64,000 nucleotides of DNA from a virus. The stretch spans positions 95,511 to 159,510 of the IMG/VR virus record IMGVR_UViG_3300044535_002275; one strand, 5' to 3'. How positions within the stretch are numbered: the first letter of the stretch is position 1; the number at the start of each line of letters is the position of its first letter. The position numbers were made by a program, and so were the translations under genes. A model generated the notes under the pieces. That model did no database searches. It was not told where the DNA came from and saw nothing but the letters and a program-made list of their open reading frames with translations. Positions 1 to 64,000 of the stretch are shown here, piece by piece.

Positions 1-61
1 ATTCGAACCAGCGACCTCCAGGTTATGAGCCTAGCGGGATGACCAACTTCCCTACCCTGCG
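1..61 (-). tRNA. tRNA-Met(CAT), probably initiator; 3' end truncated by window
   Basis: minus strand CGCAGGG...GGCT-CAT-AACC...GGTTCGAAT; 5' C typical of fMet. Confidence 0.85.
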
Positions 62-74
62 ATTGATTGTTCAA

Positions 75-273
75 TGGCCACTTGCGTCCCCGCTAGCCCC
101 ATTCTGAGTTGTCTACCCTGTCGATCCATTTATTTTTCTGGACAGGTTGGCTCCTGCCCTACGGTGTTTTCAAGACGCGGCGGTAATGCCGCCTTGAGGA
201 CTGACCGTATGTACCCTGCTGGTATGGCTGCAGCAATCGCCCCCTATACTTACGAGTAGGGATCCCGGGATTC
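75..273 (-). ncRNA. putative structured ncRNA between tRNAs
   Basis: GC-rich, several nested hairpins, no credible ORF. Confidence 0.45.
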
Positions 274-280
274 TAAAAGT

Positions 281-358
281 TGGCGACTCGGACGGGATTC
301 GAACCCGTGATCTCTTGCGTGACAGGCAAGCGTATTAGGCCAACTATACTACCGAGCC
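281..358 (-). tRNA. tRNA-Asp(GTC)
   Basis: cloverleaf, loop CT-GTC-AC, encoded CCA. Confidence 0.95.
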
Positions 359-362
359 AATT

Positions 363-446
363 TGGTGGAGGTGGTAGGGATCGAACCTACCTGGCGTTAG
401 CCCACGAATTTACAGTCCGCTGTCCCACCGTTGGAACATCACCTCC
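363..446 (-). tRNA. tRNA-Tyr(GTA)
   Basis: loop CT-GTA-AA, long variable arm, CCA. Confidence 0.93.
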
Positions 447-475
447 AAAAACTTTTGTGTTGCTATTATAGCAAC

Positions 476-590
476 GCCATATTGAAGCACACTGACTTCC
501 ACGGGATGACATCAGACGAATCTGCAACTTCCCCTTCAACGACAGTATCAGAGGGTGGAGTCGAACCACCACAGCGTGCTTCAATATGGC
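476..590 (-). ncRNA. long-stem RNA enclosing a tRNA T-arm (Y-RNA/YrlA-like topology)
   Basis: 19-nt inverted repeat 476-494/572-590 (one G-U) enclosing GGTGG-TTCGACT-CCACC. Confidence 0.45.
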
Positions 591-640
591 TCCCCAATCT
601 TGTCACAGTTGTGTGCTACTATCAACTGAGCTATTGGAGA
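587..640 (-). pseudogene. 54-nt tRNA remnant (acceptor stem, D-arm, CCA, no T-arm)
   Basis: TCTCCAA-TAGCTCAGTTG...TTGGGGA-GCCA. Confidence 0.5.
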
Positions 641-682
641 ATAGTTTGTTTTTAAAGAAAACAAATTACTTACTGTAGTACT

Positions 683-711
683 ATTATAACAAAAGTTGAT
701 TAACGTGTCAA
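683..711 (-). promoter_or_regulatory. sigma70 promoter
   Basis: TTGACA-17-TATAAT. Confidence 0.85.
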
Positions 712-719
712 CTGTGTTG

Positions 720-1142
720 TTACATGATTTCTTTGTACAAAGAACCGTTGTATTTTCTCAACGCCTGATCAACATCTTGCTTCAGTAAAGCAACAACCTC
801 GTCGGCAGATGAATAAATTAACCCTGCTTCTTCCAACGCAGATCGACGTAGCAATTCGCTAGCCTGAGTCCATCCCCAGACCGCACTGTCGGATCCAAAT
901 GCCAACTTAGGCCATCTTGTTTCAATCCAGCTCGACAGATGTTTTAATGCTGTTATAGTATTGGCCGGATGACTGCGAGAAATAGCAGAAAACCAATCGT
1001 TACTTAAAAGAGAAGAAAAAAAAGAACCAGGCTCTAGGCCGTGGATCAAATAACGATACATGGGACTGTAATATTCTGGCTCAACCTCCCACTCACTAGC
1101 ACTTTTTGCCAGCAGTAACTTTGAGTGTATTGTTAGGTTCAT
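720..1142 (-). CDS. hypothetical protein
   Basis: 140 aa ORF between tRNAs. Confidence 0.7.
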   Translation of the reverse strand: MNLTIHSKLLLAKSASEWEVEPEYYSPMYRYLIHGLEPGSFFSSLLSNDWFSAISRSHPANTITALKHLSSWIETRWPKLAFGSDSAVWGWTQASELLRRSALEEAGLIYSSADEVVALLKQDVDQALRKYNGSLYKEIM

Positions 1143-1155
1143 GGTATCAAAAATG

Positions 1156-1230
1156 TGGTACTCCGTAGGGGAGTCGAACCCCTCTTGCAGGAATGAAAAT
1201 CCTGAGTCCTAACCGATAGACGAACGGAGC
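1156..1230 (-). tRNA. tRNA-Glu(TTC)
   Basis: loop TT-TTC-AT, CCA. Confidence 0.93.
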
Positions 1231-1236
1231 ATTAAG

Positions 1237-1310
1237 TGGAGCAGGGTAAGAGAATCGAACTCTCCGCATCAGCTTGGAAGGCTGAGGTATTACCACTATA
1301 CGAACCCTGC
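1237..1310 (-). tRNA. tRNA-Gly(TCC)
   Basis: loop CT-TCC-AA, CCA. Confidence 0.95.
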
Positions 1311-1330
1311 TTGTTAATTACTATACTGCT

Positions 1331-1390
1331 ATTATAACAACGGACTATTTAGTTGTCAATGATTTTCGATGCCTGTTGCATTTCTACAAC
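1331..1390 (-). promoter_or_regulatory. sigma70 promoter with upstream GTTG-N8-CAAC palindrome
   Basis: TTGACA-17-TATAAT at 1359-1331; palindrome 1375-1390. Confidence 0.8.
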
Positions 1391-1401
1391 TAAATATTTC
1401 T

Positions 1402-2220
1402 ATGATAATATTATTTGGATGCAGTTGGGCAAGAAATGCCTGGGCACACACCAGTCAAGAATCTACATATGGTTATAAGCACTGGAGACTGCCTGATACC
1501 TGGGCAATAAATTCTCCCAACTGGTTGAATTCTTTTTTTACCAAAGACACAGTGGTAAATTTTGCTAGATACGCTAATACCAATGATTGGATGATTAGAG
1601 ATCTTTATCACGCTACCAACACTGTATCAAACTTTCCTGATCGAGTGGATTTCTTAGTGTTTCAAACAGATCCCTTGCGCATATTCGCTCCCAGACAAGA
1701 CTACAATGATTACAACATTGTTTGGCCTAATTTTGTAGCTTGGGCCGAAAAGAAACAGTTTGATTGGCAAACTCGCTCATTTGATGATATGCTGGAAGTC
1801 ATTTATAGAGATTATTATCAAAACTTAGTAAGTTTTCAAAGTTCCAGTCAGTATATGAATCCCGGAAAAGATATAAATCTTTGGTTAGTAGGCGGTGTCA
1901 GTCGTGTGCATCCGTGTATCAAGGATTTTGATCTTTGTACAATCATCGATAGCTTAACTGGATTTTTTGGATTTGCCAACGACTGTTGCCTTGAGAATCG
2001 TGCTAGTCTTATTAGCCTCACAAAATTTTGGGGAGATAAGCTAACTGATCCGGCAAAAAAACATGCACTTCGGGAAGCATGGAAACACTACGATGACTTA
2101 TTACAACAGAAGGAAGATTTTTGGGTCGAAAATCAGGAACTCTTTGCTGGCCGGCATACAACCGAAAAAGCCATGCAACAAATCGCCAAACACATAGAAT
2201 CTCAAATAGGATTGGGGTGA
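1402..2220 (+). CDS. SGNH-like hypothetical protein
   Basis: N-terminal IILFGCSW and late GRH; ATG 1402 follows TAAATA. Confidence 0.65.
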   Translation: MIILFGCSWARNAWAHTSQESTYGYKHWRLPDTWAINSPNWLNSFFTKDTVVNFARYANTNDWMIRDLYHATNTVSNFPDRVDFLVFQTDPLRIFAPRQDYNDYNIVWPNFVAWAEKKQFDWQTRSFDDMLEVIYRDYYQNLVSFQSSSQYMNPGKDINLWLVGGVSRVHPCIKDFDLCTIIDSLTGFFGFANDCCLENRASLISLTKFWGDKLTDPAKKHALREAWKHYDDLLQQKEDFWVENQELFAGRHTTEKAMQQIAKHIESQIGLG

Positions 2221-2287
2221 CTAACGGGGTTCGAACCCGTGACGACAGATCCACAATCTGTAGTGTTGCCGCTACACTATAGTCACC
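2213..2287 (-). tRNA. tRNA-His(GTG)
   Basis: loop TT-GTG-GA, G-1, CCA. Confidence 0.93.
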
Positions 2288-2373
2288 ACTATAAAACTAA
2301 CTAACTTTTCTTTAGTTGAAATCTGCAGCTCTAAATCCATAAATACGTGACAACTATTTTTACAGGAGCTGTT

Positions 2374-2826
2374 ATGTCGAATAAAGACTACAAAGAAATG
2401 AGTGCAAGCGAAAAGAAAAAAGAAGATTGGATGAATTCAAAATGGCGTCCAATGATGGGTTGGATGTACATGGCAGTGTGTATGGCTGACTTTGTGCTGT
2501 TTCCAGTTCTCTGGAGCCTAGTACAAGCAGCACACGGCGGTAGCGTACAAACACAGTGGAACCCAATTACACTACAAGGCGCAGGCCTGTTCCACATGGC
2601 CATGGGTGCTATTTTGGGTATTGCAGCATTTGGTCGTACACAAGAAAAGATGGCCGGTGCTAACAATGGCGGAATTGCTGCAGCACCTGCAGCCAGTTCG
2701 TTCTCTGCACCACCAGCAACCAGTTTTAGCGCACCTACCCCTACCCCAGCACCTGCCAGTTTCAACAGCGGCGGAATTGCAGCAGGTAAAGCTCGCCCGG
2801 CTGAATTTGAGCATCCGGCAATTTAA
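2374..2826 (+). CDS. holin (3TM / GTA-holin-like)
   Basis: KWRPMMGW...ILGIAAFGRTQEK, hydrophobic helices, AGGAG RBS, upstream of endolysin. Confidence 0.7.
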   Translation: MSNKDYKEMSASEKKKEDWMNSKWRPMMGWMYMAVCMADFVLFPVLWSLVQAAHGGSVQTQWNPITLQGAGLFHMAMGAILGIAAFGRTQEKMAGANNGGIAAAPAASSFSAPPATSFSAPTPTPAPASFNSGGIAAGKARPAEFEHPAI

Positions 2827-2839
2827 TAAGGAAAACAAA

Positions 2840-3067
2840 ATGAAATTAATATACTCAACTATTTTAGCACTGAGCCTTGTTGCCGGTGTTCACGCACAAG
2901 ACACCAAACCTGCTGCGAACAAAGGCGAAAAGAAAGAAGTCTGCACCGACGTCAAAGACAAGGCTGGTGCTGTGGTCAAGAACAAAGACGGCACGGTCAA
3001 ACAAACTTGCAAAACCATCACTGTGCGTAAGAAGTACGAAGGTACTGCAGTTCCCGACAAAAAATAA
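2840..3067 (+). CDS. small secreted protein
   Basis: signal peptide MKLIYSTILALSLVAGVHA, two Cys, AAGGA RBS. Confidence 0.7.
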   Translation: MKLIYSTILALSLVAGVHAQDTKPAANKGEKKEVCTDVKDKAGAVVKNKDGTVKQTCKTITVRKKYEGTAVPDKK

Positions 3068-3077
3068 GGAGTACTAG

Positions 3078-3932
3078 ATGGCTTTTAATTTTAATTTTAC
3101 TCAACAACAACTAGCGCAGTTAATTCCCGGCAACCCTTACGTAGCACAATGGTATTCTGCACTGAACATGATCTTGCCTGACTACGGAATTGATACTGTG
3201 CCACGTGTAGCAGCGTTTGTTGCTCAATGTGCGCACGAAAGTGCCAACTTCAAGTTCTTGAAAGAAAACTTGAACTACAAGGCCGAAAGCCTGATGCGAG
3301 TCTGGCCCAGTCGTTTCCCTTCGATAGATGTTGCTCGTCAATATGCCATGCAGCCAGAAAAGATTGCCAATAAGGTCTATGGTGGCCGCATGGGCAATGG
3401 CACAGAAGAAACCGGTGACGGATGGCGTTACGCCGGCAAAGGTCTTATTCAGTTGACTGGCAAGGACAACTACACACGCTTTGCTGAAAGTATTGACACC
3501 CCAGTGGAAGAAATTCCTGAATACCTACAGACATTTGAAGGTGCTGTGCAAAGTGCCTGTTGGTTCTGGGAAGTCAACAATTTAAATCAGTGGGCCGATG
3601 CCGGCGATATACTAACCTTGACCAAACGCATCAACGGTGGTGTCATTGGCCTGGAAGATCGCAAAAAGCACTATGCACATGCTTTGCATGTGTTGGGTGG
3701 CGATTCAGCACACCATGTTGCAGAAAGTTCTGCCGCTGTCAACACTGCTCAAGTTCTACGACGCGGCAGTCGTGGGGACACTGTGGCTGCCATGCAGATC
3801 AAACTGGGATTGAGCGGAGACGGTGACTTTGGTCCAGCAACAGAACGTGCTCTAATGGGTTGGCAGCGTGAAAACGGATTAGAACCCGACGGCGTTGCTG
3901 GTCCCGCGACACTAGCCAAATTGTTGGCCTAA
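3078..3932 (+). CDS. endolysin, GH19 plus C-terminal peptidoglycan-binding domain
   Basis: AQCAHES, ENLNY, GKGLIQLTGKDNY, RINGG; DGDFGPAT/DGVAGPAT. Confidence 0.93.
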   Translation: MAFNFNFTQQQLAQLIPGNPYVAQWYSALNMILPDYGIDTVPRVAAFVAQCAHESANFKFLKENLNYKAESLMRVWPSRFPSIDVARQYAMQPEKIANKVYGGRMGNGTEETGDGWRYAGKGLIQLTGKDNYTRFAESIDTPVEEIPEYLQTFEGAVQSACWFWEVNNLNQWADAGDILTLTKRINGGVIGLEDRKKHYAHALHVLGGDSAHHVAESSAAVNTAQVLRRGSRGDTVAAMQIKLGLSGDGDFGPATERALMGWQRENGLEPDGVAGPATLAKLLA

Positions 3933-3936
3933 CATC

Positions 3937-4377
3937 ATGTGGCAAATCATGTGGATGCTGGGGTTGATACCAGCCTGGCTATGGCACGTATTACTGGGAG
4001 TTTCCCTGGTGACCATAGCTGCCACATATTTTCTACGCATGATTCCATTCTTTGGCACAAACGCAATTCAGTTGCGTTTTGTTGCTACACTGATATTGAT
4101 TTTTACTGTCTGGATGGAAGGCGGCATAGCCAACGAAGCCAAGTGGCAACAACGTATTCAAGACTTGGAAGCCCGAGTAGCTGCTGCTGAAAAGCAGGCT
4201 GCTGAAACCAATACCAAAATTGAAACAGTTTATGTTGATCGAGTTCAAGTGGTCAAAGAAATACAATATGTAGTTCGCAAAGATATTGAACGTGCTGCTA
4301 CCGAACTGGATGCCAACTGTCGTGTTTCGCCTCGTGCTATTGAACTATTAAATCAAGCCACAGGTGTTAAGAAATGA
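3937..4377 (+). CDS. i-spanin (Rz-like)
   Basis: TM helices plus coiled coil, follows endolysin. Confidence 0.7.
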   Translation: MWQIMWMLGLIPAWLWHVLLGVSLVTIAATYFLRMIPFFGTNAIQLRFVATLILIFTVWMEGGIANEAKWQQRIQDLEARVAAAEKQAAETNTKIETVYVDRVQVVKEIQYVVRKDIERAATELDANCRVSPRAIELLNQATGVKK

Positions 4378-4631
4378 AATTTATTGTCATTGCTGTTTTA
4401 CTAGTATTGACTGGTTGTGTTGCTCCGGTCAAACGAGAATTCCCTGTTATTCCACCCAGCTTGGAAAAGCCCTGTGGTAATTTATTAGATGTTCCAACCA
4501 CTACCCGACTCAGTAAAGTTCTTGAAGTAGTTACCGAAAACTATGCATTATATCGAGAGTGTCAGATCAAAAATGAAACTTGGCTAGATTGGTATCAAAA
4601 ACAAAAGAAGATATTTGATAGTGTAAAATAA
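4374..4631 (+). CDS. o-spanin (Rz1-like lipoprotein)
   Basis: lipobox LTGC, Pro-rich, overlaps i-spanin stop. Confidence 0.75.
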   Translation: MKFIVIAVLLVLTGCVAPVKREFPVIPPSLEKPCGNLLDVPTTTRLSKVLEVVTENYALYRECQIKNETWLDWYQKQKKIFDSVK

Positions 4632-4632
4632 T

Positions 4633-4708
4633 TGGTGCGCAGTGACGGGCTCGAACCGCCGACATTCTGCGTGTAAAGCAGACACTCTACCAACTGAGCT
4701 AACCGCGC
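4633..4708 (-). tRNA. tRNA-Val(TAC)
   Basis: loop TT-TAC-AC, CCA. Confidence 0.95.
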
Positions 4709-4714
4709 CGTATT

Positions 4715-4798
4715 TGGTGCTCCAGGTCGGACTCGAACCGACACGCCTTTCGGCACTAGTTCCTAAGACTAGCGTGGCTACCATTACACCACCGGAGC
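4715..4798 (-). tRNA. tRNA-Leu(TAG)
   Basis: loop CT-TAG-GA, long variable arm. Confidence 0.95.
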
Positions 4799-4828
4799 TT
4801 TATAAATATAACTCTTAGAGGAATACTT

Positions 4829-5269
4829 ATGAAAAAATTATTACTTGCATTACTATTTGTACCTGCGATTGCTGTATCTCAAACACCAAAAGAACCTGTG
4901 GGCGTCACATACGATGCTCAAATCATCCGCGTCAGCGACGGCGATACCATTGTGATTGCTGCTGCATTTTTGCCACCGCCCTTGAAGCCTGAGCTAGCTG
5001 TGCGTATCTACGGAGTTGACACTCCGGAAAAAGGACACAGAGCACAATGTCCTCAAGAAGCAGCACGAGCCGAACAAGCATCGGCTTGGACCAAACAGCT
5101 GATTGCCAGCAGCACCAAGCGTCAAGTGATCTTATACAAGTGGGACAAGTTCGGCGGTCGTGTGATCGGCGACATCATCGTCAACGGTCAAAGTGTGCGT
5201 CGCGGACTTATTGCTAATGGTTTTGCCAGAGAATACTACGGCGAAGCAAAAACCAGCTGGTGTAACTAA
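4829..5269 (+). CDS. thermonuclease (SNase family) with signal peptide
   Basis: VSDGDTI, VRIYGVDTPE, DKFGGRVIG; TATAAATA at 4801-4808. Confidence 0.9.
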   Translation: MKKLLLALLFVPAIAVSQTPKEPVGVTYDAQIIRVSDGDTIVIAAAFLPPPLKPELAVRIYGVDTPEKGHRAQCPQEAARAEQASAWTKQLIASSTKRQVILYKWDKFGGRVIGDIIVNGQSVRRGLIANGFAREYYGEAKTSWCN

Positions 5270-5493
5270 TCTCTACGCATCTTCCAAGTGTAGTTTTCTC
5301 CGCTTGGAAGACGTCCATCTTTAACACTGTCAACACCCATGGCACCAACTTGGTTGGCATTTTCTCCAACCATAGCAACATAAGCTCGACCTTGAGTGCG
5401 TAGACGATTGGCTTGTGTCAAGGCTTCGACCATTTCTGCATAATCTTCGCTGCATGCTGTTCCGTTAGGATCAGTCCAATAAACTTTGTACAT
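5266..5493 (-). CDS. hypothetical protein
   Basis: start at MYKVYW, just downstream of tRNA-Phe. Confidence 0.7.
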   Translation of the reverse strand: MYKVYWTDPNGTACSEDYAEMVEALTQANRLRTQGRAYVAMVGENANQVGAMGVDSVKDGRLPSGENYTWKMRRD

Positions 5494-5508
5494 TACTTTC
5501 TCTTTATC

Positions 5509-5584
5509 TGGTGCCGACCCCCGGTTACGATCCGGATTCTCCAATTCTTCAGACTGGCGTGAGGACCACCTTCACCTGATCGGC
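5509..5584 (-). tRNA. tRNA-Phe(GAA)
   Basis: loop CT-GAA-GA, atypical T-loop, CCA. Confidence 0.85.
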
Positions 5585-5592
5585 ATTAATAT

Positions 5593-5682
5593 TGGCGGAA
5601 GTGGTAGGATTCGAACCCACGGTGCGTTTCCACACTTCAGTTTTCAAGACTGCTGCCTTAAGCCAGACTCAGCCACACTTCC
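5593..5682 (-). tRNA. tRNA-Ser(TGA)
   Basis: loop CT-TGA-AA, long variable arm. Confidence 0.95.
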
Positions 5683-5690
5683 TTTAAGGG

Positions 5691-5804
5691 TGAACAAAGA
5701 TATCCTCACTGCCACGACCAGATTTCCTTCGGCAGGGGTACGCCACTAGGCGGTTAGTAAAGATAACCCGTGTGCATTTAACACTGCTCGGATATCTTCG
5801 TTCA
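5691..5804 (-). ncRNA. putative structured ncRNA closed by a 15-nt terminal stem
   Basis: TGAACAAAGATATCC...GGATATCTTCGTTCA inverted repeat. Confidence 0.45.
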
Positions 5805-5809
5805 TTGGT

Positions 5810-5885
5810 TGGTGGTGAGAGAGGGACTTGAACCCCCGACCTTGCGAATATGAATCGCCTGCTCTACCAACTAAGCTATATCACC
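5810..5885 (-). tRNA. tRNA-Met(CAT), probably elongator
   Basis: loop TT-CAT-AT, CCA. Confidence 0.85.
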
Positions 5886-6050
5886 ATATTGAAACGTACT
5901 CTGACAAAATCCGGTAAGATTATGCGTTGATCGATCTACTTGAATACGTTTCACTATAATGACATTGATGAAATGCTTAATAAGAAAGAAGCATACCTTA
6001 ATCTTGGTTATAAGTTTCATTTACAGCTGGATCATAAATTATTAGAAAAC

Positions 6051-6126
6051 TGGTAGGGGCACTGGGGTACGATCCCAGAAAGCGACATTAAAAGTGTCAT
6101 ATGATATCCATTTTCATCATACCCCC
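6051..6126 (-). tRNA. tRNA-Lys(TTT)
   Basis: loop CT-TTT-AA, CCA. Confidence 0.88.
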
Positions 6127-6252
6127 ACTGTCTTTAATCTTTACTTCTCTACGCAAGGCCTTGTTGCTCTTGCGGTGACTTCCTGCCCCTGTCTTTTGTA
6201 GTACCAGGCAAACGAAGGGGTTACGTTTGGGTACGGTCAGTTTAGACTTCAT
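6097..6252 (-). CDS. 51-aa basic peptide; stop codon lies inside tRNA-Lys
   Basis: AAGGAG RBS; MKSKLTVPKRNPFVCLVLQKTGAGSHRKSNKALRREVKIKDSGGMMKMDII. Confidence 0.6.
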   Translation of the reverse strand: MKSKLTVPKRNPFVCLVLQKTGAGSHRKSNKALRREVKIKDSGGMMKMDII

Positions 6253-6267
6253 AACTACTCCTTAAAA

Positions 6268-6558
6268 TTATGTTACTTTTTGTTTGTTTTTAACGGCACT
6301 AAGCAATGTTGACGCACGTTTGAGGTCAAAGTTTTTGTGGCGGTACATGTAGGTTTTTTTACGTTCCGCTACTACTAGAGCTTGTGCCAACATGTACTTC
6401 TCATTAAAATTTAGAGACCGCATCATGGCGTCTTGCATGTCCACGACATCTAGTGCATACTCCAGCCACTTCTCTGTTGCTTTAATGCTGTCGTAAGTGC
6501 TAAAGCCCGCAGACTTGTTGCTGGTGTTGTATTTGTTAATAAAGTTGCGAGCTTGCAT
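6268..6558 (-). CDS. hypothetical protein
   Basis: AAGGAG RBS, behind promoter. Confidence 0.75.
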   Translation of the reverse strand: MQARNFINKYNTSNKSAGFSTYDSIKATEKWLEYALDVVDMQDAMMRSLNFNEKYMLAQALVVAERKKTYMYRHKNFDLKRASTLLSAVKNKQKVT

Positions 6559-6588
6559 AATAAACTCCTTGTTGATTAACAAGCAAGT

Positions 6589-6640
6589 ATTATAGCACTC
6601 AGCGAGTTAGTGGTCAAATCAACCGTTGCGTAATTACAAC
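6589..6640 (-). promoter_or_regulatory. sigma70 promoter with GTTG-N8-CAAC palindrome
   Basis: TTGACC-17-TATAAT at 6617-6589; palindrome 6625-6640. Confidence 0.8.
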
Positions 6641-6646
6641 AAGATG

Positions 6647-6720
6647 TGGCAGGCCCACAAGGGTTCGAACCTTGACTGACAGAATCAAAATCTGTAGTGC
6701 TACCATTACACTATGGACCA
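6647..6720 (-). tRNA. tRNA-Gln(TTG)
   Basis: loop TT-TTG-AT, CCA. Confidence 0.93.
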
Positions 6721-6726
6721 ACAAAA

Positions 6727-6801
6727 TGGCTCCCCAGGGTGGTTACGATCCACCGACCAAATGATTAACAGTCATCTACTCTACCGCTGAGCTACTGGGG
6801 A
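6727..6801 (-). tRNA. tRNA-Asn(GTT)
   Basis: loop CT-GTT-AA, CCA. Confidence 0.93.
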
Positions 6802-6852
6802 ATAAAACTTTACTATAACTCTATTATAACTAAAACTGCATTACCGGTCAAC

Positions 6853-7320
6853 CTACCGATAGTACTGATTGACATGCTGTTGTATTTTATCGTGGCTGAT
6901 TTTGTAGTGACCATGTCCGGGACTGCGTTGCCCACGCCCAGAAGCATCAAACCAGTTATCGTACGGAATTCCGAATCGATCAAAATTGACATCAACTGAA
7001 TGATAAGCTCCTACAGTTATTGCATACACCGGTTTGACAGTGACCTGCTTTAATACTTGCTTCACTGCAACAGCGCCGGCACTAAAACCATACAGCTCAT
7101 ATGGTTGATTTAACTGTTGAACAAAATCAACTGCCGCAGCAGATTCCTGCCAGTTGTACACCAGTGAACAGGCTGATTTTTGTTCAGCGTACTGATCAAA
7201 TGCTGCTTGATCAAACACACCGCCGGCACCACGGAATCCAACAACATACAGATTGCAGTCTACATCGGGTGTGACAGCCGGAGTAAAAAACCATAAAAAC
7301 ACAGTGAGAAAAATATCCAT
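6853..7320 (-). CDS. alpha/beta-hydrolase-like secreted protein
   Basis: GFSAG nucleophile elbow, hydrophobic N-terminus. Confidence 0.6.
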   Translation of the reverse strand: MDIFLTVFLWFFTPAVTPDVDCNLYVVGFRGAGGVFDQAAFDQYAEQKSACSLVYNWQESAAAVDFVQQLNQPYELYGFSAGAVAVKQVLKQVTVKPVYAITVGAYHSVDVNFDRFGIPYDNWFDASGRGQRSPGHGHYKISHDKIQQHVNQYYR

Positions 7321-7333
7321 GTGTTATTTAACT

Positions 7334-7410
7334 TGGCCGGTCCTGAGAGACTCGAACTCCCAACCTCCAGTTTCGAAGACTGGCACTCTATCCAATTGAG
7401 TTAAGGACCG
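7334..7410 (-). tRNA. tRNA-Arg(TCG)
   Basis: loop CT-TCG-AA, CCA. Confidence 0.93.
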
Positions 7411-7415
7411 TGTTG

Positions 7416-7510
7416 TGGTAGTAGCGTAGAGATTCGAACTCTATCGTTGCAGCCCATCTGACCGCTCTCCCAGGTTTATAAAACCCGGCCGCATACCAAT
7501 GCTCGCTACC
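7416..7510 (-). tRNA. non-canonical tRNA, anticodon TAT (Ile codon AUA)
   Basis: 7-bp acceptor, 4-nt D-loop, loop TT-TAT-AA, long variable hairpin, normal T-arm, CCA. Confidence 0.75.
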
Positions 7511-7528
7511 GTTAATTAAATTGTGTTA

Positions 7529-7606
7529 TGGAGGACAGGGTCGGATTCAAACCGACGGTTGTAGAGATTTGCAGTCACTTGCCTTGGATCACTCGGCCAC
7601 CTGTCC
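7529..7606 (-). tRNA. tRNA-Cys(GCA)
   Basis: loop CT-GCA-AA, U discriminator. Confidence 0.92.
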
Positions 7607-7611
7607 ATATT

Positions 7612-7685
7612 TGGTGCTCCCAACAAGAATTGAACTTGTGATTCAGTCTTACCAAGACTGTGGTATACCACTTACCTATAGGAGC
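7612..7685 (-). tRNA. tRNA-Thr(GGT)
   Basis: loop TT-GGT-AA, CCA. Confidence 0.92.
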
Positions 7686-7734
7686 AAGAAAACCAAGGCG
7701 TACATTTCTGCAGAGGCCCTGGCCGTGTTTACTG

Positions 7735-8217
7735 CTATGCTGCTTGTTGCTGATTTAAAATTTCTTTTAAACGATCAGCACAGTAGGATGCAGCAAATGC
7801 CTGTGGTTTGACACGGGGAACTACATTACACATGCCACGTATGTAACCAATGGCTTCATTGACCACACAGCTGGATCCGTGCATTTCGTTGGGATTAATA
7901 TCTAGGTGTACTTCTACTAGACGATCTTCTAGTACCTCATTTAATTTTAAATAAAGTTCAGCAATCTTGTACACTTCGTTCATAAGTCGCATGCGTGGCT
8001 TGTCTTTCTTTTGATCCCAGTCACGTTCACGTTGTACTTCTCCAAAAATCTTACATCCGTTATTGCCATTGATATGCACCACAATGGCTAGGGTGTAATC
8101 AGCATACCAAGCACCGTTCAGTTGGAATCGTTCGCTGTCGCCACCGATGTAGATACGGGTAGCAGGACCTTGCGCAAGAACAAATTCCTTTACTTCTTCT
8201 ATATTGATACTGCGCAT
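7735..8217 (-). CDS. RNase H-like YkuK/DUF458 family protein
   Basis: IYIGGDS, RLMNEV, EVHLDIN, VKPQAFAASYCAD. Confidence 0.85.
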   Translation of the reverse strand: MRSINIEEVKEFVLAQGPATRIYIGGDSERFQLNGAWYADYTLAIVVHINGNNGCKIFGEVQRERDWDQKKDKPRMRLMNEVYKIAELYLKLNEVLEDRLVEVHLDINPNEMHGSSCVVNEAIGYIRGMCNVVPRVKPQAFAASYCADRLKEILNQQQAA

Positions 8218-8243
8218 GTAACACCTTTGTGGTTAAACTAATT

Positions 8244-8319
<76 letters not shown>

Positions 8320-8326
8320 ATAAACT

Positions 8327-8402
8327 TGGAGCGGCTAACCGGGTTCGAACCGATGACGTCTTGCTTGGCAAGCAAGTACTCTACCAACTGAGCTACAGCC
8401 GC
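8327..8402 (-). tRNA. tRNA-Gly(GCC)
   Basis: loop TT-GCC-AA, CCA. Confidence 0.95.
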
Positions 8403-8445
8403 ATTAAATTATTTTACTACATAGCTGTGTATATAGTAACAAACT

Positions 8446-8519
8446 TGGTGGACCGTGAGAGAATCGAACTCTCAACTCCGGCTTGCAAAGCCAGTGTTAT
8501 CCCATTTAACTAACAGCCC
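8446..8519 (-). tRNA. tRNA-Ala(TGC)
   Basis: loop TT-TGC-AA, CCA. Confidence 0.93.
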
Positions 8520-8525
8520 ATAACT

Positions 8526-8601
8526 TGGTCTGAGTACAAGGATTTGAACCTTGGACGCCTGGTCCCAAACCAGGTATGTTACCAGACTACACTATACTCA
8601 G
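8526..8601 (-). tRNA. tRNA-Pro(GGG)
   Basis: loop TT-GGG-AC, CCA. Confidence 0.92.
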
Positions 8602-8609
8602 ATACGACT

Positions 8610-8683
8610 TGGTTCTCACGAGAAGAATTGAACTTCTGTCTATCGGTTATCAGCCGATTGCTCTACCATTGAGCTACATGAGA
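8610..8683 (-). tRNA. tRNA-Ile(GAT)
   Basis: loop CT-GAT-AA, CCA. Confidence 0.93.
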
Positions 8684-8691
8684 ATAACTTT

Positions 8692-8733
8692 CAATTTATA
8701 AAGCACACTGACCTCAATGCGCTTTATAAATTG
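8692..8733 (-). repeat. long hairpin related to the stems at 476-590 and 5885-5956
   Basis: CAATTTATAAAGCACACTGA-CC-TCAATGCGCTTTATAAATTG. Confidence 0.7.
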
Positions 8734-8859
8734 CACAGGCCTTCCCTGTGCTGCCTATTTTACTTTCGTTGTTACCGCCAACGATTTCATCCAGGACTCC
8801 GCCCATTCGAACATGTTTAGCGTGGGCTCTGGGTTCTCGTTACCCATTCCACGTACTAC

Positions 8860-8897
8860 AAAAGCAAAAACCCCAGGGTTTTTAATCCTGGGGTCTT
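8860..8897 (-). terminator. intrinsic terminator of the putative attenuator
   Basis: AAGACCCCAGG-ATTAAAAAC-CCTGGGGTTTT followed by TGCTTTT. Confidence 0.85.
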
Positions 8898-8941
8898 GGT
8901 TAAGAATATACGGACTGTGTATATGGTCTAACCAAGACCCC
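8890..8941 (-). promoter_or_regulatory. antiterminator helix
   Basis: perfect 13-bp inverted repeat 8929-8941 / 8890-8902, overlapping the terminator 5' arm and the leader stop codon. Confidence 0.8.
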
Positions 8942-9068
8942 CTGATGGCTCGCGATCGCTTGTAATCATCTCGACGGTTGCAAACCCGCAATTTGACCAA
9001 TAGGCTACTGTGCCTAGTTTGGGCTGTTGCGATATCTGCACGAAGTGATTAAGAGTGTTTATTTTCAT
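8928..9068 (-). CDS. 46-aa leader peptide containing all 20 amino acids
   Basis: MKINTLNHFVQISQQPKLGTVAYWSNCGFATVEMITSDREPSGGLG*; ATG 9 nt after the -10 box. Confidence 0.75.
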   Translation of the reverse strand: MKINTLNHFVQISQQPKLGTVAYWSNCGFATVEMITSDREPSGGLG

Positions 9069-9077
9069 ATTAAAGTA

Positions 9078-9106
9078 ATTGTACGTGTTTATTTATACCT
9101 TGTCAA
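9078..9106 (-). promoter_or_regulatory. sigma70 promoter with TATAAATA late motif in its spacer
   Basis: TTGACA-17-TACAAT; TATAAATA at 9097-9090. Confidence 0.85.
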
Positions 9107-9115
9107 CCAGTAATC

Positions 9116-9394
9116 CTACTTAGTCTGTTCAAATATTTTGCTGTATTTTCTCAATTTTTCTTCCTTGCGGAGCCAAGCACGTTGCAAACCTTCTTCGGAT
9201 ACTACACCGTCTTCGTGCAACAGTTCGATCATAAACATAACATCACCTATTTCCTGCTCTAAATGATCGCGGTGTAAGCGACCATCTGGGTGGCGGCTGT
9301 CAATACCAAATCTTCGGCACTTGCTGACTTCCTGTATCACTTCAGCACATTCCTCCTGAAGTATGTCTAAAATTTCTTGTATACGTTTATTCAT
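9116..9394 (-). CDS. MazG-like NTP pyrophosphohydrolase
   Basis: LQEECAEVIQ...EQEIGDV. Confidence 0.85.
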   Translation of the reverse strand: MNKRIQEILDILQEECAEVIQEVSKCRRFGIDSRHPDGRLHRDHLEQEIGDVMFMIELLHEDGVVSEEGLQRAWLRKEEKLRKYSKIFEQTK

Positions 9395-9432
9395 TTTTTA
9401 TAATTTAAAAATTTTTCAATATTGCAGTAGCA

Positions 9433-9990
9433 TTATTTGCACATAAACCATGTGGGTTGCTTGCTGGCCCAATTATCGCCTGGTGCACAGTCGATAACAT
9501 AAATGTCTCGTTGCTTACGTTCGGCAAAGATGTTTAAATTCTCAACCACTAGTGGCCAAGCAGTTTGATTATAATCATCACCGCTGAATATACCACCGGG
9601 TTTTACTTTAGGCCACCAATCGTCAAAAGTCTGACCGTTTTCTTGTCCAGTATGTGCAAAGCCATCAATGTAAATCCAGTCAAAATAATTGTTCTCGAAC
9701 ACATTAACAACTTCGCTAAATTTCATCTTGATTATAGATGATCTATTTCTAAAAGGTATCAAATTTTGCATTGCGGCTTGGTAACGGCCGTCGTCTGGAT
9801 CAAACATGTCTACAGTATAAAGATATTCTAAATCAGAATTTTCTAACACTTGCCGAGAAAAATCTCCCCCTGCTGTGCCCAATTCAATTCCTATACCTTG
9901 AGACTTCACCAGTTTAACAACATCGTGACGAGAACCAAATTTGTGAACAACTCCGTTCAATTCAAATTCTTTTACTGTGTGTATTTTCAT
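9433..9990 (-). CDS. class I SAM-dependent methyltransferase
   Basis: IELGTAGG, IYIDGFAH, VKPGGIFSGDDY. Confidence 0.88.
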   Translation of the reverse strand: MKIHTVKEFELNGVVHKFGSRHDVVKLVKSQGIGIELGTAGGDFSRQVLENSDLEYLYTVDMFDPDDGRYQAAMQNLIPFRNRSSIIKMKFSEVVNVFENNYFDWIYIDGFAHTGQENGQTFDDWWPKVKPGGIFSGDDYNQTAWPLVVENLNIFAERKQRDIYVIDCAPGDNWASKQPTWFMCK

Positions 9991-10011
9991 AAGATTCTTA
10001 TTTTAGAAATA

Positions 10012-10096
10012 TGGTGCGACGGGCCGGAATCGAACCGGCATGCTGTTAAGCGAGAGATTTTAAGTCTCTTGTGTCTACCTATTTCACCACCATCGC
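10012..10096 (-). tRNA. tRNA-Leu(TAA)
   Basis: loop CT-TAA-AA, variable arm. Confidence 0.95.
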
Positions 10097-10107
10097 ATTT
10101 TACTTTC

Positions 10108-10182
10108 TGGCCCGGCGTACAGGAATCGAACCCATATTCAGCGGGTAGAAGCCGCTTGTATTATCCATTATACTAACGCCAG
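10108..10182 (-). tRNA. tRNA-Arg(TCT)
   Basis: stem AGCGG/CCGCT, loop CT-TCT-AC. Confidence 0.9.
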
Positions 10183-10185
10183 TAT

Positions 10186-10262
10186 TGGTGCCCCCGGAGG
10201 GATTTGAACCCCCGACCAATCGATTATGAGTCGACTGCTACTGACCACTGAGCTACAGGGGC
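10186..10262 (-). tRNA. tRNA-Ile2(CAT), lysidine type
   Basis: GCCCCTGTAGCTCAGTGG...GACT-CAT-AATC resembles bacterial Ile2. Confidence 0.85.
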
Positions 10263-10275
10263 GGAACTCTATTTA

Positions 10276-10455
10276 TTATACCGGAAACACAGAACGGATC
10301 TGCACTTCGGTATTGTCACGCTCAAACATGGCTTTGATTTGCTTTTCAGCATAGTATCGCCCACCATCGCAAGTCACTGCCTGAGATCCTTCTGTTAATA
10401 CTTCACCGCTGTTTTTACGATAAACAACATAATTGACATTAAATGTTTGGGACAC
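10276..10455 (-). CDS. 59-aa hypothetical protein (not in ORF track)
   Basis: AAGGA RBS, GTG start, MSQTFNVNYVVYRK. Confidence 0.65.
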   Translation of the reverse strand: MSQTFNVNYVVYRKNSGEVLTEGSQAVTCDGGRYYAEKQIKAMFERDNTEVQIRSVFPV

Positions 10456-10507
10456 GATGTTTCCTTGATGTTTAATTACTGTTGATGTTGTCTACTACTG
10501 AAATACA

Positions 10508-10536
10508 ATTGTAGTGCAATTGGTTTTACTGGTCAA
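10508..10536 (-). promoter_or_regulatory. sigma70 promoter
   Basis: TTGACC-17-TACAAT. Confidence 0.7.
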
Positions 10537-11401
10537 CTGGTTGTTTTAATCCGCGCCACCGATCCACTGCAGAATTACAGTTGATCCACCGTTCACCGTC
10601 CCAGCGTACAAATTCCACAGTGTCGTTGATGCTGCATTCGTACACACCCAAGTGTACCGGGTCACATGTTCCCGGCAACCACTCGGTGCGATCGTCTTGG
10701 TCTATCACACGTTGCGCCCAAGTTTCTTCACCTTCTAACACATCCACTGCGTCGCTGCCCACACGGTAGATTTCGTAGTTGGCAGATTTACCACGTGTGT
10801 CGTAAGCGTCGGCGCCGTCTAGATCTTCCCCGGCATACGAAACACTGTCCACAATGGGCCAACTGTTGTACACACTGTATCTGATCTGCAATTGAGCAGG
10901 ATCCCACGGTTGTGTCAGTTCAAATTCGGCACTGAAAAAGCAGCCTTTATCCACACTCTGTCCCACAAATACACAAGTACCAGACTCGAAATCATCCAAT
11001 TCGATATTTTCGAATTCTTCTAATTTGACGCCGTGGTTTTCCAAGTTCTCATGATCCAGTGTGGTGGAAAACAAAGTTTCCCCAGTCGATTGATCCTCTA
11101 CTGTGATCCAGCACAACCCACTCAACTCTATACCGTTGTTGTGCGCAATATCGTCGCAGTCGTGCCAGGCACCTCGAGCAAACGGTTGGTACTTTTCTGG
11201 CACTGTCTCTGTTTCGTTGTCACTCCAGTCTGTGGCATATTCTTCCAGGTCGTCACAGCGATCTTGCCAGTATTCGTACACTGACTGAGACACACGACCC
11301 ATCACAATTTCACCGCCATAGCCGTGTAAAGTAATACAGATCTGTCTAGGTGTAAACTGCAATACCTTAATCAATTGATCTTGTTCTTGTGCCTTGGACA
11401 T
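10526..11401 (-). CDS. acidic hypothetical protein
   Basis: 291 aa ORF with RBS. Confidence 0.8.
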   Translation of the reverse strand: MSKAQEQDQLIKVLQFTPRQICITLHGYGGEIVMGRVSQSVYEYWQDRCDDLEEYATDWSDNETETVPEKYQPFARGAWHDCDDIAHNNGIELSGLCWITVEDQSTGETLFSTTLDHENLENHGVKLEEFENIELDDFESGTCVFVGQSVDKGCFFSAEFELTQPWDPAQLQIRYSVYNSWPIVDSVSYAGEDLDGADAYDTRGKSANYEIYRVGSDAVDVLEGEETWAQRVIDQDDRTEWLPGTCDPVHLGVYECSINDTVEFVRWDGERWINCNSAVDRWRGLKQPVDQ

Positions 11402-11403
11402 GC

Positions 11404-11664
11404 CTAGTCCTTTTTAAGGTTGCGCATGATCTGATTCTGTTCCATTTCGTATACAGCACGACTAAAGCGATACCAAGCGATACCAGCATCAACTAAGGAC
11501 ATTGACACCCCGGTAATTAGCACATAAAAAGGCCAAGACCCAGGGCATCCGCTGACTAGCATGATTACAGCTAAGATTACAGTCACAAATCCCCAAAAGC
11601 TCAAGCTCTTGTGACAATCTCGAAACTGCCAACGAATGAAACTCATATTTGTTTGTTTTTCCAT
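11404..11664 (-). CDS. small membrane protein
   Basis: two TM segments. Confidence 0.7.
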   Translation of the reverse strand: MEKQTNMSFIRWQFRDCHKSLSFWGFVTVILAVIMLVSGCPGSWPFYVLITGVSMSLVDAGIAWYRFSRAVYEMEQNQIMRNLKKD

Positions 11665-11852
11665 TATTCAACTCCAAAGTGTTGTTTAAGATATGCTACA
11701 TTGTCGCCCTGCTGTCTGGCAACATCAACGCACTCCTGTACAATGCGCTGTCCAAAACTGGCTAATTGTGCAGTATTAACTTCAGGATAGATACTGCCGC
11801 CGGCTTCTAATGCAATACGATGCAGCACTTCTGTTAAATGACGATCACGCAT
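11664..11852 (-). CDS. hypothetical protein
   Basis: AGGAG RBS, behind promoter. Confidence 0.75.
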   Translation of the reverse strand: MRDRHLTEVLHRIALEAGGSIYPEVNTAQLASFGQRIVQECVDVARQQGDNVAYLKQHFGVE

Positions 11853-11883
11853 ATTGATCTCCTGATTTCTAATTTACACTACA

Positions 11884-11937
11884 ATTATACTGGATATTTT
11901 CTTATTTGTCAAGCAATTGCTGTAGCAAAAATGCAAC
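11884..11937 (-). promoter_or_regulatory. sigma70 promoter with upstream near-palindrome
   Basis: TTGACA-17-TATAAT at 11912-11884; GTAGCAAAAATGCAAC 11922-11937. Confidence 0.8.
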
Positions 11938-11938
11938 A

Positions 11939-12277
11939 CTAACGCCAAGTTCTGTGACGTTCAGCAATCCATTCGTGTCCGTCGTATTCTTGTATAATCC
12001 AGTCAACATCAGCCGGTATTTCTATTATTTTAAGTTGAGAAAAATTATCTTCAGCACGTTCTCCCCATTCTTCAACTAATCGAACCAAATAAGGATCGTC
12101 ACGGTCGATGTCTTGATCAGTGAATTCGTCGTCGTCAATGCAGGCCATGCGTTTGTATTCTTCCAAGGCAGATTCGCTGAGACCGTACCCGCCAAAACAA
12201 TCATTGATGACTATTTTGCGAATTCCCATAAGCTGCTGAATTAATCGATCTTTTTCTTCGGAGGTTGCCATTGACAT
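11939..12277 (-). CDS. phage hypothetical protein
   Basis: IVINDCFGGYGLS...EYDGHEWIAE. Confidence 0.8.
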   Translation of the reverse strand: MSMATSEEKDRLIQQLMGIRKIVINDCFGGYGLSESALEEYKRMACIDDDEFTDQDIDRDDPYLVRLVEEWGERAEDNFSQLKIIEIPADVDWIIQEYDGHEWIAERHRTWR

Positions 12278-12441
12278 GCAAATAAAAAACTATCGCTTTT
12301 ACGTTTAAAAACAAACGTAGTCGAGTCTGTGCTGAATTTAACACTCCATTCGCCAGATCTCAAATTCTGCCGGCACCAATCCATCATGGAGTCAATTTCA
12401 TTATTGCTGTAGAGATCAAATGATATTTCTGTCATGACCAT
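12241..12441 (-). CDS. small paralog family member (divergent)
   Basis: DWCRQNL...FLFACQW. Confidence 0.65.
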   Translation of the reverse strand: MVMTEISFDLYSNNEIDSMMDWCRQNLRSGEWSVKFSTDSTTFVFKRKSDSFLFACQWQPPKKKID

Positions 12442-12659
12442 TTTAATAAAAAAGCAATGTATTCAGGTTCTAACATGTATACTTCTCCGGCTTGAGTACT
12501 TGCCATTACATATACATTTATGCCGTACCATTCAGCCATCCAAAGTTTAAATTGTTGACTGCCGACAGCAGCACTGGGGTCAATATGATTTTGCATACGA
12601 CTGACTATGTCGTGCCAAAATTTGGGATACTGTTTGAGATTTACTCGTTTCATGACCAC
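12432..12659 (-). CDS. small paralog family member
   Basis: ends FLLKWS. Confidence 0.75.
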   Translation of the reverse strand: MVMKRVNLKQYPKFWHDIVSRMQNHIDPSAAVGSQQFKLWMAEWYGINVYVMASTQAGEVYMLEPEYIAFLLKWS

Positions 12660-12919
12660 CGTAAAATAAACATTAGCAGCAATTCTTGATTGTCAAAACC
12701 CACAGTCATGCCCATTTGAACAGCACCGGGATGGTCAGCACACCACGCATCTAACGCATCGGCATGATCTGTCCAGAAATAGATGTCGGTTAGTACTATC
12801 AAATGCGACACTGCATTGTCGTGCGCTATTGCAGATTCTACCACTATAAATCTTTGTTTTTTCCACTCAGAAAAAATGTCTTCTTGATATTGATTAATTG
12901 TCATCCTGTATATATTCAC
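12650..12919 (-). CDS. small paralog family member
   Basis: ends FILRWS. Confidence 0.75.
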   Translation of the reverse strand: MNIYRMTINQYQEDIFSEWKKQRFIVVESAIAHDNAVSHLIVLTDIYFWTDHADALDAWCADHPGAVQMGMTVGFDNQELLLMFILRWS

Positions 12920-13175
12920 TGTACTTTAACATAAAAAATGTTTTCTTTGCACTGTTGTACCAGTCCAAGTAAACACAACCTCGATAGTAGCCGAGATTGT
13001 CACGATTTTGAATCCAGTGAGCATGACGTCTAACAGTAAAGCCCAGTTCTCGTTGCATGACCGAGCGCATGATGATGTGGCTGGGAGGATAGTCGCGTAC
13101 CAAGCGTTCGCGAAGACGATTCCATTGTCCTGGGGTCAACTCAGTAGACTCTAACTCCAGCGAAGCTGAAACCAT
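12894..13175 (-). CDS. small paralog family member
   Basis: FFMLKYS near C-terminus. Confidence 0.7.
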   Translation of the reverse strand: MVSASLELESTELTPGQWNRLRERLVRDYPPSHIIMRSVMQRELGFTVRRHAHWIQNRDNLGYYRGCVYLDWYNSAKKTFFMLKYSEYIQDDN

Positions 13176-13375
13176 TCTGCGTCCTCGACTGTTTTAAATT
13201 CCCACCGCCAACTGCTGTTGCGGTACGCAATGCCAGTAGAATCTAACCATTGATTTATTTCGTTTTGTAATCGCCTGCCGCGCCACCAATGGTCAACATC
13301 AGCCTGAACCACATTGACCACACAAGGCCATTCGTCTGGTGCCTCTAACACTGTCATGACGAATTTCATGCCCAC
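13151..13375 (-). CDS. small paralog family member
   Basis: ends FQLRWS. Confidence 0.75.
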   Translation of the reverse strand: MGMKFVMTVLEAPDEWPCVVNVVQADVDHWWRGRRLQNEINQWLDSTGIAYRNSSWRWEFKTVEDAEWFQLRWS

Positions 13376-13569
13376 CGCAATTGAAACAACAAGGCCTGTT
13401 CGGCGTCTTCAAATTCTAACCAAGGATAAAATGTTTCCCTACGAACAGGAAACACTCCTTGCGTATATAGCCAGTAACTGAATTCGTCGTTGTTGAGGTT
13501 GTGATTTTCTATCCACCATTTGGCAGCATTGACCCAGTAAGGTTCAATAGGTAATTGTATCATAACCAC
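13366..13569 (-). CDS. small paralog family member
   Basis: ends FQLRWA. Confidence 0.75.
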   Translation of the reverse strand: MVMIQLPIEPYWVNAAKWWIENHNLNNDEFSYWLYTQGVFPVRRETFYPWLEFEDAEQALLFQLRWA

Positions 13570-13742
13570 TTCAATGTAAAAAATGCCGCATCGCCGGAAT
13601 TTTTAAACTCCCAGATACTATCCCTAATGCGCAGATTCCATTGATCACGGAACTCACCAAAGTGTTGCTCGCACCATTGAAACATAACGGGCATCTTTTT
13701 ATAATCAACACCGGGCACATAAATTCTGACGATCACTTCCAC
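13560..13742 (-). CDS. small paralog family member
   Basis: ends FTLKWL. Confidence 0.75.
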   Translation of the reverse strand: MEVIVRIYVPGVDYKKMPVMFQWCEQHFGEFRDQWNLRIRDSIWEFKNSGDAAFFTLKWL

Positions 13743-13966
13743 CTCAATTGAAATAACACAACATCCTGATCGTCACCAAATTGATATTCACACATCAGAT
13801 CATTTGTAACAGAAAAGTCTGATACATCCTGTACCTCATAGGTAACAAAACTCTCGCAGTTTTCCTCAGCCCAGGCAGCGGCTGCTCGAAAATATTGTGA
13901 TGCCACTCTTAGCGTCATTCCGGTATCGTTTAGTATGACGGTAATCATGACCACCTCAATATCCAC
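13733..13966 (-). CDS. small paralog family member
   Basis: ends FQLRWK. Confidence 0.75.
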   Translation of the reverse strand: MDIEVVMITVILNDTGMTLRVASQYFRAAAAWAEENCESFVTYEVQDVSDFSVTNDLMCEYQFGDDQDVVLFQLRWK

Positions 13967-14184
13967 GCAGTTGACTCGGGAGAATCGTTAAACTCTAATT
14001 GAAACCGTGGCATAAACGCCTGATCCAACCCCTCTTCCCATACAAATCGATAAGGTCCAGGGCATATCAGTCTAAACTGTTCCTCTATGCGTTCTCGTGT
14101 AATGTAGTCCCAAGGTTCAAACAGATACTGTTCGATGACTTCTGAGGCCATTTCAATATATTGCGGTGCGTCGCTCACGACCAC
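13945..14184 (-). CDS. small paralog family member
   Basis: ends WILRWS. Confidence 0.75.
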   Translation of the reverse strand: MVVSDAPQYIEMASEVIEQYLFEPWDYITRERIEEQFRLICPGPYRFVWEEGLDQAFMPRFQLEFNDSPESTAWILRWS

Positions 14185-14402
14185 CTCAACGCAAACATAA
14201 TGACAGTGTCTGGATCCACTAGATCAGTATCCAATTCAAATCTGACACGATGCTGCATTGGATTAATCTGCTGATAACTCATGCTCCATCCTTGCCCGCG
14301 TACATGATTACCGCCTGCATGCGGCAAGGCTTCGCCCACATTGTCCGTAAGCCATTGTACAATGGCACGAGCACGTTCAGTGTCCTGAGTATCTACAATC
14401 AT
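14175..14402 (-). CDS. small paralog family member
   Basis: ends FALRWS. Confidence 0.75.
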   Translation of the reverse strand: MIVDTQDTERARAIVQWLTDNVGEALPHAGGNHVRGQGWSMSYQQINPMQHRVRFELDTDLVDPDTVIMFALRWS

Positions 14403-14755
14403 CTACGTTCAAACTCTATCACTTGTTCCCAGTCAGGTCCCATGATCATTTGGGTCTTGTTGATCACAAAAATATGTTGAGGAAAACGCTGTTCTAGCAC
14501 AGCAACAATTTCGTTGTGATCACGTCCCTGGGCCAAAAAGGTACCGTCGTCGTTGTCAAACCAATATATGATGTCGTTGATAACTTCTTGTTTGACCACA
14601 TGCACACGTTGTTCCAGTTGTGCAATCTCCTGTTGTTCTTGATCGTGTTGATCCTGCAGCGAGGGCAAAATCAACCAGCGCAGTACCATGCGTCCCAAAA
14701 CAACCCCCACAGCAAACCAGCCAATGGTACTTAAAATGCTTACTAAGATATCCAT
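14399..14755 (-). CDS. membrane-anchored hypothetical protein
   Basis: N-terminal TM, RBS. Confidence 0.75.
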   Translation of the reverse strand: MDILVSILSTIGWFAVGVVLGRMVLRWLILPSLQDQHDQEQQEIAQLEQRVHVVKQEVINDIIYWFDNDDGTFLAQGRDHNEIVAVLEQRFPQHIFVINKTQMIMGPDWEQVIEFERR

Positions 14756-14763
14756 GCTGTTCC

Positions 14764-15000
14764 TTACAGGGATTGAATATGATCAATAATTAATTGCGAC
14801 TCTGACATGTCAACAAGCCCGTTATCGATGTCGGTATCGAATACTTCGAACATGACCATGCGGATCATGGCATGAGCCATAGGCTTGATGCTAGCAGGTA
14901 AAGATTCGAACCACTTGATTAGTTGTTCGGACGTGTTGCATGACCAAATTGCATCACATAATTCTTGTTGTAGAGGCGAAAGATTAGGAATTGATATCAT
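14764..15000 (-). CDS. hypothetical protein
   Basis: 78 aa ORF in operon. Confidence 0.7.
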   Translation of the reverse strand: MISIPNLSPLQQELCDAIWSCNTSEQLIKWFESLPASIKPMAHAMIRMVMFEVFDTDIDNGLVDMSESQLIIDHIQSL

Positions 15001-15155
15001 ATTTTTTCCAGTCGTTGTTGGCGTCGGTACTCGTGTTTGAGAAAGTATTTAAATCTTTGAAAATATTCTGATCGGCTGAAGCGAGATTCGTGACACTGCT
15101 CGCGTTCGTCGCAGTTGTCAAACCATAGTTGTTCAATCCACACACGGAATTTCAT
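14997..15155 (-). CDS. 52-aa hypothetical protein (not in ORF track)
   Basis: AGGAG RBS; MKFRVWIEQLWFDNCDER; ATGA overlap. Confidence 0.7.
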   Translation of the reverse strand: MKFRVWIEQLWFDNCDEREQCHESRFSRSEYFQRFKYFLKHEYRRQQRLEKI

Positions 15156-15175
15156 TTCTGTCTCCTGATGCGTTA

Positions 15176-15230
15176 ATTATACTACTAAACTTGTTGCCAG
15201 TCAACAGAGAAAGTGTGGTTTTTTCACAAC
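15176..15230 (-). promoter_or_regulatory. sigma70 promoter with upstream near-palindrome
   Basis: TTGACT-17-TATAAT at 15204-15176; GTGGTTTTTTCACAAC 15215-15230. Confidence 0.8.
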
Positions 15231-15245
15231 TGTTGTACATACGCC

Positions 15246-15608
15246 TTAGCGCGGAACACACCCATTTAGCCATGCCGTGAGGTCACCGTACATGGTGGCC
15301 ATCATGGCTTCTCGACTGCTAAAAAATACTATTTTTCGAGCACGGGAATCCAGGTAAAAAGGAAATGCAATCTTACGGTCCATGTCCAGCAACACACGCT
15401 TGGTTATGGTTTTGGGTTCGAACGGCAAATGCCAATGCTGTATTTCCAAGGTCTGACTCAATACTCTAAATCCCTCAGCAGTGAGTCTCAAGCCACCAGT
15501 ATCTCTTATGTTGACATACCAATCAAATAGAGCCTCGTTTAATTCCGGAGCAGCAGCACCGGGCCAGGCACGAATAAGTTCTTGTGTGATGTCACGCTTG
15601 TTTATCAT
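15246..15608 (-). CDS. hypothetical protein
   Basis: 120 aa ORF. Confidence 0.75.
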   Translation of the reverse strand: MINKRDITQELIRAWPGAAAPELNEALFDWYVNIRDTGGLRLTAEGFRVLSQTLEIQHWHLPFEPKTITKRVLLDMDRKIAFPFYLDSRARKIVFFSSREAMMATMYGDLTAWLNGCVPR

Positions 15609-15894
15609 CAGGATATATCTGTTGACCTTGAGTCAACAACACCACTGAGAATTTGTCAGTTTTGAATTGAGTGTTGAGTTTTTTGGCCAAGTTGACAGCA
15701 TGTCCTTGATTACTGAACGATACTTTTTTATACTTGGGTCCAGGGTATTGAACCAACAGATTAGAAGTCTTGAGATTGATAGGCTTGCTATCAAAGAACA
15801 CAGCCCAGATACCTTGGGCTGCTAATACCTGTTCAGTTTTATAAGTAGATCTGTTGGTGATTTCTACTAGCACATCGGGTTTTGGTCTGCTCAT
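15592..15894 (-). CDS. hypothetical protein
   Basis: AGGAG RBS, MSRPKP. Confidence 0.8.
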   Translation of the reverse strand: MSRPKPDVLVEITNRSTYKTEQVLAAQGIWAVFFDSKPINLKTSNLLVQYPGPKYKKVSFSNQGHAVNLAKKLNTQFKTDKFSVVLLTQGQQIYPDDKQA

Positions 15895-15935
15895 TCATTA
15901 AACTCCTACATTTATTTATCTAAATGTAAGCCGTT

Positions 15936-16148
15936 TTAGAACGAGCCTCCATCTATTTCAATGTTACTGCTGGGTGCAGTAACAGGTGCAATAGTGCGTT
16001 GTTCTTGTAAATTTTGCAGAGCTAGCAACAGTTTGGTAATGTCAGCATGTAGATCTTTGGCATCACTCATGCTCATAGTAAAGTCACGCTGAGATCTTGA
16101 ATCAGCTGCTTTGATACGATCGATAAATCGATTTATATGCAAGCTCAT
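15936..16148 (-). CDS. hypothetical protein
   Basis: coupled ORF. Confidence 0.7.
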   Translation of the reverse strand: MSLHINRFIDRIKAADSRSQRDFTMSMSDAKDLHADITKLLLALQNLQEQRTIAPVTAPSSNIEIDGGSF

Positions 16149-16363
16149 TAGTCATTCCCGCAAATATTTCGAGCCGTTGCAACATGTTTAAATTCCATGT
16201 GCGGAGCAATGTCGTTGTCGAAAATCTGCGCCATAGTGTTCCAAAGATATGTGCGTTCCTCTATAGTCATACCAGAGAAGAAGCTGCCAGTTTCGGATTT
16301 TATTATACCGTAGTCGTGTCTGTAAGTGTAACACATGTTGGTGATGATATTTTCTCGATCCAT
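16148..16363 (-). CDS. hypothetical protein
   Basis: coupled ORF. Confidence 0.7.
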   Translation of the reverse strand: MDRENIITNMCYTYRHDYGIIKSETGSFFSGMTIEERTYLWNTMAQIFDNDIAPHMEFKHVATARNICGND

Positions 16364-16365
16364 GA

Positions 16366-16734
16366 TTATTTTCTCAAATAAGGTGCTAACTTAGGAGACT
16401 GCCAGTTCACAGGTTTTAGAACTTTTCCATCTTCGCGTTTACGAACTTTTCCAGTTAATCGATCAATCTTGGCAAAGTTTGTGCCTATAACTTCTTTCCA
16501 GGCACCTTCGGCATCTGCTCCCATCGAATGAATAGCGCCAATAGCAACAACTAGTATGTCGATTAGTGCATCTAACTGTTCTACCATATCGCCTGCATTT
16601 TCGGCAGCTACTAGCTCTTTGTATTCTTCTTCGATGAGATTTTTATACATTGCAAATTGCTGTTCATTGAACTCATCAACTGATTGATCACAAGCTCGCA
16701 TGAATTTGTATTGATCTTTAAAGGGATTTGTCAC
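16366..16734 (-). CDS. all-alpha NTP pyrophosphohydrolase (PRA-PH/MazG-like)
   Basis: LIEEEYKEL, LDALIDI, KREDGKVLKP. Confidence 0.85.
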   Translation of the reverse strand: MTNPFKDQYKFMRACDQSVDEFNEQQFAMYKNLIEEEYKELVAAENAGDMVEQLDALIDILVVAIGAIHSMGADAEGAWKEVIGTNFAKIDRLTGKVRKREDGKVLKPVNWQSPKLAPYLRK

Positions 16735-17167
16735 GTGACTGTTCCTCGGTATGATATGGGCCGCGATAAGCGTAGCGTTGCAAGGTAATCAGTTTGGGAC
16801 AAAACACAGTTTCCCATTCGCGTCCTTGTTTGATTTGATACCAACCGGCTGCGTACCAGCTTTTGGATTTAGGTTCTTTGGTCCACAGCGGTACTTGGTG
16901 CTTGACGTCGTAGATGGCATTGTAGGCTCTACTGCTGGTACTGTAACCATGAACTGAATTTACCGATGTAGCGGACTTTCTCTTGATCACAGGTTCAAAG
17001 TCGATTTGTACTCGCTGCTTGATTGTGTTGATGGTTTTAAAACGTTCAATCTGATTATTGATTTTTACTGAAAATCCCTGTGGTCCTGCTTCTATGTTTC
17101 CAATCTTGCGATCGTTTTCTTTTAAGATCCAGTATTGATTAGGAACTACTGTTTTTGCTACTATCAT
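16718..17167 (-). CDS. hypothetical protein
   Basis: 149 aa ORF. Confidence 0.75.
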   Translation of the reverse strand: MIVAKTVVPNQYWILKENDRKIGNIEAGPQGFSVKINNQIERFKTINTIKQRVQIDFEPVIKRKSATSVNSVHGYSTSSRAYNAIYDVKHQVPLWTKEPKSKSWYAAGWYQIKQGREWETVFCPKLITLQRYAYRGPYHTEEQSRDKSL

Positions 17168-18161
17168 CGAGAACTCCTTGATATGTTTGATTCAACCATC
17201 GAGCATATTGCTCAGCTGATTCACTGGCCTTGACCAAGTCATACTTGCCACAAAACTTCATAAATCTGATGCCTACTTGTCCAATATCTTTGTGACTAAC
17301 CATACTTTGAATACTGTCATCGACCATTTGTTTAACTTCTACCGGTTGTGCATTTAAATCGATTAGCAAACGATTGCGCTCGTAATCGTCTAACACACGA
17401 TGCTCTTCGCCATTATGGTCGGTCCAGCGTTGCAGCATGAGATTGTTCCAAGCATAACCCTGCCGGCTGCGATCTTCAAATGCTTCTGTTAGACCCACTT
17501 TGTTTTTAGTACCTTTGACACGCACACCCGGATAGGCCGAAAACACATTGTCACTAGTGTCGCCGCGCATGCACTTTTCAAACAGCAGCCATTCTGGATT
17601 GGGTATGGTCTTGGGTAATTTGGTTTTTTTATCGATCACTGGACGATTTTTTGCGTCAAAAATTCCGCGGACAGTCAGTAATTCATCAGTGATTCCATTG
17701 TACTGATCTACGTTGTCGGCTAACAGTTGAACAAAGTCAGTGTCACTAGAAATAATTACATGATGGTCTTGGGGGTGTAAAGCTATCCAACGTGCTATGA
17801 TATCGTCGGCCTCGGCATTTTCGTTTCTGATTACTGAACAGTTTGTACCTTCAGCCAAGTATTTAGTCAAGTTATCAAAGGTTTCCCAGAACAATTGATC
17901 TTCTTGTTGTTCTTTTTCAGTCTGCGCTGCTCTAGCGTCACTGCGATTACGCTTGTAAGGAGCATAAACATCCTTGCGCCAACTGCGTCCTTCGAGTGCA
18001 AATACCACATGATCTGCACCAAATTTTTGGTAGACCTTGTTAACTGCGCTAAGTGTGATATGCAAAGCATAACCTACTTTTTCCCAGTCATCACTGGCTC
18101 TAAAAGCCACGTGTCTGGCACGGAAAAACAAATTAGCAGTATCAATAAGAATGTATTTCAT
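17139..18161 (-). CDS. rnh: T4 RNase H-like 5'-3' exonuclease
   Basis: ILIDTAN, EADDII, SSDTDFVQL, GDTSDNV. Confidence 0.9.
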   Translation of the reverse strand: MKYILIDTANLFFRARHVAFRASDDWEKVGYALHITLSAVNKVYQKFGADHVVFALEGRSWRKDVYAPYKRNRSDARAAQTEKEQQEDQLFWETFDNLTKYLAEGTNCSVIRNENAEADDIIARWIALHPQDHHVIISSDTDFVQLLADNVDQYNGITDELLTVRGIFDAKNRPVIDKKTKLPKTIPNPEWLLFEKCMRGDTSDNVFSAYPGVRVKGTKNKVGLTEAFEDRSRQGYAWNNLMLQRWTDHNGEEHRVLDDYERNRLLIDLNAQPVEVKQMVDDSIQSMVSHKDIGQVGIRFMKFCGKYDLVKASESAEQYARWLNQTYQGVLDDSSKNSSS

Positions 18162-18915
18162 GTGCTTTTAAGTAGTTAGTTAAACTAGGAATAAGAACCT
18201 GTTGGGTCCATTTTAAGTGACCATCAATGCTGGGATGGAATTGGTCTTCTGAAATTAGGTCGTGTTTAACTGACCAATTGTACAATGTTTCAGCATCTAA
18301 AAACATTTTACTATATTCTGTTCTTAAATGCAATGGTATTAAGTTGTTTATTTCAAAATCACTGTTTATATCATCTCTATTTGCATAGTTTAAAAAACAA
18401 AATCGATAACCTTTAGATTTTAAATAATGCCAGGTTGAATTTACATATAAAAAATTTTCTACAGACCGAGAATTTTTGTCTTTGGAATTTAATACTTTTC
18501 TTGACAAGACAATATCGACATTCCCTGAATCGTTGTGACCGGATAAACCAGTTTGCACTTTGTCATTGTATGCAAAAGAAAATGAATATGGTTTAATCGC
18601 ATCCTTGGAAAATATAAAATCATCTCGATCGTTACCTGACCACATGACAATAACCAATGTATCTACAGGATTTAATTTTTCTAATTCTAAAGACCATTGT
18701 AGAGATTGAGATATATGATAATTTCCAGCTCCGGGCAAACTGCAGTCATACACTTGTTTAAAATTTGCCAAGTCTCTAAGATAGTAAGGCCAAGCACACA
18801 AATCAGATTCTGAATTGTTAAAAGTAAAACTGCAACCACTAACCACAAGATTTTTTATGTCAAAGTCAATGACAGAATCGAATTGTTTATTCAGAGTTCT
18901 TTGTTTAAATGTCAT
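18142..18915 (-). CDS. SGNH-like hypothetical protein
   Basis: SGCSFT...DQFHPSIDGH. Confidence 0.7.
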   Translation of the reverse strand: MTFKQRTLNKQFDSVIDFDIKNLVVSGCSFTFNNSESDLCAWPYYLRDLANFKQVYDCSLPGAGNYHISQSLQWSLELEKLNPVDTLVIVMWSGNDRDDFIFSKDAIKPYSFSFAYNDKVQTGLSGHNDSGNVDIVLSRKVLNSKDKNSRSVENFLYVNSTWHYLKSKGYRFCFLNYANRDDINSDFEINNLIPLHLRTEYSKMFLDAETLYNWSVKHDLISEDQFHPSIDGHLKWTQQVLIPSLTNYLKAHEIHSY

Positions 18916-18921
18916 CGAGAA

Positions 18922-19629
18922 TCAAATCAATTTGTTAGCAATAATGTATTGTAGCATAAAACGACTCCATGCTGCATGTGCTTCCTTACCGAAATGGTAT
19001 GAATTGGATGCAACTGTTTCGTATCTGTTGCTTAATAACCACTGACTGTAGGTCATTGTAGAATCGTAAGGACTGATATAACTGGTACCCCAGTCTCGCC
19101 GTTGTTTTTTCGAAACGGATCCAAAATGTGTGTTTCCGTTAAAGAATATGTGTTTAACACCCAGTTCAACCAGCTCCAAATGAAAGCTCCATATATCATT
19201 ATGTGCTTGTTCAGTTGTTGTGTTCCAATCAATAGAACTGACAAATTCTTTATACTTTTGTTGATGAGATTCAGGAAGGTGGTCTATACCGGACGCATTA
19301 ACTTGAAACCAAGAATCATCGATTAGCCACTCTTGGCGCTCCCAAGTTGACCATTGTATGATCATTAAAGTATCAGACGTGTCAGAATGATCTTTTAGCC
19401 ATTCTCTGGTGGTTCTAATGATACGTTGATTAGAAGCAGCTGATTCAGCATCGCAGTAAAACGCAGCCTTTAATACTTCAGATAATCGTTTACCCCAGCT
19501 GACTGCCAGATTTTCAGGATGCGGTAGTCTTCCAAGATATCGCAAATCCCAGTCGTCTTCGGCAAATGCGCAGGCATTTACAGCTTCGGCACCAGCGGTG
19601 TGACTATCGCCGTTGACATATAATTTCAT
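18922..19629 (-). CDS. SGNH-like hypothetical protein
   Basis: NGDSHT...YHFGKEAH. Confidence 0.75.
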   Translation of the reverse strand: MKLYVNGDSHTAGAEAVNACAFAEDDWDLRYLGRLPHPENLAVSWGKRLSEVLKAAFYCDAESAASNQRIIRTTREWLKDHSDTSDTLMIIQWSTWERQEWLIDDSWFQVNASGIDHLPESHQQKYKEFVSSIDWNTTTEQAHNDIWSFHLELVELGVKHIFFNGNTHFGSVSKKQRRDWGTSYISPYDSTMTYSQWLLSNRYETVASNSYHFGKEAHAAWSRFMLQYIIANKLI

Positions 19630-20099
19630 TTGCGCAGGTCCTTTTCGATTTCGGCCTGTACTACACGTTTACGTAAGCTGCTGCTACTAAATGAATGATC
19701 TCGTTTATTAAAAATCAATTCAATGCCGCGGGCACAACACTCATGCGCTCCTGTAAATTCTTTATCGGCATATTCTACTCCTAAGATTCTAACATCAACT
19801 GGCAAGATCAACAGCAAGTCTACTAGATCCTGTTCAGTTTGATATATCACTATTTCGTCTACAAATCTAGTGGCCGACAACTGTATCTGTCGTTCTACTA
19901 TGCTCTGCACCGGAGGATTTTTTGTGTCGGGTCGATCAATTGTGGGATCAGTTTGCAAGCCGGCAATCAAATAATCACAGTGATTTTTAGCTTCGGCTAA
20001 CATGGCAATGTGTCCGGCATGCAGTAAATCAAATGTGCTGAAAGTGATGCCAATTCTCAGGCCCTGCTGCTTTAGTTCTTTAATTTTGTTGAATATCAT
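19626..20099 (-). CDS. cytidylyltransferase (TagD/RfaE-like)
   Basis: TFDLLHAGH, RDHSFSSSSLR. Confidence 0.88.
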   Translation of the reverse strand: MIFNKIKELKQQGLRIGITFSTFDLLHAGHIAMLAEAKNHCDYLIAGLQTDPTIDRPDTKNPPVQSIVERQIQLSATRFVDEIVIYQTEQDLVDLLLILPVDVRILGVEYADKEFTGAHECCARGIELIFNKRDHSFSSSSLRKRVVQAEIEKDLRK

Positions 20100-20145
20100 T
20101 TTAGTTTTAACATTAAAAATGGTGCTAACTCAGCATTAGCACTGG

Positions 20146-20562
20146 TTATGATACTTCTGTACGTCCGTTGCCTATGTCTCTGCTGCGTGTAAATCTGGTA
20201 GGGTTCATGGCCTGCTCTTGTTCCCAGGTTTCCATGACCACATGCCGGCACACATTTTGAAACCATTGATCCACAATGTCAGCATCGGTTTTGCCCACGT
20301 ATCCGGCACGTATTAGATTGGCCACAAACTTTTCGTTCCAGTCCAATTCAAAGGCACCTTGGTGGATGTTTTCAGGATCAACGTCCATGCTGAGAATAGC
20401 CACATACGGATCTCCGCGTTCGGTAGCCAAATCTTTGTCGGACTTTTTGACACGTGATTTTTTGCCAGTCTTGGGAGTTTCTGCAGCAGATTGGTCAGCT
20501 GTTGCTTTTACAAATTTCTTTTTAAAATATTCAAACATTATTATTCCTTGATTTCTATCCAT
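20146..20562 (-). CDS. hypothetical protein
   Basis: GAFELDWNEKF; real start probably MFEYF. Confidence 0.75.
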   Translation of the reverse strand: MDRNQGIIMFEYFKKKFVKATADQSAAETPKTGKKSRVKKSDKDLATERGDPYVAILSMDVDPENIHQGAFELDWNEKFVANLIRAGYVGKTDADIVDQWFQNVCRHVVMETWEQEQAMNPTRFTRSRDIGNGRTEVS

Positions 20563-21011
20563 GTGTGGTCACCCAACCACTTGACTGCTGTAATATATTG
20601 ATACCATGCAGGTGGACCTGCTGACCAACCATCAGGTCCCATGCCGCATAATATGATTTCGTTGCGTCTGGTATCTTGCACCAGCCAATAGATCTGTCCG
20701 TGAGCAATTTGAAAATCATAACGGGCAGCATGTACCATATCAGTTAAGTCTAATCTGCGCTTTATGTCAGCTGCCTGCTGCTGTAGTACATCTACCAACT
20801 GCATGATTCTGTTGTACTCTTGCTCGGCATGCATGCGAGCAACATTCAGCATGATGTCTTTTTGTCGAGTAACAGGAACTAAATCAAATGCCGGCGCACC
20901 GGCTTCTGTGGGGTAAGGTGTAACGTTCCTATTAAAAAAATCAATCTGCGTGTTGCCAACTTCAACGTCAAAGCTGGTTCTTCCTTTAGCTCGATTAGAT
21001 TTTTTAGACAA
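20541..21011 (-). CDS. hypothetical protein (DUF2452-like)
   Basis: TPYPTEAGAPAF...LGDHTW. Confidence 0.7.
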   Translation of the reverse strand: MSKKSNRAKGRTSFDVEVGNTQIDFFNRNVTPYPTEAGAPAFDLVPVTRQKDIMLNVARMHAEQEYNRIMQLVDVLQQQAADIKRRLDLTDMVHAARYDFQIAHGQIYWLVQDTRRNEIILCGMGPDGWSAGPPAWYQYITAVKWLGDHTWIEIKE

Positions 21012-21866
21012 TCAAGTGCCCCACTCGTTCTTAAACAAAGGAACTTGCAGTCTATCACTGTAGCGCAAGCCATTTTTCATAGCAAACTCTGCTACACGGC
21101 GATTGTTGAGTACGTACACACTTTCCACTCCACCTACCGGCATCAAGTAGCAAGGTCCACTAAATCCAGCAGCACGATATACAGACAATGTTTCCAGTGC
21201 TTCAGCAGCATCCGCTTCTGTGGCAATCACAAACTTGAGGTAAGTGTAACCGATTTCCTGATACTCGCACACAACCTTGGGAAGAATAGCTTCCGACCGT
21301 TCTTCGCCTGAGCAGCTAAGTTTAGCACTGACACTGAAAGTTAACTTGTTGTAATCTCGACCAAACCGTGTAAATTCTGTAAACAAATAGTCTTTGAATT
21401 CTGTGGAGAGTTGTTGAGTGCCGTTTGTTTCGAATGTAATCTCTTTAAGATCTGCCATCTTGGGATGATTCAACAGATCAGGATAAGCACGTTGCCAGCC
21501 CAACAGAGGTTCACCGCCTGTAATGACCAAATGTTCATCCTGCCATTTGTTAAACGGCAGTATTTCTGTAATACGATCAGCAATGGCATCAGTTGTCAAC
21601 ATAGGACTAAGATGCTTAAACTCTGGAGCCCACGAGGCGTACGAATCACATCCAGTTGATACCAACGGTAGTTCCTCGTAGCTTTTAAAATTTATTGCTT
21701 GTTCAGCCACGCGATGACGTTCTTGTGTTTTTTCTCCCAACGGCATACCAAAACCGTCGCAAGTGAAGTTACAACCGAATGTTCTAAGGAACACACTGGG
21801 GACACCCATGAAACGACCTTCGCCCTGGATGGAATAAAATAGTTCTGCGATTTTAATTTTGCTCAT
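21012..21866 (-). CDS. queE: 7-carboxy-7-deazaguanine synthase (radical SAM)
   Basis: ELFYSIQGEG, FLRTFGCNFTC, ITGGEP, ETNGT. Confidence 0.92.
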   Translation of the reverse strand: MSKIKIAELFYSIQGEGRFMGVPSVFLRTFGCNFTCDGFGMPLGEKTQERHRVAEQAINFKSYEELPLVSTGCDSYASWAPEFKHLSPMLTTDAIADRITEILPFNKWQDEHLVITGGEPLLGWQRAYPDLLNHPKMADLKEITFETNGTQQLSTEFKDYLFTEFTRFGRDYNKLTFSVSAKLSCSGEERSEAILPKVVCEYQEIGYTYLKFVIATEADAAEALETLSVYRAAGFSGPCYLMPVGGVESVYVLNNRRVAEFAMKNGLRYSDRLQVPLFKNEWGT

Positions 21867-21880
21867 GATTTATTATACAC

Positions 21881-22369
21881 TTATTTAGAAATTTTTTCAA
21901 CTATGATGCCGCTCTTTTTCAAGAATTCAACTCCAGCATCGCTACGATAATCTTCGCTGTAAAATACTCGTTTCACACCTGCTTGGAATATCATCTTAGC
22001 ACAATCTATACAAGGACTGTGTGTAATAAACATATCAGCATCCTGAGCACTGACAGTGCTTTTGGCCATTTTACTGACAGCATTGGATTCGGCGTGCAAC
22101 ACTTCCGGGCGTGTCTTTAATCTGTAGCAAGTGCCGTCGGGTTCTTGTAGGGGGAAGTAAAGGTCTGCCCATTCAGAATGTTTATCATACCGGTCTGGAT
22201 ATTCTTTGTACTCGCAATCGTTATCCCACCCGGAAGGCATGCCGTTATAGCCGTAAGTGATAACATCGTCCTTAACAATCACAGCGCCTACTTTTAATCT
22301 ACGAGCATAGCTGAGTTCTGCTACTCTGTGTGCAATATCAATATAAGCTTGTATGTACTTTTCTTTCAT
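21881..22369 (-). CDS. dCMP deaminase
   Basis: GYNGMP, HAESNA, SPCIDC. Confidence 0.92.
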   Translation of the reverse strand: MKEKYIQAYIDIAHRVAELSYARRLKVGAVIVKDDVITYGYNGMPSGWDNDCEYKEYPDRYDKHSEWADLYFPLQEPDGTCYRLKTRPEVLHAESNAVSKMAKSTVSAQDADMFITHSPCIDCAKMIFQAGVKRVFYSEDYRSDAGVEFLKKSGIIVEKISK

Positions 22370-22698
22370 TGATGCTCTCTACGACCATCAAACACGCAAA
22401 CAAAATACAAGTCCATTTCGCCGGTGTTGTGTACACGATGAAACACTCCGTTTTGTATAAGGATCATGTCACCGGGACCAACGGAAAACTTTTCGTTGTC
22501 CAGTTCCATTTCACCGAAACCGCGCAAGAAAAAATATACTTCTTCCTGCCCAACATGACAATGGCCGGACGTGCTTTTTTCTCTATGTAAACAAGTTGAA
22601 CTTACTACAAGATTTTTTAAGTCGGTATTATCAATCACAGTATAGCGATCATCTTGTTTGACAATCCGACCGGCAATATCGGCAGTCTTGAGTTTCAT
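22366..22698 (-). CDS. cupin domain protein
   Basis: HCH...EEVYFFLRG...HRVHN. Confidence 0.85.
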   Translation of the reverse strand: MKLKTADIAGRIVKQDDRYTVIDNTDLKNLVVSSTCLHREKSTSGHCHVGQEEVYFFLRGFGEMELDNEKFSVGPGDMILIQNGVFHRVHNTGEMDLYFVCVFDGRREHQ

Positions 22699-23228
22699 TG
22701 ATGATTCTCCTTTGGATCCCAGCGACGCCACCATTCTTCCCAAGGGAACACTATCCATTGCGGATCATCTAGTTTGTTGATGGTTTCTGCAGCATAAGTC
22801 GGAGTTAGTTGACTCTCACTGGCTTGGTTATCATACAGCACAGCCACACGCACATTACCGGGCTTGCCCCAGATAAGTCTCCAATTCTCGCTGTTGGGCA
22901 AACACCCTGCGGGCCAGTCTTGTTTGATCCAGTTCAGTGTGGCACCGGAATCGTTGATGTCATCAACAATCAGGATGTTCTTGCCGTTGAACGCATCTTC
23001 GGCCATCCACAAGTTGCTTTCGCAGTCATCTGCAGCACCGTCGCGCAGTCTGACCTTCAGTGTTTCCATGGGGCAATCAAGATACTGACTAATCAAGTTG
23101 GCCGGTGTTAAACCACCGCGGGTAATTCCTACTACGTAATCGGGTGTCCATTTGTCTAGCCACATTTGACGAACCAGTTCTTGAACTTGACGCTGTACAT
23201 CATTCCAGCTTACATATACCTTTTTCAT
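22695..23228 (-). CDS. purine phosphoribosyltransferase
   Basis: GITRGG, ILIVDDINDSGAT, WIVFPWE. Confidence 0.9.
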   Translation of the reverse strand: MKKVYVSWNDVQRQVQELVRQMWLDKWTPDYVVGITRGGLTPANLISQYLDCPMETLKVRLRDGAADDCESNLWMAEDAFNGKNILIVDDINDSGATLNWIKQDWPAGCLPNSENWRLIWGKPGNVRVAVLYDNQASESQLTPTYAAETINKLDDPQWIVFPWEEWWRRWDPKENHQ

Positions 23229-23947
23229 AATTCTATACCCAGTTGTTTAGCTAAGTCTGTCATTACCTGAACACGTATATCTGCGTCACGACTTCCGTGA
23301 AAATGTAATATCTTAGCTTGACTGATATCACAGTTGTTCCAATGATTTCCTAGCTGTTGATTAAGACTAAAAGCCTGCCACGCCATAGCAGGATCTAACA
23401 CATCTTCTAATTTTATGTTCTGACTCCAGAATTGATAGTTATGCACCAGTTGTCCCCAAGCCCAATTGCCTTCGCTGTGAGTGAACCAACCCTCCATGTG
23501 TCTCTCCCCTACAGCCCATACTTCGGGATGCATTTTAGCAGGATAATAACGTATGTCGTCATTGAAATAGTTAGGGAACTCTGAATGAGATTTTGGATCA
23601 GTGTAGTTGAACATCATCATGTTGTCATAACAACCAAACAGTTCAGTTGGCTTGATAAACAACGTATCAGCACCCATGGCCAAAATATTGCAAGGTTCTC
23701 GATGCCAAAGTTCTTTGATCACATACCATTGTGCAATTTGGTACATACGAGCATCGCGTACTGGCGCAGTGAACTTAATTTCTTCCCAGTCTCCTTGCAG
23801 AAATTTTCTTGCACTAGCTCGACTGATACGATACATGTCTTCGTATTTTTTATGTCCAGCAAGTGCTTGAGTTTCTTCCTCTTGAGTTTTCCAATAACCC
23901 CAAGTGGTGCTGACTGGTCTTACTGCTCCTACTAGGTAATTTTTCAT
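23225..23947 (-). CDS. putative GT-A glycosyltransferase
   Basis: MGADT, YFNDD, ILHFHGSR; sugar-gene context. Confidence 0.55.
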   Translation of the reverse strand: MKNYLVGAVRPVSTTWGYWKTQEEETQALAGHKKYEDMYRISRASARKFLQGDWEEIKFTAPVRDARMYQIAQWYVIKELWHREPCNILAMGADTLFIKPTELFGCYDNMMMFNYTDPKSHSEFPNYFNDDIRYYPAKMHPEVWAVGERHMEGWFTHSEGNWAWGQLVHNYQFWSQNIKLEDVLDPAMAWQAFSLNQQLGNHWNNCDISQAKILHFHGSRDADIRVQVMTDLAKQLGIEL

Positions 23948-25038
23948 GTTTTTAACAAGTCTCTTACAGTTTTCATGGCACTACCAATTACTTGATGCAT
24001 GTCGTAATATCTATATTCTCCTAGCCTTCCACCTATTATAACATTGTTTAAGGTTTCTGCGCGATCTTGATATTGCCTAAATTTACTGGTATTTGCTTCA
24101 TCATTTACGGGGTAGTATGGAACCAAATTTCTATTCCATTCAACAGGTCTTTCCCAAGTAACAACTGTTTTTGAACTTTGTGTTTGAGCAAAATGTCGAT
24201 GTTCGATAATTCTGGTATAATCTTGGTCAGGATCACAATTGTTAATCACTGCACATCCTTGGTAATTGTCGGTGTCCAGTACTTTTGTTTCAAAAGACAA
24301 TGTGCGATATTCCAACTCACCGTATTCATAGTCGAAAAATTGATCAATTTTTCCAGTGTAAACAACACATTTGCCCTGTTGATCCCAGTAAGATTTATTT
24401 TCAAAATAATCCACGTTGGTTTTTACTTCGATACCTTTTAACATGTGTTGGAACAATGCGGTATATCCCGATTCTGGAATGCCTTGATATCGGTCATTGA
24501 AATATCGATTGTCGTAAGTGTATCTAATAGGCAACCGTTTGATTATCCAAGGCGGCAACAGAGTTGGATCTCTTTGCCATTGTTTTTTAGTATAGTCCTT
24601 GATCAACAAATCGTAGACATCTTGTCCTACTAGACTTATTGCTTGCTCTTCAAGATTAGTTATTTCTTTTTTAGTTCTTTGCTGTTGTATTTTGCTACGC
24701 ACAATACTGGGATCAGTTTCTCCCCAGATCTCGTAGAATGTATTCATATTAAATGGCAAGCTATAAAGACGCTGGCCTCTAACAGCCTTGGGCATGTGAA
24801 TATAGTTGTTGAAATCGGCAAACTTGTTTACAAATTCCCAAATTTCTCTGTTGTCAGTATGAAAAATGTGAGGACCGTACACATGTACATCAATGCCCTC
24901 AATCTTGTCTGTGTAGGCATTGCCACCTATGTGTTGCCTGGACTCTAATACAAGGCAGCGTCGACCAGCATCGGTCATTAGTCTAGCAAAAGTTGCACCG
25001 TAAAAGCCTGCGCCAACAATAACGTAATCATACTTCAT
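23944..25038 (-). CDS. glf: UDP-galactopyranose mutase
   Basis: GAGFYG, HVYGPHIFHT, GRLGEYRYYDM. Confidence 0.95.
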   Translation of the reverse strand: MKYDYVIVGAGFYGATFARLMTDAGRRCLVLESRQHIGGNAYTDKIEGIDVHVYGPHIFHTDNREIWEFVNKFADFNNYIHMPKAVRGQRLYSLPFNMNTFYEIWGETDPSIVRSKIQQQRTKKEITNLEEQAISLVGQDVYDLLIKDYTKKQWQRDPTLLPPWIIKRLPIRYTYDNRYFNDRYQGIPESGYTALFQHMLKGIEVKTNVDYFENKSYWDQQGKCVVYTGKIDQFFDYEYGELEYRTLSFETKVLDTDNYQGCAVINNCDPDQDYTRIIEHRHFAQTQSSKTVVTWERPVEWNRNLVPYYPVNDEANTSKFRQYQDRAETLNNVIIGGRLGEYRYYDMHQVIGSAMKTVRDLLKT

Positions 25039-25736
25039 CGATTGTCTACAAGTCCTATGCCCATGACACTGCCACGAATACGTAACAGCACATCATCGTA
25101 TTGATCAGTCCACTCATGCAGTTTTTCTTGAGGATATTGTTTCTGTAAATCTTGCCAAATTTGTTGAGTGCCTGGACAAAAGATATTTTTAATATCGTGA
25201 AAAGCCATCATTTTGGCATTGGAACAGACTGCTGCATAATCGCGTTTGACACCGCTGTAACTGTGATCTCCATCAATCAAGATCAGATCCCATTTCTTTG
25301 ATTTAATCAAACTCACAAAAGACTCGTCGTGACTAGAGTCAGTGAGATAAGTGACGTTTGTGTTGAGTTTTGCATAGTCGTGCATAATGTCTCTGGGCCA
25401 ATTATCAACGGCCAAACAACTTTCCATCTCGTTAAATCTGGCCAGGTATTCGCAAGTGATGATAAATGTACCACCTTTGTGGCATCCAATTTCTACATAA
25501 TTTTGAATTTTGCAACGGGACAAATAACACAAATATTTGCTGAACTGGTTAGGATATTGCCAGCTGTCGACACCAATGCCGCAGTAGCGGTGAAGATGCT
25601 CGGGATATTGATGCATGTGACGATCGTTTAGACCCAATTCAGGTAATAAACGATATTCCAGGTAAGCAGGATCGGATAGTTTTTCAATTGATTCGTTACG
25701 AATGCGCTCAACAACATCTAATAATTTTTTATTCAT
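25035..25736 (-). CDS. class I SAM-dependent methyltransferase
   Basis: VEIGCHKGG, LIDGDHSY, FHD. Confidence 0.85.
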   Translation of the reverse strand: MNKKLLDVVERIRNESIEKLSDPAYLEYRLLPELGLNDRHMHQYPEHLHRYCGIGVDSWQYPNQFSKYLCYLSRCKIQNYVEIGCHKGGTFIITCEYLARFNEMESCLAVDNWPRDIMHDYAKLNTNVTYLTDSSHDESFVSLIKSKKWDLILIDGDHSYSGVKRDYAAVCSNAKMMAFHDIKNIFCPGTQQIWQDLQKQYPQEKLHEWTDQYDDVLLRIRGSVMGIGLVDNR

Positions 25737-25740
25737 AATT

Positions 25741-26559
25741 TTAAGCTTTATCTATTCTAGATACTTGATTATTAACGTCCGCTGCTAGCATTTTGTCCCA
25801 AGGATCAACTTTTTTAGACAGTACATCGTCCCATCGAGACATGTCTACTCCCTTTGATTTTAAATACTCAGCAATCACAGTAGCATCTTTAAACCTGGCT
25901 ACTCTGTTAGAGACATGATTAAAATCTCTGGGATCGTTGATGTTGCCTTCGAAAATCTTACGTCTTTGATAAGTCGAATCGTTGTTGTTACCTGTTAAAT
26001 CAAAACGGTCGTGTTTGACCCGAACATCAATGCGTTGCATAATATCCAAGATCCAAGCAATTTGACTCAGCCAAGCATCATTCAATTGATGCAGACTCAG
26101 ATGCCCAACCACTTCAAACCATTCACGCGGCACAATAGGAAAAATACTGTAAGGATGTAAGTTATGCGTATCAAACGCCTGTAAGCAAAATCGACCAGTG
26201 TAGCTGTTGATTACTGAGTCCCATCCTGGCGTCTCCATCACAGCATCGTCGTTCCAAAAAACAAACCAATTGCCCTCGGCTGCCGCAGCCAATGCATTAA
26301 CATATTGATTTAGTCTTTCGTAGCCTAGTGGTGCAAATTGTAAACAGGTATATGTTCCACCTGATTCAATAATTTCGGGTATGACGTTAGTTTCAAACCA
26401 ACGATACGACAACTGATCATCGGAGTCAAATCCAAATAACCATTCAATGGAAGTTGGATTGTCAGCAGTTGTAATTAAACTTTTAACACTGTGAGCCAAT
26501 TGCTCGGTCCTACCGCGTGTGGGTAATAAAATACTAATTTTAGTTGAATTGTTGGACAT
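25741..26559 (-). CDS. family 2 glycosyltransferase
   Basis: ISILLPTRGR, FWNDD. Confidence 0.8.
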   Translation of the reverse strand: MSNNSTKISILLPTRGRTEQLAHSVKSLITTADNPTSIEWLFGFDSDDQLSYRWFETNVIPEIIESGGTYTCLQFAPLGYERLNQYVNALAAAAEGNWFVFWNDDAVMETPGWDSVINSYTGRFCLQAFDTHNLHPYSIFPIVPREWFEVVGHLSLHQLNDAWLSQIAWILDIMQRIDVRVKHDRFDLTGNNNDSTYQRRKIFEGNINDPRDFNHVSNRVARFKDATVIAEYLKSKGVDMSRWDDVLSKKVDPWDKMLAADVNNQVSRIDKA

Positions 26560-27370
26560 GTTGATGTAGAGAATTTAATTGAGTCACTAACTTTTCTAAT
26601 TGATTAAGCGGTATCATGTTAGGACCGTCACTGGGTGCCGATTCAGGATCTTGGTGTGTTTCAACAAACACTGCCGATACTGATCCAGTTGCTACAGCCG
26701 CCTGGGCCAATGGTGCGACCATCCGACGGTCGCCGCCTGAGCTTGAGCCAAGTGCTCCAGGCTGCTGAACGCTATGTGTTGCATCATAAACCACGGGATA
26801 ACCAGTATGTGCCATAGTAGGTAAACTGCGCATATCGACCACAAGATTATTGTATCCATGTGTGTATCCTCTTTCGCAAAGCATAATTCTTTGATTACCT
26901 GTGGAGGCAATCTTGGCTGCAACATTGGCCATATCTTGTGGAGCAAGAAACTGACCTTTTTTTACATTTACAACACAACCAGTAGCACCAGCAGCTAGCA
27001 GTAAGTCAGTTTGCCGACACAAGAATGCCGGAATTTGTAGGACATCGATGCCAGCATCGGCACAGATCTGTGCTTGATAGCTTTCGTGTATGTCTGTCAA
27101 TACCGGCACACCATACCTGTGTTTGATGCCGTTAAGAATTTTTAAACCCTCATCTATACCAACACCGCGAGGTGTGCCAGCACTGCTTCTATTGGCTTTG
27201 TCGAAGCTGCTTTTGTAGATAAAAGGAATGCTTAAAGGACGAACAATATCTAAAATTGAACCCACTATATGTTGAGCATGCATTTCACTCTCAATTTGAC
27301 AAGGTCCAGCAATCAGCACCAACGGGTTGTTACCACCAATGATCATGCGATTGATTTGGATTGTTTTCAT
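26540..27370 (-). CDS. kdsA: KDO-8-phosphate synthase
   Basis: AGPCQIE, SFDKANRSS, NVKKGQF, DATHSVQ. Confidence 0.95.
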   Translation of the reverse strand: MKTIQINRMIIGGNNPLVLIAGPCQIESEMHAQHIVGSILDIVRPLSIPFIYKSSFDKANRSSAGTPRGVGIDEGLKILNGIKHRYGVPVLTDIHESYQAQICADAGIDVLQIPAFLCRQTDLLLAAGATGCVVNVKKGQFLAPQDMANVAAKIASTGNQRIMLCERGYTHGYNNLVVDMRSLPTMAHTGYPVVYDATHSVQQPGALGSSSGGDRRMVAPLAQAAVATGSVSAVFVETHQDPESAPSDGPNMIPLNQLEKLVTQLNSLHQHVQQFN

Positions 27371-27373
27371 ATA

Positions 27374-27901
27374 TTACCCTTCGTATGTGGCAGAATTTCC
27401 AGCATGTTCAAAAACTTCTACGCTCTTGATACGCACTGATGGATTTAATGGATACCGATGATTTCCATTCTTTAGCAACCAATCCATTTTTTCGTAGCAC
27501 ATTTTGGCAAACAATTCGCAGCCCACTCCTTCTACAATGCGTAGATCACACACACCGCTGCGGCGATATGGTTCAGTTTGCACTCTATTCGGATTTCCGT
27601 CATGCTCTGGATTACTACTCCATCCGGCCATTTCTTTAAATCTATCTAGTAGAGGATCATCGTGTGCAATCACAGTAGTATGATCAAACATATTGTCGGC
27701 CCATGCTTTGAAGTCTTTTAAACCTCCAAAATCCATGCCCCAGTTTTTTTCGTCAAGAGTATCACATTCAAATACCAATTTAATACCAATCGAGTAACCG
27801 TGGAGCAGCGAGCAATGACTGTGTGTGGCACGCCACTGTCTAAAACAGCATGACAGACCTCTATCGTTGCCGTATGTTTTTGTTGAAAGATATTTTGCCA
27901 T
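27374..27901 (-). CDS. queD: 6-carboxytetrahydropterin synthase
   Basis: CSLLHGY, MDFG, FDH. Confidence 0.9.
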   Translation of the reverse strand: MAKYLSTKTYGNDRGLSCCFRQWRATHSHCSLLHGYSIGIKLVFECDTLDEKNWGMDFGGLKDFKAWADNMFDHTTVIAHDDPLLDRFKEMAGWSSNPEHDGNPNRVQTEPYRRSGVCDLRIVEGVGCELFAKMCYEKMDWLLKNGNHRYPLNPSVRIKSVEVFEHAGNSATYEG

Positions 27902-27909
27902 TATGTTTT

Positions 27910-27973
27910 CCTATGTTATAGTATAGCATAGGCAGCAGAGTTTGTATAGCGGGATGAATGCCGGAAGGCCGCT
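27910..27973 (-). promoter_or_regulatory. preQ1-I-like riboswitch candidate with RBS-sequestering hairpin
   Basis: P1 AGCGG/CCGCU, AUACAAA tail, loop-tail pseudoknot pairing; CCUAUG/CAUAGG hairpin over AGGA. Confidence 0.6.
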
Positions 27974-27983
27974 GTAACATTAA

Positions 27984-28715
27984 TTATCTAGGCGCAAAGT
28001 CTTGCTGTAATTTAATATTATCAAAAAACTCTTTTTTGACCCCAGGATCGGTACCAAACACACCTTTAAGCACTGTGGTCTGTGTCAAACTTGAGTGTGC
28101 CATAATACCGCGATTCTCGCAGCAACCGTGTGTAGCTTGAATGTAAACGCCGACATTCTCGCTATCAGTGGCTCGCATTATTTCTCTTGCAATATCGTTG
28201 CAGAGTTCTTCTTGCAAAGTACCACGGCGAGCACACCACTGAGCAATCCTAGTATACTTAGATAGCCCGATAAGTTTATTTGCGGCAATAATTCCAATGT
28301 AGGCAACACCGCTAACAGGCTGATGATGGTGACTACACATACTGCGCAACTCACTGCGCACAACCAACATACCTTCATATCTATCCTCGCTATCATTGGG
28401 AAACGCTGTGGCATCAGGAGCAGGTTCATATCGACCAGACATGATTTCGTACACATACATCTTGGCCAATCTACGTGCTGTGCCTTGACTGTTGGGATCT
28501 GTGACTGTATCAATGACCAGGCTTTGTAGCACATCTTCGAACTTGAGTGTGAGTTCGTCTACTAGTTGAGTTTTTTCTTCTTTTGTGATGTGTGCTGAAA
28601 TGTTGTCTCCCGCCCAGTATCTGACCTTACCTGCTTCTAAGCGTTGGCGAATCACTTGTGATAAATGTTTTTCTTGCATTGTATTTCTCCGAGTTATAGG
28701 GTCGAGGATGACCAA
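27984..28715 (-). CDS. folE: GTP cyclohydrolase I
   Basis: SMCSHHH, IGLSKY, LQEEL, HGCCENRG; start may be 28679. Confidence 0.95.
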   Translation of the reverse strand: MVILDPITRRNTMQEKHLSQVIRQRLEAGKVRYWAGDNISAHITKEEKTQLVDELTLKFEDVLQSLVIDTVTDPNSQGTARRLAKMYVYEIMSGRYEPAPDATAFPNDSEDRYEGMLVVRSELRSMCSHHHQPVSGVAYIGIIAANKLIGLSKYTRIAQWCARRGTLQEELCNDIAREIMRATDSENVGVYIQATHGCCENRGIMAHSSLTQTTVLKGVFGTDPGVKKEFFDNIKLQQDFAPR

Positions 28716-28724
28716 TCATACTGT

Positions 28725-28753
28725 AGTATACAGTTTATTTAGACCTAAGTCAA
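28725..28753 (-). promoter_or_regulatory. sigma70 promoter
   Basis: TTGACT-17-TATACT. Confidence 0.65.
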
Positions 28754-29338
28754 TTAGATAAAGTAAAATTTTCGTAAATCAGGATAGACTTGTTGTGTAA
28801 CGGTTTTGGTTATTTTGTCTAAGCTCTCTAGTCCCTTAGCACAATCTTCTAGCGTGGGACAATAGTGATAGCCGGCGGCAAAATACTCTTGTTGGGTCCA
28901 TGGAGAAACACGCAAATCACGCCCATCGCTGCGTTGTTGGCTCATGGTATTGTATGCAACAATATCATCTAATAACACAGCACCTACTCGTCCCAACTGC
29001 AAGGGTTTGCCGTTGCCGAAACTGACACACTGCATCTGTCCAGGCCGATACATGCCCGGCGTTAAGCGTCTGGCACTGTCCCAAATCCTAGTGCCGTGAA
29101 ATTGGTATTCACCTTGTTCCGACCATACATCGTCGTTGAGCATGTATTTGATACCCAATTGCCGCATCAATTGCGGAACACTGAGATAAGTGAACGCTGA
29201 GAATTCTGTAGCTGTGACACGATCGTATCGCATACACAGTTCGATTGCATGTGTGCAACAATCGGTTAAGACCACATAAGGTGCTCCGGTGTACACAGAT
29301 AACCGGCGTTCAAACTCAAACAGCGTATCAAATGTCAT
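28754..29338 (-). CDS. short DegT/DnrJ-like PLP aminotransferase
   Basis: DCCTHAIEL, WDSA, SFGNGKPL. Confidence 0.8.
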   Translation of the reverse strand: MTFDTLFEFERRLSVYTGAPYVVLTDCCTHAIELCMRYDRVTATEFSAFTYLSVPQLMRQLGIKYMLNDDVWSEQGEYQFHGTRIWDSARRLTPGMYRPGQMQCVSFGNGKPLQLGRVGAVLLDDIVAYNTMSQQRSDGRDLRVSPWTQQEYFAAGYHYCPTLEDCAKGLESLDKITKTVTQQVYPDLRKFYFI

Positions 29339-30285
29339 CGACTGTACCAGGCCCATGCATGAGTTAACATGTCGTTGAGCGTGTACTGAGGCTGCCATCC
29401 TGTGGCCGATTTAAATCGATCGGCACTGGCAGTAAGTTCTGCCGGATCACCGGGTCTAGCAGCACCAGTGCTGATTGCAGGATGAACACCTGTTATTTCT
29501 TCAACTGCTGCAATAACTTCTTTGTTGCTGATGCCTTGCAAGTTACCGAGATTATAGATTCCTGTCGCACTTTTTTCAACTGCCAATAAGTGTGCTTCGG
29601 CAAGATCCTCAACATGGATATAGTCTCTGACACAGGTGCCATCGTTTGTGGGATAGTCAGTACCATATAGAACAAATTCAGAACCTGTTCTAACACTTTC
29701 TAACAAGCGACTCATAATGTGAGTGCCACCTGCAGCATTGCCGTGACGTCCCTGAGGATCGGCGCCAGCTACGTTAAAATATCTAAATGCAGTAAACTGT
29801 TGATGATAAGCATGGTAATATGATTTCAGCAAGAACTCTACCATAAGTTTACTTTCGCCGTAAGGGCTAATAGGAAAGGTAGGATCTTCTTCACTAACTG
29901 GAACCATGACAGGTTCGCCATACACTGCTGCGCTACTACTAAAAATAACTTGTATATCGGTCAATCGATTGGCTTTAAGGTAATCCAATAACTGTTTGGT
30001 CTTGACAAAATTATTTTCGTAGTAGATATCAGGATCTGTAACACTGGGTCCAACCAAACTGGTTCCAGCACAGTGTACTATAGCCACAGGCTCGGATCTA
30101 GCAATCATATGCAGACAATTGGTATCTACAAAATCAGTTTGCCAGTTTTCATCGGCAATTCCTTCCAAGTGAGTTGGAATAGTTCTGCGATCAATGCCAA
30201 TGACTCGATAGCCTGCTGCCTTAAATCTCAATACTGTTTGACCGCCAATGAATCCAGCAGCTCCGGTTACTATCACTGTTTTCAT
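29335..30285 (-). CDS. galE: UDP-glucose 4-epimerase
   Basis: TGAAGFIG, FSSSAAVYG, YGESK, RDYIHV. Confidence 0.93.
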   Translation of the reverse strand: MKTVIVTGAAGFIGGQTVLRFKAAGYRVIGIDRRTIPTHLEGIADENWQTDFVDTNCLHMIARSEPVAIVHCAGTSLVGPSVTDPDIYYENNFVKTKQLLDYLKANRLTDIQVIFSSSAAVYGEPVMVPVSEEDPTFPISPYGESKLMVEFLLKSYYHAYHQQFTAFRYFNVAGADPQGRHGNAAGGTHIMSRLLESVRTGSEFVLYGTDYPTNDGTCVRDYIHVEDLAEAHLLAVEKSATGIYNLGNLQGISNKEVIAAVEEITGVHPAISTGAARPGDPAELTASADRFKSATGWQPQYTLNDMLTHAWAWYSR

Positions 30286-31493
30286 TGATGTTCCTTGTCT
30301 TTTCTTGCATGATACTTGGGCTGGCTTACATGGTCTCTATAACGATTACCGGCGCGATTCCACTGTTCACCTTTGCCTTGTAAAATATCAACGATCCGAT
30401 CAACAGTGCTGTTAGTCCAGTCACTGATTAAACCCATGTTGTGATGCGGCTGCGACAACAACATCTGCATCTTGTGATAAGCATCATCTATGGACCAAGG
30501 AATATACAATCTTTGAGGATCGTCTGCAAAAGTTTCAGGAAAACTGCGATATGCAGGATATAAAACATTACAACCAAGAGTGTCAGCTTCGCTGACTGTG
30601 TTAGAAACCCAATCCTGTAATGCACAATTGAATAACACACGGCTGTCATTGAGCAAATTGTAGTAATCGTTTTTCTTGAGATTTTCGTAAATTGTTAGAC
30701 GCCCTTCGCTTTGCATTCTACGAGCACGGTCAACGTACTCAGGATTATTACTACGAAGTGGACCACCGGACAATACAGCAAACTCACATGGTTCAGAAGT
30801 CAATTGACTGTACATGTCAATGAGATCCATAAAGAAACCCGGTTGTTTTTCTTGGTCAAATCTAGCAGCAAATACAACTCGACGTTTACGTTCTGCCCAA
30901 GGACGGATATTTCCGATACCGCCGATGCGTTCTAACACTTCCTCTTTTCCAAATGCAAGACCTGAGATGTTGTAGATAGGAGCTGTCCACCCTGCAATAC
31001 GCATGTGAGCGACCATTTCTTCATTGGTGGCCAGCACATGAACATTAGGAATCTGATTTACCATGCGTTCATAAGTTGACATCCAGCCAGCCATGCCCCA
31101 TACATGTACAAAATCATCAGGATCAATTGCTTGAGCCAAACAACGTACATAGATCTGCGGGCGAAGATTTTCTGGAACCTGATCCATGATGTAAGGCAAG
31201 CTTTCAATGCCGGGTTGAAACATATCCTCAAAGTAAACAACATCTTGGCTGGTTACTTCGCCGTTGCGCATCATTTGAACCAGATTCATCATCTGACTCA
31301 TTGAAAAATAGCTGCGGCCGTGTGCGTCTAAAACTTGCCCCACTGAAATGCTTTGACTGTCGTCAATGGTCGAACCCGGCACATATACAACATCAAGTCC
31401 CTGTCGATCAAAAACACGACGGTTCCATTCTGTTAGTTGCAGAGTGTATCGAGCTTCGTACGACTCTAGTCCCATGTAAAATAGTTTACGCAT
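30282..31493 (-). CDS. GT-B fold glycosyltransferase
   Basis: FAARFDQEKQP, NTVSEADTLGC, PAYRSFPE. Confidence 0.75.
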   Translation of the reverse strand: MRKLFYMGLESYEARYTLQLTEWNRRVFDRQGLDVVYVPGSTIDDSQSISVGQVLDAHGRSYFSMSQMMNLVQMMRNGEVTSQDVVYFEDMFQPGIESLPYIMDQVPENLRPQIYVRCLAQAIDPDDFVHVWGMAGWMSTYERMVNQIPNVHVLATNEEMVAHMRIAGWTAPIYNISGLAFGKEEVLERIGGIGNIRPWAERKRRVVFAARFDQEKQPGFFMDLIDMYSQLTSEPCEFAVLSGGPLRSNNPEYVDRARRMQSEGRLTIYENLKKNDYYNLLNDSRVLFNCALQDWVSNTVSEADTLGCNVLYPAYRSFPETFADDPQRLYIPWSIDDAYHKMQMLLSQPHHNMGLISDWTNSTVDRIVDILQGKGEQWNRAGNRYRDHVSQPKYHARKDKEHQ

Positions 31494-31495
31494 AA

Positions 31496-31708
31496 TTAGC
31501 GAACCCTGGGTGCGTCTTGCATCCACATGTCTTTGACATGTTTACCCTGCAGTCTTTTATTAAACTGTTGGAAAGCATAGCTTTTCCAGTTGTAAAGATC
31601 TGCTTCGTTATAGCGATATCCGTAGTCCCGACAAAATTCAAGATACAGTTCAAGGTCATCAAAAATTTGTTGAACTTTAGGATTGGACTTAATAGTTAGC
31701 TTAGCCAT
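31496..31708 (-). CDS. hypothetical protein
   Basis: AAGGA RBS. Confidence 0.75.
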   Translation of the reverse strand: MAKLTIKSNPKVQQIFDDLELYLEFCRDYGYRYNEADLYNWKSYAFQQFNKRLQGKHVKDMWMQDAPRVR

Positions 31709-32354
31709 ATATTTTCCTTGCGTGATTACAATTGTAGTGAGGTAAATTAAAATTGCTCTCCCACCATAAGGTATGGTAGTGTTGAGCTCGTGTTATATCT
31801 ATGTTGATATTTAGATAATTGTTCCAGGTATCAATTAATTTTGATTCTGTTAAGTTTGGGTGCCATGCACATTGTATGCTTGTAGTTAGCACATCATTGC
31901 TGATAAAGTAAGTATTGTACAAAGGAGGTTGGTAAAGATACGGTTGTTCTTCGTCGAGATAGTATGGATGCCCGCTGGTTCCTCCCAGCCGTTCTTGTCT
32001 TTCAAAAAGAAGTTTACGGTCTACATCGGTGTCTATAGTAATAATAATATATTTTTTGTTTTTGATCAAGTTTAATTCGTTGCGAAACGGGGCAAGTTCT
32101 CCAAAATGCCCGTGTATGATCCAATTTTTTTCAGGCTCTGCAGAAATATTTTCAAATAGATATTTGTGTACATTTCTACCGCCGGTGCTATGCACAGTTC
32201 CAACTGGCTGAGAATCCGAAACCGGAGCATGCGCATGTTCGTATACTTCAGAATTAAGATCTCCGCTGTTGGCAAAGGATTGATCCAGACACAGTAAATT
32301 TTTAAAATGATTGCCACCGGCCATTGGTGGATACGATATAATTACAGCTGGCAT
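31701..32354 (-). CDS. hypothetical protein (sulfotransferase-like N-terminus)
   Basis: YPPMAGGNHF. Confidence 0.6.
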   Translation of the reverse strand: MPAVIISYPPMAGGNHFKNLLCLDQSFANSGDLNSEVYEHAHAPVSDSQPVGTVHSTGGRNVHKYLFENISAEPEKNWIIHGHFGELAPFRNELNLIKNKKYIIITIDTDVDRKLLFERQERLGGTSGHPYYLDEEQPYLYQPPLYNTYFISNDVLTTSIQCAWHPNLTESKLIDTWNNYLNINIDITRAQHYHTLWWESNFNLPHYNCNHARKIYG

Positions 32355-32815
32355 TATACTGAAACTTTCTGAGATTGATGAGTTTCATATTTAATCAAGC
32401 AACCGTTTTCACCATCTTCGGCTACTTCTATCCAGACACTACGTCCAGGATATCTGTTGGCAATCTGCAGGTACAGATCGTCGGCAATCATTTCGCATGA
32501 TTTGAAATCTAAACTTAAAACGGAACTTGTATTATTGGAACCGGTGGCACGGAAAAGGTTCTCCAGCCAGCGTTTGAATTGGATGAATTCGATATCTCGG
32601 TCATTGTGGAATACATCGATCCACACCCGGAAATGAAAGATGTGACGATGAGGATAACCCAAAAACGATACATCATATTCATCTCCTGTGGCTAACATGG
32701 GGTCTGTCAAGGCCGCAGGATATTTATGGATACCTTCGCGATGAAAAGTTATCCAAATTTTTCGTTCGGCTCGAGACATAATACGATCGACTTGTTCACG
32801 TTCTTGTTGATTCAT
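32354..32815 (-). CDS. dpdL: QueD paralog, DpdL-like decarboxylase
   Basis: LGYPHRHIF replaces QueD CxxxHGH; SCEMIA, EDGENG. Confidence 0.7.
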   Translation of the reverse strand: MNQQEREQVDRIMSRAERKIWITFHREGIHKYPAALTDPMLATGDEYDVSFLGYPHRHIFHFRVWIDVFHNDRDIEFIQFKRWLENLFRATGSNNTSSVLSLDFKSCEMIADDLYLQIANRYPGRSVWIEVAEDGENGCLIKYETHQSQKVSV

Positions 32816-32824
32816 GTAATTTCC

Positions 32825-33400
32825 TTAATTGAATAATTGTTTAAATGTATCTCTTGATCCCGAAATGTTATGAATCTTTTTCATGGCAGAGTTAGTAATT
32901 CGCATACGATACGAGTTGGGATGACCGTATCCGTCAAATATTACCCATCCGTTGACAGATTTAATTTCTTTGTCTCGAACATTGTTTAACAGTTGGTTGC
33001 GACAATCGTTGTAGCCCTCGGAAAGTTTTTGTTGAATTATATCAATGTCCATATCAATCAACTGAACACTTGATACTTCTAAAAAGTCCGGATCGTATGT
33101 CACTTGATTTTGATTTTGAACTTTGTGTCGATAACGAGTATCGTTAAAGTTGGGAGTGTCGATGATATCAACAATGGTCATCGAACCAACAGTGTGATGT
33201 GCGTGACTGCCTTTCTTCCTGCTTTTATTGTCGACACCATAATCTGGCATGTCCACAAGACCAGTTTTGTCAACTTTATGACCCTTTTGCTGCATTAGAT
33301 AATCAACGAAGTTCCCGACATCGCTATCATTTGACGCCATTGGAACTGATGTTCCTACAGTTATATTATTTTTAATAGTTTTAACTCGTGGTTTTTTCAT
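32825..33400 (-). CDS. hypothetical protein, possible PD-(D/E)xK nuclease
   Basis: G..VD helix, then VD...VDNK. Confidence 0.5.
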   Translation of the reverse strand: MKKPRVKTIKNNITVGTSVPMASNDSDVGNFVDYLMQQKGHKVDKTGLVDMPDYGVDNKSRKKGSHAHHTVGSMTIVDIIDTPNFNDTRYRHKVQNQNQVTYDPDFLEVSSVQLIDMDIDIIQQKLSEGYNDCRNQLLNNVRDKEIKSVNGWVIFDGYGHPNSYRMRITNSAMKKIHNISGSRDTFKQLFN

Positions 33401-33918
33401 TTGATTACTATGTCCTGTTTGTATTGAGACCAATCTGTAAATTTATTTCTATCCAATAAGTCATGTAGATGATGACACCATACTCCGGGATTAGATTTAG
33501 AAAAATCTACATCATCTAATTTAATTGTAGCATTATACCCCAATTGTTGTAAATAGGGCAGCTTGACTGAAATCATTGGGATGAACATCGGATGTTCAGT
33601 CAAGCCGGACTCTAGCAGCCCTTCAACTTGGTCAACATCGACATCTAATGTGCACCAGTATCCTTGATTAAGGCAAGCAAAAATCATACCAGACCACAGA
33701 TCCCAAATTTGAGCATTGTTGGCTATACCTTTAGGAAAGCTTTGGTTAGCGCCAAAATACACATGCTGGATACCGTCGGGGTTAAGTCGCAAGTGATATT
33801 CAATATCGTCAATGGGCTGCACATCTACCACAAACAAAGTATTCATGTTATAAGCAGGTGTGTGTTCTACTTCGATTCCGGTAAAGAATCGCACATTTTG
33901 GTGGTCTTGTCTATTCAT
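33397..33918 (-). CDS. hypothetical protein coupled to dpdA
   Basis: FTGIEVEHT, HVYFGANQSF. Confidence 0.75.
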   Translation of the reverse strand: MNRQDHQNVRFFTGIEVEHTPAYNMNTLFVVDVQPIDDIEYHLRLNPDGIQHVYFGANQSFPKGIANNAQIWDLWSGMIFACLNQGYWCTLDVDVDQVEGLLESGLTEHPMFIPMISVKLPYLQQLGYNATIKLDDVDFSKSNPGVWCHHLHDLLDRNKFTDWSQYKQDIVIK

Positions 33919-33925
33919 CAGTATT

Positions 33926-35626
33926 TTAATCGTTGACAGTGTTTTCTAATTGGTCTAGTAATTCTTCATCGAACTCAGCGGTTTCGATTTCTTCGTCTTC
34001 TGTATCAAATAAGTTATTGAACATGACCCGGGAATTTACAGCTCTGGGTCCAGTAAAACCTCTAGTTCCAATTACTCTTTCCCATACTTTAGCATGATCT
34101 TTAATAATTTGCAAGCTGGTCTGGCGATCTTTAGCAGAAAAAACCTTATCAATAATTCGTACAATATCTAGATCCGAATCAAGCGGATGTACCATCATGT
34201 CCGGACATTGCCCTGAATCAAAAACACGATTTGCACGTTGTACAGCTTCGATATGCATCCAAACATTATGTCCCATCAGTAGTGCATAGCTAAAGCTATC
34301 CCAAGAAGTTTTTCCTTCTTTTCCTACCTTATTCAGCATGCCAGGAGCATAGTGACAAATGTCTGAAATTTTCAATCGGCTGCTAATCGGACTGTCTTCA
34401 AATCCGGGATGTATAACTGTATTAGCTTTGCTGTTTGCTTTATCTTGTCTAACAACATCACCAAACAAACGATTGTCAGTGGCGTACTTTTTGTTATCAG
34501 CTGTGGGACTCATTTGATAACTCCACTTTGATCGATTCTCTGTAGTGATGTTATGATACAATTGTCCGTTGGCTGTGGCCAAGAATGGACTGGCACAATC
34601 AAAGCTAATAGTAAATGTAGGATTGTGATAACGCCTAACGCTGCGTTGAATAGCAGTCAATAGCACAGCCCATTCAAGTTTACTTGTGCCCAAGAAATGC
34701 ATCCAATCCTGTACACCGGACTCTAATAATCCATCATGTATTAAATGTACCAAGCGTTTTAATATCAATTCAACATCGCACATGTTCTGACCTCCCATGC
34801 CCCAGCCGTTGAAGTGTTTTTCGTATTTTTTCGGATCGCAATAATCCTTCATTGTTTGATACCAACGCTCTGCTTCGTCGTGATCACCGCCCTGCAATAC
34901 ATTTAAAATTTTAGTATCGCCATATCTGTTGGCAATCCAATATTCGTTGTTGTATTTGGTTGCATTGACAGCATCGTCGTAGCTGGTAATACCAGAAGCT
35001 GCAGATGCTTTGGGATCACGGAAAGTCCAAGTTGGAATATCCATTGTCATGCCATACGTAGCTATGCCCATTTGCCATTTGAGCACAGTCTCTCTCATTT
35101 TTTTTGCAGCATCTAATTTGGCTTGATATTCTTTGACATGATCGATTTTAATAAATTTTGGCTTGCCATTCTTGTCAAATTTTTGATTGCCAGCATCGTC
35201 TAGTAACGGTTTTAATTCAATACCCTTGGCCACAGCTTCTGCCATTAGTGCAGCAACTTCAGGACTGCTGGGATCCTTCCATTCTCCGGGCCATACTCCT
35301 TTGGCAATCTGGAACCCTCCTGAGTCAGCTAACATAATAGTATTGGGATCTCTATTACGAATCATATCCTCGCGAGGATCCGGCTTTGCTAAATCCAAGT
35401 TAGCATGCCCTGCTGAGTACAGACTCCAACGATATGGGAATAGTCCTTCTTGGGAATTCAACCAGTTAAGTTGCTCCATGTTAGGAATTCCAGCAGGCAT
35501 ACGAGACTGTTCTACATACTCACTGGTTCGTTGACGTCCTACATAATTGGCATAAAAACTACTGAGTGCCGGTAAGAAAATAGCATAGTCTTGTTGCTTG
35601 TCTGTTAAGTTATCTTGTTCGTTCAT
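33926..35626 (-). CDS. dpdA: TGT-fold 7-deazaguanine transglycosylase (DpdA-like)
   Basis: ADSGGFQ, MDIP, NVLQG, HFLG, SFDCAS; folE/queD/queE nearby. Confidence 0.75.
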   Translation of the reverse strand: MNEQDNLTDKQQDYAIFLPALSSFYANYVGRQRTSEYVEQSRMPAGIPNMEQLNWLNSQEGLFPYRWSLYSAGHANLDLAKPDPREDMIRNRDPNTIMLADSGGFQIAKGVWPGEWKDPSSPEVAALMAEAVAKGIELKPLLDDAGNQKFDKNGKPKFIKIDHVKEYQAKLDAAKKMRETVLKWQMGIATYGMTMDIPTWTFRDPKASAASGITSYDDAVNATKYNNEYWIANRYGDTKILNVLQGGDHDEAERWYQTMKDYCDPKKYEKHFNGWGMGGQNMCDVELILKRLVHLIHDGLLESGVQDWMHFLGTSKLEWAVLLTAIQRSVRRYHNPTFTISFDCASPFLATANGQLYHNITTENRSKWSYQMSPTADNKKYATDNRLFGDVVRQDKANSKANTVIHPGFEDSPISSRLKISDICHYAPGMLNKVGKEGKTSWDSFSYALLMGHNVWMHIEAVQRANRVFDSGQCPDMMVHPLDSDLDIVRIIDKVFSAKDRQTSLQIIKDHAKVWERVIGTRGFTGPRAVNSRVMFNNLFDTEDEEIETAEFDEELLDQLENTVND

Positions 35627-35695
35627 TCGGTTTCCTTTTCCTGCGGGCACAATTTCTTTATAATTTCCAACTGTTCCTAAACTGCTCCAGAGATT

Positions 35696-36430
35696 TCACG
35701 GTCTAGTACTTGCTGTAGATTCAAACAGCACATCATAAAAAAATGTCAGCGAATCTGATTTTTCTACTGTGCGATAAGCATCGATAACTGCTTTATCGAT
35801 GTACTTAGGATTTGCCCACCAGTCTTCGAAATAAATTTCAAACTCGGGATTAAATCTGCGATGCACCGGTAGGGCAATGTCGCCGGCAATCATAACGTAA
35901 CCAGCTTTTTCTAATAATTCTCTACCGATATTTCTTGCATCCTGGCTTTCGCCGTTGTTGTCCCAAGCATCATGTTCGTAAGTGATTAATCCAAACTCTT
36001 GAGTCTTTAAAACAGATGTCAATACCGAAAGATTAGCACTGGGCGGCGCAATATCAATTTGCAAATAATCAAAGTAATCAGGAAGTATAGAATAATCATA
36101 TTCTGTAGCATTGGCAGTGATTAATTGAGAGTTAGGTCTGTGCATACCCCACATTTTAGCATATTCAGCACCGCCTGGTAAATCCATGCTAACGCCAGAC
36201 CAACCTAGCAATTTTTCCAAAAGCCAGGTATTGTTCTCTCTATAATCGTCATTACAGCCGATTTCTAAAAAAGTTCCTTCTCGCTTGCCTTGAGTGAGTG
36301 CTATTACAAATAAATCTTGACCTGCTTCGCTTTGTCTACCACACAGCATCTCGGGATGAAAATTGTTAATAAGATATTTAAATTTTGATCCGCTCACTGT
36401 TTCAGTCGCTCCATGGTCAAGATACGACAA
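35696..36430 (-). CDS. FkbM-like methyltransferase
   Basis: SEAGQDLF, FLEIG, NNTWLLE, YLQIDI. Confidence 0.8.
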   Translation of the reverse strand: MSYLDHGATETVSGSKFKYLINNFHPEMLCGRQSEAGQDLFVIALTQGKREGTFLEIGCNDDYRENNTWLLEKLLGWSGVSMDLPGGAEYAKMWGMHRPNSQLITANATEYDYSILPDYFDYLQIDIAPPSANLSVLTSVLKTQEFGLITYEHDAWDNNGESQDARNIGRELLEKAGYVMIAGDIALPVHRRFNPEFEIYFEDWWANPKYIDKAVIDAYRTVEKSDSLTFFYDVLFESTASTRP

Positions 36431-36744
36431 AGTTCTTGATCAAAGTCCTGTTCATCGGCTACAAGATAACTGGTTACCTGTGGTTCTTCGTAGTTGGTTG
36501 CACTTTCCTTGCTGGGATGTCGAATTGTTACAACATATCCACCCATGACTGATTTGATGTCAATTCTCAAACCGGTTTCAAGCCTATGTGTGTCAACGGC
36601 TGAAGGAAATGGTACTTCATTACCCCCATCTCGATAAAGACGATCTACGGCATCTTGTTCAACCTTCCATTCCGGATGTAGAATGTTGGCACGATGCCAA
36701 CACCAACGAGCTTTATTATAGAACCAACGATCGAACCATCTCAT
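36394..36744 (-). CDS. hypothetical protein
   Basis: MRWFDRWF. Confidence 0.7.
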   Translation of the reverse strand: MRWFDRWFYNKARWCWHRANILHPEWKVEQDAVDRLYRDGGNEVPFPSAVDTHRLETGLRIDIKSVMGGYVVTIRHPSKESATNYEEPQVTSYLVADEQDFDQELCRILTMERLKQ

Positions 36745-36745
36745 G

Positions 36746-37477
36746 TCATTTGCTCTGTGCAGGCAAGATATAATTGTACTCAGCAATACCAGAATTAACT
36801 GTGATCATTGCAGCACCGTCGTCGCTGATACGTACAATCTTGTCACCGGTGAGATCCATAATGCTGATAAATTGTTTGACTGGCCAACTCCACGTGCGTT
36901 TTAATGCTCCGGAAACACCGGGCTGAAATACAAATTCACCAGCATGAGTTGAATGATCACCAAAAGAAAATTTCAAATCGCCTTTGTCAGTTTTGGCTTG
37001 AAATGTATTTTCTTCAGCATTGGCAGATGCTTGCATTTTAAGTCTTTGAATACCAGCCACAGTAGGTTCAAATTCCACGTGCCATGTAACGCCTTTGAAC
37101 TTGGCTGTTTTTAATTTTTCGTTTGCAATTTCGGCAGTCATAAATCTATAGTCGTTTTCGAAATCTCCAGTTGAGTTTTCGAAATGCAGTCCCGACAGCA
37201 TATCTATGCCGTTGCGATTTTGCTTTAGTACGTTGATACGAGCATTTTCTCGATACTCACCGAGATTAAGCAGAATTTTAAGTTTGTTGAGATTCGGCAT
37301 TCCAAAAACACCAATAAACTCAGCAACTGGCACTAAAAATTTACCTTCAACTACTACCGAAAGATCTTCGGCAACAGAGTTAATCAAAGTTTCATTCTGG
37401 TCACCAGTAATTTTAACTATATCGATGCAACCTAAGTCGTATGTGTGTTCTACTAAGTCTAATAAGTAATCTTTCAT
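36746..37477 (-). CDS. sliding clamp (gp45-like)
   Basis: 243 aa, FGMPNLNKL, ends YNYILPA, near the polymerase. Confidence 0.7.
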   Translation of the reverse strand: MKDYLLDLVEHTYDLGCIDIVKITGDQNETLINSVAEDLSVVVEGKFLVPVAEFIGVFGMPNLNKLKILLNLGEYRENARINVLKQNRNGIDMLSGLHFENSTGDFENDYRFMTAEIANEKLKTAKFKGVTWHVEFEPTVAGIQRLKMQASANAEENTFQAKTDKGDLKFSFGDHSTHAGEFVFQPGVSGALKRTWSWPVKQFISIMDLTGDKIVRISDDGAAMITVNSGIAEYNYILPAQSK

Positions 37478-37521
37478 GAGTTCTCCAAGGAATAATTTGA
37501 TGTTATTTAGATCAATAATAT

Positions 37522-37550
37522 ATTTTACATTTTTTATTAAGCAGTGTCAA
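37522..37550 (-). promoter_or_regulatory. sigma70 promoter
   Basis: TTGACA-17-TAAAAT. Confidence 0.7.
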
Positions 37551-37561
37551 CAGTTACATGC

Positions 37562-38500
37562 TCATTTAGGCATGACTGTGGCCAATGTCTGTCCGCCACG
37601 AATGCTGGTTAATTCACCAGGCTTGCGCAATTCTAACCAGGTATTAGCCGAGTCTATTTTAAAACGCTGCTGCAATTCGAATCCGGCTGACTGTGCGGCT
37701 GTTAATACAGCATGCCCTGGTGTGTAGCACATAAAACTTCTTTCGGCTAAGTCTACTCCGCCGGCTCGATCGCAGTCATTGAATGACATGGCCAACGTAC
37801 CACCGGGTTTGAGCCTGCTGAAAATTTCCACTATGTAGGCTTGAATAATTTCAATAGGTTTAAAATTGAAAAAATAGTAGGCCAGACAAAAAGCAAATTG
37901 ACCAGTTGGTAAATCTGTCAGTATAGGAGCATCAACTGATTCAGTTACTGCATAAGTTCTCAGCCTTCTTTGGTATTGATCGTTGAATCTCAACACAGCA
38001 GGATCTAGTAATTTAAGATCAGTATCAACTAGATACAACGGATCGCATCCTACCAACAGATTAATCCATTCTTCGTGTCCAGGTCGAATAATCATTCCAG
38101 CATGGTGCCAGTCACCGTGTGCTTGTATACGTGCTGTAAGAAATTCTCTAGTTTCTTTGTCAATTTGGTATCGACGGCTCAATGTGTGTTCTATAGAATC
38201 GTACGCAGTCATTTCCTGATATAGTTCAGAGCTTTTGATATAGTAAGACGGTTCGTGCTGACGAATCATTGTTGTAATATTTTCTTTAACTTCGTCTAAT
38301 GTTTGATCAATGTCAACTAAACAGTCAAGTACTCGGTTGTACTGTTGTTGTAGACGTTCAGTTAAATTAGAGAACTGTAAATCATTGGTCTTGACTGTAT
38401 GCAATACCGGAGCCAAAGTTTCATGAGCAATAGGCGCAGTATCTAACGGTGTCATGTCGTCAAGAATGGCTTTATAAGCAAGAAGAGAACTTAGTTTCAT
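37562..38500 (-). CDS. methyltransferase-fold protein
   Basis: LYLVD, RLKPGG; N-terminal coiled coil. Confidence 0.65.
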   Translation of the reverse strand: MKLSSLLAYKAILDDMTPLDTAPIAHETLAPVLHTVKTNDLQFSNLTERLQQQYNRVLDCLVDIDQTLDEVKENITTMIRQHEPSYYIKSSELYQEMTAYDSIEHTLSRRYQIDKETREFLTARIQAHGDWHHAGMIIRPGHEEWINLLVGCDPLYLVDTDLKLLDPAVLRFNDQYQRRLRTYAVTESVDAPILTDLPTGQFAFCLAYYFFNFKPIEIIQAYIVEIFSRLKPGGTLAMSFNDCDRAGGVDLAERSFMCYTPGHAVLTAAQSAGFELQQRFKIDSANTWLELRKPGELTSIRGGQTLATVMPK

Positions 38501-41157
38501 TAGAACTCAAACAATGATTGAAATGTATTGTCGGTATTGGTAGCAGAACCTAAATCCCAGTCTAGCACTCCTAGTAAGTTATCTACCTTACCGTCAATTA
38601 CAGTGGCTTCCATTTCGGCGTCGTTAAACGGCAGTTCACAAAACCATTTGGGTAAATGTTTTTCATCAGTGGGATAAGCGATACTTGTCCATCCCAATGG
38701 ATTAGATTTTAATTTACAGACAATAACTTTCATGCCATCAACAATGGACATAGAATAATTGTCGCTGTTCATCCGGCGTAGATTGTTCCAGTTTAGTGCT
38801 GCTCGCACATGTCCTGGCATGTTAGCTTTGCCTTCTTTTGCTTCTTTATTGCCGTACATGGTCAAGTTATTGACTCTCTTAGGAGAGCCTTTTTCCCACC
38901 CCGGTCTTTCTTTGAACAGAATTTTAAAATCTCGAATTTTTTCAATAATATCCTGTTTGTCAACACCAACTAGAGTGTCTGTCAAAATACCGCTTAAGAA
39001 TTCTTGTATGACTTTCGGAGTGTCACTACGCTTGAGATCCAACCCCATGGCCTTAACTTTACCGGGCTTACCGTTACCGTCTAATCTCTTGCCTTCTTTG
39101 TCGACGATCATAACAGCATAGCGTTTCTTAGTAATGAACAAACCTTTACTGGCCACAATTTCTCGTCCGCCGCGAATTACAGCACCCATGTCTCTGGGAC
39201 AATGAAAGGCCTGTTCCATAAAACCCGGAAAACTTTGATTAACTTGTTCGGCAATTGAATCATACAAAGAAATAGCAGTTTCTTTCGACCATTCCATGCG
39301 ACCTTGCACGATATCGTCTTTGAGTACGGGCCAAGCACTAAAGTAGCAGGAGTCAGTGTCGCCATAAATGATAGCATCACCCACATGATCGTATTTGCCA
39401 GTGATACATTCGTTGACATGTGCGTCCATATGCTTGGCAATACTACGACCAGTCAACGTAGTTGATTGACCGATTCTTTTGTCAAAGAATCTACACCCTG
39501 GATTAAGAATAGCACCATACAAACTGTTTAGATTAATTTTCTTAACTAACTGTCTTTTATCCCAGTATTCCTCATCTTCTTTAGTTTCACAAGACTTGAG
39601 CTTGGCCTGCATCTCCTTACGTTCGGCATACCAGCGTTTGAGTAGTCCGGGAATAATACCTTCTTTTTCGTAAGTGAAGATCGTGCCATTGGCACTGAGA
39701 ATCCAAGGCTTGTTGCTGTCAAAAATCATAGGCCAGACTTCAGCCGCTGAATGAATTGTTTCAGCGCCATCACTCCAATCTACAGTGATCTCGGTTCCAC
39801 GCTGCATTTCCATGACAGCATTATACTCGAGTGTAGCAAACAGGCCTTCCCAGGCGGCCGCAAAACTCATACCTCGTCTGATGCGCTCGTTGATATATTG
39901 ATCAGTCAGCACTGGTCGTAACTGCCCTACAATAGTTTCAGGACCCATGTTTAGTGCTCTAATAGCAGACGGATACAAACTGTTGATGTCGATGGATCCG
40001 ATGTATTGATGTATACCTTTTTTTGGATAAGCAACGTAAGCACCTGCAGCTTGTGTATCTTCGGAATCACTATACTGCCTTCGATTAGGTACCACCATGC
40101 CACGAGCATGAGCTTCGTTAATGATAGCTTGTTCAGTTACGGCTACAGCACCCATTGTGGTTGGCAACAACACTGTATTTTCGTGTGCCAGTGTGTTGGC
40201 AAGATCCATGAATCTCAGTTTCTTGTCAATCTTGTTTACCAGTGCAACGTCTTGTCTGTTATACTCAATAAACTTTTTAAAGTCGTTGTTGTAGAGTTGA
40301 TCCAGTGTGCCTTCGTATGCAGTTTTTGATCCTAATTCTTCATATTCACCAATGGCATCTAAACTGTAGCTGTGTCTCTCTTCGTATGTGTACTTGCGAT
40401 ACAGTTGCATATAGTCCATGTGTACTCGGCCTACGATGTCAAATGTAAGACTTTCTTTACCGTAGCGTTCAAAAGTTCTAGGTTTGGGCAACTGACCCCA
40501 CAAGCAGAATCTTCTTGTGTCGTCTTTGCTTAGTACCCTGGTGATTCGATTAACAGTATAAGGGATGTCATAACCTTCGCTATTCCAGCCAGTTAAGATA
40601 TCAGCATCGTCGATCAGGTTTAGGAAAGTATCCAGCATTTCTGCTTCATTATTGAACATGAAAGTGTTACTAAATTCCGCAGCAATCTCATTGGCAGTTT
40701 CCATGCTCATGCTGCGAGGTGGAATAGCCAACGTGATCATTTGATCCAACCAATCTAAGTAAACTGAGATTGCAGTGATGGGATTAAACGCTTCTTCGGT
40801 GCTGCTGAACCCTCTCTCGGCATCGAAATCAGTTTCAATGTCAAAAAACGCTGTGTGCAGCTTCGGCGCATCGCTGCCTTGATAATTTTCTTCAAGGCAG
40901 CGAAAAACCGGATTAATATCACTTTCATAGATATTTTTACCGGAGTGCATGCGTAGTTCTTTTCGAAACTCTTTGTTGTTGCGACTGGAAAAACGTGACA
41001 CAGGTGTTCCATAAATGCTGCGAAACTTGCCACGAGGATCGTCGTGATAAAAAATATAAGTAGCTGGAAATTCTTGATAGTAACGTTCGCCGTTACGTCG
41101 GCCTACAACATGAATTCGATCTTTGTCTCGATCGAAAAGTGCGTCAATATAACTCAA
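38500..41157 (-). CDS. family B DNA polymerase (gp43-like), TTG start
   Basis: FDIET, DINSLYPS, KINLNSLYG, YGDTDS, KKRY. Confidence 0.97.
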   Translation of the reverse strand: MSYIDALFDRDKDRIHVVGRRNGERYYQEFPATYIFYHDDPRGKFRSIYGTPVSRFSSRNNKEFRKELRMHSGKNIYESDINPVFRCLEENYQGSDAPKLHTAFFDIETDFDAERGFSSTEEAFNPITAISVYLDWLDQMITLAIPPRSMSMETANEIAAEFSNTFMFNNEAEMLDTFLNLIDDADILTGWNSEGYDIPYTVNRITRVLSKDDTRRFCLWGQLPKPRTFERYGKESLTFDIVGRVHMDYMQLYRKYTYEERHSYSLDAIGEYEELGSKTAYEGTLDQLYNNDFKKFIEYNRQDVALVNKIDKKLRFMDLANTLAHENTVLLPTTMGAVAVTEQAIINEAHARGMVVPNRRQYSDSEDTQAAGAYVAYPKKGIHQYIGSIDINSLYPSAIRALNMGPETIVGQLRPVLTDQYINERIRRGMSFAAAWEGLFATLEYNAVMEMQRGTEITVDWSDGAETIHSAAEVWPMIFDSNKPWILSANGTIFTYEKEGIIPGLLKRWYAERKEMQAKLKSCETKEDEEYWDKRQLVKKINLNSLYGAILNPGCRFFDKRIGQSTTLTGRSIAKHMDAHVNECITGKYDHVGDAIIYGDTDSCYFSAWPVLKDDIVQGRMEWSKETAISLYDSIAEQVNQSFPGFMEQAFHCPRDMGAVIRGGREIVASKGLFITKKRYAVMIVDKEGKRLDGNGKPGKVKAMGLDLKRSDTPKVIQEFLSGILTDTLVGVDKQDIIEKIRDFKILFKERPGWEKGSPKRVNNLTMYGNKEAKEGKANMPGHVRAALNWNNLRRMNSDNYSMSIVDGMKVIVCKLKSNPLGWTSIAYPTDEKHLPKWFCELPFNDAEMEATVIDGKVDNLLGVLDWDLGSATNTDNTFQSLFEF

Positions 41158-41219
41158 AAATTTCTCCTAAATGGATTATGGCCCATTAACCTTCTGCATG
41201 TCCTTGAGGCGGACGATTC

Positions 41220-41522
41220 CTATAACGTGATTAATCTGATCAGTGCTGCTATGTCGATACTTATTAGCAAAATATAATTGCCTAACATTCCAAGACTTTG
41301 TCGTGTCCAAGCTGCCCACGCAAATATTCCGCATTGTACAATAAACATAGGATACAGCAACAAAAATGGTGGATGTGGCAATGTAAAAGCCATTATCAAA
41401 CTACAGGCAATGCTAGTAGCCCAAGCAACAACTTCTAATATAAATCTCAAAGGCCATACTCGAAAGTCTTTTTCAGCCCAGTTTAATATATCATGTGCAA
41501 AATTGCGTAACCAAACTGTCAC
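41220..41522 (-). CDS. small membrane protein
   Basis: three hydrophobic segments. Confidence 0.7.
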   Translation of the reverse strand: MTVWLRNFAHDILNWAEKDFRVWPLRFILEVVAWATSIACSLIMAFTLPHPPFLLLYPMFIVQCGIFAWAAWTRQSLGMLGNYILLISIDIAALIRLITL

Positions 41523-41776
41523 AGAGTTTTGCCCACTGTGGTTAGAATAGTTTCTAGCAATTCGTGATCCTGTTGCTCTTTGCCAAACTCAGCCTTGTGT
41601 GCCAATCTAATGGCTTTTTTAAGAATGTTGGGTTTGATTTCTAATTCCTCAGCTACAGCTTTGATAGTGTCACTGAGCCCGGAGTTGAGAGTTTCAACTT
41701 CGTGCATGACTTGCATGCCTTCATTGATCATCTGAGTAAGCTTGGCTTTTTGTTCGCTGCTGAAAGTACGGTCCAT
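41519..41776 (-). CDS. dsDNA-binding protein (T4 DsbA/GapR-like)
   Basis: helical, LEIKPNILKKAIRLAHK. Confidence 0.65.
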   Translation of the reverse strand: MDRTFSSEQKAKLTQMINEGMQVMHEVETLNSGLSDTIKAVAEELEIKPNILKKAIRLAHKAEFGKEQQDHELLETILTTVGKTL

Positions 41777-41821
41777 TATTATTTCCTTAAAAGTTAAATT
41801 ATAGAGTGTTTTTTAATAAAT

Positions 41822-42727
41822 TTAAATCTTTTTGAGTAAGTCTGTATCAAAATTCACAGACAGTTGGTCTGTGTACTTCTTAATTATACCGCCAATTACT
41901 AATTGTCTATTTTGTCTTAATCGGTCTGACATTTGATGTCTTAGATCAGAAACATATAGCAAGTCTGTTAGTAATCGTCGATTTGCATCCAGTGCCTGTT
42001 GTATACGTGTTATTGGATCCGACAGATGTTGATAGCTGTGGTCAACTATGTCGTCAAAAGTATCAAAGCCTATATTCTTCCAGAGGTCAGCTTGTTTCCG
42101 ACCTCCTAGCCAAATTGGAAAATTTAAACTTAACATAGCCCAAAGAGTTTTTTCTGTAAACGTCATGTTATCATGCCATTCTGGCTCGATAGTCTCGGTT
42201 ATCAATGCCACTGCGGATCTGTCAAAAACGTTATCTCTTAAAAAACTATTATAGTCAGCTACATTATTATACACTAATTGTCTTGCTGGACCAAAGTATT
42301 TTGGCTTAACACCATCACTAAAGTCGTTGGTTCCGGAATAGATATAACTGCTAGTAGTTAAACCTTTGTCTAGCAGTTCTGCTGCTATCATTTGACGCAG
42401 CAATCTAGGTTTATAAATCATAAAATTGAAACAATCTATAGTGCTTACGTTGTTGTTTAATATCGGATGGCCGTAGTTGAAATCACAAAATACACTAAGC
42501 CAGACTGGGGCAAATACTGTTTCTCTATGACTACCCACTGGCAACCAAAAAAAATCTTGAAATATCTTGGTGTGTTGACAACCGCGCTGATCAAGTAATA
42601 GGTCAAGATCGACTGGATTGTAATGGTCTGAGACTCTGACCCAGTCTGTGTTACTTGATAGTTCTTGCTTGGCAGTTAATGTGGGTCCGTGTATATTAAC
42701 AACTGATAGAGTTTTGTGGTCGGCCAT
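41822..42727 (-). CDS. hypothetical protein, transferase-like
   Basis: LITET...FTEKT...GFDTF, shared with 44707-45804. Confidence 0.6.
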   Translation of the reverse strand: MADHKTLSVVNIHGPTLTAKQELSSNTDWVRVSDHYNPVDLDLLLDQRGCQHTKIFQDFFWLPVGSHRETVFAPVWLSVFCDFNYGHPILNNNVSTIDCFNFMIYKPRLLRQMIAAELLDKGLTTSSYIYSGTNDFSDGVKPKYFGPARQLVYNNVADYNSFLRDNVFDRSAVALITETIEPEWHDNMTFTEKTLWAMLSLNFPIWLGGRKQADLWKNIGFDTFDDIVDHSYQHLSDPITRIQQALDANRRLLTDLLYVSDLRHQMSDRLRQNRQLVIGGIIKKYTDQLSVNFDTDLLKKI

Positions 42728-43856
42728 TTCTATGCAAGTCGTTGGTTACGCAATGAATACCACAGTCCCAGAAATACTTGTGCCTAAACGGAACCACGTG
42801 TACTTCGATACCTCGTTTAGCACAAGCTGCTTCAACTTGATCGTTGTGAGTAGACACTACAATATTTTTTGGATTTACTATTAAAATGTTAACATCAAAA
42901 ACAGTTTCCGAAACTTGGCCGACCCACTCATCAAAATAGTGATCTACCATGTTGATCATGTTGGTATCTTTTTCAAATCCCGGAACAAACCAGCGACCTT
43001 TGTTGTGACGCATACTGGATTCAAATTTTCGCATGTGACTGTAATTACTAGGCGGCAAATAAACAACCTCCCAATCTGGAAATGTGTCAGCATAAGTAGG
43101 CACATCATTGAGACTAACAATCAAGCCCGGTGTTATAGGACAATAAACAGCATCGCCGTGGCCGCCGGCGTTGACAACATGATTCCGAGTATTGGGGAAT
43201 AATTCGTTGACCTGATTTAAAATTTCCTGTTTATTGTCGTAGTAGGTTTGTGTTGCAAAAAATAAATCATTGCCGATCCTGCTAACAAAACAACCGTTGA
43301 TAAAATCTAGTTCTGTTTTTATAATTTCTGTGCCGCTGTTGTTAATTTTGTCAAACACATGATTGTAAAAATTTAATTTAGCATCAAGATGCAGTTGATC
43401 CATTTGCTTGAATTTTTCAAATTTCTCACTGATTTCCTGCTGAAACTCCGGATAGTGATTATAAAAATCCACAGGCCTTACAAAGTCCGGCCACCAGTCC
43501 TGTTTGTTCTGACGATAAAATACACTCCAGGCATGGCTGGCATTAGGTACAGAAGGAATCCAGAATTTGTCTTGAATCATAATAAAATAATCACGCGGAG
43601 CCGTTGGTGGCTGCACCCATTTTCCATTGATGTACAGTTCGTTGAGATCGTCTGGAAACTCCGGTCTCGTGACTTCTACATCAAACTTGTTTAATAATTT
43701 TATCAGTGTTTGATAGTCTTCTTCAGTTTCTTCAGCAAGTTTTTCAAATTTTTTGCGAGTCTTGGAATTCTCTATCCAAGAATAGAATTCAGGAGGGTAT
43801 GTTTTTCCAACAAGACAAACTTGTAAAGGATCCCAGTGTTGATATACATTATACAT
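42696..43856 (-). CDS. amidinotransferase
   Basis: WDPL, PRD, HGDA, DCGIHCVT. Confidence 0.85.
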   Translation of the reverse strand: MYNVYQHWDPLQVCLVGKTYPPEFYSWIENSKTRKKFEKLAEETEEDYQTLIKLLNKFDVEVTRPEFPDDLNELYINGKWVQPPTAPRDYFIMIQDKFWIPSVPNASHAWSVFYRQNKQDWWPDFVRPVDFYNHYPEFQQEISEKFEKFKQMDQLHLDAKLNFYNHVFDKINNSGTEIIKTELDFINGCFVSRIGNDLFFATQTYYDNKQEILNQVNELFPNTRNHVVNAGGHGDAVYCPITPGLIVSLNDVPTYADTFPDWEVVYLPPSNYSHMRKFESSMRHNKGRWFVPGFEKDTNMINMVDHYFDEWVGQVSETVFDVNILIVNPKNIVVSTHNDQVEAACAKRGIEVHVVPFRHKYFWDCGIHCVTNDLHRNGRPQNSISC

Positions 43857-44706
43857 TTTTTATCTTTTTAAAAGTTACAGTAGTTTGATGGTCAACAATG
43901 CTTGAGTGATCTTGATTGGTAGGACACTGGCGACACAGTTGATGTGGTTTTCCGAAATTATTAATAAATTTATTCAAATCTTGCTCAGAACAATTGTTGT
44001 CGAGTCCGGCATCGATATAAGGGTTCCATAGGTCATAATTTGGATAATCGTATCTTTGCAGCAGCTCCGGCGTAAGACCGACAGTTCCACATTTGTAGAT
44101 ACGACCATTATATAGCAACGGGCAACGCTGTTGTACACAAAAATCAAAAGCTTCTGCTGGATTATTATTGTGCGGCTGCATATTATGGTACTCGCCTTGA
44201 AACGTTTTTAAAAATTGTGTAGGTTTTGCAATTTGAAATCTTAGATTATGTTTGCGTCCCCACCGCTTAATTCCAAATTCTTCAACCGGTTCCCAATCCC
44301 AGGCTGAAAATATCTTCTCTACAACTGAATTGATTCGATCGTCGTTGACATGCTGACTGATTTTTAATACTGTGTTGCCAAGATCTTGAAGTAGTTCTAC
44401 AATGTGCCAGTTGCGTTCTAGAAGTAGACCATTGGTGACAAAGCGTATCTGTGCCGATGGTAATATTTGACGCATACCAATCAACCAATCTGTAATTTGT
44501 GGATTAATCAACGGTTCTCCGCCCATTACCCCAATTGCTTGAATTTCTAATCTCTTAGTCCAAGGTTCAAGCCAATTCTTGCCCTGGTCCCAGGTTGTAT
44601 ACCCGGAATATTTTAAATCTGAAAATGTAGTACATCCCTGGCAACTCAGATTGCAGGTTCTAATTATCAATATTTCTAAGAAGGGTAGTATAGGAAGTTG
44701 ATTCAT
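43849..44706 (-). CDS. radical SAM protein
   Basis: CNLSCQGC, GGEPL, TNG. Confidence 0.9.
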   Translation of the reverse strand: MNQLPILPFLEILIIRTCNLSCQGCTTFSDLKYSGYTTWDQGKNWLEPWTKRLEIQAIGVMGGEPLINPQITDWLIGMRQILPSAQIRFVTNGLLLERNWHIVELLQDLGNTVLKISQHVNDDRINSVVEKIFSAWDWEPVEEFGIKRWGRKHNLRFQIAKPTQFLKTFQGEYHNMQPHNNNPAEAFDFCVQQRCPLLYNGRIYKCGTVGLTPELLQRYDYPNYDLWNPYIDAGLDNNCSEQDLNKFINNFGKPHQLCRQCPTNQDHSSIVDHQTTVTFKKIKNV

Positions 44707-45804
44707 TTATTCTAATACATTTATCATGATTTCCAGGCTGTTTTTATTAAATTCTTCAGCGCAGCGATAAAAACCTCCTGAAACAATCCAGTGTTTATTG
44801 TGCAAACAAGAATCCCTGGTTTGTTGATAAAGATCGTTGGTAGTAATATTATTCAAAGATTTTATAGTGTTAGTCAACTTGACAAGACGGTCTAAGTCAC
44901 CCACTATCAGATCAAAAGAAAGGTCAAGACTGTAGTTAAATTTAAATCCAAATTTCTCAAGAGTCTGATATGTATTCGACTGTCCATTGGCCAAAAACGC
45001 AGTTTCCCCTAACAAACATTTAAGAGTTTTTTCTGTTATAAAAGGTCCCGGTAACTGACGATCTACAAGTAACGAATAGTTCCAACTTTCGTTGGTAATG
45101 TTTATTGCAGCACTTTGATAGGCTAAATGATGATAATCGTACAACAAGGTTATATTATTTTTTTCAACAACAAACTTGTTGTCCAGTGTTTTTTGATAAA
45201 CTTCGAATTTTTCTAAAAAAAGATTTTTGTAAAAATTAACAATTTCATTGTCAGTATCTTGCCAATTATGAACATTTTTATTTTCAATCCAGTTGTGTAA
45301 ACTGTAGTAAACATCGTTGTAATCGATGTGTTCGAGCACAGCAGACAATGCAACTGATTTGCTATAAGTTACTCGGTTAGTAAGAACACTGACTTTTTTG
45401 TCAACGGATTTTACAACATCGGATCCAAACTGTTTTAACATTCGATTCAGCTGGTAATGCCATTCCACACAGGGTAGAAAATGTATGTTAGTGTAAGATT
45501 CAAAATAGTTGTAGCTGTTGGGCAAACAACAAACAAAAATTAAACCATCTACTAGATTGGCTTGACGTTCTATCCAACCGACATTGGGTCCTTCAGTTTT
45601 AATTAAGTAATAAGAATACCCATCGGGTAGATCCTTATGTTGAGTGTACCAATTGATGCTGGCCCAAAAAACATTCTTACCGATCAATGGTCTTAGAAAA
45701 TTCCAGTCGTGAAAATCAGTAGAGTCAGTTATTTCTTCCCAAATTTCTGGAAGAAAGAAATGATTTGAATTTTTGATCAATTTAAATCCTGTTGTATGTA
45801 ACAA
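44707..45804 (-). CDS. hypothetical protein, transferase-like
   Basis: ITNES...FITEKTLK; start uncertain. Confidence 0.65.
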   Translation of the reverse strand: MLHTTGFKLIKNSNHFFLPEIWEEITDSTDFHDWNFLRPLIGKNVFWASINWYTQHKDLPDGYSYYLIKTEGPNVGWIERQANLVDGLIFVCCLPNSYNYFESYTNIHFLPCVEWHYQLNRMLKQFGSDVVKSVDKKVSVLTNRVTYSKSVALSAVLEHIDYNDVYYSLHNWIENKNVHNWQDTDNEIVNFYKNLFLEKFEVYQKTLDNKFVVEKNNITLLYDYHHLAYQSAAINITNESWNYSLLVDRQLPGPFITEKTLKCLLGETAFLANGQSNTYQTLEKFGFKFNYSLDLSFDLIVGDLDRLVKLTNTIKSLNNITTNDLYQQTRDSCLHNKHWIVSGGFYRCAEEFNKNSLEIMINVLE

Positions 45805-45814
45805 TTATAACAGA

Positions 45815-45922
45815 TAAAAAAGAAAAATAAAACCCCCTGTTTTCAAAACAAGGGTAGCGAATCCTGTTTCGATGGCCGGGGGTGCCAGACGCCTTAGGCT
45901 GCTAACGCAGACGGTCCTAAGG
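45815..45922 (-). promoter_or_regulatory. structured GC-rich RNA ending in an intrinsic terminator (riboswitch-like)
   Basis: CCUUAGG/CCUAAGG stem; terminator CCCUUGUUU/AAACAGGGG plus long U tract; competing GAAACAGGA. Confidence 0.5.
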
Positions 45923-46627
45923 GGATGTTCTGATTTTAGCTAACTTCAGCCAAGACAAAGTTTTAATCCAAAACCAACCGATGTCAAATTCCCACCACAT
46001 GCGACTCAGCTTGGGATTGGCTGCATCCAAATGATGGTTATTATGTAATTCCTCACCGCCAATGACAATACCCCAGGGTATTAAATTGGTACTGCAATCC
46101 TTAGAGTCGCCGTTTCTGTATCCCCACCAATGTCCTAATCCGTTGACTACACCTGCTGCCCAAAACGGAATCCAAGCCATTTGCATCAGCCACATAACAA
46201 TACCCCATCCATTAAACAAGGCAGTTTCGATGATCAGCAACAACAAGACACCTACTACGCTGTAGCGACTGTAAACGTTGCGTTCCATCCAGTCGTTGGG
46301 TGTGGCATAGCCCAGTCGATCAACCATTTCTTGATCTTTAGAAGCTGAATTATACAACCAAGCACCGCCTAGCAACACACGCCAGATGCCGTGTATATGT
46401 GGACTATGAGGATCTCCAACTCGTTCACATTTTTGATGGTGTAATCTATGTACCGCTACCCACTCTTTAGTGACCATGCCTGTGGTCAACCATAGCCAAA
46501 AACGCATCACATGTGATACTGTAGGATGCAGTTCGACTGATCTGTGTGCTTGACTACGGTGTAGGAATATAGTCACTGACAATATAGTCAAGTGAGTCAT
46601 TATTAAAACCAAAATTAATTCTGTCAT
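45917..46627 (-). CDS. delta-9 fatty acid desaturase
   Basis: His boxes HRSQAH, HRLHH, HNNHH. Confidence 0.93.
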   Translation of the reverse strand: MTELILVLIMTHLTILSVTIFLHRSQAHRSVELHPTVSHVMRFWLWLTTGMVTKEWVAVHRLHHQKCERVGDPHSPHIHGIWRVLLGGAWLYNSASKDQEMVDRLGYATPNDWMERNVYSRYSVVGVLLLLIIETALFNGWGIVMWLMQMAWIPFWAAGVVNGLGHWWGYRNGDSKDCSTNLIPWGIVIGGEELHNNHHLDAANPKLSRMWWEFDIGWFWIKTLSWLKLAKIRTSP

Positions 46628-46965
46628 TTTCCGTCCTTGGCTAATCGAGCACCTTTGTTGAAACTGGGGCTATAGGGACTGTTGCCTTCTACACCGCCAC
46701 GGGCCTTGCTCCAAGCATAGCCAGCACGATGCCCCGAACAGTCTTTGGTACACTGACTGCCCAAGAATTTTAGTTCGTCCAATTGAGCCCGGGTCCACTC
46801 GTCGGGAATTGTTCCATGTTTTTCCACAAACAAATCGTGCAATTTTTTAGCAGTAATACCATGCTCACGAGCAATGGTCTGCATCATGTGATCTATTGCA
46901 TCATAACCGGTTGGATTTTTTAGATCTTTTTCCAATGCGCCCACTGCAAATTCTGCAGCTCTCAT
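46624..46965 (-). CDS. putative head-packaged protein
   Basis: MRAAEF start; CTKDCSGHRAGY module. Confidence 0.7.
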   Translation of the reverse strand: MRAAEFAVGALEKDLKNPTGYDAIDHMMQTIAREHGITAKKLHDLFVEKHGTIPDEWTRAQLDELKFLGSQCTKDCSGHRAGYAWSKARGGVEGNSPYSPSFNKGARLAKDGK

Positions 46966-47189
46966 CTAGCGCCTTTAAACCATAACTTGAACCATTCTTC
47001 AGTTCCAGGTTTAATGTTATGCTGGCGTTGTATTACACCGCAGTTGGTGTCTTTAATATTAGGTAGGCTCATACGTTTAGCTTCTCGTGCTGCTAAATTG
47101 TTGTATATAGGATCATCAGGCGGCATCACACAATCGGGCTCTGTGGAATAACTCAAATCAGTAGTTGAAAAACAAATTCGATCAATCAT
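46962..47189 (-). CDS. hypothetical protein
   Basis: IKPGTEEWFKLWF. Confidence 0.7.
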   Translation of the reverse strand: MIDRICFSTTDLSYSTEPDCVMPPDDPIYNNLAAREAKRMSLPNIKDTNCGVIQRQHNIKPGTEEWFKLWFKGAR

Positions 47190-47190
47190 G

Positions 47191-47598
47191 TTAATCCTCA
47201 ATAGGGCCACCTTCAACCCAAGCTGAACAAGTGCGCTTGGCAGCACATTTAAATTTTAAAAACTTGCAGTAGCCCAAGGTACCAGCGTCGATTGTGTCAG
47301 CAGGGTCGCTACTGGGCTCGCTGCCAATACCCTTGGCAATACAGTCCTGCATTTTCTGCGTGATATCAAATGCTGCACAGTTGCCGCAACGAGCTGACTT
47401 AGCTGATTCGGCATCATCCATGTTCCATTCTGCTGCAATTCGACTCCAGTATTCTTTGTTGGGTTCATTGGGATCAAGAGGGCCATACATATATTCATCT
47501 ATGGCCTTTTTTCTATTGCGCAGATTCAAATCGATACTCTGAGTTGCCGATGGACAACCCTGCTCAACAGCTTCTAACAAATTTAATAAATCTCTCAT
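47191..47598 (-). CDS. Cys-rich hypothetical protein
   Basis: MRDLLNLLE; CGNC, YC..LKFKC, TCSAW. Confidence 0.75.
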   Translation of the reverse strand: MRDLLNLLEAVEQGCPSATQSIDLNLRNRKKAIDEYMYGPLDPNEPNKEYWSRIAAEWNMDDAESAKSARCGNCAAFDITQKMQDCIAKGIGSEPSSDPADTIDAGTLGYCKFLKFKCAAKRTCSAWVEGGPIED

Positions 47599-47735
47599 TC
47601 GGCTCTCACTTGTTTGACGGCATCTGACATCATTTTTCTTGCCTGTGTCCAACTTGCAGCAAGAAATGTAAATTCAACAGATTCCGTTACACCCGTCGAA
47701 TTGGCTACTGGTAACCAAAATTTAAACTGTTTCAT
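47595..47735 (-). CDS. 46-aa hypothetical protein (not in ORF track)
   Basis: AAGGAG RBS, ATGA overlap. Confidence 0.6.
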   Translation of the reverse strand: MKQFKFWLPVANSTGVTESVEFTFLAASWTQARKMMSDAVKQVRAE

Positions 47736-47830
47736 AACCTGCTCCTTTTATTATTTTTATTACACAGGGCTATAAGGATTTCTTTTTTGATCTGAATCAA
47801 TTGGTACTTCCGGATACACTGGATAATCCA

Positions 47831-48067
47831 TTATCGACAAATCCTTACATTACGGTAAGTGCGATAATAAGAGTCCCAACGCTGTGTCCAATAGCATGTG
47901 GGCTGACGATAGTAAATAGGCGGCGCAGGTCTATAGTACACAGGTGGTGCTACATACACCGGGCGAGGTTGTACATAAACCGGTGCAGATGGCACATAAT
48001 AAGGTGTGTAAGCTACACAACCCGAAAGGCCAATTGCGGCAACTGCTGCTATCAGGATTCTTTTCAT
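47831..48067 (-). CDS. Pro/Tyr-rich lipoprotein
   Basis: lipobox LSGC, PVYV repeats. Confidence 0.75.
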   Translation of the reverse strand: MKRILIAAVAAIGLSGCVAYTPYYVPSAPVYVQPRPVYVAPPVYYRPAPPIYYRQPTCYWTQRWDSYYRTYRNVRICR

Positions 48068-48231
48068 TTGATATTTCGACTCTTTGATCGTTTGGGTGCT
48101 GCACTTTCTTTAGGCACACAGTTGGGCACAGTACGGCCACCTTTCTTTTTGGTGCCTGCTCTTCGATAGCCAATCCAACAGGAATCTGCGGCAACTTCAT
48201 TCAATGCAGAAAATAGTTGATTTAGTCTCAT
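48064..48231 (-). CDS. 55-aa basic protein (not in ORF track)
   Basis: MRLNQLFSALNE...CWIGY...KKKGGRTVPNCVP. Confidence 0.7.
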   Translation of the reverse strand: MRLNQLFSALNEVAADSCWIGYRRAGTKKKGGRTVPNCVPKESAAPKRSKSRNIK

Positions 48232-48249
48232 AATAGTTTATTATACCAA

Positions 48250-48654
48250 TTATTTTGTTTTGCTTGCAACATTTCGTGCAGCACCCTGGCGATCGGGATT
48301 CTTGTCTTTGACACGTTTGCGTCGTACTGCTGCTGCTATAGCACTCTTACCACCAGACGCACGTAGGCTGGCAGCACGACTCTTGCTTAGACACTTGGGT
48401 TTGCCTTCGCCGGGTTTACGATCTCCGCATTTGCCAATTCTTTCGCCTTTGGTGTTGTATCTATCCCAACCACCGCCTCCAGCACCACCACCTTTGCCTG
48501 TACCAAACCAGTCGCGTAGATTTTCTGCTAGGTCTTCGTTTTTGTTGCGACCGGCACAATGCGCTTTTTGGCTAAAGCCCTTGGGATTGGAGCAGTTGAT
48601 GCTGCTCTTGTATTTTTTACTCCACGCCTCGGCTACGAATTCATCGGCTCTCAT
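48250..48654 (-). CDS. basic putative head-packaged protein
   Basis: MRADEFVAE, internal LAE, GKPKCL. Confidence 0.75.
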   Translation of the reverse strand: MRADEFVAEAWSKKYKSSINCSNPKGFSQKAHCAGRNKNEDLAENLRDWFGTGKGGGAGGGGWDRYNTKGERIGKCGDRKPGEGKPKCLSKSRAASLRASGGKSAIAAAVRRKRVKDKNPDRQGAARNVASKTK

Positions 48655-49760
48655 TTTTTGCTCTTGTTGCCCCAGTTGGCAGCACCCACCTTTCGGCATT
48701 TTACCAAAGCTCCGGATGCATAAGCACTGGGCCAAATCTTGTAGCGACTTTTTACTTTGTTATAGCAGGCGTCTTTGCCGGCTTCGTCGAGGTAGTCGGC
48801 CGATTCTGTCTGAGTACGACGTCGTGCGCAGTACATTTCACAGGCCATGACAGCTTCGTCCAAGTTGTTAAACTTGCTGTTGGCTGTTTTGTTTTTGATC
48901 GACACACGGAACCCGTCGTCTTCGTTGCCGTGGATCTGTATTTCATGTCCGTCATCTGTGGTCACAGTTTTGACTGGTGGACCCATTTGATCACCAGGTG
49001 CCTTAGCTGCCAACTTGTCTATCAGATCAGGATCTTTTTTAATCTCTTTGCCGATGTCGCTCAAGTAGTCTCCTAATCGAGCTTTTAGTTTAGTGATGAT
49101 ATCTTCTTTGGTGATATCTTCTTTGAATATCCAGCCGGGTGGTGGAGTTTTTGTTACATAGTGACTAGCTATATTATCACCTTGTATAACAACCACCTTG
49201 TACTCGCCTTTGGCATTGGGACCTGTTACGCTTTGAATACGTTTTTGGAAATCATGTGAGTCTTTGCTGGGATCTGATCCCATAGTTGTAGTTAAAGTCC
49301 GATCACTTTTTATAGAAGTATCATATCCAGATGTTCCCCAGCTGGGATCAAACTTGTCAGTGGTTTGAGCTTGGGCGCCGCCGCCGAACGCAGCAGCACC
49401 AGCAAGAACGGCACCTGCTACTTTCTGCTTTATACCTTCTTCAACGCTTTCATCATAGTGCCCGGGCTGTGCTTGGGCTTCTTCGTAACCGGCCATCCAC
49501 TGTGCATGCTCAGCTGTGCCGGGCTTGTACGGACATGCAGTTTCGTCTTGCCCGGCTCGATGACCAGCACGCCAGCCTTGATCATAAGGATCTTTGCTGC
49601 TGATACTTTCGTTGGCGCCCACAGCATAACCAGTCATAGGATGACGAGGATCTGTGGGGCTGTTTAATACGCTTATTTTTTTCGGACGGAACATAGCAGG
49701 CAGCTGCGGAACCGAACGTTGTTGTTGATTAAGAGACTCTAAAAGTTGATTTATTCTCAT
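48651..49760 (-). CDS. modular putative head-packaged polyprotein
   Basis: MRINQLLE; modules separated by xxE sites; WPSAYASG. Confidence 0.75.
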   Translation of the reverse strand: MRINQLLESLNQQQRSVPQLPAMFRPKKISVLNSPTDPRHPMTGYAVGANESISSKDPYDQGWRAGHRAGQDETACPYKPGTAEHAQWMAGYEEAQAQPGHYDESVEEGIKQKVAGAVLAGAAAFGGGAQAQTTDKFDPSWGTSGYDTSIKSDRTLTTTMGSDPSKDSHDFQKRIQSVTGPNAKGEYKVVVIQGDNIASHYVTKTPPPGWIFKEDITKEDIITKLKARLGDYLSDIGKEIKKDPDLIDKLAAKAPGDQMGPPVKTVTTDDGHEIQIHGNEDDGFRVSIKNKTANSKFNNLDEAVMACEMYCARRRTQTESADYLDEAGKDACYNKVKSRYKIWPSAYASGALVKCRKVGAANWGNKSKK

Positions 49761-50197
49761 GCTCGATCTTCTTTCAAAAATGATTTCAGCATCCAGCCGT
49801 GCTTGCCTTGTGCATCAATGCGTCCAGCTATAAAATCTGCAATGCCCTGTTGGTTTTCTTGTTCGGCACTGGCAAAACACTGGTTCAACAGGTCAATTAA
49901 CACCAGATTGTCTTCTAGCAGTTCCTGCAGCATAAGTCTGGCTCGCGGCACTTTGATTTGCCCCGAAATTAAACTGAGTTCTTGAAAACGTTCAAAAGAT
50001 CCTGGTGTATATTCTTCTAATATACGAATGTATTCGGCAGTGGCATCAATTGCTTCGTTTACTTCTTCGTAGATTTTGCCAAAGAACTTGTGAAGCTGGC
50101 CAAAGTACATTCCTTCTACATTCCAATGAAAGAATTGAGCTTTGATTACAAATGCGTATTGTGTGGCCAATAATGTCTTTAGATCATCTGCGAGCAT
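49757..50197 (-). CDS. dps: Dps ferritin-like protein
   Basis: HWNVEG, LHKFF, IDATAEYIR, HGWML. Confidence 0.92.
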   Translation of the reverse strand: MLADDLKTLLATQYAFVIKAQFFHWNVEGMYFGQLHKFFGKIYEEVNEAIDATAEYIRILEEYTPGSFERFQELSLISGQIKVPRARLMLQELLEDNLVLIDLLNQCFASAEQENQQGIADFIAGRIDAQGKHGWMLKSFLKEDRA

Positions 50198-50354
50198 CAG
50201 GATTACTTCCTTTATAGGTATTACGATATTTAGCTGGTCTAACACTTTGTGTTCTTGTTATTAAACCGCCCAGAGGAACAGCAACAGCAGCAACACTACC
50301 ACTAGAAGTTGCGCCAGCAGAAGCTGTCTCTCGAATGAATTCACGTGCTCGCAT
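50184..50354 (-). CDS. 56-aa protein (not in ORF track)
   Basis: MRAREFIRE-TASAGATSSGSVA; GGAG RBS. Confidence 0.7.
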   Translation of the reverse strand: MRAREFIRETASAGATSSGSVAAVAVPLGGLITRTQSVRPAKYRNTYKGSNPDARR

Positions 50355-50637
50355 TTGTTATCTCCACTGTTTCATTGTCGATCCAACGGCCTGGACCGTG
50401 ATCAATAGTGCGATTTTCGACACGAATTTTTCCGGTCTTTTTATGTAGAGGTTTAAGCTGTATCTTGTATTGACCAGGCGGTGCAGATATCTGCAGCATT
50501 TCAGAAAGATATTCGTCTCGCCAAATATAAGTTCGTTCAACAAACAATTCGTCGTTGACAAAAATCCTGTACACCGGCGGAGTATCACGCCAACTACAGT
50601 AAACATCAAATTTAATTTGTACGAATTCTGTTTGCAT
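50341..50637 (-). CDS. hypothetical protein
   Basis: ATG 5 nt after TAAATA. Confidence 0.7.
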   Translation of the reverse strand: MQTEFVQIKFDVYCSWRDTPPVYRIFVNDELFVERTYIWRDEYLSEMLQISAPPGQYKIQLKPLHKKTGKIRVENRTIDHGPGRWIDNETVEITNAST

Positions 50638-50683
50638 AGTGATATTTATCAAAAAGTACGTCTATTAATATCACTGCAACCAA

Positions 50684-50893
50684 TTACTTGATTTTGACTT
50701 CGCGCGGTTGTCCGATTATTATACCAGGTACGTTGTATTGAACTTGTACTATCTTGCGAGCCATTTGCGGATTTACAGCCATGACAGTAGTAAAGGTATT
50801 GGTATTACTGCCTCCTAGCACCGGGATACGAATACGTATCTCATAAGTCTTGAGCTTGGATTTCTTAGGCTGTGCTATTTCTTGTAGTCGCAT
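50684..50893 (-). CDS. hypothetical protein
   Basis: MRLQEI; ATG 4 nt after TAAATA. Confidence 0.7.
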   Translation of the reverse strand: MRLQEIAQPKKSKLKTYEIRIRIPVLGGSNTNTFTTVMAVNPQMARKIVQVQYNVPGIIIGQPREVKIK

Positions 50894-50904
50894 GATGTAT
50901 TTAG

Positions 50905-51498
50905 TTATATTACCCAAGGATCCACAATGACTGGAGTTTTGCCACGTCGCATGATATTACCAGAATGTAGATCAAAGGACCAACCGTTTCTTTCGCCGGT
51001 TAGGTATACTTGTCGAATAGTAGCAAACAATATTTTCATTGCATCTGCTCCTAATTGTTCTTTCAGTTTTTGATAATAAAAATAACCCTCGAGCTGTTTA
51101 TCTAATTGTTTGAAGTTTCGAATACCATTATGTTCCACGGAATCTGCTATTTCTGACAAGGTATCGCCCATGTAGCCAGCTGGTTTCAGGGCTTCCTGTC
51201 TGATTTGTAAATAACGATCACCGTCTAACACAAAGCTCTCGTATCCGCTGAACTTTGGCAAGAATGGATTTGTGCTGTTTTTTATGCAGTACTTGGCCCA
51301 AGCAAAGAACATCTTATGATCACGACTGAATGATTCACCTCCTTGTGTGCCAAACACCTTGAGCACAAGGCCAGTACTGGGTTCTAAATAAGCAGTTTGA
51401 TCAACACCGGCACCTAGACGTTTGTAACCCTTGTCTTTTAAGATACGGTCGATCTTTTTATCAGTTGTACTGAATTCTGTTAGTTCACTTGCTCTCAT
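50905..51498 (-). CDS. protein-kinase-like fold protein
   Basis: LGAGVDQTAY, VLKV, DLHSGNIM, IVDP. Confidence 0.75.
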   Translation of the reverse strand: MRASELTEFSTTDKKIDRILKDKGYKRLGAGVDQTAYLEPSTGLVLKVFGTQGGESFSRDHKMFFAWAKYCIKNSTNPFLPKFSGYESFVLDGDRYLQIRQEALKPAGYMGDTLSEIADSVEHNGIRNFKQLDKQLEGYFYYQKLKEQLGADAMKILFATIRQVYLTGERNGWSFDLHSGNIMRRGKTPVIVDPWVI

Positions 51499-52058
51499 TT
51501 CTTTTTACCTGACTTCATATTAGCACACCAATGATACATTCGGGCACGTTCACCGCTTGCTGCTTTGGCTCGTTTGCGTAAGCTGGTAACTGATCCGTTG
51601 CAACTGGCACCGGCACGTTTCACACGCCCAGGGCGACTTCGACCTTTGACCTTGCCATCGGCAAAGTTTTCATTCAAAGATGTGTTTAAGAACTGTTCGC
51701 CTTTGCCTGTGACATACCAATAACCATCGTCATCTACAATATAACCATTGCTGCTTAAACTATCAAGCACATGGTCGTAAGCAGCAGTACGCGATTCGTC
51801 TTCCTGAAAATCCATACCCAGTTGTGCAGCAGTGTAGATGGCATGTAGCACTAGAATTTTACCCAGTCCTTGACTTTGAAATTCGGGAATAATCTCGGCA
51901 ATGCTACGTCCCGTGTCGGCATTGTATTGATATACACCAGCTGGTTTATTGTTGACAGTTAAAGTAGTGGCAAATTTATTTTTACCTTTTTGTACTTTGA
52001 AACTAATCTTGTCTTGACCATCGGCAAAGTTTTCAGTTATAAATTCACTAGCTCTCAT
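51495..52058 (-). CDS. GNAT-like module plus basic C-terminal module
   Basis: PEFQSQGLG; ENFADG twice. Confidence 0.7.
   Translation of the reverse strand: MRASEFITENFADGQDKISFKVQKGKNKFATTLTVNNKPAGVYQYNADTGRSIAEIIPEFQSQGLGKILVLHAIYTAAQLGMDFQEDESRTAAYDHVLDSLSSNGYIVDDDGYWYVTGKGEQFLNTSLNENFADGKVKGRSRPGRVKRAGASCNGSVTSLRKRAKAASGERARMYHWCANMKSGKKK
51655..52035. repeat. 18-bp direct repeat flanking the GNAT module
   Basis: CCATCGGCAAAGTTTTCA at 51655-51672 and 52018-52035. Confidence 0.9.
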
Positions 52059-55000
52059 CGTTGTCCCATCTCCGGATATACTTCTACAGTATCATCAAAC
52101 CTGGTTCGTTGGGCCCAATCACGTGCCACACGATTGGCAGCAGCTTGATCAGTGCTACGTAACACAAACGTATGTAACACTTCTCCTGTGGCTCCGCTGA
52201 CAATTTTCCATCGTCCAGTGAACTCGCCGCCAGTTTGTGTAAAGTTCTGTGCTACCTGGGGTTCAAGTTCTTCTGGATTTCTAGCAGCTGGAAAATTCTG
52301 AGGTTCTGTCTCAATTGGCGGTGTTGCACGTAATTCTTCAGGAGATAACGACTCTATACTGTCCAAATAAACTGATCTGCGTTCCATACCACGTGCCTCG
52401 GTCCAACGACGTGCTGCATTGATTGCGTCTCCGGTGGTTCCGGCACTGAATCTATACAGTATAGGACCCACACCTTCGTTGCCTTCTCTACGTCTTAACA
52501 CAAAATTGCCACGAGGATCGTCTGGTACCGGTGCATTGAGTTGATCAGTTGCCGGAGTCTGTGTAGCAGGCGCAACTGGTTCTGCACGATAAGCATCATC
52601 GGGATTCATAGTATCGTTGTATTCTTGCTTGGCCAGTTTGATAGCTTCTTCTGCTGTTGTGGCCATGAGTGTAATCGTGGCACGTCTATTGGGGTGCGTT
52701 ACTTTCCACTGAATCTTTTCCGTCGGTGGATTTTTAGCAACTTCGCGACCGTACTGTAGCTGCTTGAGAAAGCCTTTGAGTTCTGACTTGGGCAGGGCAC
52801 CAGCCACATAACGACTGAAGATACTGATGGCATCATTGTCATTTTTGCCTTTTACCTCAGTGCGTTTGCGTCCAGTTTTGGGATCCGTTACTTGTTCAGT
52901 TTCCGTACGGGTCAACAGCTTGTACAACTTCTTAGCATACTCAGCCTTTTCTGCAGCAGGATCCATGGCAATGTCAGTGGCTCTAGCATAGCGCATGAGT
53001 GTGTTCTGTATCTTGTCCATGTCCGCAAAATAGTCACTGCCACCAGCTGAACGGAATTCAATGTAGTTGCTTTTGGGATTGATACTGGTATACTTGCCGA
53101 AACCGCCAGGCTGTGCGATGGCTCTGGAAGCAAATTGATTTAAATGGTTGCGCATAGCCGACAACACAGCGTCGGCTCGAGTTTCAGTGGCTTCAGTCAA
53201 GGACTTGCCCATGCTATCGCGAATCTTGCTGATGGCACTCTTGGCGTAGGTGTTGGCTTCACGACCAAACTGTTTCAACACATATTCATCACCTAGGAAC
53301 AGGGCCAACTTGGTATAATCCAGCACATTCTCGCCATGATCCGGCATGCTGACACTCATGTGGAAACCAGTTGAGTCATTGGCATAGGCACCGTTGTCTT
53401 TGGCCCAGGCAAAGAATCGAGGCAAGATTTCTAAGGCTTCGCCCAAGGGCATAGGTGGACTCACAATCTCCACTGGCATGTTGGCATCATCATCGGCTTC
53501 TAAACTGCCATCGGGTTCGAAGATCCAAGTACTGGTGTCACGTCGAGCACCGTGATAACCCGTGCTGACAGTGGTTGTAACATCTAACTTATCTGCCAAG
53601 TCATCAGCTAACTGTTGTGCTGCATCTTCGTTAAATCCACCTTCAGAGCTGCCACCTGACATGGTCATGTGTGGCCATGTGAAATCAAAGTTATAAGATA
53701 AATCGCTCATGTTGCGCCAACCGCGATCACGCAACCAGTCGCTTTCATCCTTGTCCCAGTTTTCTCTAAATTCGTCTAAAGCACTTTCGTAATCGCTGTT
53801 GTGTTCTTCTATGGCCAGTTCTACACGTTCATCCAGTTGTCGCTCAACTTCTCGTTCGGCACTGACATATTCTTCTACCAATTCAAGATCGGCAGCAGTA
53901 CCAGTACCCCTGACCCGTCGTTCCATGGCTGCTAATATTTCTTTCACACGGTCTTCGCTGTATTCATCATCTAACGCACGTTCAATAAGGTCCTCTTCGT
54001 CCCAGTCGTTTTCTTGAATCCATTCACGTACAGCAACAGGTGCATCAAACTCATCATACAGAGTCTGGTCATACCATTCCATCCAGTCTTCTTCTAATTC
54101 GTTTCGTTGACGCCGAGACAAACCCTCGGCAAAATCACCTGAGCCGAAAAATTCTTCGATGTCGTTGATGCTGTTGGCACGTGGATCATAGCTGTAGTCA
54201 GACTCCCATTCGCCTTCTTCCTCGTTGGCTCCAAGTCCAGTAAATATCAACTCAGCTTCAAATCCAGCCATCATGCTCTGCCCAATATCGCTGGCGGCAA
54301 AGGCCTTCAAGGATCCTGGGCTCATGGCCACTTCTTCTAGATCTTGTTCGCTGACCAAGGGAAAGCCCAAGCCTTCTTTGACTGCTTGTAGTTTTCGAGT
54401 AAGTGCTTCAACAAGTCCATTTGTCTTGGCAGTGGGGGGTGTGCCAGCAGGATTGGTCTTCCATCCCATCTTGGCTGCTTGACGTTGATTCTCACCTGGC
54501 TTGATATCTACAGTGAGTGCCATGCTATAGCGTGGGTCTCGTGCTTCTCGATTGTTCACAGGAATGTATCCCGACGCTTCGTTGATCTGTTTACCGAAGT
54601 ATTCGGGATGCAGTTCTGCAAAATCACGCATGATTACGCCAGCTAAGGCATTGGCTTCATTTTCGTATTCGCTGCCGGTTTCTCCGGCATTAACTGGCAT
54701 TGTGGCCTTTTCGGCTTGACGGTGATGTGTTAGTTCATGCGCAGCCGTACGCAAGATATCTAAGGGATGTCGTCCGGCTACGCTCAATATGAGTGTATCT
54801 TCGTCGGGCATGTATCGACCGAATGTGGCATTACGTTCGCTCCAAGCCGGATCCTGCTTGAGTCGAATTTTAGGAATTGCTTGTAATTGTAATTTTTCAG
54901 CGCAAAACAATACAAAATCTTGTACGGTTTGATCGATTGACAGTTCGGCGGATTCCCTGACACTTTCGCCACCACCACCGCCATCACCACCGTCGGTGGC

Positions 55001-55801
55001 AGCATCAGTTTGACCGTAGTAGTGATAGCCGGGAAAGAATACTCCACCAAATGAGCCGTAACGCATTTTCTTCTTGCGTTTCTTTTTCTTTTCGGTCAGG
55101 CTCAAGGCTTGATTTTTGGCTGCTAATCTAGCTGCACGTAAACGATCCAAGGTGCCGTTACTGCGCAGCACTTTGAATGCCAGGTTCTCCGGTCCAAATT
55201 CTCCTGATGCATCTAGACCTGCTTGTCGAAATGATCGCAACTTCTTACTTACTGCATCCATCTGTTCGAGGTCGCCCGACTCGATGGCAGCATCAATTCT
55301 CTGACCTATATCTTCGTACTTGCTGCGCACACTGATGTCATTGATGTCAGGTTTACGACGTTTCGGAACACTTATCCATTCATTGTTAATCACACTGTAA
55401 ATGCCTTGGCTTTTGGGTTGTTCGTTGGCATTTTGAACATATAGTTCTACATCATATCCACCAATCTTGAAATTGTGTTGATCGTTGTATTGATATTTTT
55501 TAGCATCGAACAGTTCGCGATATACATCACTAACATCAGCTCTGGGTATATCAGCTACCAAGTGTAGGTCAATATCACTGTGACCCGTGTAGGTGTAAGC
55601 AGCATTGCTGCCGCTGATAGTGATGTCTTTGACTTCAAGATCCAGGCCTAGGAATTCTTTAAAGTCTTCGGCAATAGCTAGGAGTTTTTCGCGCACTTCG
55701 GGCAGCAGATGTTCATCCTGCCCCCAGAGTCTGGGATTCAGTGTTCGGTGGAATTTCACGGCGTCGCTGAGACGATAGTTTTGTAATTCTTTGATGTCCA
55801 T
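52055..55801 (-). CDS. 1248-aa multidomain protein: nucleotidyltransferase, HExxH metallopeptidase, amidoligase
   Basis: GSN...SDIDLH; AHELTH; GFEAE, DGSL, EIVSP, STGFH, IEFR. Confidence 0.8.
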   Translation of the reverse strand: MDIKELQNYRLSDAVKFHRTLNPRLWGQDEHLLPEVREKLLAIAEDFKEFLGLDLEVKDITISGSNAAYTYTGHSDIDLHLVADIPRADVSDVYRELFDAKKYQYNDQHNFKIGGYDVELYVQNANEQPKSQGIYSVINNEWISVPKRRKPDINDISVRSKYEDIGQRIDAAIESGDLEQMDAVSKKLRSFRQAGLDASGEFGPENLAFKVLRSNGTLDRLRAARLAAKNQALSLTEKKKKRKKKMRYGSFGGVFFPGYHYYGQTDAATDGGDGGGGGESVRESAELSIDQTVQDFVLFCAEKLQLQAIPKIRLKQDPAWSERNATFGRYMPDEDTLILSVAGRHPLDILRTAAHELTHHRQAEKATMPVNAGETGSEYENEANALAGVIMRDFAELHPEYFGKQINEASGYIPVNNREARDPRYSMALTVDIKPGENQRQAAKMGWKTNPAGTPPTAKTNGLVEALTRKLQAVKEGLGFPLVSEQDLEEVAMSPGSLKAFAASDIGQSMMAGFEAELIFTGLGANEEEGEWESDYSYDPRANSINDIEEFFGSGDFAEGLSRRQRNELEEDWMEWYDQTLYDEFDAPVAVREWIQENDWDEEDLIERALDDEYSEDRVKEILAAMERRVRGTGTAADLELVEEYVSAEREVERQLDERVELAIEEHNSDYESALDEFRENWDKDESDWLRDRGWRNMSDLSYNFDFTWPHMTMSGGSSEGGFNEDAAQQLADDLADKLDVTTTVSTGYHGARRDTSTWIFEPDGSLEADDDANMPVEIVSPPMPLGEALEILPRFFAWAKDNGAYANDSTGFHMSVSMPDHGENVLDYTKLALFLGDEYVLKQFGREANTYAKSAISKIRDSMGKSLTEATETRADAVLSAMRNHLNQFASRAIAQPGGFGKYTSINPKSNYIEFRSAGGSDYFADMDKIQNTLMRYARATDIAMDPAAEKAEYAKKLYKLLTRTETEQVTDPKTGRKRTEVKGKNDNDAISIFSRYVAGALPKSELKGFLKQLQYGREVAKNPPTEKIQWKVTHPNRRATITLMATTAEEAIKLAKQEYNDTMNPDDAYRAEPVAPATQTPATDQLNAPVPDDPRGNFVLRRREGNEGVGPILYRFSAGTTGDAINAARRWTEARGMERRSVYLDSIESLSPEELRATPPIETEPQNFPAARNPEELEPQVAQNFTQTGGEFTGRWKIVSGATGEVLHTFVLRSTDQAAANRVARDWAQRTRFDDTVEVYPEMGQR

Positions 55802-55822
55802 CTTGTATTTACCGGAAAAAAC

Positions 55823-55846
55823 AAAAGCCCTATAATAGGGCTTTTT
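55823..55846. terminator. intrinsic terminator
   Basis: AAAAGCCCTA-TAA-TAGGGCTTTT. Confidence 0.75.
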
Positions 55847-55863
55847 GTTGTAGTTCTAATAAT

Positions 55864-56709
55864 TTAAGACTTTTTGTTGCGTGTTTTTTTGTCTGCTGTC
55901 TTATTACTAGACAACACAACTGGCTCGGCAGCAGTAACTGGTTCTGCTGTAGGTGCCGCTGCTTGCGATGCAGCATTTTGTAATGCCATTTCGTGCAAGG
56001 CCTTGTACAAGGGTTCCTGCGCTGCATAATCAAAAGTGTAAGTTCCGGTGTGACGCAAAAGCACACGCTTGTCGACCCAGATTTTACCACCTAGATCACG
56101 CCAGTTTTCGCAAAATGTCCAGTCTTCACTATAGTAGCGATTTTCACGAACAGCGGTATCATAGTAAGTTTTCAAATGCTTGTCTAGTTCCTTGGGCAGG
56201 CCAATGTCGTTGGCAAAGGGTTTGACAGCAGGATGTTCGTTGAGTTTTTCAAACACATGACGTTTAACCAACATAAATCCTGTGCCGGTTTTGCTGACTT
56301 CTTGCAAACCGTCAGGTCCTGTTTCTGCACCTTCGAACCCGTTGACTACCCATTTTACAGGCAATGTCTTCATGGGATACAAACCACCGATCACGTCTAC
56401 ATCGCGATTTAGCAAGGACAACAAGTGCCATGGCTCCCATCCGATATCAGCATCAATAAACATCAAGTGTGTGGAATCAGGGTTATTGAGGAATTTAGCT
56501 ACTAATGTATTTCTTGCTCGGCTGATCAAACTTTCGTTGGTCATAGTTTCCATAGTCCAATCAATGCCTAGTTGTCGGCAAGTATTAGCCCATTTAATAT
56601 AACTCATAAAAGTTTGTTCAGTTAACATGCCTCCGTAACAGGGCATACAAATGTGAACTCGGGTAGTGCGCAAGTAGTCTACGTTTACTGTAATTTGCTG
56701 TTCAGCCAT
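55864..56709 (-). CDS. GT-A glycosyltransferase-like protein
   Basis: MPCYGG, SLISRARN, FIDAD, GTGFML, SEDWTFC. Confidence 0.8.
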   Translation of the reverse strand: MAEQQITVNVDYLRTTRVHICMPCYGGMLTEQTFMSYIKWANTCRQLGIDWTMETMTNESLISRARNTLVAKFLNNPDSTHLMFIDADIGWEPWHLLSLLNRDVDVIGGLYPMKTLPVKWVVNGFEGAETGPDGLQEVSKTGTGFMLVKRHVFEKLNEHPAVKPFANDIGLPKELDKHLKTYYDTAVRENRYYSEDWTFCENWRDLGGKIWVDKRVLLRHTGTYTFDYAAQEPLYKALHEMALQNAASQAAAPTAEPVTAAEPVVLSSNKTADKKTRNKKS

Positions 56710-56746
56710 AACATCCTCTTAAATTATATGAGTATTTAATGGAGTA

Positions 56747-57586
56747 TTATAGGCCGACAGATTTTTCTTCGATATAGTCTGAGTCAATAATTACAGAATC
56801 TACAGAAGTTGTTGTAGTATTGCCAGCCAAACGATCTACAACATCACGTATTTCGCCAACAACCAAAGATTGTGCTTGTGCAAAGTCCTTGTTCTTGATA
56901 CAATCAACTAAAGTTGATAAATGCTTGCTGAGATCAGCTACCATAGAACGTTCCGAGTCGTTGCTGAACATGCTGCCAGTTTCAACTTCTTCTACAGTTT
57001 CTTTGATTTCTAAAACACTGTTAAAAATTTCAATCAGTTTATTGGTGGCTGCTGCATTATTGGCAGCACTAGGATAAATGGTTTTGATTAAACCGGCCTT
57101 TTGTTCCGGTGTCATTTCCGGCCACTTGGCACGTATTTCTGTAGCCGACGTCATACCTGGTCCGAACTGCGACACTGGCAAGTAAGCCATATAACCGTGT
57201 TGGCTCATTGGTGCCAATCCAGTTCTCTTGTAAGGTTGTAGATACGCAGGTTCGCCGTTTTTCTTAATGCCACCAGGTTTGGGATTTTGATCTTGATCCT
57301 TTTCGCTGCGAACAAAAATTAATTGTGTGTCGGCAGGATCGTAGATCTGAGTAATTTCTTCGGCACTAAAAGGACTTTTAACCTGGATGAATCTATTGGC
57401 AGGGACACCAGCTGCTTGTGCCAGCATCTTTTTAAGATTGAACGGAAAAGGTCTTGTGGCTGTGTCGGCAGTGGCTGCAACAAATACATCAGCTGAAGGA
57501 AATGCTGCTTGAGCAGCATGATACAATGCAGTGTGTCCTGCATGCCAGGGATGAAATCCGCCGGGCATAATAACTAATTTTTTCAT
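56747..57586 (-). CDS. HIGH-type nucleotidyltransferase-like protein
   Basis: PGGFHPWHAGH, TSATEIR. Confidence 0.75.
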   Translation of the reverse strand: MKKLVIMPGGFHPWHAGHTALYHAAQAAFPSADVFVAATADTATRPFPFNLKKMLAQAAGVPANRFIQVKSPFSAEEITQIYDPADTQLIFVRSEKDQDQNPKPGGIKKNGEPAYLQPYKRTGLAPMSQHGYMAYLPVSQFGPGMTSATEIRAKWPEMTPEQKAGLIKTIYPSAANNAAATNKLIEIFNSVLEIKETVEEVETGSMFSNDSERSMVADLSKHLSTLVDCIKNKDFAQAQSLVVGEIRDVVDRLAGNTTTTSVDSVIIDSDYIEEKSVGL

Positions 57587-57663
57587 TGGGTTTGACCTGT
57601 TTATTTGATGTATTTATTAGCACTACATATTTTCCAATATCCGTATAAACAGGAAAGTCAGTA

Positions 57664-58032
57664 TCAATAACTTAGTGCAAGTTTGGTAATGGTACCAGCA
57701 GAAAAATCTTCTACTCTGGCACGAATCCATACAAAGTTGCCGGTGATGTTGCGAGAAAAATTTATTGTTCTAGCAGTAGCAACTGCATCAAACGACTCAA
57801 CTTCAAACCAGCTGGCGTCGTTGATTGGATTTTGGTCCAGTGTAGCTTGTATGCGTATCAACCCTTGAAAATTCAATAGATAAAATGCCACGGTTTGAAG
57901 ATCACCAAAACCGCCGTAATAGTTGGCTGCCTGTTGTTGATCTCCTGCCCAGTCTACGCTGCTGCCGTCATAATTGCCGGACGGAGTTCCGTATGTAGTA
58001 GTGGGTAACAGTTGTAGAGTTGTAGTTTTCAT
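57664..58032 (-). CDS. hypothetical, possibly virion beta-strand protein
   Basis: GNFVWIRA. Confidence 0.7.
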   Translation of the reverse strand: MKTTTLQLLPTTTYGTPSGNYDGSSVDWAGDQQQAANYYGGFGDLQTVAFYLLNFQGLIRIQATLDQNPINDASWFEVESFDAVATARTINFSRNITGNFVWIRARVEDFSAGTITKLALSY

Positions 58033-58196
58033 TGTGCAGATTCGACTTCAACAACAATACCAGAGCCGGCCAGCTCTTCGGCTACTGAAGCTAATGCTGC
58101 CACAATGTCAACGGTGGCGATGGTAGCAGCATGATCAGAATCTTTGACCAATTTGCTGAACGTGATTACAACAGATTCTGTGTGTATTTTTGCCAT
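58029..58196 (-). CDS. 55-aa hypothetical protein (not in ORF track)
   Basis: AGGA RBS; MAKIHTESVVITFSKLVKD; ATGA overlap. Confidence 0.7.
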   Translation of the reverse strand: MAKIHTESVVITFSKLVKDSDHAATIATVDIVAALASVAEELAGSGIVVEVESAQ

Positions 58197-58197
58197 T

Positions 58198-58965
58198 TTA
58201 ATTTCCTGAGGAATAGTTAGTTGAATTATTTACCTCTACTATCGGCATAGTTTTACGTATGATACCCGACTTGATCAATTCCAGCATTACAATCTCAGTA
58301 GCGTTATTATGATCAATAAAATGACTTCTCTGCAGCCACGGCAAAGAACTCAGGCACCATCTTTGTAACGCAGGACTTAATCGCCAGTCAGACTGGGAAA
58401 ACAAATACTCACTGAGTGAACGATGTTCACTGTCTGTTATGCGACTGTCATTGAGATATGTTCGATAGCGATGCGAGCTTTTTCGTAGAGATATTGTATT
58501 TTTTTGGCGTACAACGTTTGCTTGAAAAATATAATTGGTATTAAGATAAGGTTTTTTTATTAAGGAATTCAATAAATCAATGTCGTTGCTGTATATATAT
58601 CCGCTATCTCCTGATACAATTAGCTTGACTTGACGTTTGTATAAAAATAACAGTTCTGCTAAATCAGCTAAATTTTTAGTGCAGTCATTTATAAAATCAT
58701 CACAATCAATATCGTTGTCTTTTGGAATCTGCAATGACTGATGAGCAAACCATTGTCGCCAACGCATTCTGCGTCCGTAGCGTTTTTTTACTTCGTTGAG
58801 AGTTTGAGATAGAGTTAAATTCTCTTTTACTATTGTTCTAAGACACCAAAAATGCAACATTCCGAAACTAACGCCGTAAGAATACTGATCATAAAATAAT
58901 CGATCAGTATTCTTTTGTTTTATTTTAACTTCTGGGTTTAAAGCGATCAATGACGATAAATCCAT
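58198..58965 (-). CDS. hypothetical protein
   Basis: long ORF overlapping the clpA 3' end. Confidence 0.7.
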   Translation of the reverse strand: MDLSSLIALNPEVKIKQKNTDRLFYDQYSYGVSFGMLHFWCLRTIVKENLTLSQTLNEVKKRYGRRMRWRQWFAHQSLQIPKDNDIDCDDFINDCTKNLADLAELLFLYKRQVKLIVSGDSGYIYSNDIDLLNSLIKKPYLNTNYIFQANVVRQKNTISLRKSSHRYRTYLNDSRITDSEHRSLSEYLFSQSDWRLSPALQRWCLSSLPWLQRSHFIDHNNATEIVMLELIKSGIIRKTMPIVEVNNSTNYSSGN

Positions 58966-61228
58966 TATTATCCACTGTTGGTAAATTAACAGAAGGAGCT
59001 GTAGCAACATCGCTGATCAAGCTCAATTCTCCATCAACTACATCTGCTGAAATACTGCAGTCGTGCAGTTGATTGAACAGAATTTTTTTACTGAGTGGAA
59101 CTCTAATTAATTGGTCGATTTTACGTCCTAGAGGTCTAGCACCCATCTTGCTGTCATATCCTTGTTCCGCCAATAGTTCAACGGCTGCTTCTGTAAGATT
59201 TAATTTGATATTCTTTGCGTTTAAACTCTGACGCAATTCATCTACAAACTTTACAACTACCTTCTTGATACTCAGCATGTCAAGTTTGTTAAACTTACAG
59301 ACCAAATCAATTCGGTTACGTAATTCTGGTTTAAAGAATTCTTTCATAGCACGATCTTCGCTGCCTACACGCTCGAGCTCTTGTCCGAAACCAATGTTGT
59401 TGTTTTCGTTGTCTCTGGCACCCAGGTTAGAAGTCATGATCACAATGGTATTTTTGCAGTCTACAGTTTTGCCGTTACTGCTGGTAATACGTGCTTCGTC
59501 TAACAACTGTAATAAAATGTTTGTAACGTCTGGATGAGCCTTTTCGATTTCGTCAAACAACAAGATGCTGAAAGGATTTTTGCTGATATCGCTGATAAGT
59601 TTGCCGCCGCCGAGATTACCGTCTTCGAATCCAACATAACCCGGGGGAGCCCCAATAAGACTGGAAACTGTGTGACGTTCTTGATATTCGCTCATGTCGT
59701 ACTTTAACAAAGTCATGTCTAGATTCTGACTCAGTAATTTGGCCATCTCGGTTTTACCTGTACCAGTAGGGCCAAGAAACAAGAAACTGGCCATGGGACG
59801 TTTTTCATTACCGATACCAGCAAAACTGATGTAAACACGTTCTAGAACCTGGTCGACTACGGCATCTTGTCCGTAAAGTTTTTGTTTGATATTGGTTTCT
59901 AGGTCAGCAATTCTATGACTATCATTGCTGTTGCTGGTATTGTTTAAACGATCCATAGGAACACCAGTGACTCTACTGACTTGCTGCATAATAAGATCTG
60001 CTGTGACAGTAATAGTACCAGCATCTTTCACACGTTCTCTAGCACAAGCAGCGTCAATCAAGTCAATTGACTTGTCGGGATTCTTTTTGTCAGTTAAAAA
60101 TCTTGTACCAAGTGATACAGCAGTTTCGATTGCATCAGTATCGATCATAACGTTATGGAACTTCTCTAGCCGCGGACTTAGACCGATTAAGATTTTTTCT
60201 GTGGTTTCTGCATCCGGTTCATCTACTGCCAAACGATAAAATCTGCGCATCAGCGCACGATCCTTTTCAAAACTTTCGTAGTATTCTTCCCAGGTAGTGC
60301 TGGCAATGACCTTGAGATAGCCTTTGGTAATAGCCGGCTTCAACATGTTAGCAAAGTCTAGGGTAGATGATCCAGAAGCTCCGGCACCGCGCATGGTATG
60401 TGCTTCGTCAATGAACAACACACAATTTTTCTTAGCTTCTAATGCAGCTAGTACTTGTTTAATTTTTTCTTCGAATTCGCCGCGATATTTTGAACCAGCC
60501 AACAAACTGCCAATTTCTAAACTCCAAACTTCATTGCCTTTAAGGAATTCTGGAATTTGGCCAGTGCTAATGCGTTGTGCTAGTCCGTCAATGATGGCAG
60601 TTTTACCAACACCGGGTTCACCTACCATCAGCACATTGGCCTTGAATCTACGAGCCAAAACTGTAACCATTTCTTCAATTTCTGTTTCTCTGCCAATCAC
60701 TGGTTCTAATCGATCTTCGGCTGCTAAACGGGTAATGTTGGTGCAGTATTCCTCCAATACTTCATTGGCTTGCTGCGTGTCAAGAGTGTAGCTGTTGGCG
60801 CTGTAATTTTTCTCCCAGAAATGTACAAATTCTGCTTTGGTCACTCCATATTTTAACAAAAAGTATTGAGCATGGCTGTTGCTTTCACCCATAATAGCCA
60901 GGTATAGATCAGCAGTAGTTACAATTCTGCGGCCAGTAAACAAGACCTGTGTTAGAGCACGATTAAACACCCGTTCCAAGGCATTGGTTTTTCTAGGTGT
61001 TATATCTTTGTTGGTTTTAGTGAGATGGTCCAAAGAATCTAAATACCTCGAAACATCTACTTGCATGTGGGTTATATCAGTACCAAACTTTTCCAGCACA
61101 GCTCGAAATGGTGCATGAGTGATCATGGCCATTAACAGATGTTCAGTTAACACATATTCATGCCGACGTTCTTTGGCAATCCTAACTGCGTCTTCGATAA
61201 TTTTTTCAATCTCAGGGTTGTTCTGCAT
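58925..61228 (-). CDS. clpA: ClpA-like AAA+ chaperone
   Basis: Clp N-domain, GEPGVGKT, GPTGTGKT, no ClpB M-domain. Confidence 0.92.
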   Translation of the reverse strand: MQNNPEIEKIIEDAVRIAKERRHEYVLTEHLLMAMITHAPFRAVLEKFGTDITHMQVDVSRYLDSLDHLTKTNKDITPRKTNALERVFNRALTQVLFTGRRIVTTADLYLAIMGESNSHAQYFLLKYGVTKAEFVHFWEKNYSANSYTLDTQQANEVLEEYCTNITRLAAEDRLEPVIGRETEIEEMVTVLARRFKANVLMVGEPGVGKTAIIDGLAQRISTGQIPEFLKGNEVWSLEIGSLLAGSKYRGEFEEKIKQVLAALEAKKNCVLFIDEAHTMRGAGASGSSTLDFANMLKPAITKGYLKVIASTTWEEYYESFEKDRALMRRFYRLAVDEPDAETTEKILIGLSPRLEKFHNVMIDTDAIETAVSLGTRFLTDKKNPDKSIDLIDAACARERVKDAGTITVTADLIMQQVSRVTGVPMDRLNNTSNSNDSHRIADLETNIKQKLYGQDAVVDQVLERVYISFAGIGNEKRPMASFLFLGPTGTGKTEMAKLLSQNLDMTLLKYDMSEYQERHTVSSLIGAPPGYVGFEDGNLGGGKLISDISKNPFSILLFDEIEKAHPDVTNILLQLLDEARITSSNGKTVDCKNTIVIMTSNLGARDNENNNIGFGQELERVGSEDRAMKEFFKPELRNRIDLVCKFNKLDMLSIKKVVVKFVDELRQSLNAKNIKLNLTEAAVELLAEQGYDSKMGARPLGRKIDQLIRVPLSKKILFNQLHDCSISADVVDGELSLISDVATAPSVNLPTVDNNGFIVIDRFKPRS

Positions 61229-61658
61229 TTTGTTCCTTGTATCGGTCCCACATTGTAATACCGTTTAAATGATCTAATTCATGTTGAAAACAACGACTAG
61301 CTAATCCTGTTAACTGTTCGACATGCTCACAGTTAACAGCATCCCTGTAACGTACTGTTATCAAATCAGGTCGTTTTATTATACACGATTCTCCTTTAAA
61401 ACTCAAGCAACCTTCTTCGAAATCCACTAGGTCTTGACTCGATTCGATAATTTCGGGATTGAAACACGACCATTTGCTTTGATCAATTTTCATGACAAAA
61501 CAACGGTCTCTGAGGCCTACCTGATTCGCAGCCAAACCAATGGCATTTTCGGTCTGCATCAATCGATGCAGTCTTTCTGCCAAATCTTCATTGTACCAGC
61601 AATTGCTGAGATTCATGAGCTTGAGCTTGAGCATGAGTGTTCTGCGAGTTAAATGCAT
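61212..61658 (-). CDS. def: peptide deformylase
   Basis: GLAANQVG, EGCLS, QHELDHLNG. Confidence 0.95.
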   Translation of the reverse strand: MHLTRRTLMLKLKLMNLSNCWYNEDLAERLHRLMQTENAIGLAANQVGLRDRCFVMKIDQSKWSCFNPEIIESSQDLVDFEEGCLSFKGESCIIKRPDLITVRYRDAVNCEHVEQLTGLASRCFQHELDHLNGITMWDRYKEQNAEQP

Positions 61659-61669
61659 ATACTGCCTAT

Positions 61670-62452
61670 TTATTTTGATTTAAATTTGCGTATGGCTTCT
61701 ATAAGTTCTGCATCAACAGGACGTTGTATTCTTGCGTGTAATCTTACCAAGAGATCTCCTGGAGGACGATTTATACGATTTCCGGGTAATGCTCGTTCAG
61801 GAAATCCTCGACCTTTGGCTCGCAGTATAGCATTAGGTTGAGTCTGCGGAGGAACTGTCAGTATCAACTCATTGCCCTGCAAGTCGCGAACAGTCAACTC
61901 TGTACCAAGTACCAGGTCCCAAATATCAATCGTTCGTTCAGTAACAAGATTTAGTCCATCTCTATACCATCCAGATTCTGGTCTGATTCGAAAGTTAATT
62001 ATGAGATCTTGGCCGTCGGGCGCAAGTTTATTATAGCGCAGAGTATCGTTGTCTTGTATGCCAGCCGGAATAGAAATTTCTATATTAGAAACGCTGGGCC
62101 CAACTTGTATAGCTACTGTTCTATTGCCGCCAGTTAGGGCATCGTTTAAAGAAATCCACAAAGAAATGCGTGGTGTTGACCGTCTTGCGCCTCGGAGATC
62201 GGCACCAAACATGTCAAATATAGCATCGAAGTCAAATCCACCACTGCTCGAAAATTGCGATCTAGGATTATCGTACTGTTGACGTTTGGCTTCGTCTGAT
62301 AAAACAGCATAAGCTTCTTGTATCTCTTGAAACTTACCAACATCTCCGCCGCGATCAGGATGATGTTTCATGGCCAAAGATCTATATGCCTGCTTGATGT
62401 CGGCGGCAGTAGATGTTTTAGGTACTCCAAGTGTTTGATAGTAATCTTTCAC
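61670..62452 (-). CDS. dnaJ: DnaJ/CbpA-type co-chaperone (no Zn finger)
   Basis: [17 protein letters not shown]. Confidence 0.9.
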
Positions 62453-62511
62453 ACGTTAATTATAACACAGAATTGTTAATAGTACAACTGTTGCACTTAT
62501 CCGTATAATTA

Positions 62512-63168
62512 TTAATCTTTTAATTTTTCACGAACCATTGGCAATAATAAATCAGCTGCTGCTCGATGTGCAGGCTCCAATGGATGCTTATTGGAACTGA
62601 TTTCAAAATCATTGTCATAACTCCATTCTAAGAATGTTTGTCCATTGAATGTATTCATATAAGGCAGTATTTGATCTTGTAAATCCGTTACTGCAGGAGT
62701 AGTATGCCATTCTTTTTCAAACAGCAAAGGGTCCATGTAAGTCATTACAAACGGTATTTGCTTATCAGACAAAACGTCAATGGCTGTTTTTATATAAACA
62801 AGCGAAGTTAGTTTGTCTTTGAATTGAGAATGAAAATCTCGATAATAACTACGAGACTGATCTGTATTATTTCCCGGCAACACAGTTTCCCATGTGTCTG
62901 AATGGTCAGTATAATCAAATCGATCTATGTAGGACCATCCGATTATAAAAAGATCTTTTTCATTGCAAGCAGCTTGAGTTAGTACTCGTTCCAGTATTCT
63001 TAAATTACCAGATCCAGGACGAGCATAACACGAATACTTTAATTCTAATTTGCGAGACAGCACAGCCGGCCAGGAATACAGACTATAAGTAGCATGTCCT
63101 CCGTATCTTCCGTCGTCAGATAAATCGCTTCCAAAAATAAAACTGCACCCAAAGCTTTTGAGAATCAT
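62512..63168 (-). CDS. SGNH-like hypothetical protein
   Basis: FGCSFIFG, GSGN, HPLEPAH. Confidence 0.7.
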   Translation of the reverse strand: MILKSFGCSFIFGSDLSDDGRYGGHATYSLYSWPAVLSRKLELKYSCYARPGSGNLRILERVLTQAACNEKDLFIIGWSYIDRFDYTDHSDTWETVLPGNNTDQSRSYYRDFHSQFKDKLTSLVYIKTAIDVLSDKQIPFVMTYMDPLLFEKEWHTTPAVTDLQDQILPYMNTFNGQTFLEWSYDNDFEISSNKHPLEPAHRAAADLLLPMVREKLKD

Positions 63169-63196
63169 TGAATTTTAAAATAAAAGTTAGTTGTGT

Positions 63197-63739
63197 TTAT
63201 ATACCGGCTGCAGCCTGAAGTTGTAAAATATCTTTTTCTCGATCGTGAATTTGAACTGTATCAAGTCCTGCAGCAGCACGCATTTCGTTGAGACCTTTTT
63301 CGGTCAGCTGTCGGTAATCTGCTGGGCTTAAAGGTACTGTTTTTTCAAACTCTTCAACTGAAAAAGGATGTTGTTTTTTGCGGTGTACTAAGGTCCAGTC
63401 CTTGGGCGAGTATTCAGTTAATGTTGATAAATCGTCGATTGCTTCTGATAATTTCCGACCTGCACTGCTACGTCTACGTAATTCGATATACACAAGATAT
63501 CTTCCAGGTTTGATTTCTCCGGGACTTGTAGCAGCATCCAGCACCCAATCGTAACCTTTCTCAAACCAATTTTCAAGATCTCGAGCTGCTTGCAGGCTAC
63601 GAACATAAAAACTGGCCACAATAATATCGTCATCTTCACCCATCTTGCTGGCAAATTCATCGATGTGAATAGTTGGCTTCATCATACCAACCAGATCTTT
63701 ATAATCAAGACCTTCACTGAGCTGTTGTTTCTGTGTCAT
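63197..63739 (-). CDS. hypothetical protein
   Basis: IHIDEFASKMGEDDD. Confidence 0.8.
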   Translation of the reverse strand: MTQKQQLSEGLDYKDLVGMMKPTIHIDEFASKMGEDDDIIVASFYVRSLQAARDLENWFEKGYDWVLDAATSPGEIKPGRYLVYIELRRRSSAGRKLSEAIDDLSTLTEYSPKDWTLVHRKKQHPFSVEEFEKTVPLSPADYRQLTEKGLNEMRAAAGLDTVQIHDREKDILQLQAAAGI

Positions 63740-64000
63740 CTTGTTTGAATTCCTGTTGATCTAAATCTTCTTCGTAAGCTGCATCTAAGTCTTCTAGATC
63801 AATTGTTTGATCTTCTAGTTCGATACTGCCTGTGCGTATGTCAGCCATTAGAGATTTAGGAATAGTAATTTCCACTAACCACACTATTTTATCAACTAGT
63901 CGTGCTTTGTGTGTTCCCGGACGAAAGTCATCGGGTTCAGTAATTTTGATAGGTATTTTGATTGTGGTTTTTTTGTATTTTACTTTACAATCAAACGGCA
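63714..64000 (-). CDS. partial hypothetical protein (5' end outside window)
   Basis: open frame ...PDDFRPGTHKARL...VWLVEITIPK. Confidence 0.7.
   Translation of the reverse strand, partial: PFDCKVKYKKTTIKIPIKITEPDDFRPGTHKARLVDKIVWLVEITIPKSLMADIRTGSIELEDQTIDLEDLDAAYEEDLDQQEFKQDDTETTAQ

Follow-up and report, generated by a model that had tools for sequence, protein, structure and literature searches.

Leader-peptide attenuators and control of tRNA arrays

In classical amino-acid-operon attenuators, including trpL, hisL, pheL and leuL and the multivalent thrL and ilvGMEDA, the leader is built around runs of cognate codons for one to three amino acids; the genes under control encode biosynthetic enzymes or synthetases, and a leader that is not translated causes termination (superattenuation). 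Here we analyse a leader element that precedes a phage tRNA array and shares with trp/his-type attenuators a promoter, a short ORF, an overlapping antiterminator and intrinsic terminator, and a predicted logic in which ribosome position would decide. Unlike the trp, his, thr and ilv leaders, it has no codon runs, uses no codon more than twice and includes all 20 amino acids; tRNAs and an RNase H-like gene lie downstream, with no biosynthesis or synthetase gene among them; and superattenuation is not predicted, as the antiterminator dominates in free RNA, where the terminator has a probability of 0.016. The element probably works as a leader-peptide attenuator, yet it fails the tests that define the trp/his class.

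The nearest published case is the whiB7/wblC uORF of mycobacteria, a general translation-stress transcription attenuator. Transcription terminates there once the uORF has been translated to its end and continues after a stall or loss of the start codon; which stresses are sensed depends on the amino acids in the uORF, and for sensing a single Trp codon is sufficient (10.1101/2023.06.02.543512). The M. smegmatis whiB7 uORF contains 19 of the 20 amino acids; whiB7 uORFs are 25–40% Ala, and those of several species miss amino acids (10.1101/2023.06.02.543512). Like whiB7, the phage element combines a diverse uORF with a terminator and antiterminator, and its stalled or untranslated state reads through, on the phage side in silico only. 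Unlike the Ala-rich, chromosomal whiB7 uORF, which gates a transcription factor, the phage leader is flat in composition, is selected for completeness and is placed to gate tRNA genes. Stalling on a uORF is also reported to lift premature termination at vmlR (PMC9226507), hflXr (PMC6310831) and msrD; these leaders answer drugs and gate resistance factors, whereas the phage leader would gate tRNAs.

Induction of a tRNA array by stress is itself known. The Anabaena trn operon, a 26-gene tRNA array on a cyanobacterial plasmid, stays off until translational stress and is controlled by TrcR, a ribbon-helix-helix repressor acting at initiation (PMC10272220). It resembles the phage array, as modelled here, in being a stress-induced array of many tRNAs, and differs in having no leader ORF or RNA switch. 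A literature search for attenuator control of tRNA genes or arrays, with most subscription papers outside its reach, found none. The preliminary description of this locus knew of no described example of a general sensor of decoding capacity; the whiB7 uORF is such a precedent and the attenuator principle is known, but selection for completeness and a tRNA-gene target both appear to be without precedent in the literature searched.

The leader element and its tRNA array

The window, the whole 64,000-nt stretch of DNA analysed here, belongs to a linear virus record of 159.5 kb rated 44% complete, and this length at so low a completeness rating makes the source probably a jumbo phage. A phage DNA polymerase is also encoded. 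The RNase H-like gene of the tRNA block has close cellular homologues in betaproteobacterial bins, which hints at the host group; among the cellular homologues examined in Alcaligenaceae and other betaproteobacterial bins, none has a tRNA array next to it.

Table 1. Features of the leader element, its tRNA array and two leaders from cultured phages. Positions refer to the window unless another locus is named.
Feature	Position	Strand	Remarks
Sigma-70-type promoter, TTGACA-17-TACAAT	9078..9106	−	11/12 match
Leader ORF, 46 codons, near-leaderless	8928..9068	−	All 20 amino acids reached by codon 39
Hairpin within leader ORF	8979..9040	−	z −2.4; no contact with antiterminator strand
Antiterminator 5′ strand	8929..8941	−	Codons 43–46 and stop
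Antiterminator 3′ strand	8890..8902	−	8897-8890 common to terminator 5′ side
Intrinsic terminator hairpin and U tract	8860..8897	−	−18.1 kcal/mol, z −3.8
Hairpin (GG-AACG-G-CC) and GGGCGG motif	8800..8853	−	Conserved, directly 3′ of terminator
First tRNA block	7334..8683	−	Ile(GAT), Pro, Ala, Gly(GCC), Trp, Thr(GGT), Cys, Ile(TAT), Arg(TCG) (ARAGORN)
RNase H-like gene (PF04308)	7735..8217	−	Within first tRNA block; bait for relatives
Remaining array	1..6851	−	Asn, Gln, Lys, Met, Ser, Phe, Leu, Val, His, Gly, Glu, Tyr, Asp, Met
Promoter matches inside array	6851, 6617, 1359, 711	−	
tRNAs Met-CAT, Arg-TCT, Leu-TAA	10012..10262	−	5′ of leader, beyond its control
KVP40 leader	L166, 4271-4440		37 codons, 19 types; competing helix and terminator before main tRNA block; unannotated
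nt-1 leader	L189, 438-610		37 codons, 19 types; competing helix and terminator before main tRNA block; unannotated

A short ORF sits between a promoter and a premature intrinsic terminator, an arrangement kept in relatives (Table 1). The consensus promoter, the near-leaderless 46-codon ORF, the intrinsic terminator and the 13-bp helix over the stop codon that excludes it, all proposed in the preliminary description, were each recovered, and its account of the composition agreed on recounting: the leader uses 35 different codons at most twice each, encodes Thr, Val, Ser and Gly by three different codons each and has 2 Ala in 46 codons. Missing from it are 26 sense codons. Its ATG lies 9 nt downstream of the −10 box; TTGAC and the −10 box are kept across nine aligned relatives, and homologues of the ORF in L001, L002 and L064 show 54–66% identity. 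Directly 5′ of the promoter lie a MazG-like gene and a methyltransferase gene (9394-9116 and 9990-9433, minus strand).

The antiterminator helix (8941-8929 : 8902-8890) takes in the first four bases of the terminator G–C stem. Its extended hairpin (−29.9 kcal/mol, z −4.8) is more stable than the terminator and prevails in free-RNA folding. The terminator core (8893-8887 : 8877-8871) closes a loop of 9 nt ahead of a U tract at 8870-8860, and a terminator scanner misses it only because the scanner's loop limit is 8. The hairpin within the ORF is a possible pause element. Past the terminator, the hairpin and GGGCGG motif are present in nine of nine aligned relatives (noted in the window, L001, L002, L004, L042, L064, L082, L083 and L176), with two-sided changes in two of the four predicted pairs; this structured RNA would be the first product of read-through, and no Rfam family matched it.

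For the leader itself no Rfam model matched at gathering score (best match 19.3 bits against a cut-off of 55). No T-box or other curated Rfam leader was matched, tRNAs being the only Rfam matches within the window, and the leader peptide had no Pfam match. A second copy of the element was not found elsewhere in this genome, and neither the window element nor the L051 leader had a significant BLAST match among cultured phages. An exact-pattern scan of viral contigs for the 13-bp helix returned 0 matches because the helix sequence varies.

Within the window ARAGORN places 21 tRNAs 3′ of the leader. A Phe(GAA) cloverleaf at 5584-5509 (minus strand), with atypical D and T loops and missed by both ARAGORN and Rfam, and a Met tRNA truncated by the window edge bring the total to the 23 tRNAs for 20 amino acids counted previously; past the edge the array goes on to Ser(GCT) and Thr(TGT), followed by a tmRNA. 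The first block serves just eight amino-acid types. Four promoter matches lie inside the array, of which the one at 6851 (11/12, preceding tRNA-Asn/Gln) was absent from the earlier account, so that later blocks may be fed independently; internal promoter matches are also present in L143. The leader had been held to govern the first 11 tRNAs most directly, and the internal promoter matches behind that view were recovered, but the number becomes 9 if the 6851 match is real. Upstream of the leader, the three-tRNA layout recurs in L002, L064, L082, L083 and L089. A rule that leaders avoid the codons of upstream tRNAs was tried and rejected; it fits the window and L001 and fails in L082.

Several smaller features accompany the array. 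A 95-nt tRNA with a TAT anticodon (7510-7416, minus strand) has counterparts in L002, L008, L021, L082, L083 and L143, and the leader has ATA twice. A tRNA-like fragment 3′ of the 711 promoter match (641-590, minus strand) has a D arm and a GTG-containing loop with no clear T arm. Between tRNA-Asp and tRNA-Met, about 220 nt (280-62, minus strand) resemble a structured non-coding RNA and have no Rfam match at gathering score. The array end past the window (L190, 5682-6076, minus strand) holds a permuted, two-piece tmRNA with the tag AANDELFLAAA, and L088 likewise has a permuted tmRNA.

Amino-acid completeness in related leaders

All 20 amino acids occur in 2.5% of 46-codon windows of this genome's genes and in 2.5–2.8% of random ORFs, and a single complete leader ORF is weak evidence by itself. 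The comparison with 46-codon windows had been suggested for codon diversity as well. At least 35 different codons are found in 1% of gene windows but in 12–18% of random ORFs, and codon diversity was therefore dropped as separate evidence.

We collected about 180 loci via the linked RNase H-like gene rather than via the leader, and called leaders by a composition-blind rule: a terminator had to lie at most 500 nt from a tRNA block, its 5′ arm had to be overlapped by a competing helix with a folding energy of −14 kcal/mol or stronger, and the stop codon of an ORF had to fall 10–32 nt into that helix. The rule gave 36 distinct leaders ahead of tRNA arrays. Of these, 29 contain all 20 amino acids, where 0.45–0.51 are expected, in a test limited by thresholds set after a looser scan had been inspected; at least 19 types are present in 32 of the 36. 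Among control ORFs before terminators, 7 of 305 are complete (10 expected), and the three complete ones among them with 34–58 codons also precede tRNAs and narrowly miss the rule. Other reading frames are complete in 3 of 180 cases. One seeming exception, L089, is complete in 32 codons if started at an upstream GTG, a post hoc correction. Relatives therefore contain what the preliminary description had proposed looking for, divergent complete leaders with the stop inside a covarying antiterminator before tRNA arrays.

Complete members occur in 8 of the 12 leader clusters formed at 60% identity and in 5 of the 8 formed at 45%. In the largest family (21 rows), 18 leaders are complete compared with a column-shuffle mean of 2.0 and maximum of 8 (0 of 5,000 shuffles), a result that alignment error could somewhat inflate. 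Together, the clusters and the column shuffles argue that shared ancestry is not the explanation. Within this family Tyr occurs exactly once in 21 of 21 leaders, spread over five columns, Cys is present in all 21 over five columns, and His is spread over seven. A residue lost at one site is regained at another, which points to selection on presence and not on position. Unlike the lone ORF, the relatives settle, as comparative evidence, that the complete composition is kept by selection.

Among relatives, leader ORFs range from 32 to 58 codons, with indels, and many are leaderless, with 6–10 nt between the −10 box and the ATG. In other families the first tRNA lies 41–130 nt past the terminator. 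L182 (6064-6400), a contig binned as Saccharibacteria, has a complete 58-codon leader with a helix after the stop, followed by more hairpins and terminators and then 18 tRNAs. In L107 (5100-5475), an HNH-like ORF, seen by eye, lies between a 25-codon leader switch and the tRNA block.

Cultured phages carry leaders of similar design. The KVP40-like vibriophages KVP40, VH7D, VS1, D482, F86, 1.081.O and nt-1 have a 37–38-codon ORF before a terminator and tRNAs, with 19 amino-acid types in six of the seven; Gly is missing from some and Cys from others, and the competing helix is weaker and begins at the stop codon. In the Xanthomonas phages BUDD and X1 the leader is 39 codons long and contains 18 types (BUDD) or 19 (X1), and the BUDD leader is followed by a competing hairpin of −30.9 kcal/mol. 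We treat the vibriophage and Xanthomonas phage leaders as examples of the same design as the window element, a likeness of design for which homology is not claimed. No leader was detected before the tRNA arrays of DLP_6 or RcXuper; for BUCT-ZZ01 and for L167 the array start lies beyond the stretch examined. The near-complete leaders of nt-1, a phage of Vibrio natriegens, and of KVP40 are unannotated in their records and offer cultured systems.

A predicted RNA switch and its competing readings

Both helices of the proposed switch are conserved. Across 16 members of the family, pairing is kept at 92% in the antiterminator and at 98% in the terminator, each with four pairs changed on both sides, and both helices exceed 500 of 500 shuffles in pairing and in covariation score, although relatedness among the 16 members can inflate the covariation counts. 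The two structures are mutually exclusive, and each is conserved with compensatory changes. As judged by comparative genomics, the leader is a real, conserved element under unusual and measurable selection, and its function is a proposal.

We modelled the switch by equilibrium folding of the window sequence with a masked ribosome footprint at three footprint edges. The terminator has a probability of 0.016 when the RNA carries no ribosome. This stays at or below 0.42 for A-site positions in codons 2–39 and is 1.0 from codon 42 to the stop. In the window, this agrees with the polarity suggested earlier, in which finishing the leader terminates transcription and a stall reads through; untranslated RNA likewise favours the antiterminator and hence read-through. 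The switch is predicted to flip right past Arg39, the last new amino acid, so that all 20 fall within the predicted sensing zone. This zone includes 33 of the 61 codons, and loss of some isoacceptors would consequently be missed. The preliminary description had proposed an any-codon sensor; with 26 sense codons absent and stalls at codons 40/42–46 still predicted to terminate, the element is better described as an any-amino-acid sampler. The distance from the last new amino acid to the helix is usually 4–14 nt in relatives. The sole Asp codon of the largest family lies 4–7 nt ahead, near enough that Asp sensing there may be poor or marginal.

We consider it likely that the element attenuates transcription in response to ribosome progress, checking the supply of charged tRNA for every one of the amino acids and controlling access to the phage tRNA array accordingly. 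This reading builds on observed anatomy, conservation, selection for completeness and covariation; leader translation, coupling and the physiological signal we infer. Host RNA polymerase would initiate at about 9072, and a ribosome would load at the near-leaderless AUG. If all 20 amino acids are decoded promptly, the ribosome at codons 41–47 would cover the antiterminator 5′ strand, and in silico the terminator then forms and transcription ends at about 8865. A ribosome lingering at codons 2–39, or one that does not load, is predicted to let the antiterminator form, with transcription of the structured RNA, the tRNAs and the RNase H-like gene. Where a stall stems from scarce or cleaved tRNA, fresh supply from the phage would relieve it, forming a negative-feedback loop. 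Amino-acid starvation or ribosome-targeting drugs would also trip the switch; because its product is tRNA, the sensible loop would be relief of tRNA shortage or cleavage, with starvation tripping the switch uncured. The phage thus probably raises tRNA output when ribosomes struggle with any amino acid.

A close alternative keeps the same machine and overlaps with this explanation while differing on what is selected: the leader would mirror the gated tRNA set and contain all 20 amino acids only because the array serves 20. We hold this to be quite possible, though short of likely. In L004 the leader encodes 17 types ahead of the helix, and these are precisely the 17 that the 22 tRNAs of this locus serve, but that contig stops 26 nt past its last tRNA and no longer version of it was found; the 25-codon L107 leader has 9 of the 11 types served by the tRNAs behind it; and the window leader lacks AGA and TTA, the codons of two tRNAs upstream, whereas the L082 leader uses TTA despite an upstream Leu-TAA. 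Cys is kept in the L143 and L158 leaders though no tRNA-Cys was found, the KVP40, BUDD, L029 and L158 leaders lack amino acids whose tRNAs are there, and the first block in the window has only eight types. Alternatively, single-codon stalls may be too brief and the element a timing switch for general ribosome activity, responsive to initiation failure, host shut-off or lost transcription–translation coupling. The predicted read-through of untranslated RNA fits such a switch, and leaderless starts may tie it to 70S availability, but one-copy upkeep of each rare amino acid while its position shifts would go unexplained, and we judge this reading unlikely.

The peptide itself could act, as an arrest peptide or a trans-acting small protein, with composition a by-product. 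Trans-acting leader peptides such as peTrpL have been published (PMC7968998). In the leaders analysed here Trp and short motifs hold position (YWS and DR-P in one family; LP, W and RP in another), and an arrest motif and an audit function could coexist in one leader; against an acting peptide stand lengths of 32–58 codons with indels, 12 clusters below 60% identity, completeness that persists while columns change and the lack of a Pfam match, which together make it very unlikely. It is highly improbable that the true target is the structured RNA or the RNase H-like gene past the terminator, with tRNAs mostly made from other promoters: the conserved hairpin and GGGCGG motif and the internal promoters would suit this, but in other families the first tRNA lies close behind the terminator, and tRNA adjacency is the common feature. 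A chance ORF ahead of an ordinary terminator, for which the 2.5% odds of all 20 at that length might be invoked, is scarcely credible, being contradicted by the completeness of relatives, the column shuffles, the masked folding and the helix covariation. Some points weigh against the attenuator reading as such. The four internal promoter matches could feed most tRNAs without the switch, leaders of 18–19 types often miss an amino acid that the array does serve, the DLP_6 and RcXuper arrays are without a detected leader, single codons would give short stalls, and Asp may be poorly sensed in the largest family.

Two reasons are debated for the full tRNA sets of large phages, codon bias and replacement of tRNAs lost to host nucleases or shut-off. 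On balance we lean towards a widespread class of phage attenuator, with relatives in cultured phages, in which a selected one-of-each sampler of the 20 amino acids serves as an RNA-only feedback gauge of total decoding capacity and, once the tRNA pool has been drained by host defences or shut-off, turns on the supply of replacements. If this is true, an array switched on by faltering decoding would be direct evidence for on-demand supply of rescue tRNAs, and the textbook attenuator design would be inverted, with selection for breadth instead of repeats. Dependence on single codons would make the question of tRNA purpose testable. A separate layer of control may act on the array transcript: boxA-like motifs of the TGTTCTTTAA type, seen by eye just 5′ of tRNA blocks in the window (about 660-645, minus strand) and also in L051 (about 655-670), L164 (about 7250) and L182 (about 6380), suggest rRNA-style antitermination of a long untranslated transcript.

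Follow-up and report, generated by a model that had tools for sequence, protein, structure and literature searches.

A preQ1-I-like pseudoknot in the leaders of phage queD genes and its predicted role as a translational riboswitch

The folE-queD gap and its neighbourhood

The DNA analysed here (the window, 64,000 nucleotides) is part of the 159.5-kb IMG/VR record IMGVR_UViG_3300044535_002275, which comes from a lake jumbo phage and has a CheckV completeness estimate of 44%. The window carries 22 tRNA genes (Rfam, gathering threshold). On its minus strand, folE and queD are separated by a gap of 82 nt (27902-27983), which runs from the folE stop codon TAG (27984-27986) to the queD start codon ATG (27899-27901). 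A first-pass annotation, made from the sequence alone, had proposed that this gap holds a riboswitch resembling preQ1-I, and all the elements that it named (P1, the loop, the tail, the loop-tail pairing and a hairpin over the ribosome-binding site, RBS) were found there. The features of the locus are as follows, from 5' to 3' on the minus strand.

27984-28715, minus strand: folE, GTP cyclohydrolase I (Pfam GTP_cyclohydroI 4e-38; NCBIfam FolE models)
27969-27973, minus strand: P1 5' strand AGCGG, pairing with 27948-27952
27963-27968, minus strand: L1, CCUUCC, in which C-U at the second and third positions is invariant in the homologs
27959-27962, minus strand: P2a 5' strand GGCA, pairing with UGCC at 27931-27934
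27955-27958, minus strand: UU and then CA, that is, the internal-loop U and the P2b 5' strand (C27956-G27936, A27955-U27937)
27953-27954, minus strand: L2, UC; C27953, just 5' of the P1 3' strand, is the candidate specificity base
27948-27952, minus strand: P1 3' strand CCGCU, partner of AGCGG
27938-27947, minus strand: L3, AUACAAACUC, the A-rich tail; three A and UC are invariant
27931-27937, minus strand: P2 3' strand, made of UG (P2b), C27935 opposite the loop U, and UGCC (P2a); duplex estimate about -6.4 kcal/mol
27910-27932, minus strand: anti-Shine-Dalgarno (anti-SD) hairpin CCUAUG-11 nt-CAUAGG (CCUAUG 27927-27932, CAUAGG 27910-27915)
27920-27928, minus strand: extended -10-like element TGCTATACT inside the anti-SD hairpin (loop and 5' arm), a possible internal promoter
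27909-27912, minus strand: Shine-Dalgarno AGGA, followed by a 7-nt spacer and the queD start codon at 27899-27901 (from the sequence and the list of open reading frames)
27374-27901, minus strand: queD-like gene for a T-fold enzyme of 175 aa, the putative regulated gene (Pfam PTPS 5e-14; PHROG 2389 'QueD-like' 2e-34)

The folE gene, upstream of the aptamer on the same strand, is a likely source of read-through transcripts into the queD leader, and no terminator was found in the window leader. The window queD product scored 31 bits with the QueD model TIGR03367, under the model cut-off, and it carries the signature CxxxHGY, which replaces the QueD-type CxxxHGH. Both T-fold forms can coexist, as observed at one homologous locus (L168), where the motif is followed by a canonical CxxxHGH QueD and then by a tandem HGY-type paralog.

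A KDO-8-phosphate synthase gene lies directly after queD in the window. Frequently, queD is followed by a sugar-type cluster (23944-27370, minus strand, in the window; also at L005, L106, L140 and L156), whose members are KDO-8-P synthase, a conserved protein of about 272 aa, a methyltransferase and UDP-galactopyranose mutase. The protein of about 272 aa (25741-26559) has no Pfam match, and its pairing with queD recurs in distant phages. At L156, a cupin gene is located between the RNA motif and queD.

The leader contains an H-type pseudoknot at 27931-27973 (minus strand), in which P1 is AGCGG/CCGCU and P2 consists of GGCA/UGCC plus CA/UG. The loop between the P1 strands has 16 nt (CCUUCCGGCAUUCAUC), and the tail after P1 reads AUACAAACUCUGC, followed by UGCC (27931-27934). 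The order of the elements is P1 5', L1, P2a 5', U, CA, L2, P1 3', L3, UG, C and P2a 3', and in the window P2 has only 4 + 2 bp. The nested minimum free energy (MFE) of the window leader was -14.6 kcal/mol, no better than that of shuffled sequences (z = 0.21). Since nested folding cannot see a pseudoknot, this single-sequence MFE is uninformative; therefore, the window alone proves nothing and comparative data were needed.

Conservation, distribution and relation to known RNA families

An IMG/VR search with the window QueD protein gave 528 relatives. The best 80 of these, 73-95% identical, were retained, and the leaders were compared over positions -130 to +12 of each queD. Among these best 80, the motif was present upstream of queD in 78 of the 79 loci having upstream sequence; in the only exception (L078), queD overlaps the preceding gene. 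Two alignments were analysed: A2, with 48 rows and 46 distinct homologous leaders aligned from fixed 5' ends, and A3, a second set taken from viral contigs that were found with the sequence pattern described below.

In A2, P1 is 99.6% paired with double changes at four of its five pairs (A-U/U-A; G-C/U-A; C-G/A-U/U-A; G-C/C-G), and P2 is 84.8% paired with double changes at eight of nine pairs. The covariation score was 0.397, against 0.131 ± 0.014 for shuffled alignments, and it was reached in 0 of 500 shuffles, a count that is not a probability, the aligned sequences being related. When the 3' partners were slid by 1-3 columns, the score was 0.035-0.089 with 30-49% of the cells paired. In A3, P1 and P2 are 99.4% and 81.8% paired, respectively, with a score of 0.316 against 0.106 for shuffled alignments. 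Over both alignments, compensatory changes were found at 3-4 of the five P1 pairs and 7-8 of the nine P2 pairs. The architecture that had been read from a single sequence, a 5-bp P1 with an A-rich tail and a loop-tail pseudoknot, is thereby borne out, and the covariation upstream of phage queD homologs on which the riboswitch proposal had been made to depend was found in both P1 and P2.

Among the homologs, P1 also occurs as AGAGG/CCUCU, AGUGG/CCACU, UGCGG/CCGCA, AGUCG/CGACU, AUCGG/CCGAU and ACCGG/CCGGU, with an invariant G-C pair closing its top. The P2a columns covary (GGCAU/AUGUC, GACGC/GUGUC, GGCG/CGCC, GGUG/CACC), the 5' strand being 4-7 nt long, and the P2b CA/UG step hardly varies and shows two independent double changes, CG/CG (L079) and UA/UA (L376). 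The L1 consensus is N, C (100%), U (98-100%) and U (about 79%), and then 0-5 variable bases. L2 is N-C, occasionally with 3 nt; the C at the position of 27953 was found in 100% of 159 distinct sequences, preceded by U (65-88%) or else by A or C. L3 follows the consensus N-U-A-N-A-A-A-Y-U-C. In the alignments whose sequences were collected through protein homology and not by the motif, conservation is 100% at the three A, the U and the C of L3, and altogether at least 10 unpaired positions are 98-100% conserved. A set of conserved unpaired bases of this size is the pattern typical of a tertiary fold or a ligand pocket, and would point to one of them here. The comparative evidence makes it almost certain that the queD-leader motif is a functional RNA that has been conserved.

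Viral contigs were scanned with a degenerate 23-nt pattern that represents the invariant core, and at least 119 further contigs matched. Downstream of 75 of the 80 listed matches, the start of a queD homolog 32-92% identical to that of the window lies at most about 110 nt away; of the other five, two are chance hits with no P1. A second queD subfamily (at least 595 loci, 38% identical to the window queD) was gathered by protein alone, and the motif was present in 67 of the 80 loci sampled; in the other 13, queD abuts the stop codon of the upstream gene or the locus is incomplete. Together, the two sampled subfamilies comprise more than 1,100 queD loci, and most of the sampled loci carry the motif. 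A covariance model built from the motif (R1, with rough E-values) found one copy per genome in five of five phage records of 126-364 kb, always before queD and with 52-66 bits. Over more than 200 loci, the element keeps one orientation and one position relative to queD.

Among the data searched, the element was found only in uncultured phage contigs. For isolate phages, tblastn gave 105 QueD relatives, all less than 60% identical (44-48% for the listed matches); in the four isolate phages inspected, queD abuts or overlaps the preceding gene and is leaderless. A blastn search of the leader against isolate phage genomes gave nothing real. Scanning of bacterial genomes with the 23-nt pattern gave more than 120 matches, with no true copy among the 80 listed and checked. 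The sole full-length R1 score among those 80, 33 bits in an Aliiroseovarius MAG (L288), was rejected as a chance hit, with neither P1 nor queD and located at a gene end. No description of the motif was found in the literature searched, in which subscription journals are thinly covered.

The DNA of the window stretch is present in 18 lake-water or soil DNA metagenome runs. Runs labelled as RNA consist of contigs, probably of DNA, with small shares of the stretch, and do not bear on transcription, its starts or its strand. In one lake run (X1), the summed contig depth was 287 over the aptamer (27912-27962) against 28-110 on the flanks. This peak fits many co-occurring related phages having a short conserved stretch in common, and is no sign of expression.

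Search of the whole window with Rfam 15 at the gathering threshold gave tRNAs only. The PreQ1 family RF00522 gave nothing at E <= 10 on 27850-28050 of the window or on 2900-3010 of a homologous contig (L066), and over the whole 159.5-kb record it reached 9-12 bits, elsewhere only, the gathering score being 39 bits; as a control, the same model found three Oceanobacillus elements at 45-49 bits. Membership in the preQ1-I family, the class to which the first-pass annotation had matched the leader, was therefore not demonstrable in this Rfam check. With R1 on Oceanobacillus, the best of three loci is a real preQ1-I element, at 10.3 bits, which is not significant. PreQ1-II (RF01054) and preQ1-III (RF02680) were found neither at the gathering threshold over the window nor at E <= 10 on the locus. 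Rfam hits at E <= 10 on two leaders (Yfr21, snR56, RsaJ, pestivirus IRES and mir-1262) were discarded as spurious.

In preQ1-I riboswitches, the C directly before the P1 3' strand pairs with preQ1 and is preceded by U (type I) or by A (types II and III) (PMC11625349). The motif likewise has an invariant C at this position, with U or A, or else C, before it. It also has in common with preQ1-I that the pseudoknot is small and of the H type, that P1 has 5 bp with a G-C closing pair, that L1 is rich in pyrimidines and includes UU, that L3 is of the UAnAAA type, that a C of the 3' tail is conserved, and that it is associated with a gene of the queuosine or 7-deazaguanine pathway. The A-rich L3 of preQ1-I runs in the minor groove of P1 above a conserved closing G-C pair; at the level of sequence, the motif has three invariant A and the invariant G-C pair, with UC in addition in L3. 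Unlike preQ1-I, the motif has a longer L3 (10 nt) ending in invariant UC, a longer, bipartite P2 (6-10 bp) in which a U.C mismatch is conserved, and an L1 of N-C-U-U followed by variable bases, and it was found only in uncultured phages with no QueC and QueF. In addition, the P2 3' strand of preQ1-I includes Shine-Dalgarno bases or leads into a terminator and the ligand turns expression OFF, whereas in the motif it is the anti-RBS strand and ON switching is predicted. In the other pseudoknotted aptamers compared, loop bases likewise line a helix groove and the ligand is bound at a helix junction, but their helices are arranged otherwise, the Shine-Dalgarno is sequestered upon ligand binding and there is no Rfam match to the motif. 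As judged from sequence, the motif would work like a preQ1-I-type pseudoknot aptamer, and it is not a demonstrated preQ1-I member.

Pairing of the P2 3' strand with the ribosome-binding region

An adjoining CCUAUG/CAUAGG hairpin over the AGGA, overlapping the end of the tail, had been noticed in the first reading of the window, and this observation stands. The 3' arm of the hairpin covers AGG of the Shine-Dalgarno AGGA, and two C (C27932 and C27931) are common to the hairpin and P2. The energy of the window hairpin was calculated to be -5.7 kcal/mol with both C available and +0.5 kcal/mol after their loss to P2, with about -6.4 kcal/mol for the P2 duplex. By these estimates, the pseudoknot and hairpin states of the window are close in energy, and they are mutually exclusive.

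Four leader designs (types A-D) were distinguished, the window being of type A. In type A, the two C that end P2 begin the CCUAUG/CAUAGG hairpin over the Shine-Dalgarno AGG. In types B and C, the P2 3' strand runs on into GUCAUC or GUCAUUG, which pair with GAUGGC or CAAUGGC, namely the start codon and codon 2, to form a helix of 7-8 bp. In type D, the partner of this strand is the Shine-Dalgarno or the sequence just 3' of it. The distance from the P2 3' strand to the Shine-Dalgarno downstream is about 18-45 nt (about 18 nt in the window). The strand has complementarity to the region of the Shine-Dalgarno or of the AUG, and its bases pair with one of these regions in 39 of 39 leaders folded.

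These pairings are also conserved. Of 109 type A platforms, 106 retain the hairpin stem, with one compensatory variant, CCUAUA/UAUAGG (L157). In the non-type-A leaders, represented by 49 distinct platforms, each of six consecutive positions of the anti-start helix is paired in 44-49 sequences, and the non-coding -1 base switches together with its partner between U-A (23) and C-G (22). The longest helix between tail and RBS was 6.5 for own pairs, 4.8 for shuffled and 5.7 for cross-type pairs, a modest contrast in a statistic for which type A was mis-windowed.

Since the P2 3' strand is complementary to the RBS region, the knot and the occlusion of the ribosome site exclude each other, which is the logic of an ON switch. 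A translational ON switch is the simplest reading of these leaders, the direction of switching being one that we infer from structure. The motif presents the general features of a riboswitch, with a conserved covarying aptamer in queD leaders and an expression platform that is mutually exclusive with the aptamer, and from these sequence features it is probably a ligand-sensing one. The add adenine riboswitch is a translational ON switch, in which the ligand-stabilised aptamer forms at the expense of a helix occluding the Shine-Dalgarno or the AUG. The motif resembles add in the predicted ON competition, and differs in that add is a bacterial riboswitch with a three-way-junction purine fold and another pocket.

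A promoter scan of the window leader gave TATACA-17-TATACT preceded by a TG. Of the 109 type A platforms, 100 contain a TGnTAnAAT-like element, and some variants, for example L157 (with the CCUAUA/UAUAGG stem) and L122, keep the hairpin with no -10-like element. Type A loci follow a coding gene, and no promoter precedes their aptamer. In types B and C, sigma-70-like and TATAAATA (T4-late-like) elements lie just 5' of the aptamer, and no internal promoter-like element was present in types B, C and D. Since the type A hairpin also spells an extended -10-like element, its conservation may be partly at the DNA level. From its position, some type A queD transcripts may bypass the aptamer by starting at this internal element.

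Transcripts started at the -10-like element inside the hairpin would carry neither the aptamer nor the inhibitory arm, which resembles the T4-style control by alternative transcripts. Phage T4 silences early read-through transcripts by RBS hairpins, and late genes under this control have a promoter inside the hairpin. The type A hairpin over the RBS, with its -10-like element inside, is similar to this arrangement; the queD leaders differ from T4-type control in that the covarying aptamer upstream also contends for the inhibitory arm, and that no internal promoter-like element was present in types B, C and D.

Pathway context, candidate ligands and alternative explanations

Besides folE and queD, three genes of the window relate to 7-deazaguanine metabolism.

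21012-21866, minus strand: queE-like radical SAM gene (PHROG 2076 2e-50; five QueE NCBIfam models below their cut-offs)
32354-32815, minus strand: DpdL-like T-fold paralog with LGYPHRHIF, which matches the LxxxHRHxF signature
33926-35650, minus strand: 574-aa protein with a DSGGFQ motif; the nearest named atlas clusters are TGT-like and DpdA, a lead only

LxxxHRHxF is the signature of DpdL, the proposed CDG decarboxylase of the dDG pathway (PMC10516641). The queE-like, queD-like, folE and DpdL-like genes and that of the DSGGFQ protein make up a QueC-less 7-deazaguanine set, all on the minus strand, and by gene content this set fits the proposed dDG route (PMC10516641). A DpdL-like gene was present in 11 of 11 large motif-bearing records examined, window included. 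In five of these records (G001-G004 and G010), several DpdL-like matches contain one or two in-frame stops (TAA/TGA), which are maybe match edges past the true start. The 574-aa DSGGFQ protein was not recognised in Pfam TGT and PDB sequence searches, and no Pfam TGT was found in the carrier genomes examined, including those 98-100% complete. The absence of queC and queF from the window, on which the first-pass annotation had remarked, was confirmed and extends to the whole 159.5-kb record and to three relatives at least 98% complete, where no full QueC or QueF was found.

Since the carriers have FolE, QueD, QueE-like and DpdL-like proteins and neither QueC nor QueF, the ligand is probably not a phage-made preQ1; the earlier caution that the ligand need not be preQ1 fits the gene content of the carriers. 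As judged from this gene content, the ligand may be 7-deazaguanine, CDG, preQ0, guanine (from base exchange) or the pterin substrate. Of these, 7-deazaguanine, CDG, guanine and the pterin all offer a 2-amino-4-oxo face that could be read by the invariant C. In a complete 364-kb record, folE is located about 50 kb from queD, and the neighbours of queD vary among genomes. Since queD stands apart from the rest of the pathway in these other genomes, the element would act specifically on the step by which the FolE product is committed to 7-deazapurines.

Taken as a whole, the leader is best read as a preQ1-I-like pseudoknot riboswitch of queD with ON logic, to which we give a probability of about 0.6 from the sequence comparisons. 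The compact H-type pseudoknot would be an aptamer that binds a small planar ligand with a guanine-like face. When not in the knot, the P2 3' strand would pair with the ribosome-binding region (a hairpin over the Shine-Dalgarno in the window, a helix over the AUG in other phages), so that the pseudoknot locked by its ligand would free the ribosome site and turn queD translation ON. QueD would catalyse the committing step from the FolE product towards 7-deazapurines, for DNA modification by a QueC-less pathway of the DpdL type. With the end product as ligand, ON switching at the first committed biosynthetic step would be unusual. The more specific proposal of a phage-only riboswitch class derived from the preQ1-I fold, which senses 7-deazaguanine, CDG or guanine released by transglycosylation and switches QueD translation ON, is tentative, with the odds somewhat against it as a whole; under this proposal, synthesis of a base for DNA hypermodification would be coupled, in the infected cell, to the supply of that base or the demand for it.

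Alternative explanations were weighed against this riboswitch reading. A genuine, divergent preQ1-I riboswitch sensing preQ1 or preQ0 of the host, whose extra P2 and L3 bases would be peripheral, is improbable. Although it accounts for the same H-type topology, the G-C pair atop P1, the UC or AC before the P1 3' strand, the UAnAAA of L3, the linkage to a queuosine-pathway gene and the identity of the best R1 match in Oceanobacillus, a real preQ1-I element, it is at odds with the blank RF00522 result at the locus (E <= 10) and with the non-significant reciprocal score of 10.3 bits. Moreover, the bases beside the presumed pocket differ (L1 of N-C-U-U, L3 ending in invariant UC), the P2 3' strand is anti-RBS and lies outside the Shine-Dalgarno, and carriers with neither QueC nor QueF make no preQ0 or preQ1 of their own. 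That the element is a DNA-level signal (promoter or operator) or a chance resemblance, and not an RNA structure, is hardly credible in view of the compensatory double changes, which keep most P1 and P2 pairs paired as the sequence varies, the drop to 30-49% pairing in slid registers, and the constant orientation and position relative to queD over more than 200 loci. The promoter-like match that overlaps the element and the unremarkable single-sequence folding are the observations that speak for it.

A structured leader that acts independently of any ligand is a doubtful explanation, but one to be taken seriously. Translation would then be set by the form of the transcript, as in T4, or by a phage protein binding the knot; in the transcript-form version, long read-through transcripts would be silent and those from the promoter inside the hairpin translated. 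The TGnTAnAAT element inside the hairpin of 100 of 109 type A platforms agrees with this version, as does the lack of a promoter before the aptamer in type A, against the sigma-70-like and TATAAATA elements in types B and C. However, a specific tertiary fold is indicated by about 10 invariant unpaired bases and the invariant C at the pocket position, the aptamer and the competition persist in types B, C and D although these have no internal promoter-like element, and variants such as L157 and L122 keep the hairpin with no -10-like element.

To our knowledge, phage-carried riboswitches are few, and we know of none that controls phage DNA hypermodification. The element is abundant in lake phage metagenomes, has no counterpart in Rfam 15 and was found in none of the isolate phage genomes searched, and its predicted wiring is the inverse of that of every characterised preQ1 riboswitch. 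If 7-deazaguanine, CDG or guanine is bound, the element would add a new specificity to the smallest riboswitch fold that is known, would show how a fold is rewired from OFF to ON, and would provide a compact ON-switch part and a sensor for 7-deazapurine metabolism. In addition, the element makes the proposed DpdL (dDG) pathway approachable by experiment.

Further genes lie directly upstream of the queE-like gene in the window (21881-23228, minus strand), coding for a dCMP-deaminase-like protein (21881-22369), a cupin (22366-22758) and a phosphoribosyltransferase (22695-23228). A phosphoribosyltransferase beside CDG-synthesis genes is reminiscent of the tubercidin- and toyocamycin-type routes to 7-deazapurine nucleotides. 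In the four whole records inspected (G000-G003), 4-14 radical SAM-like genes were found in each, many of them clustered, with 8 in the record of the window and 14 in a 270-kb relative.
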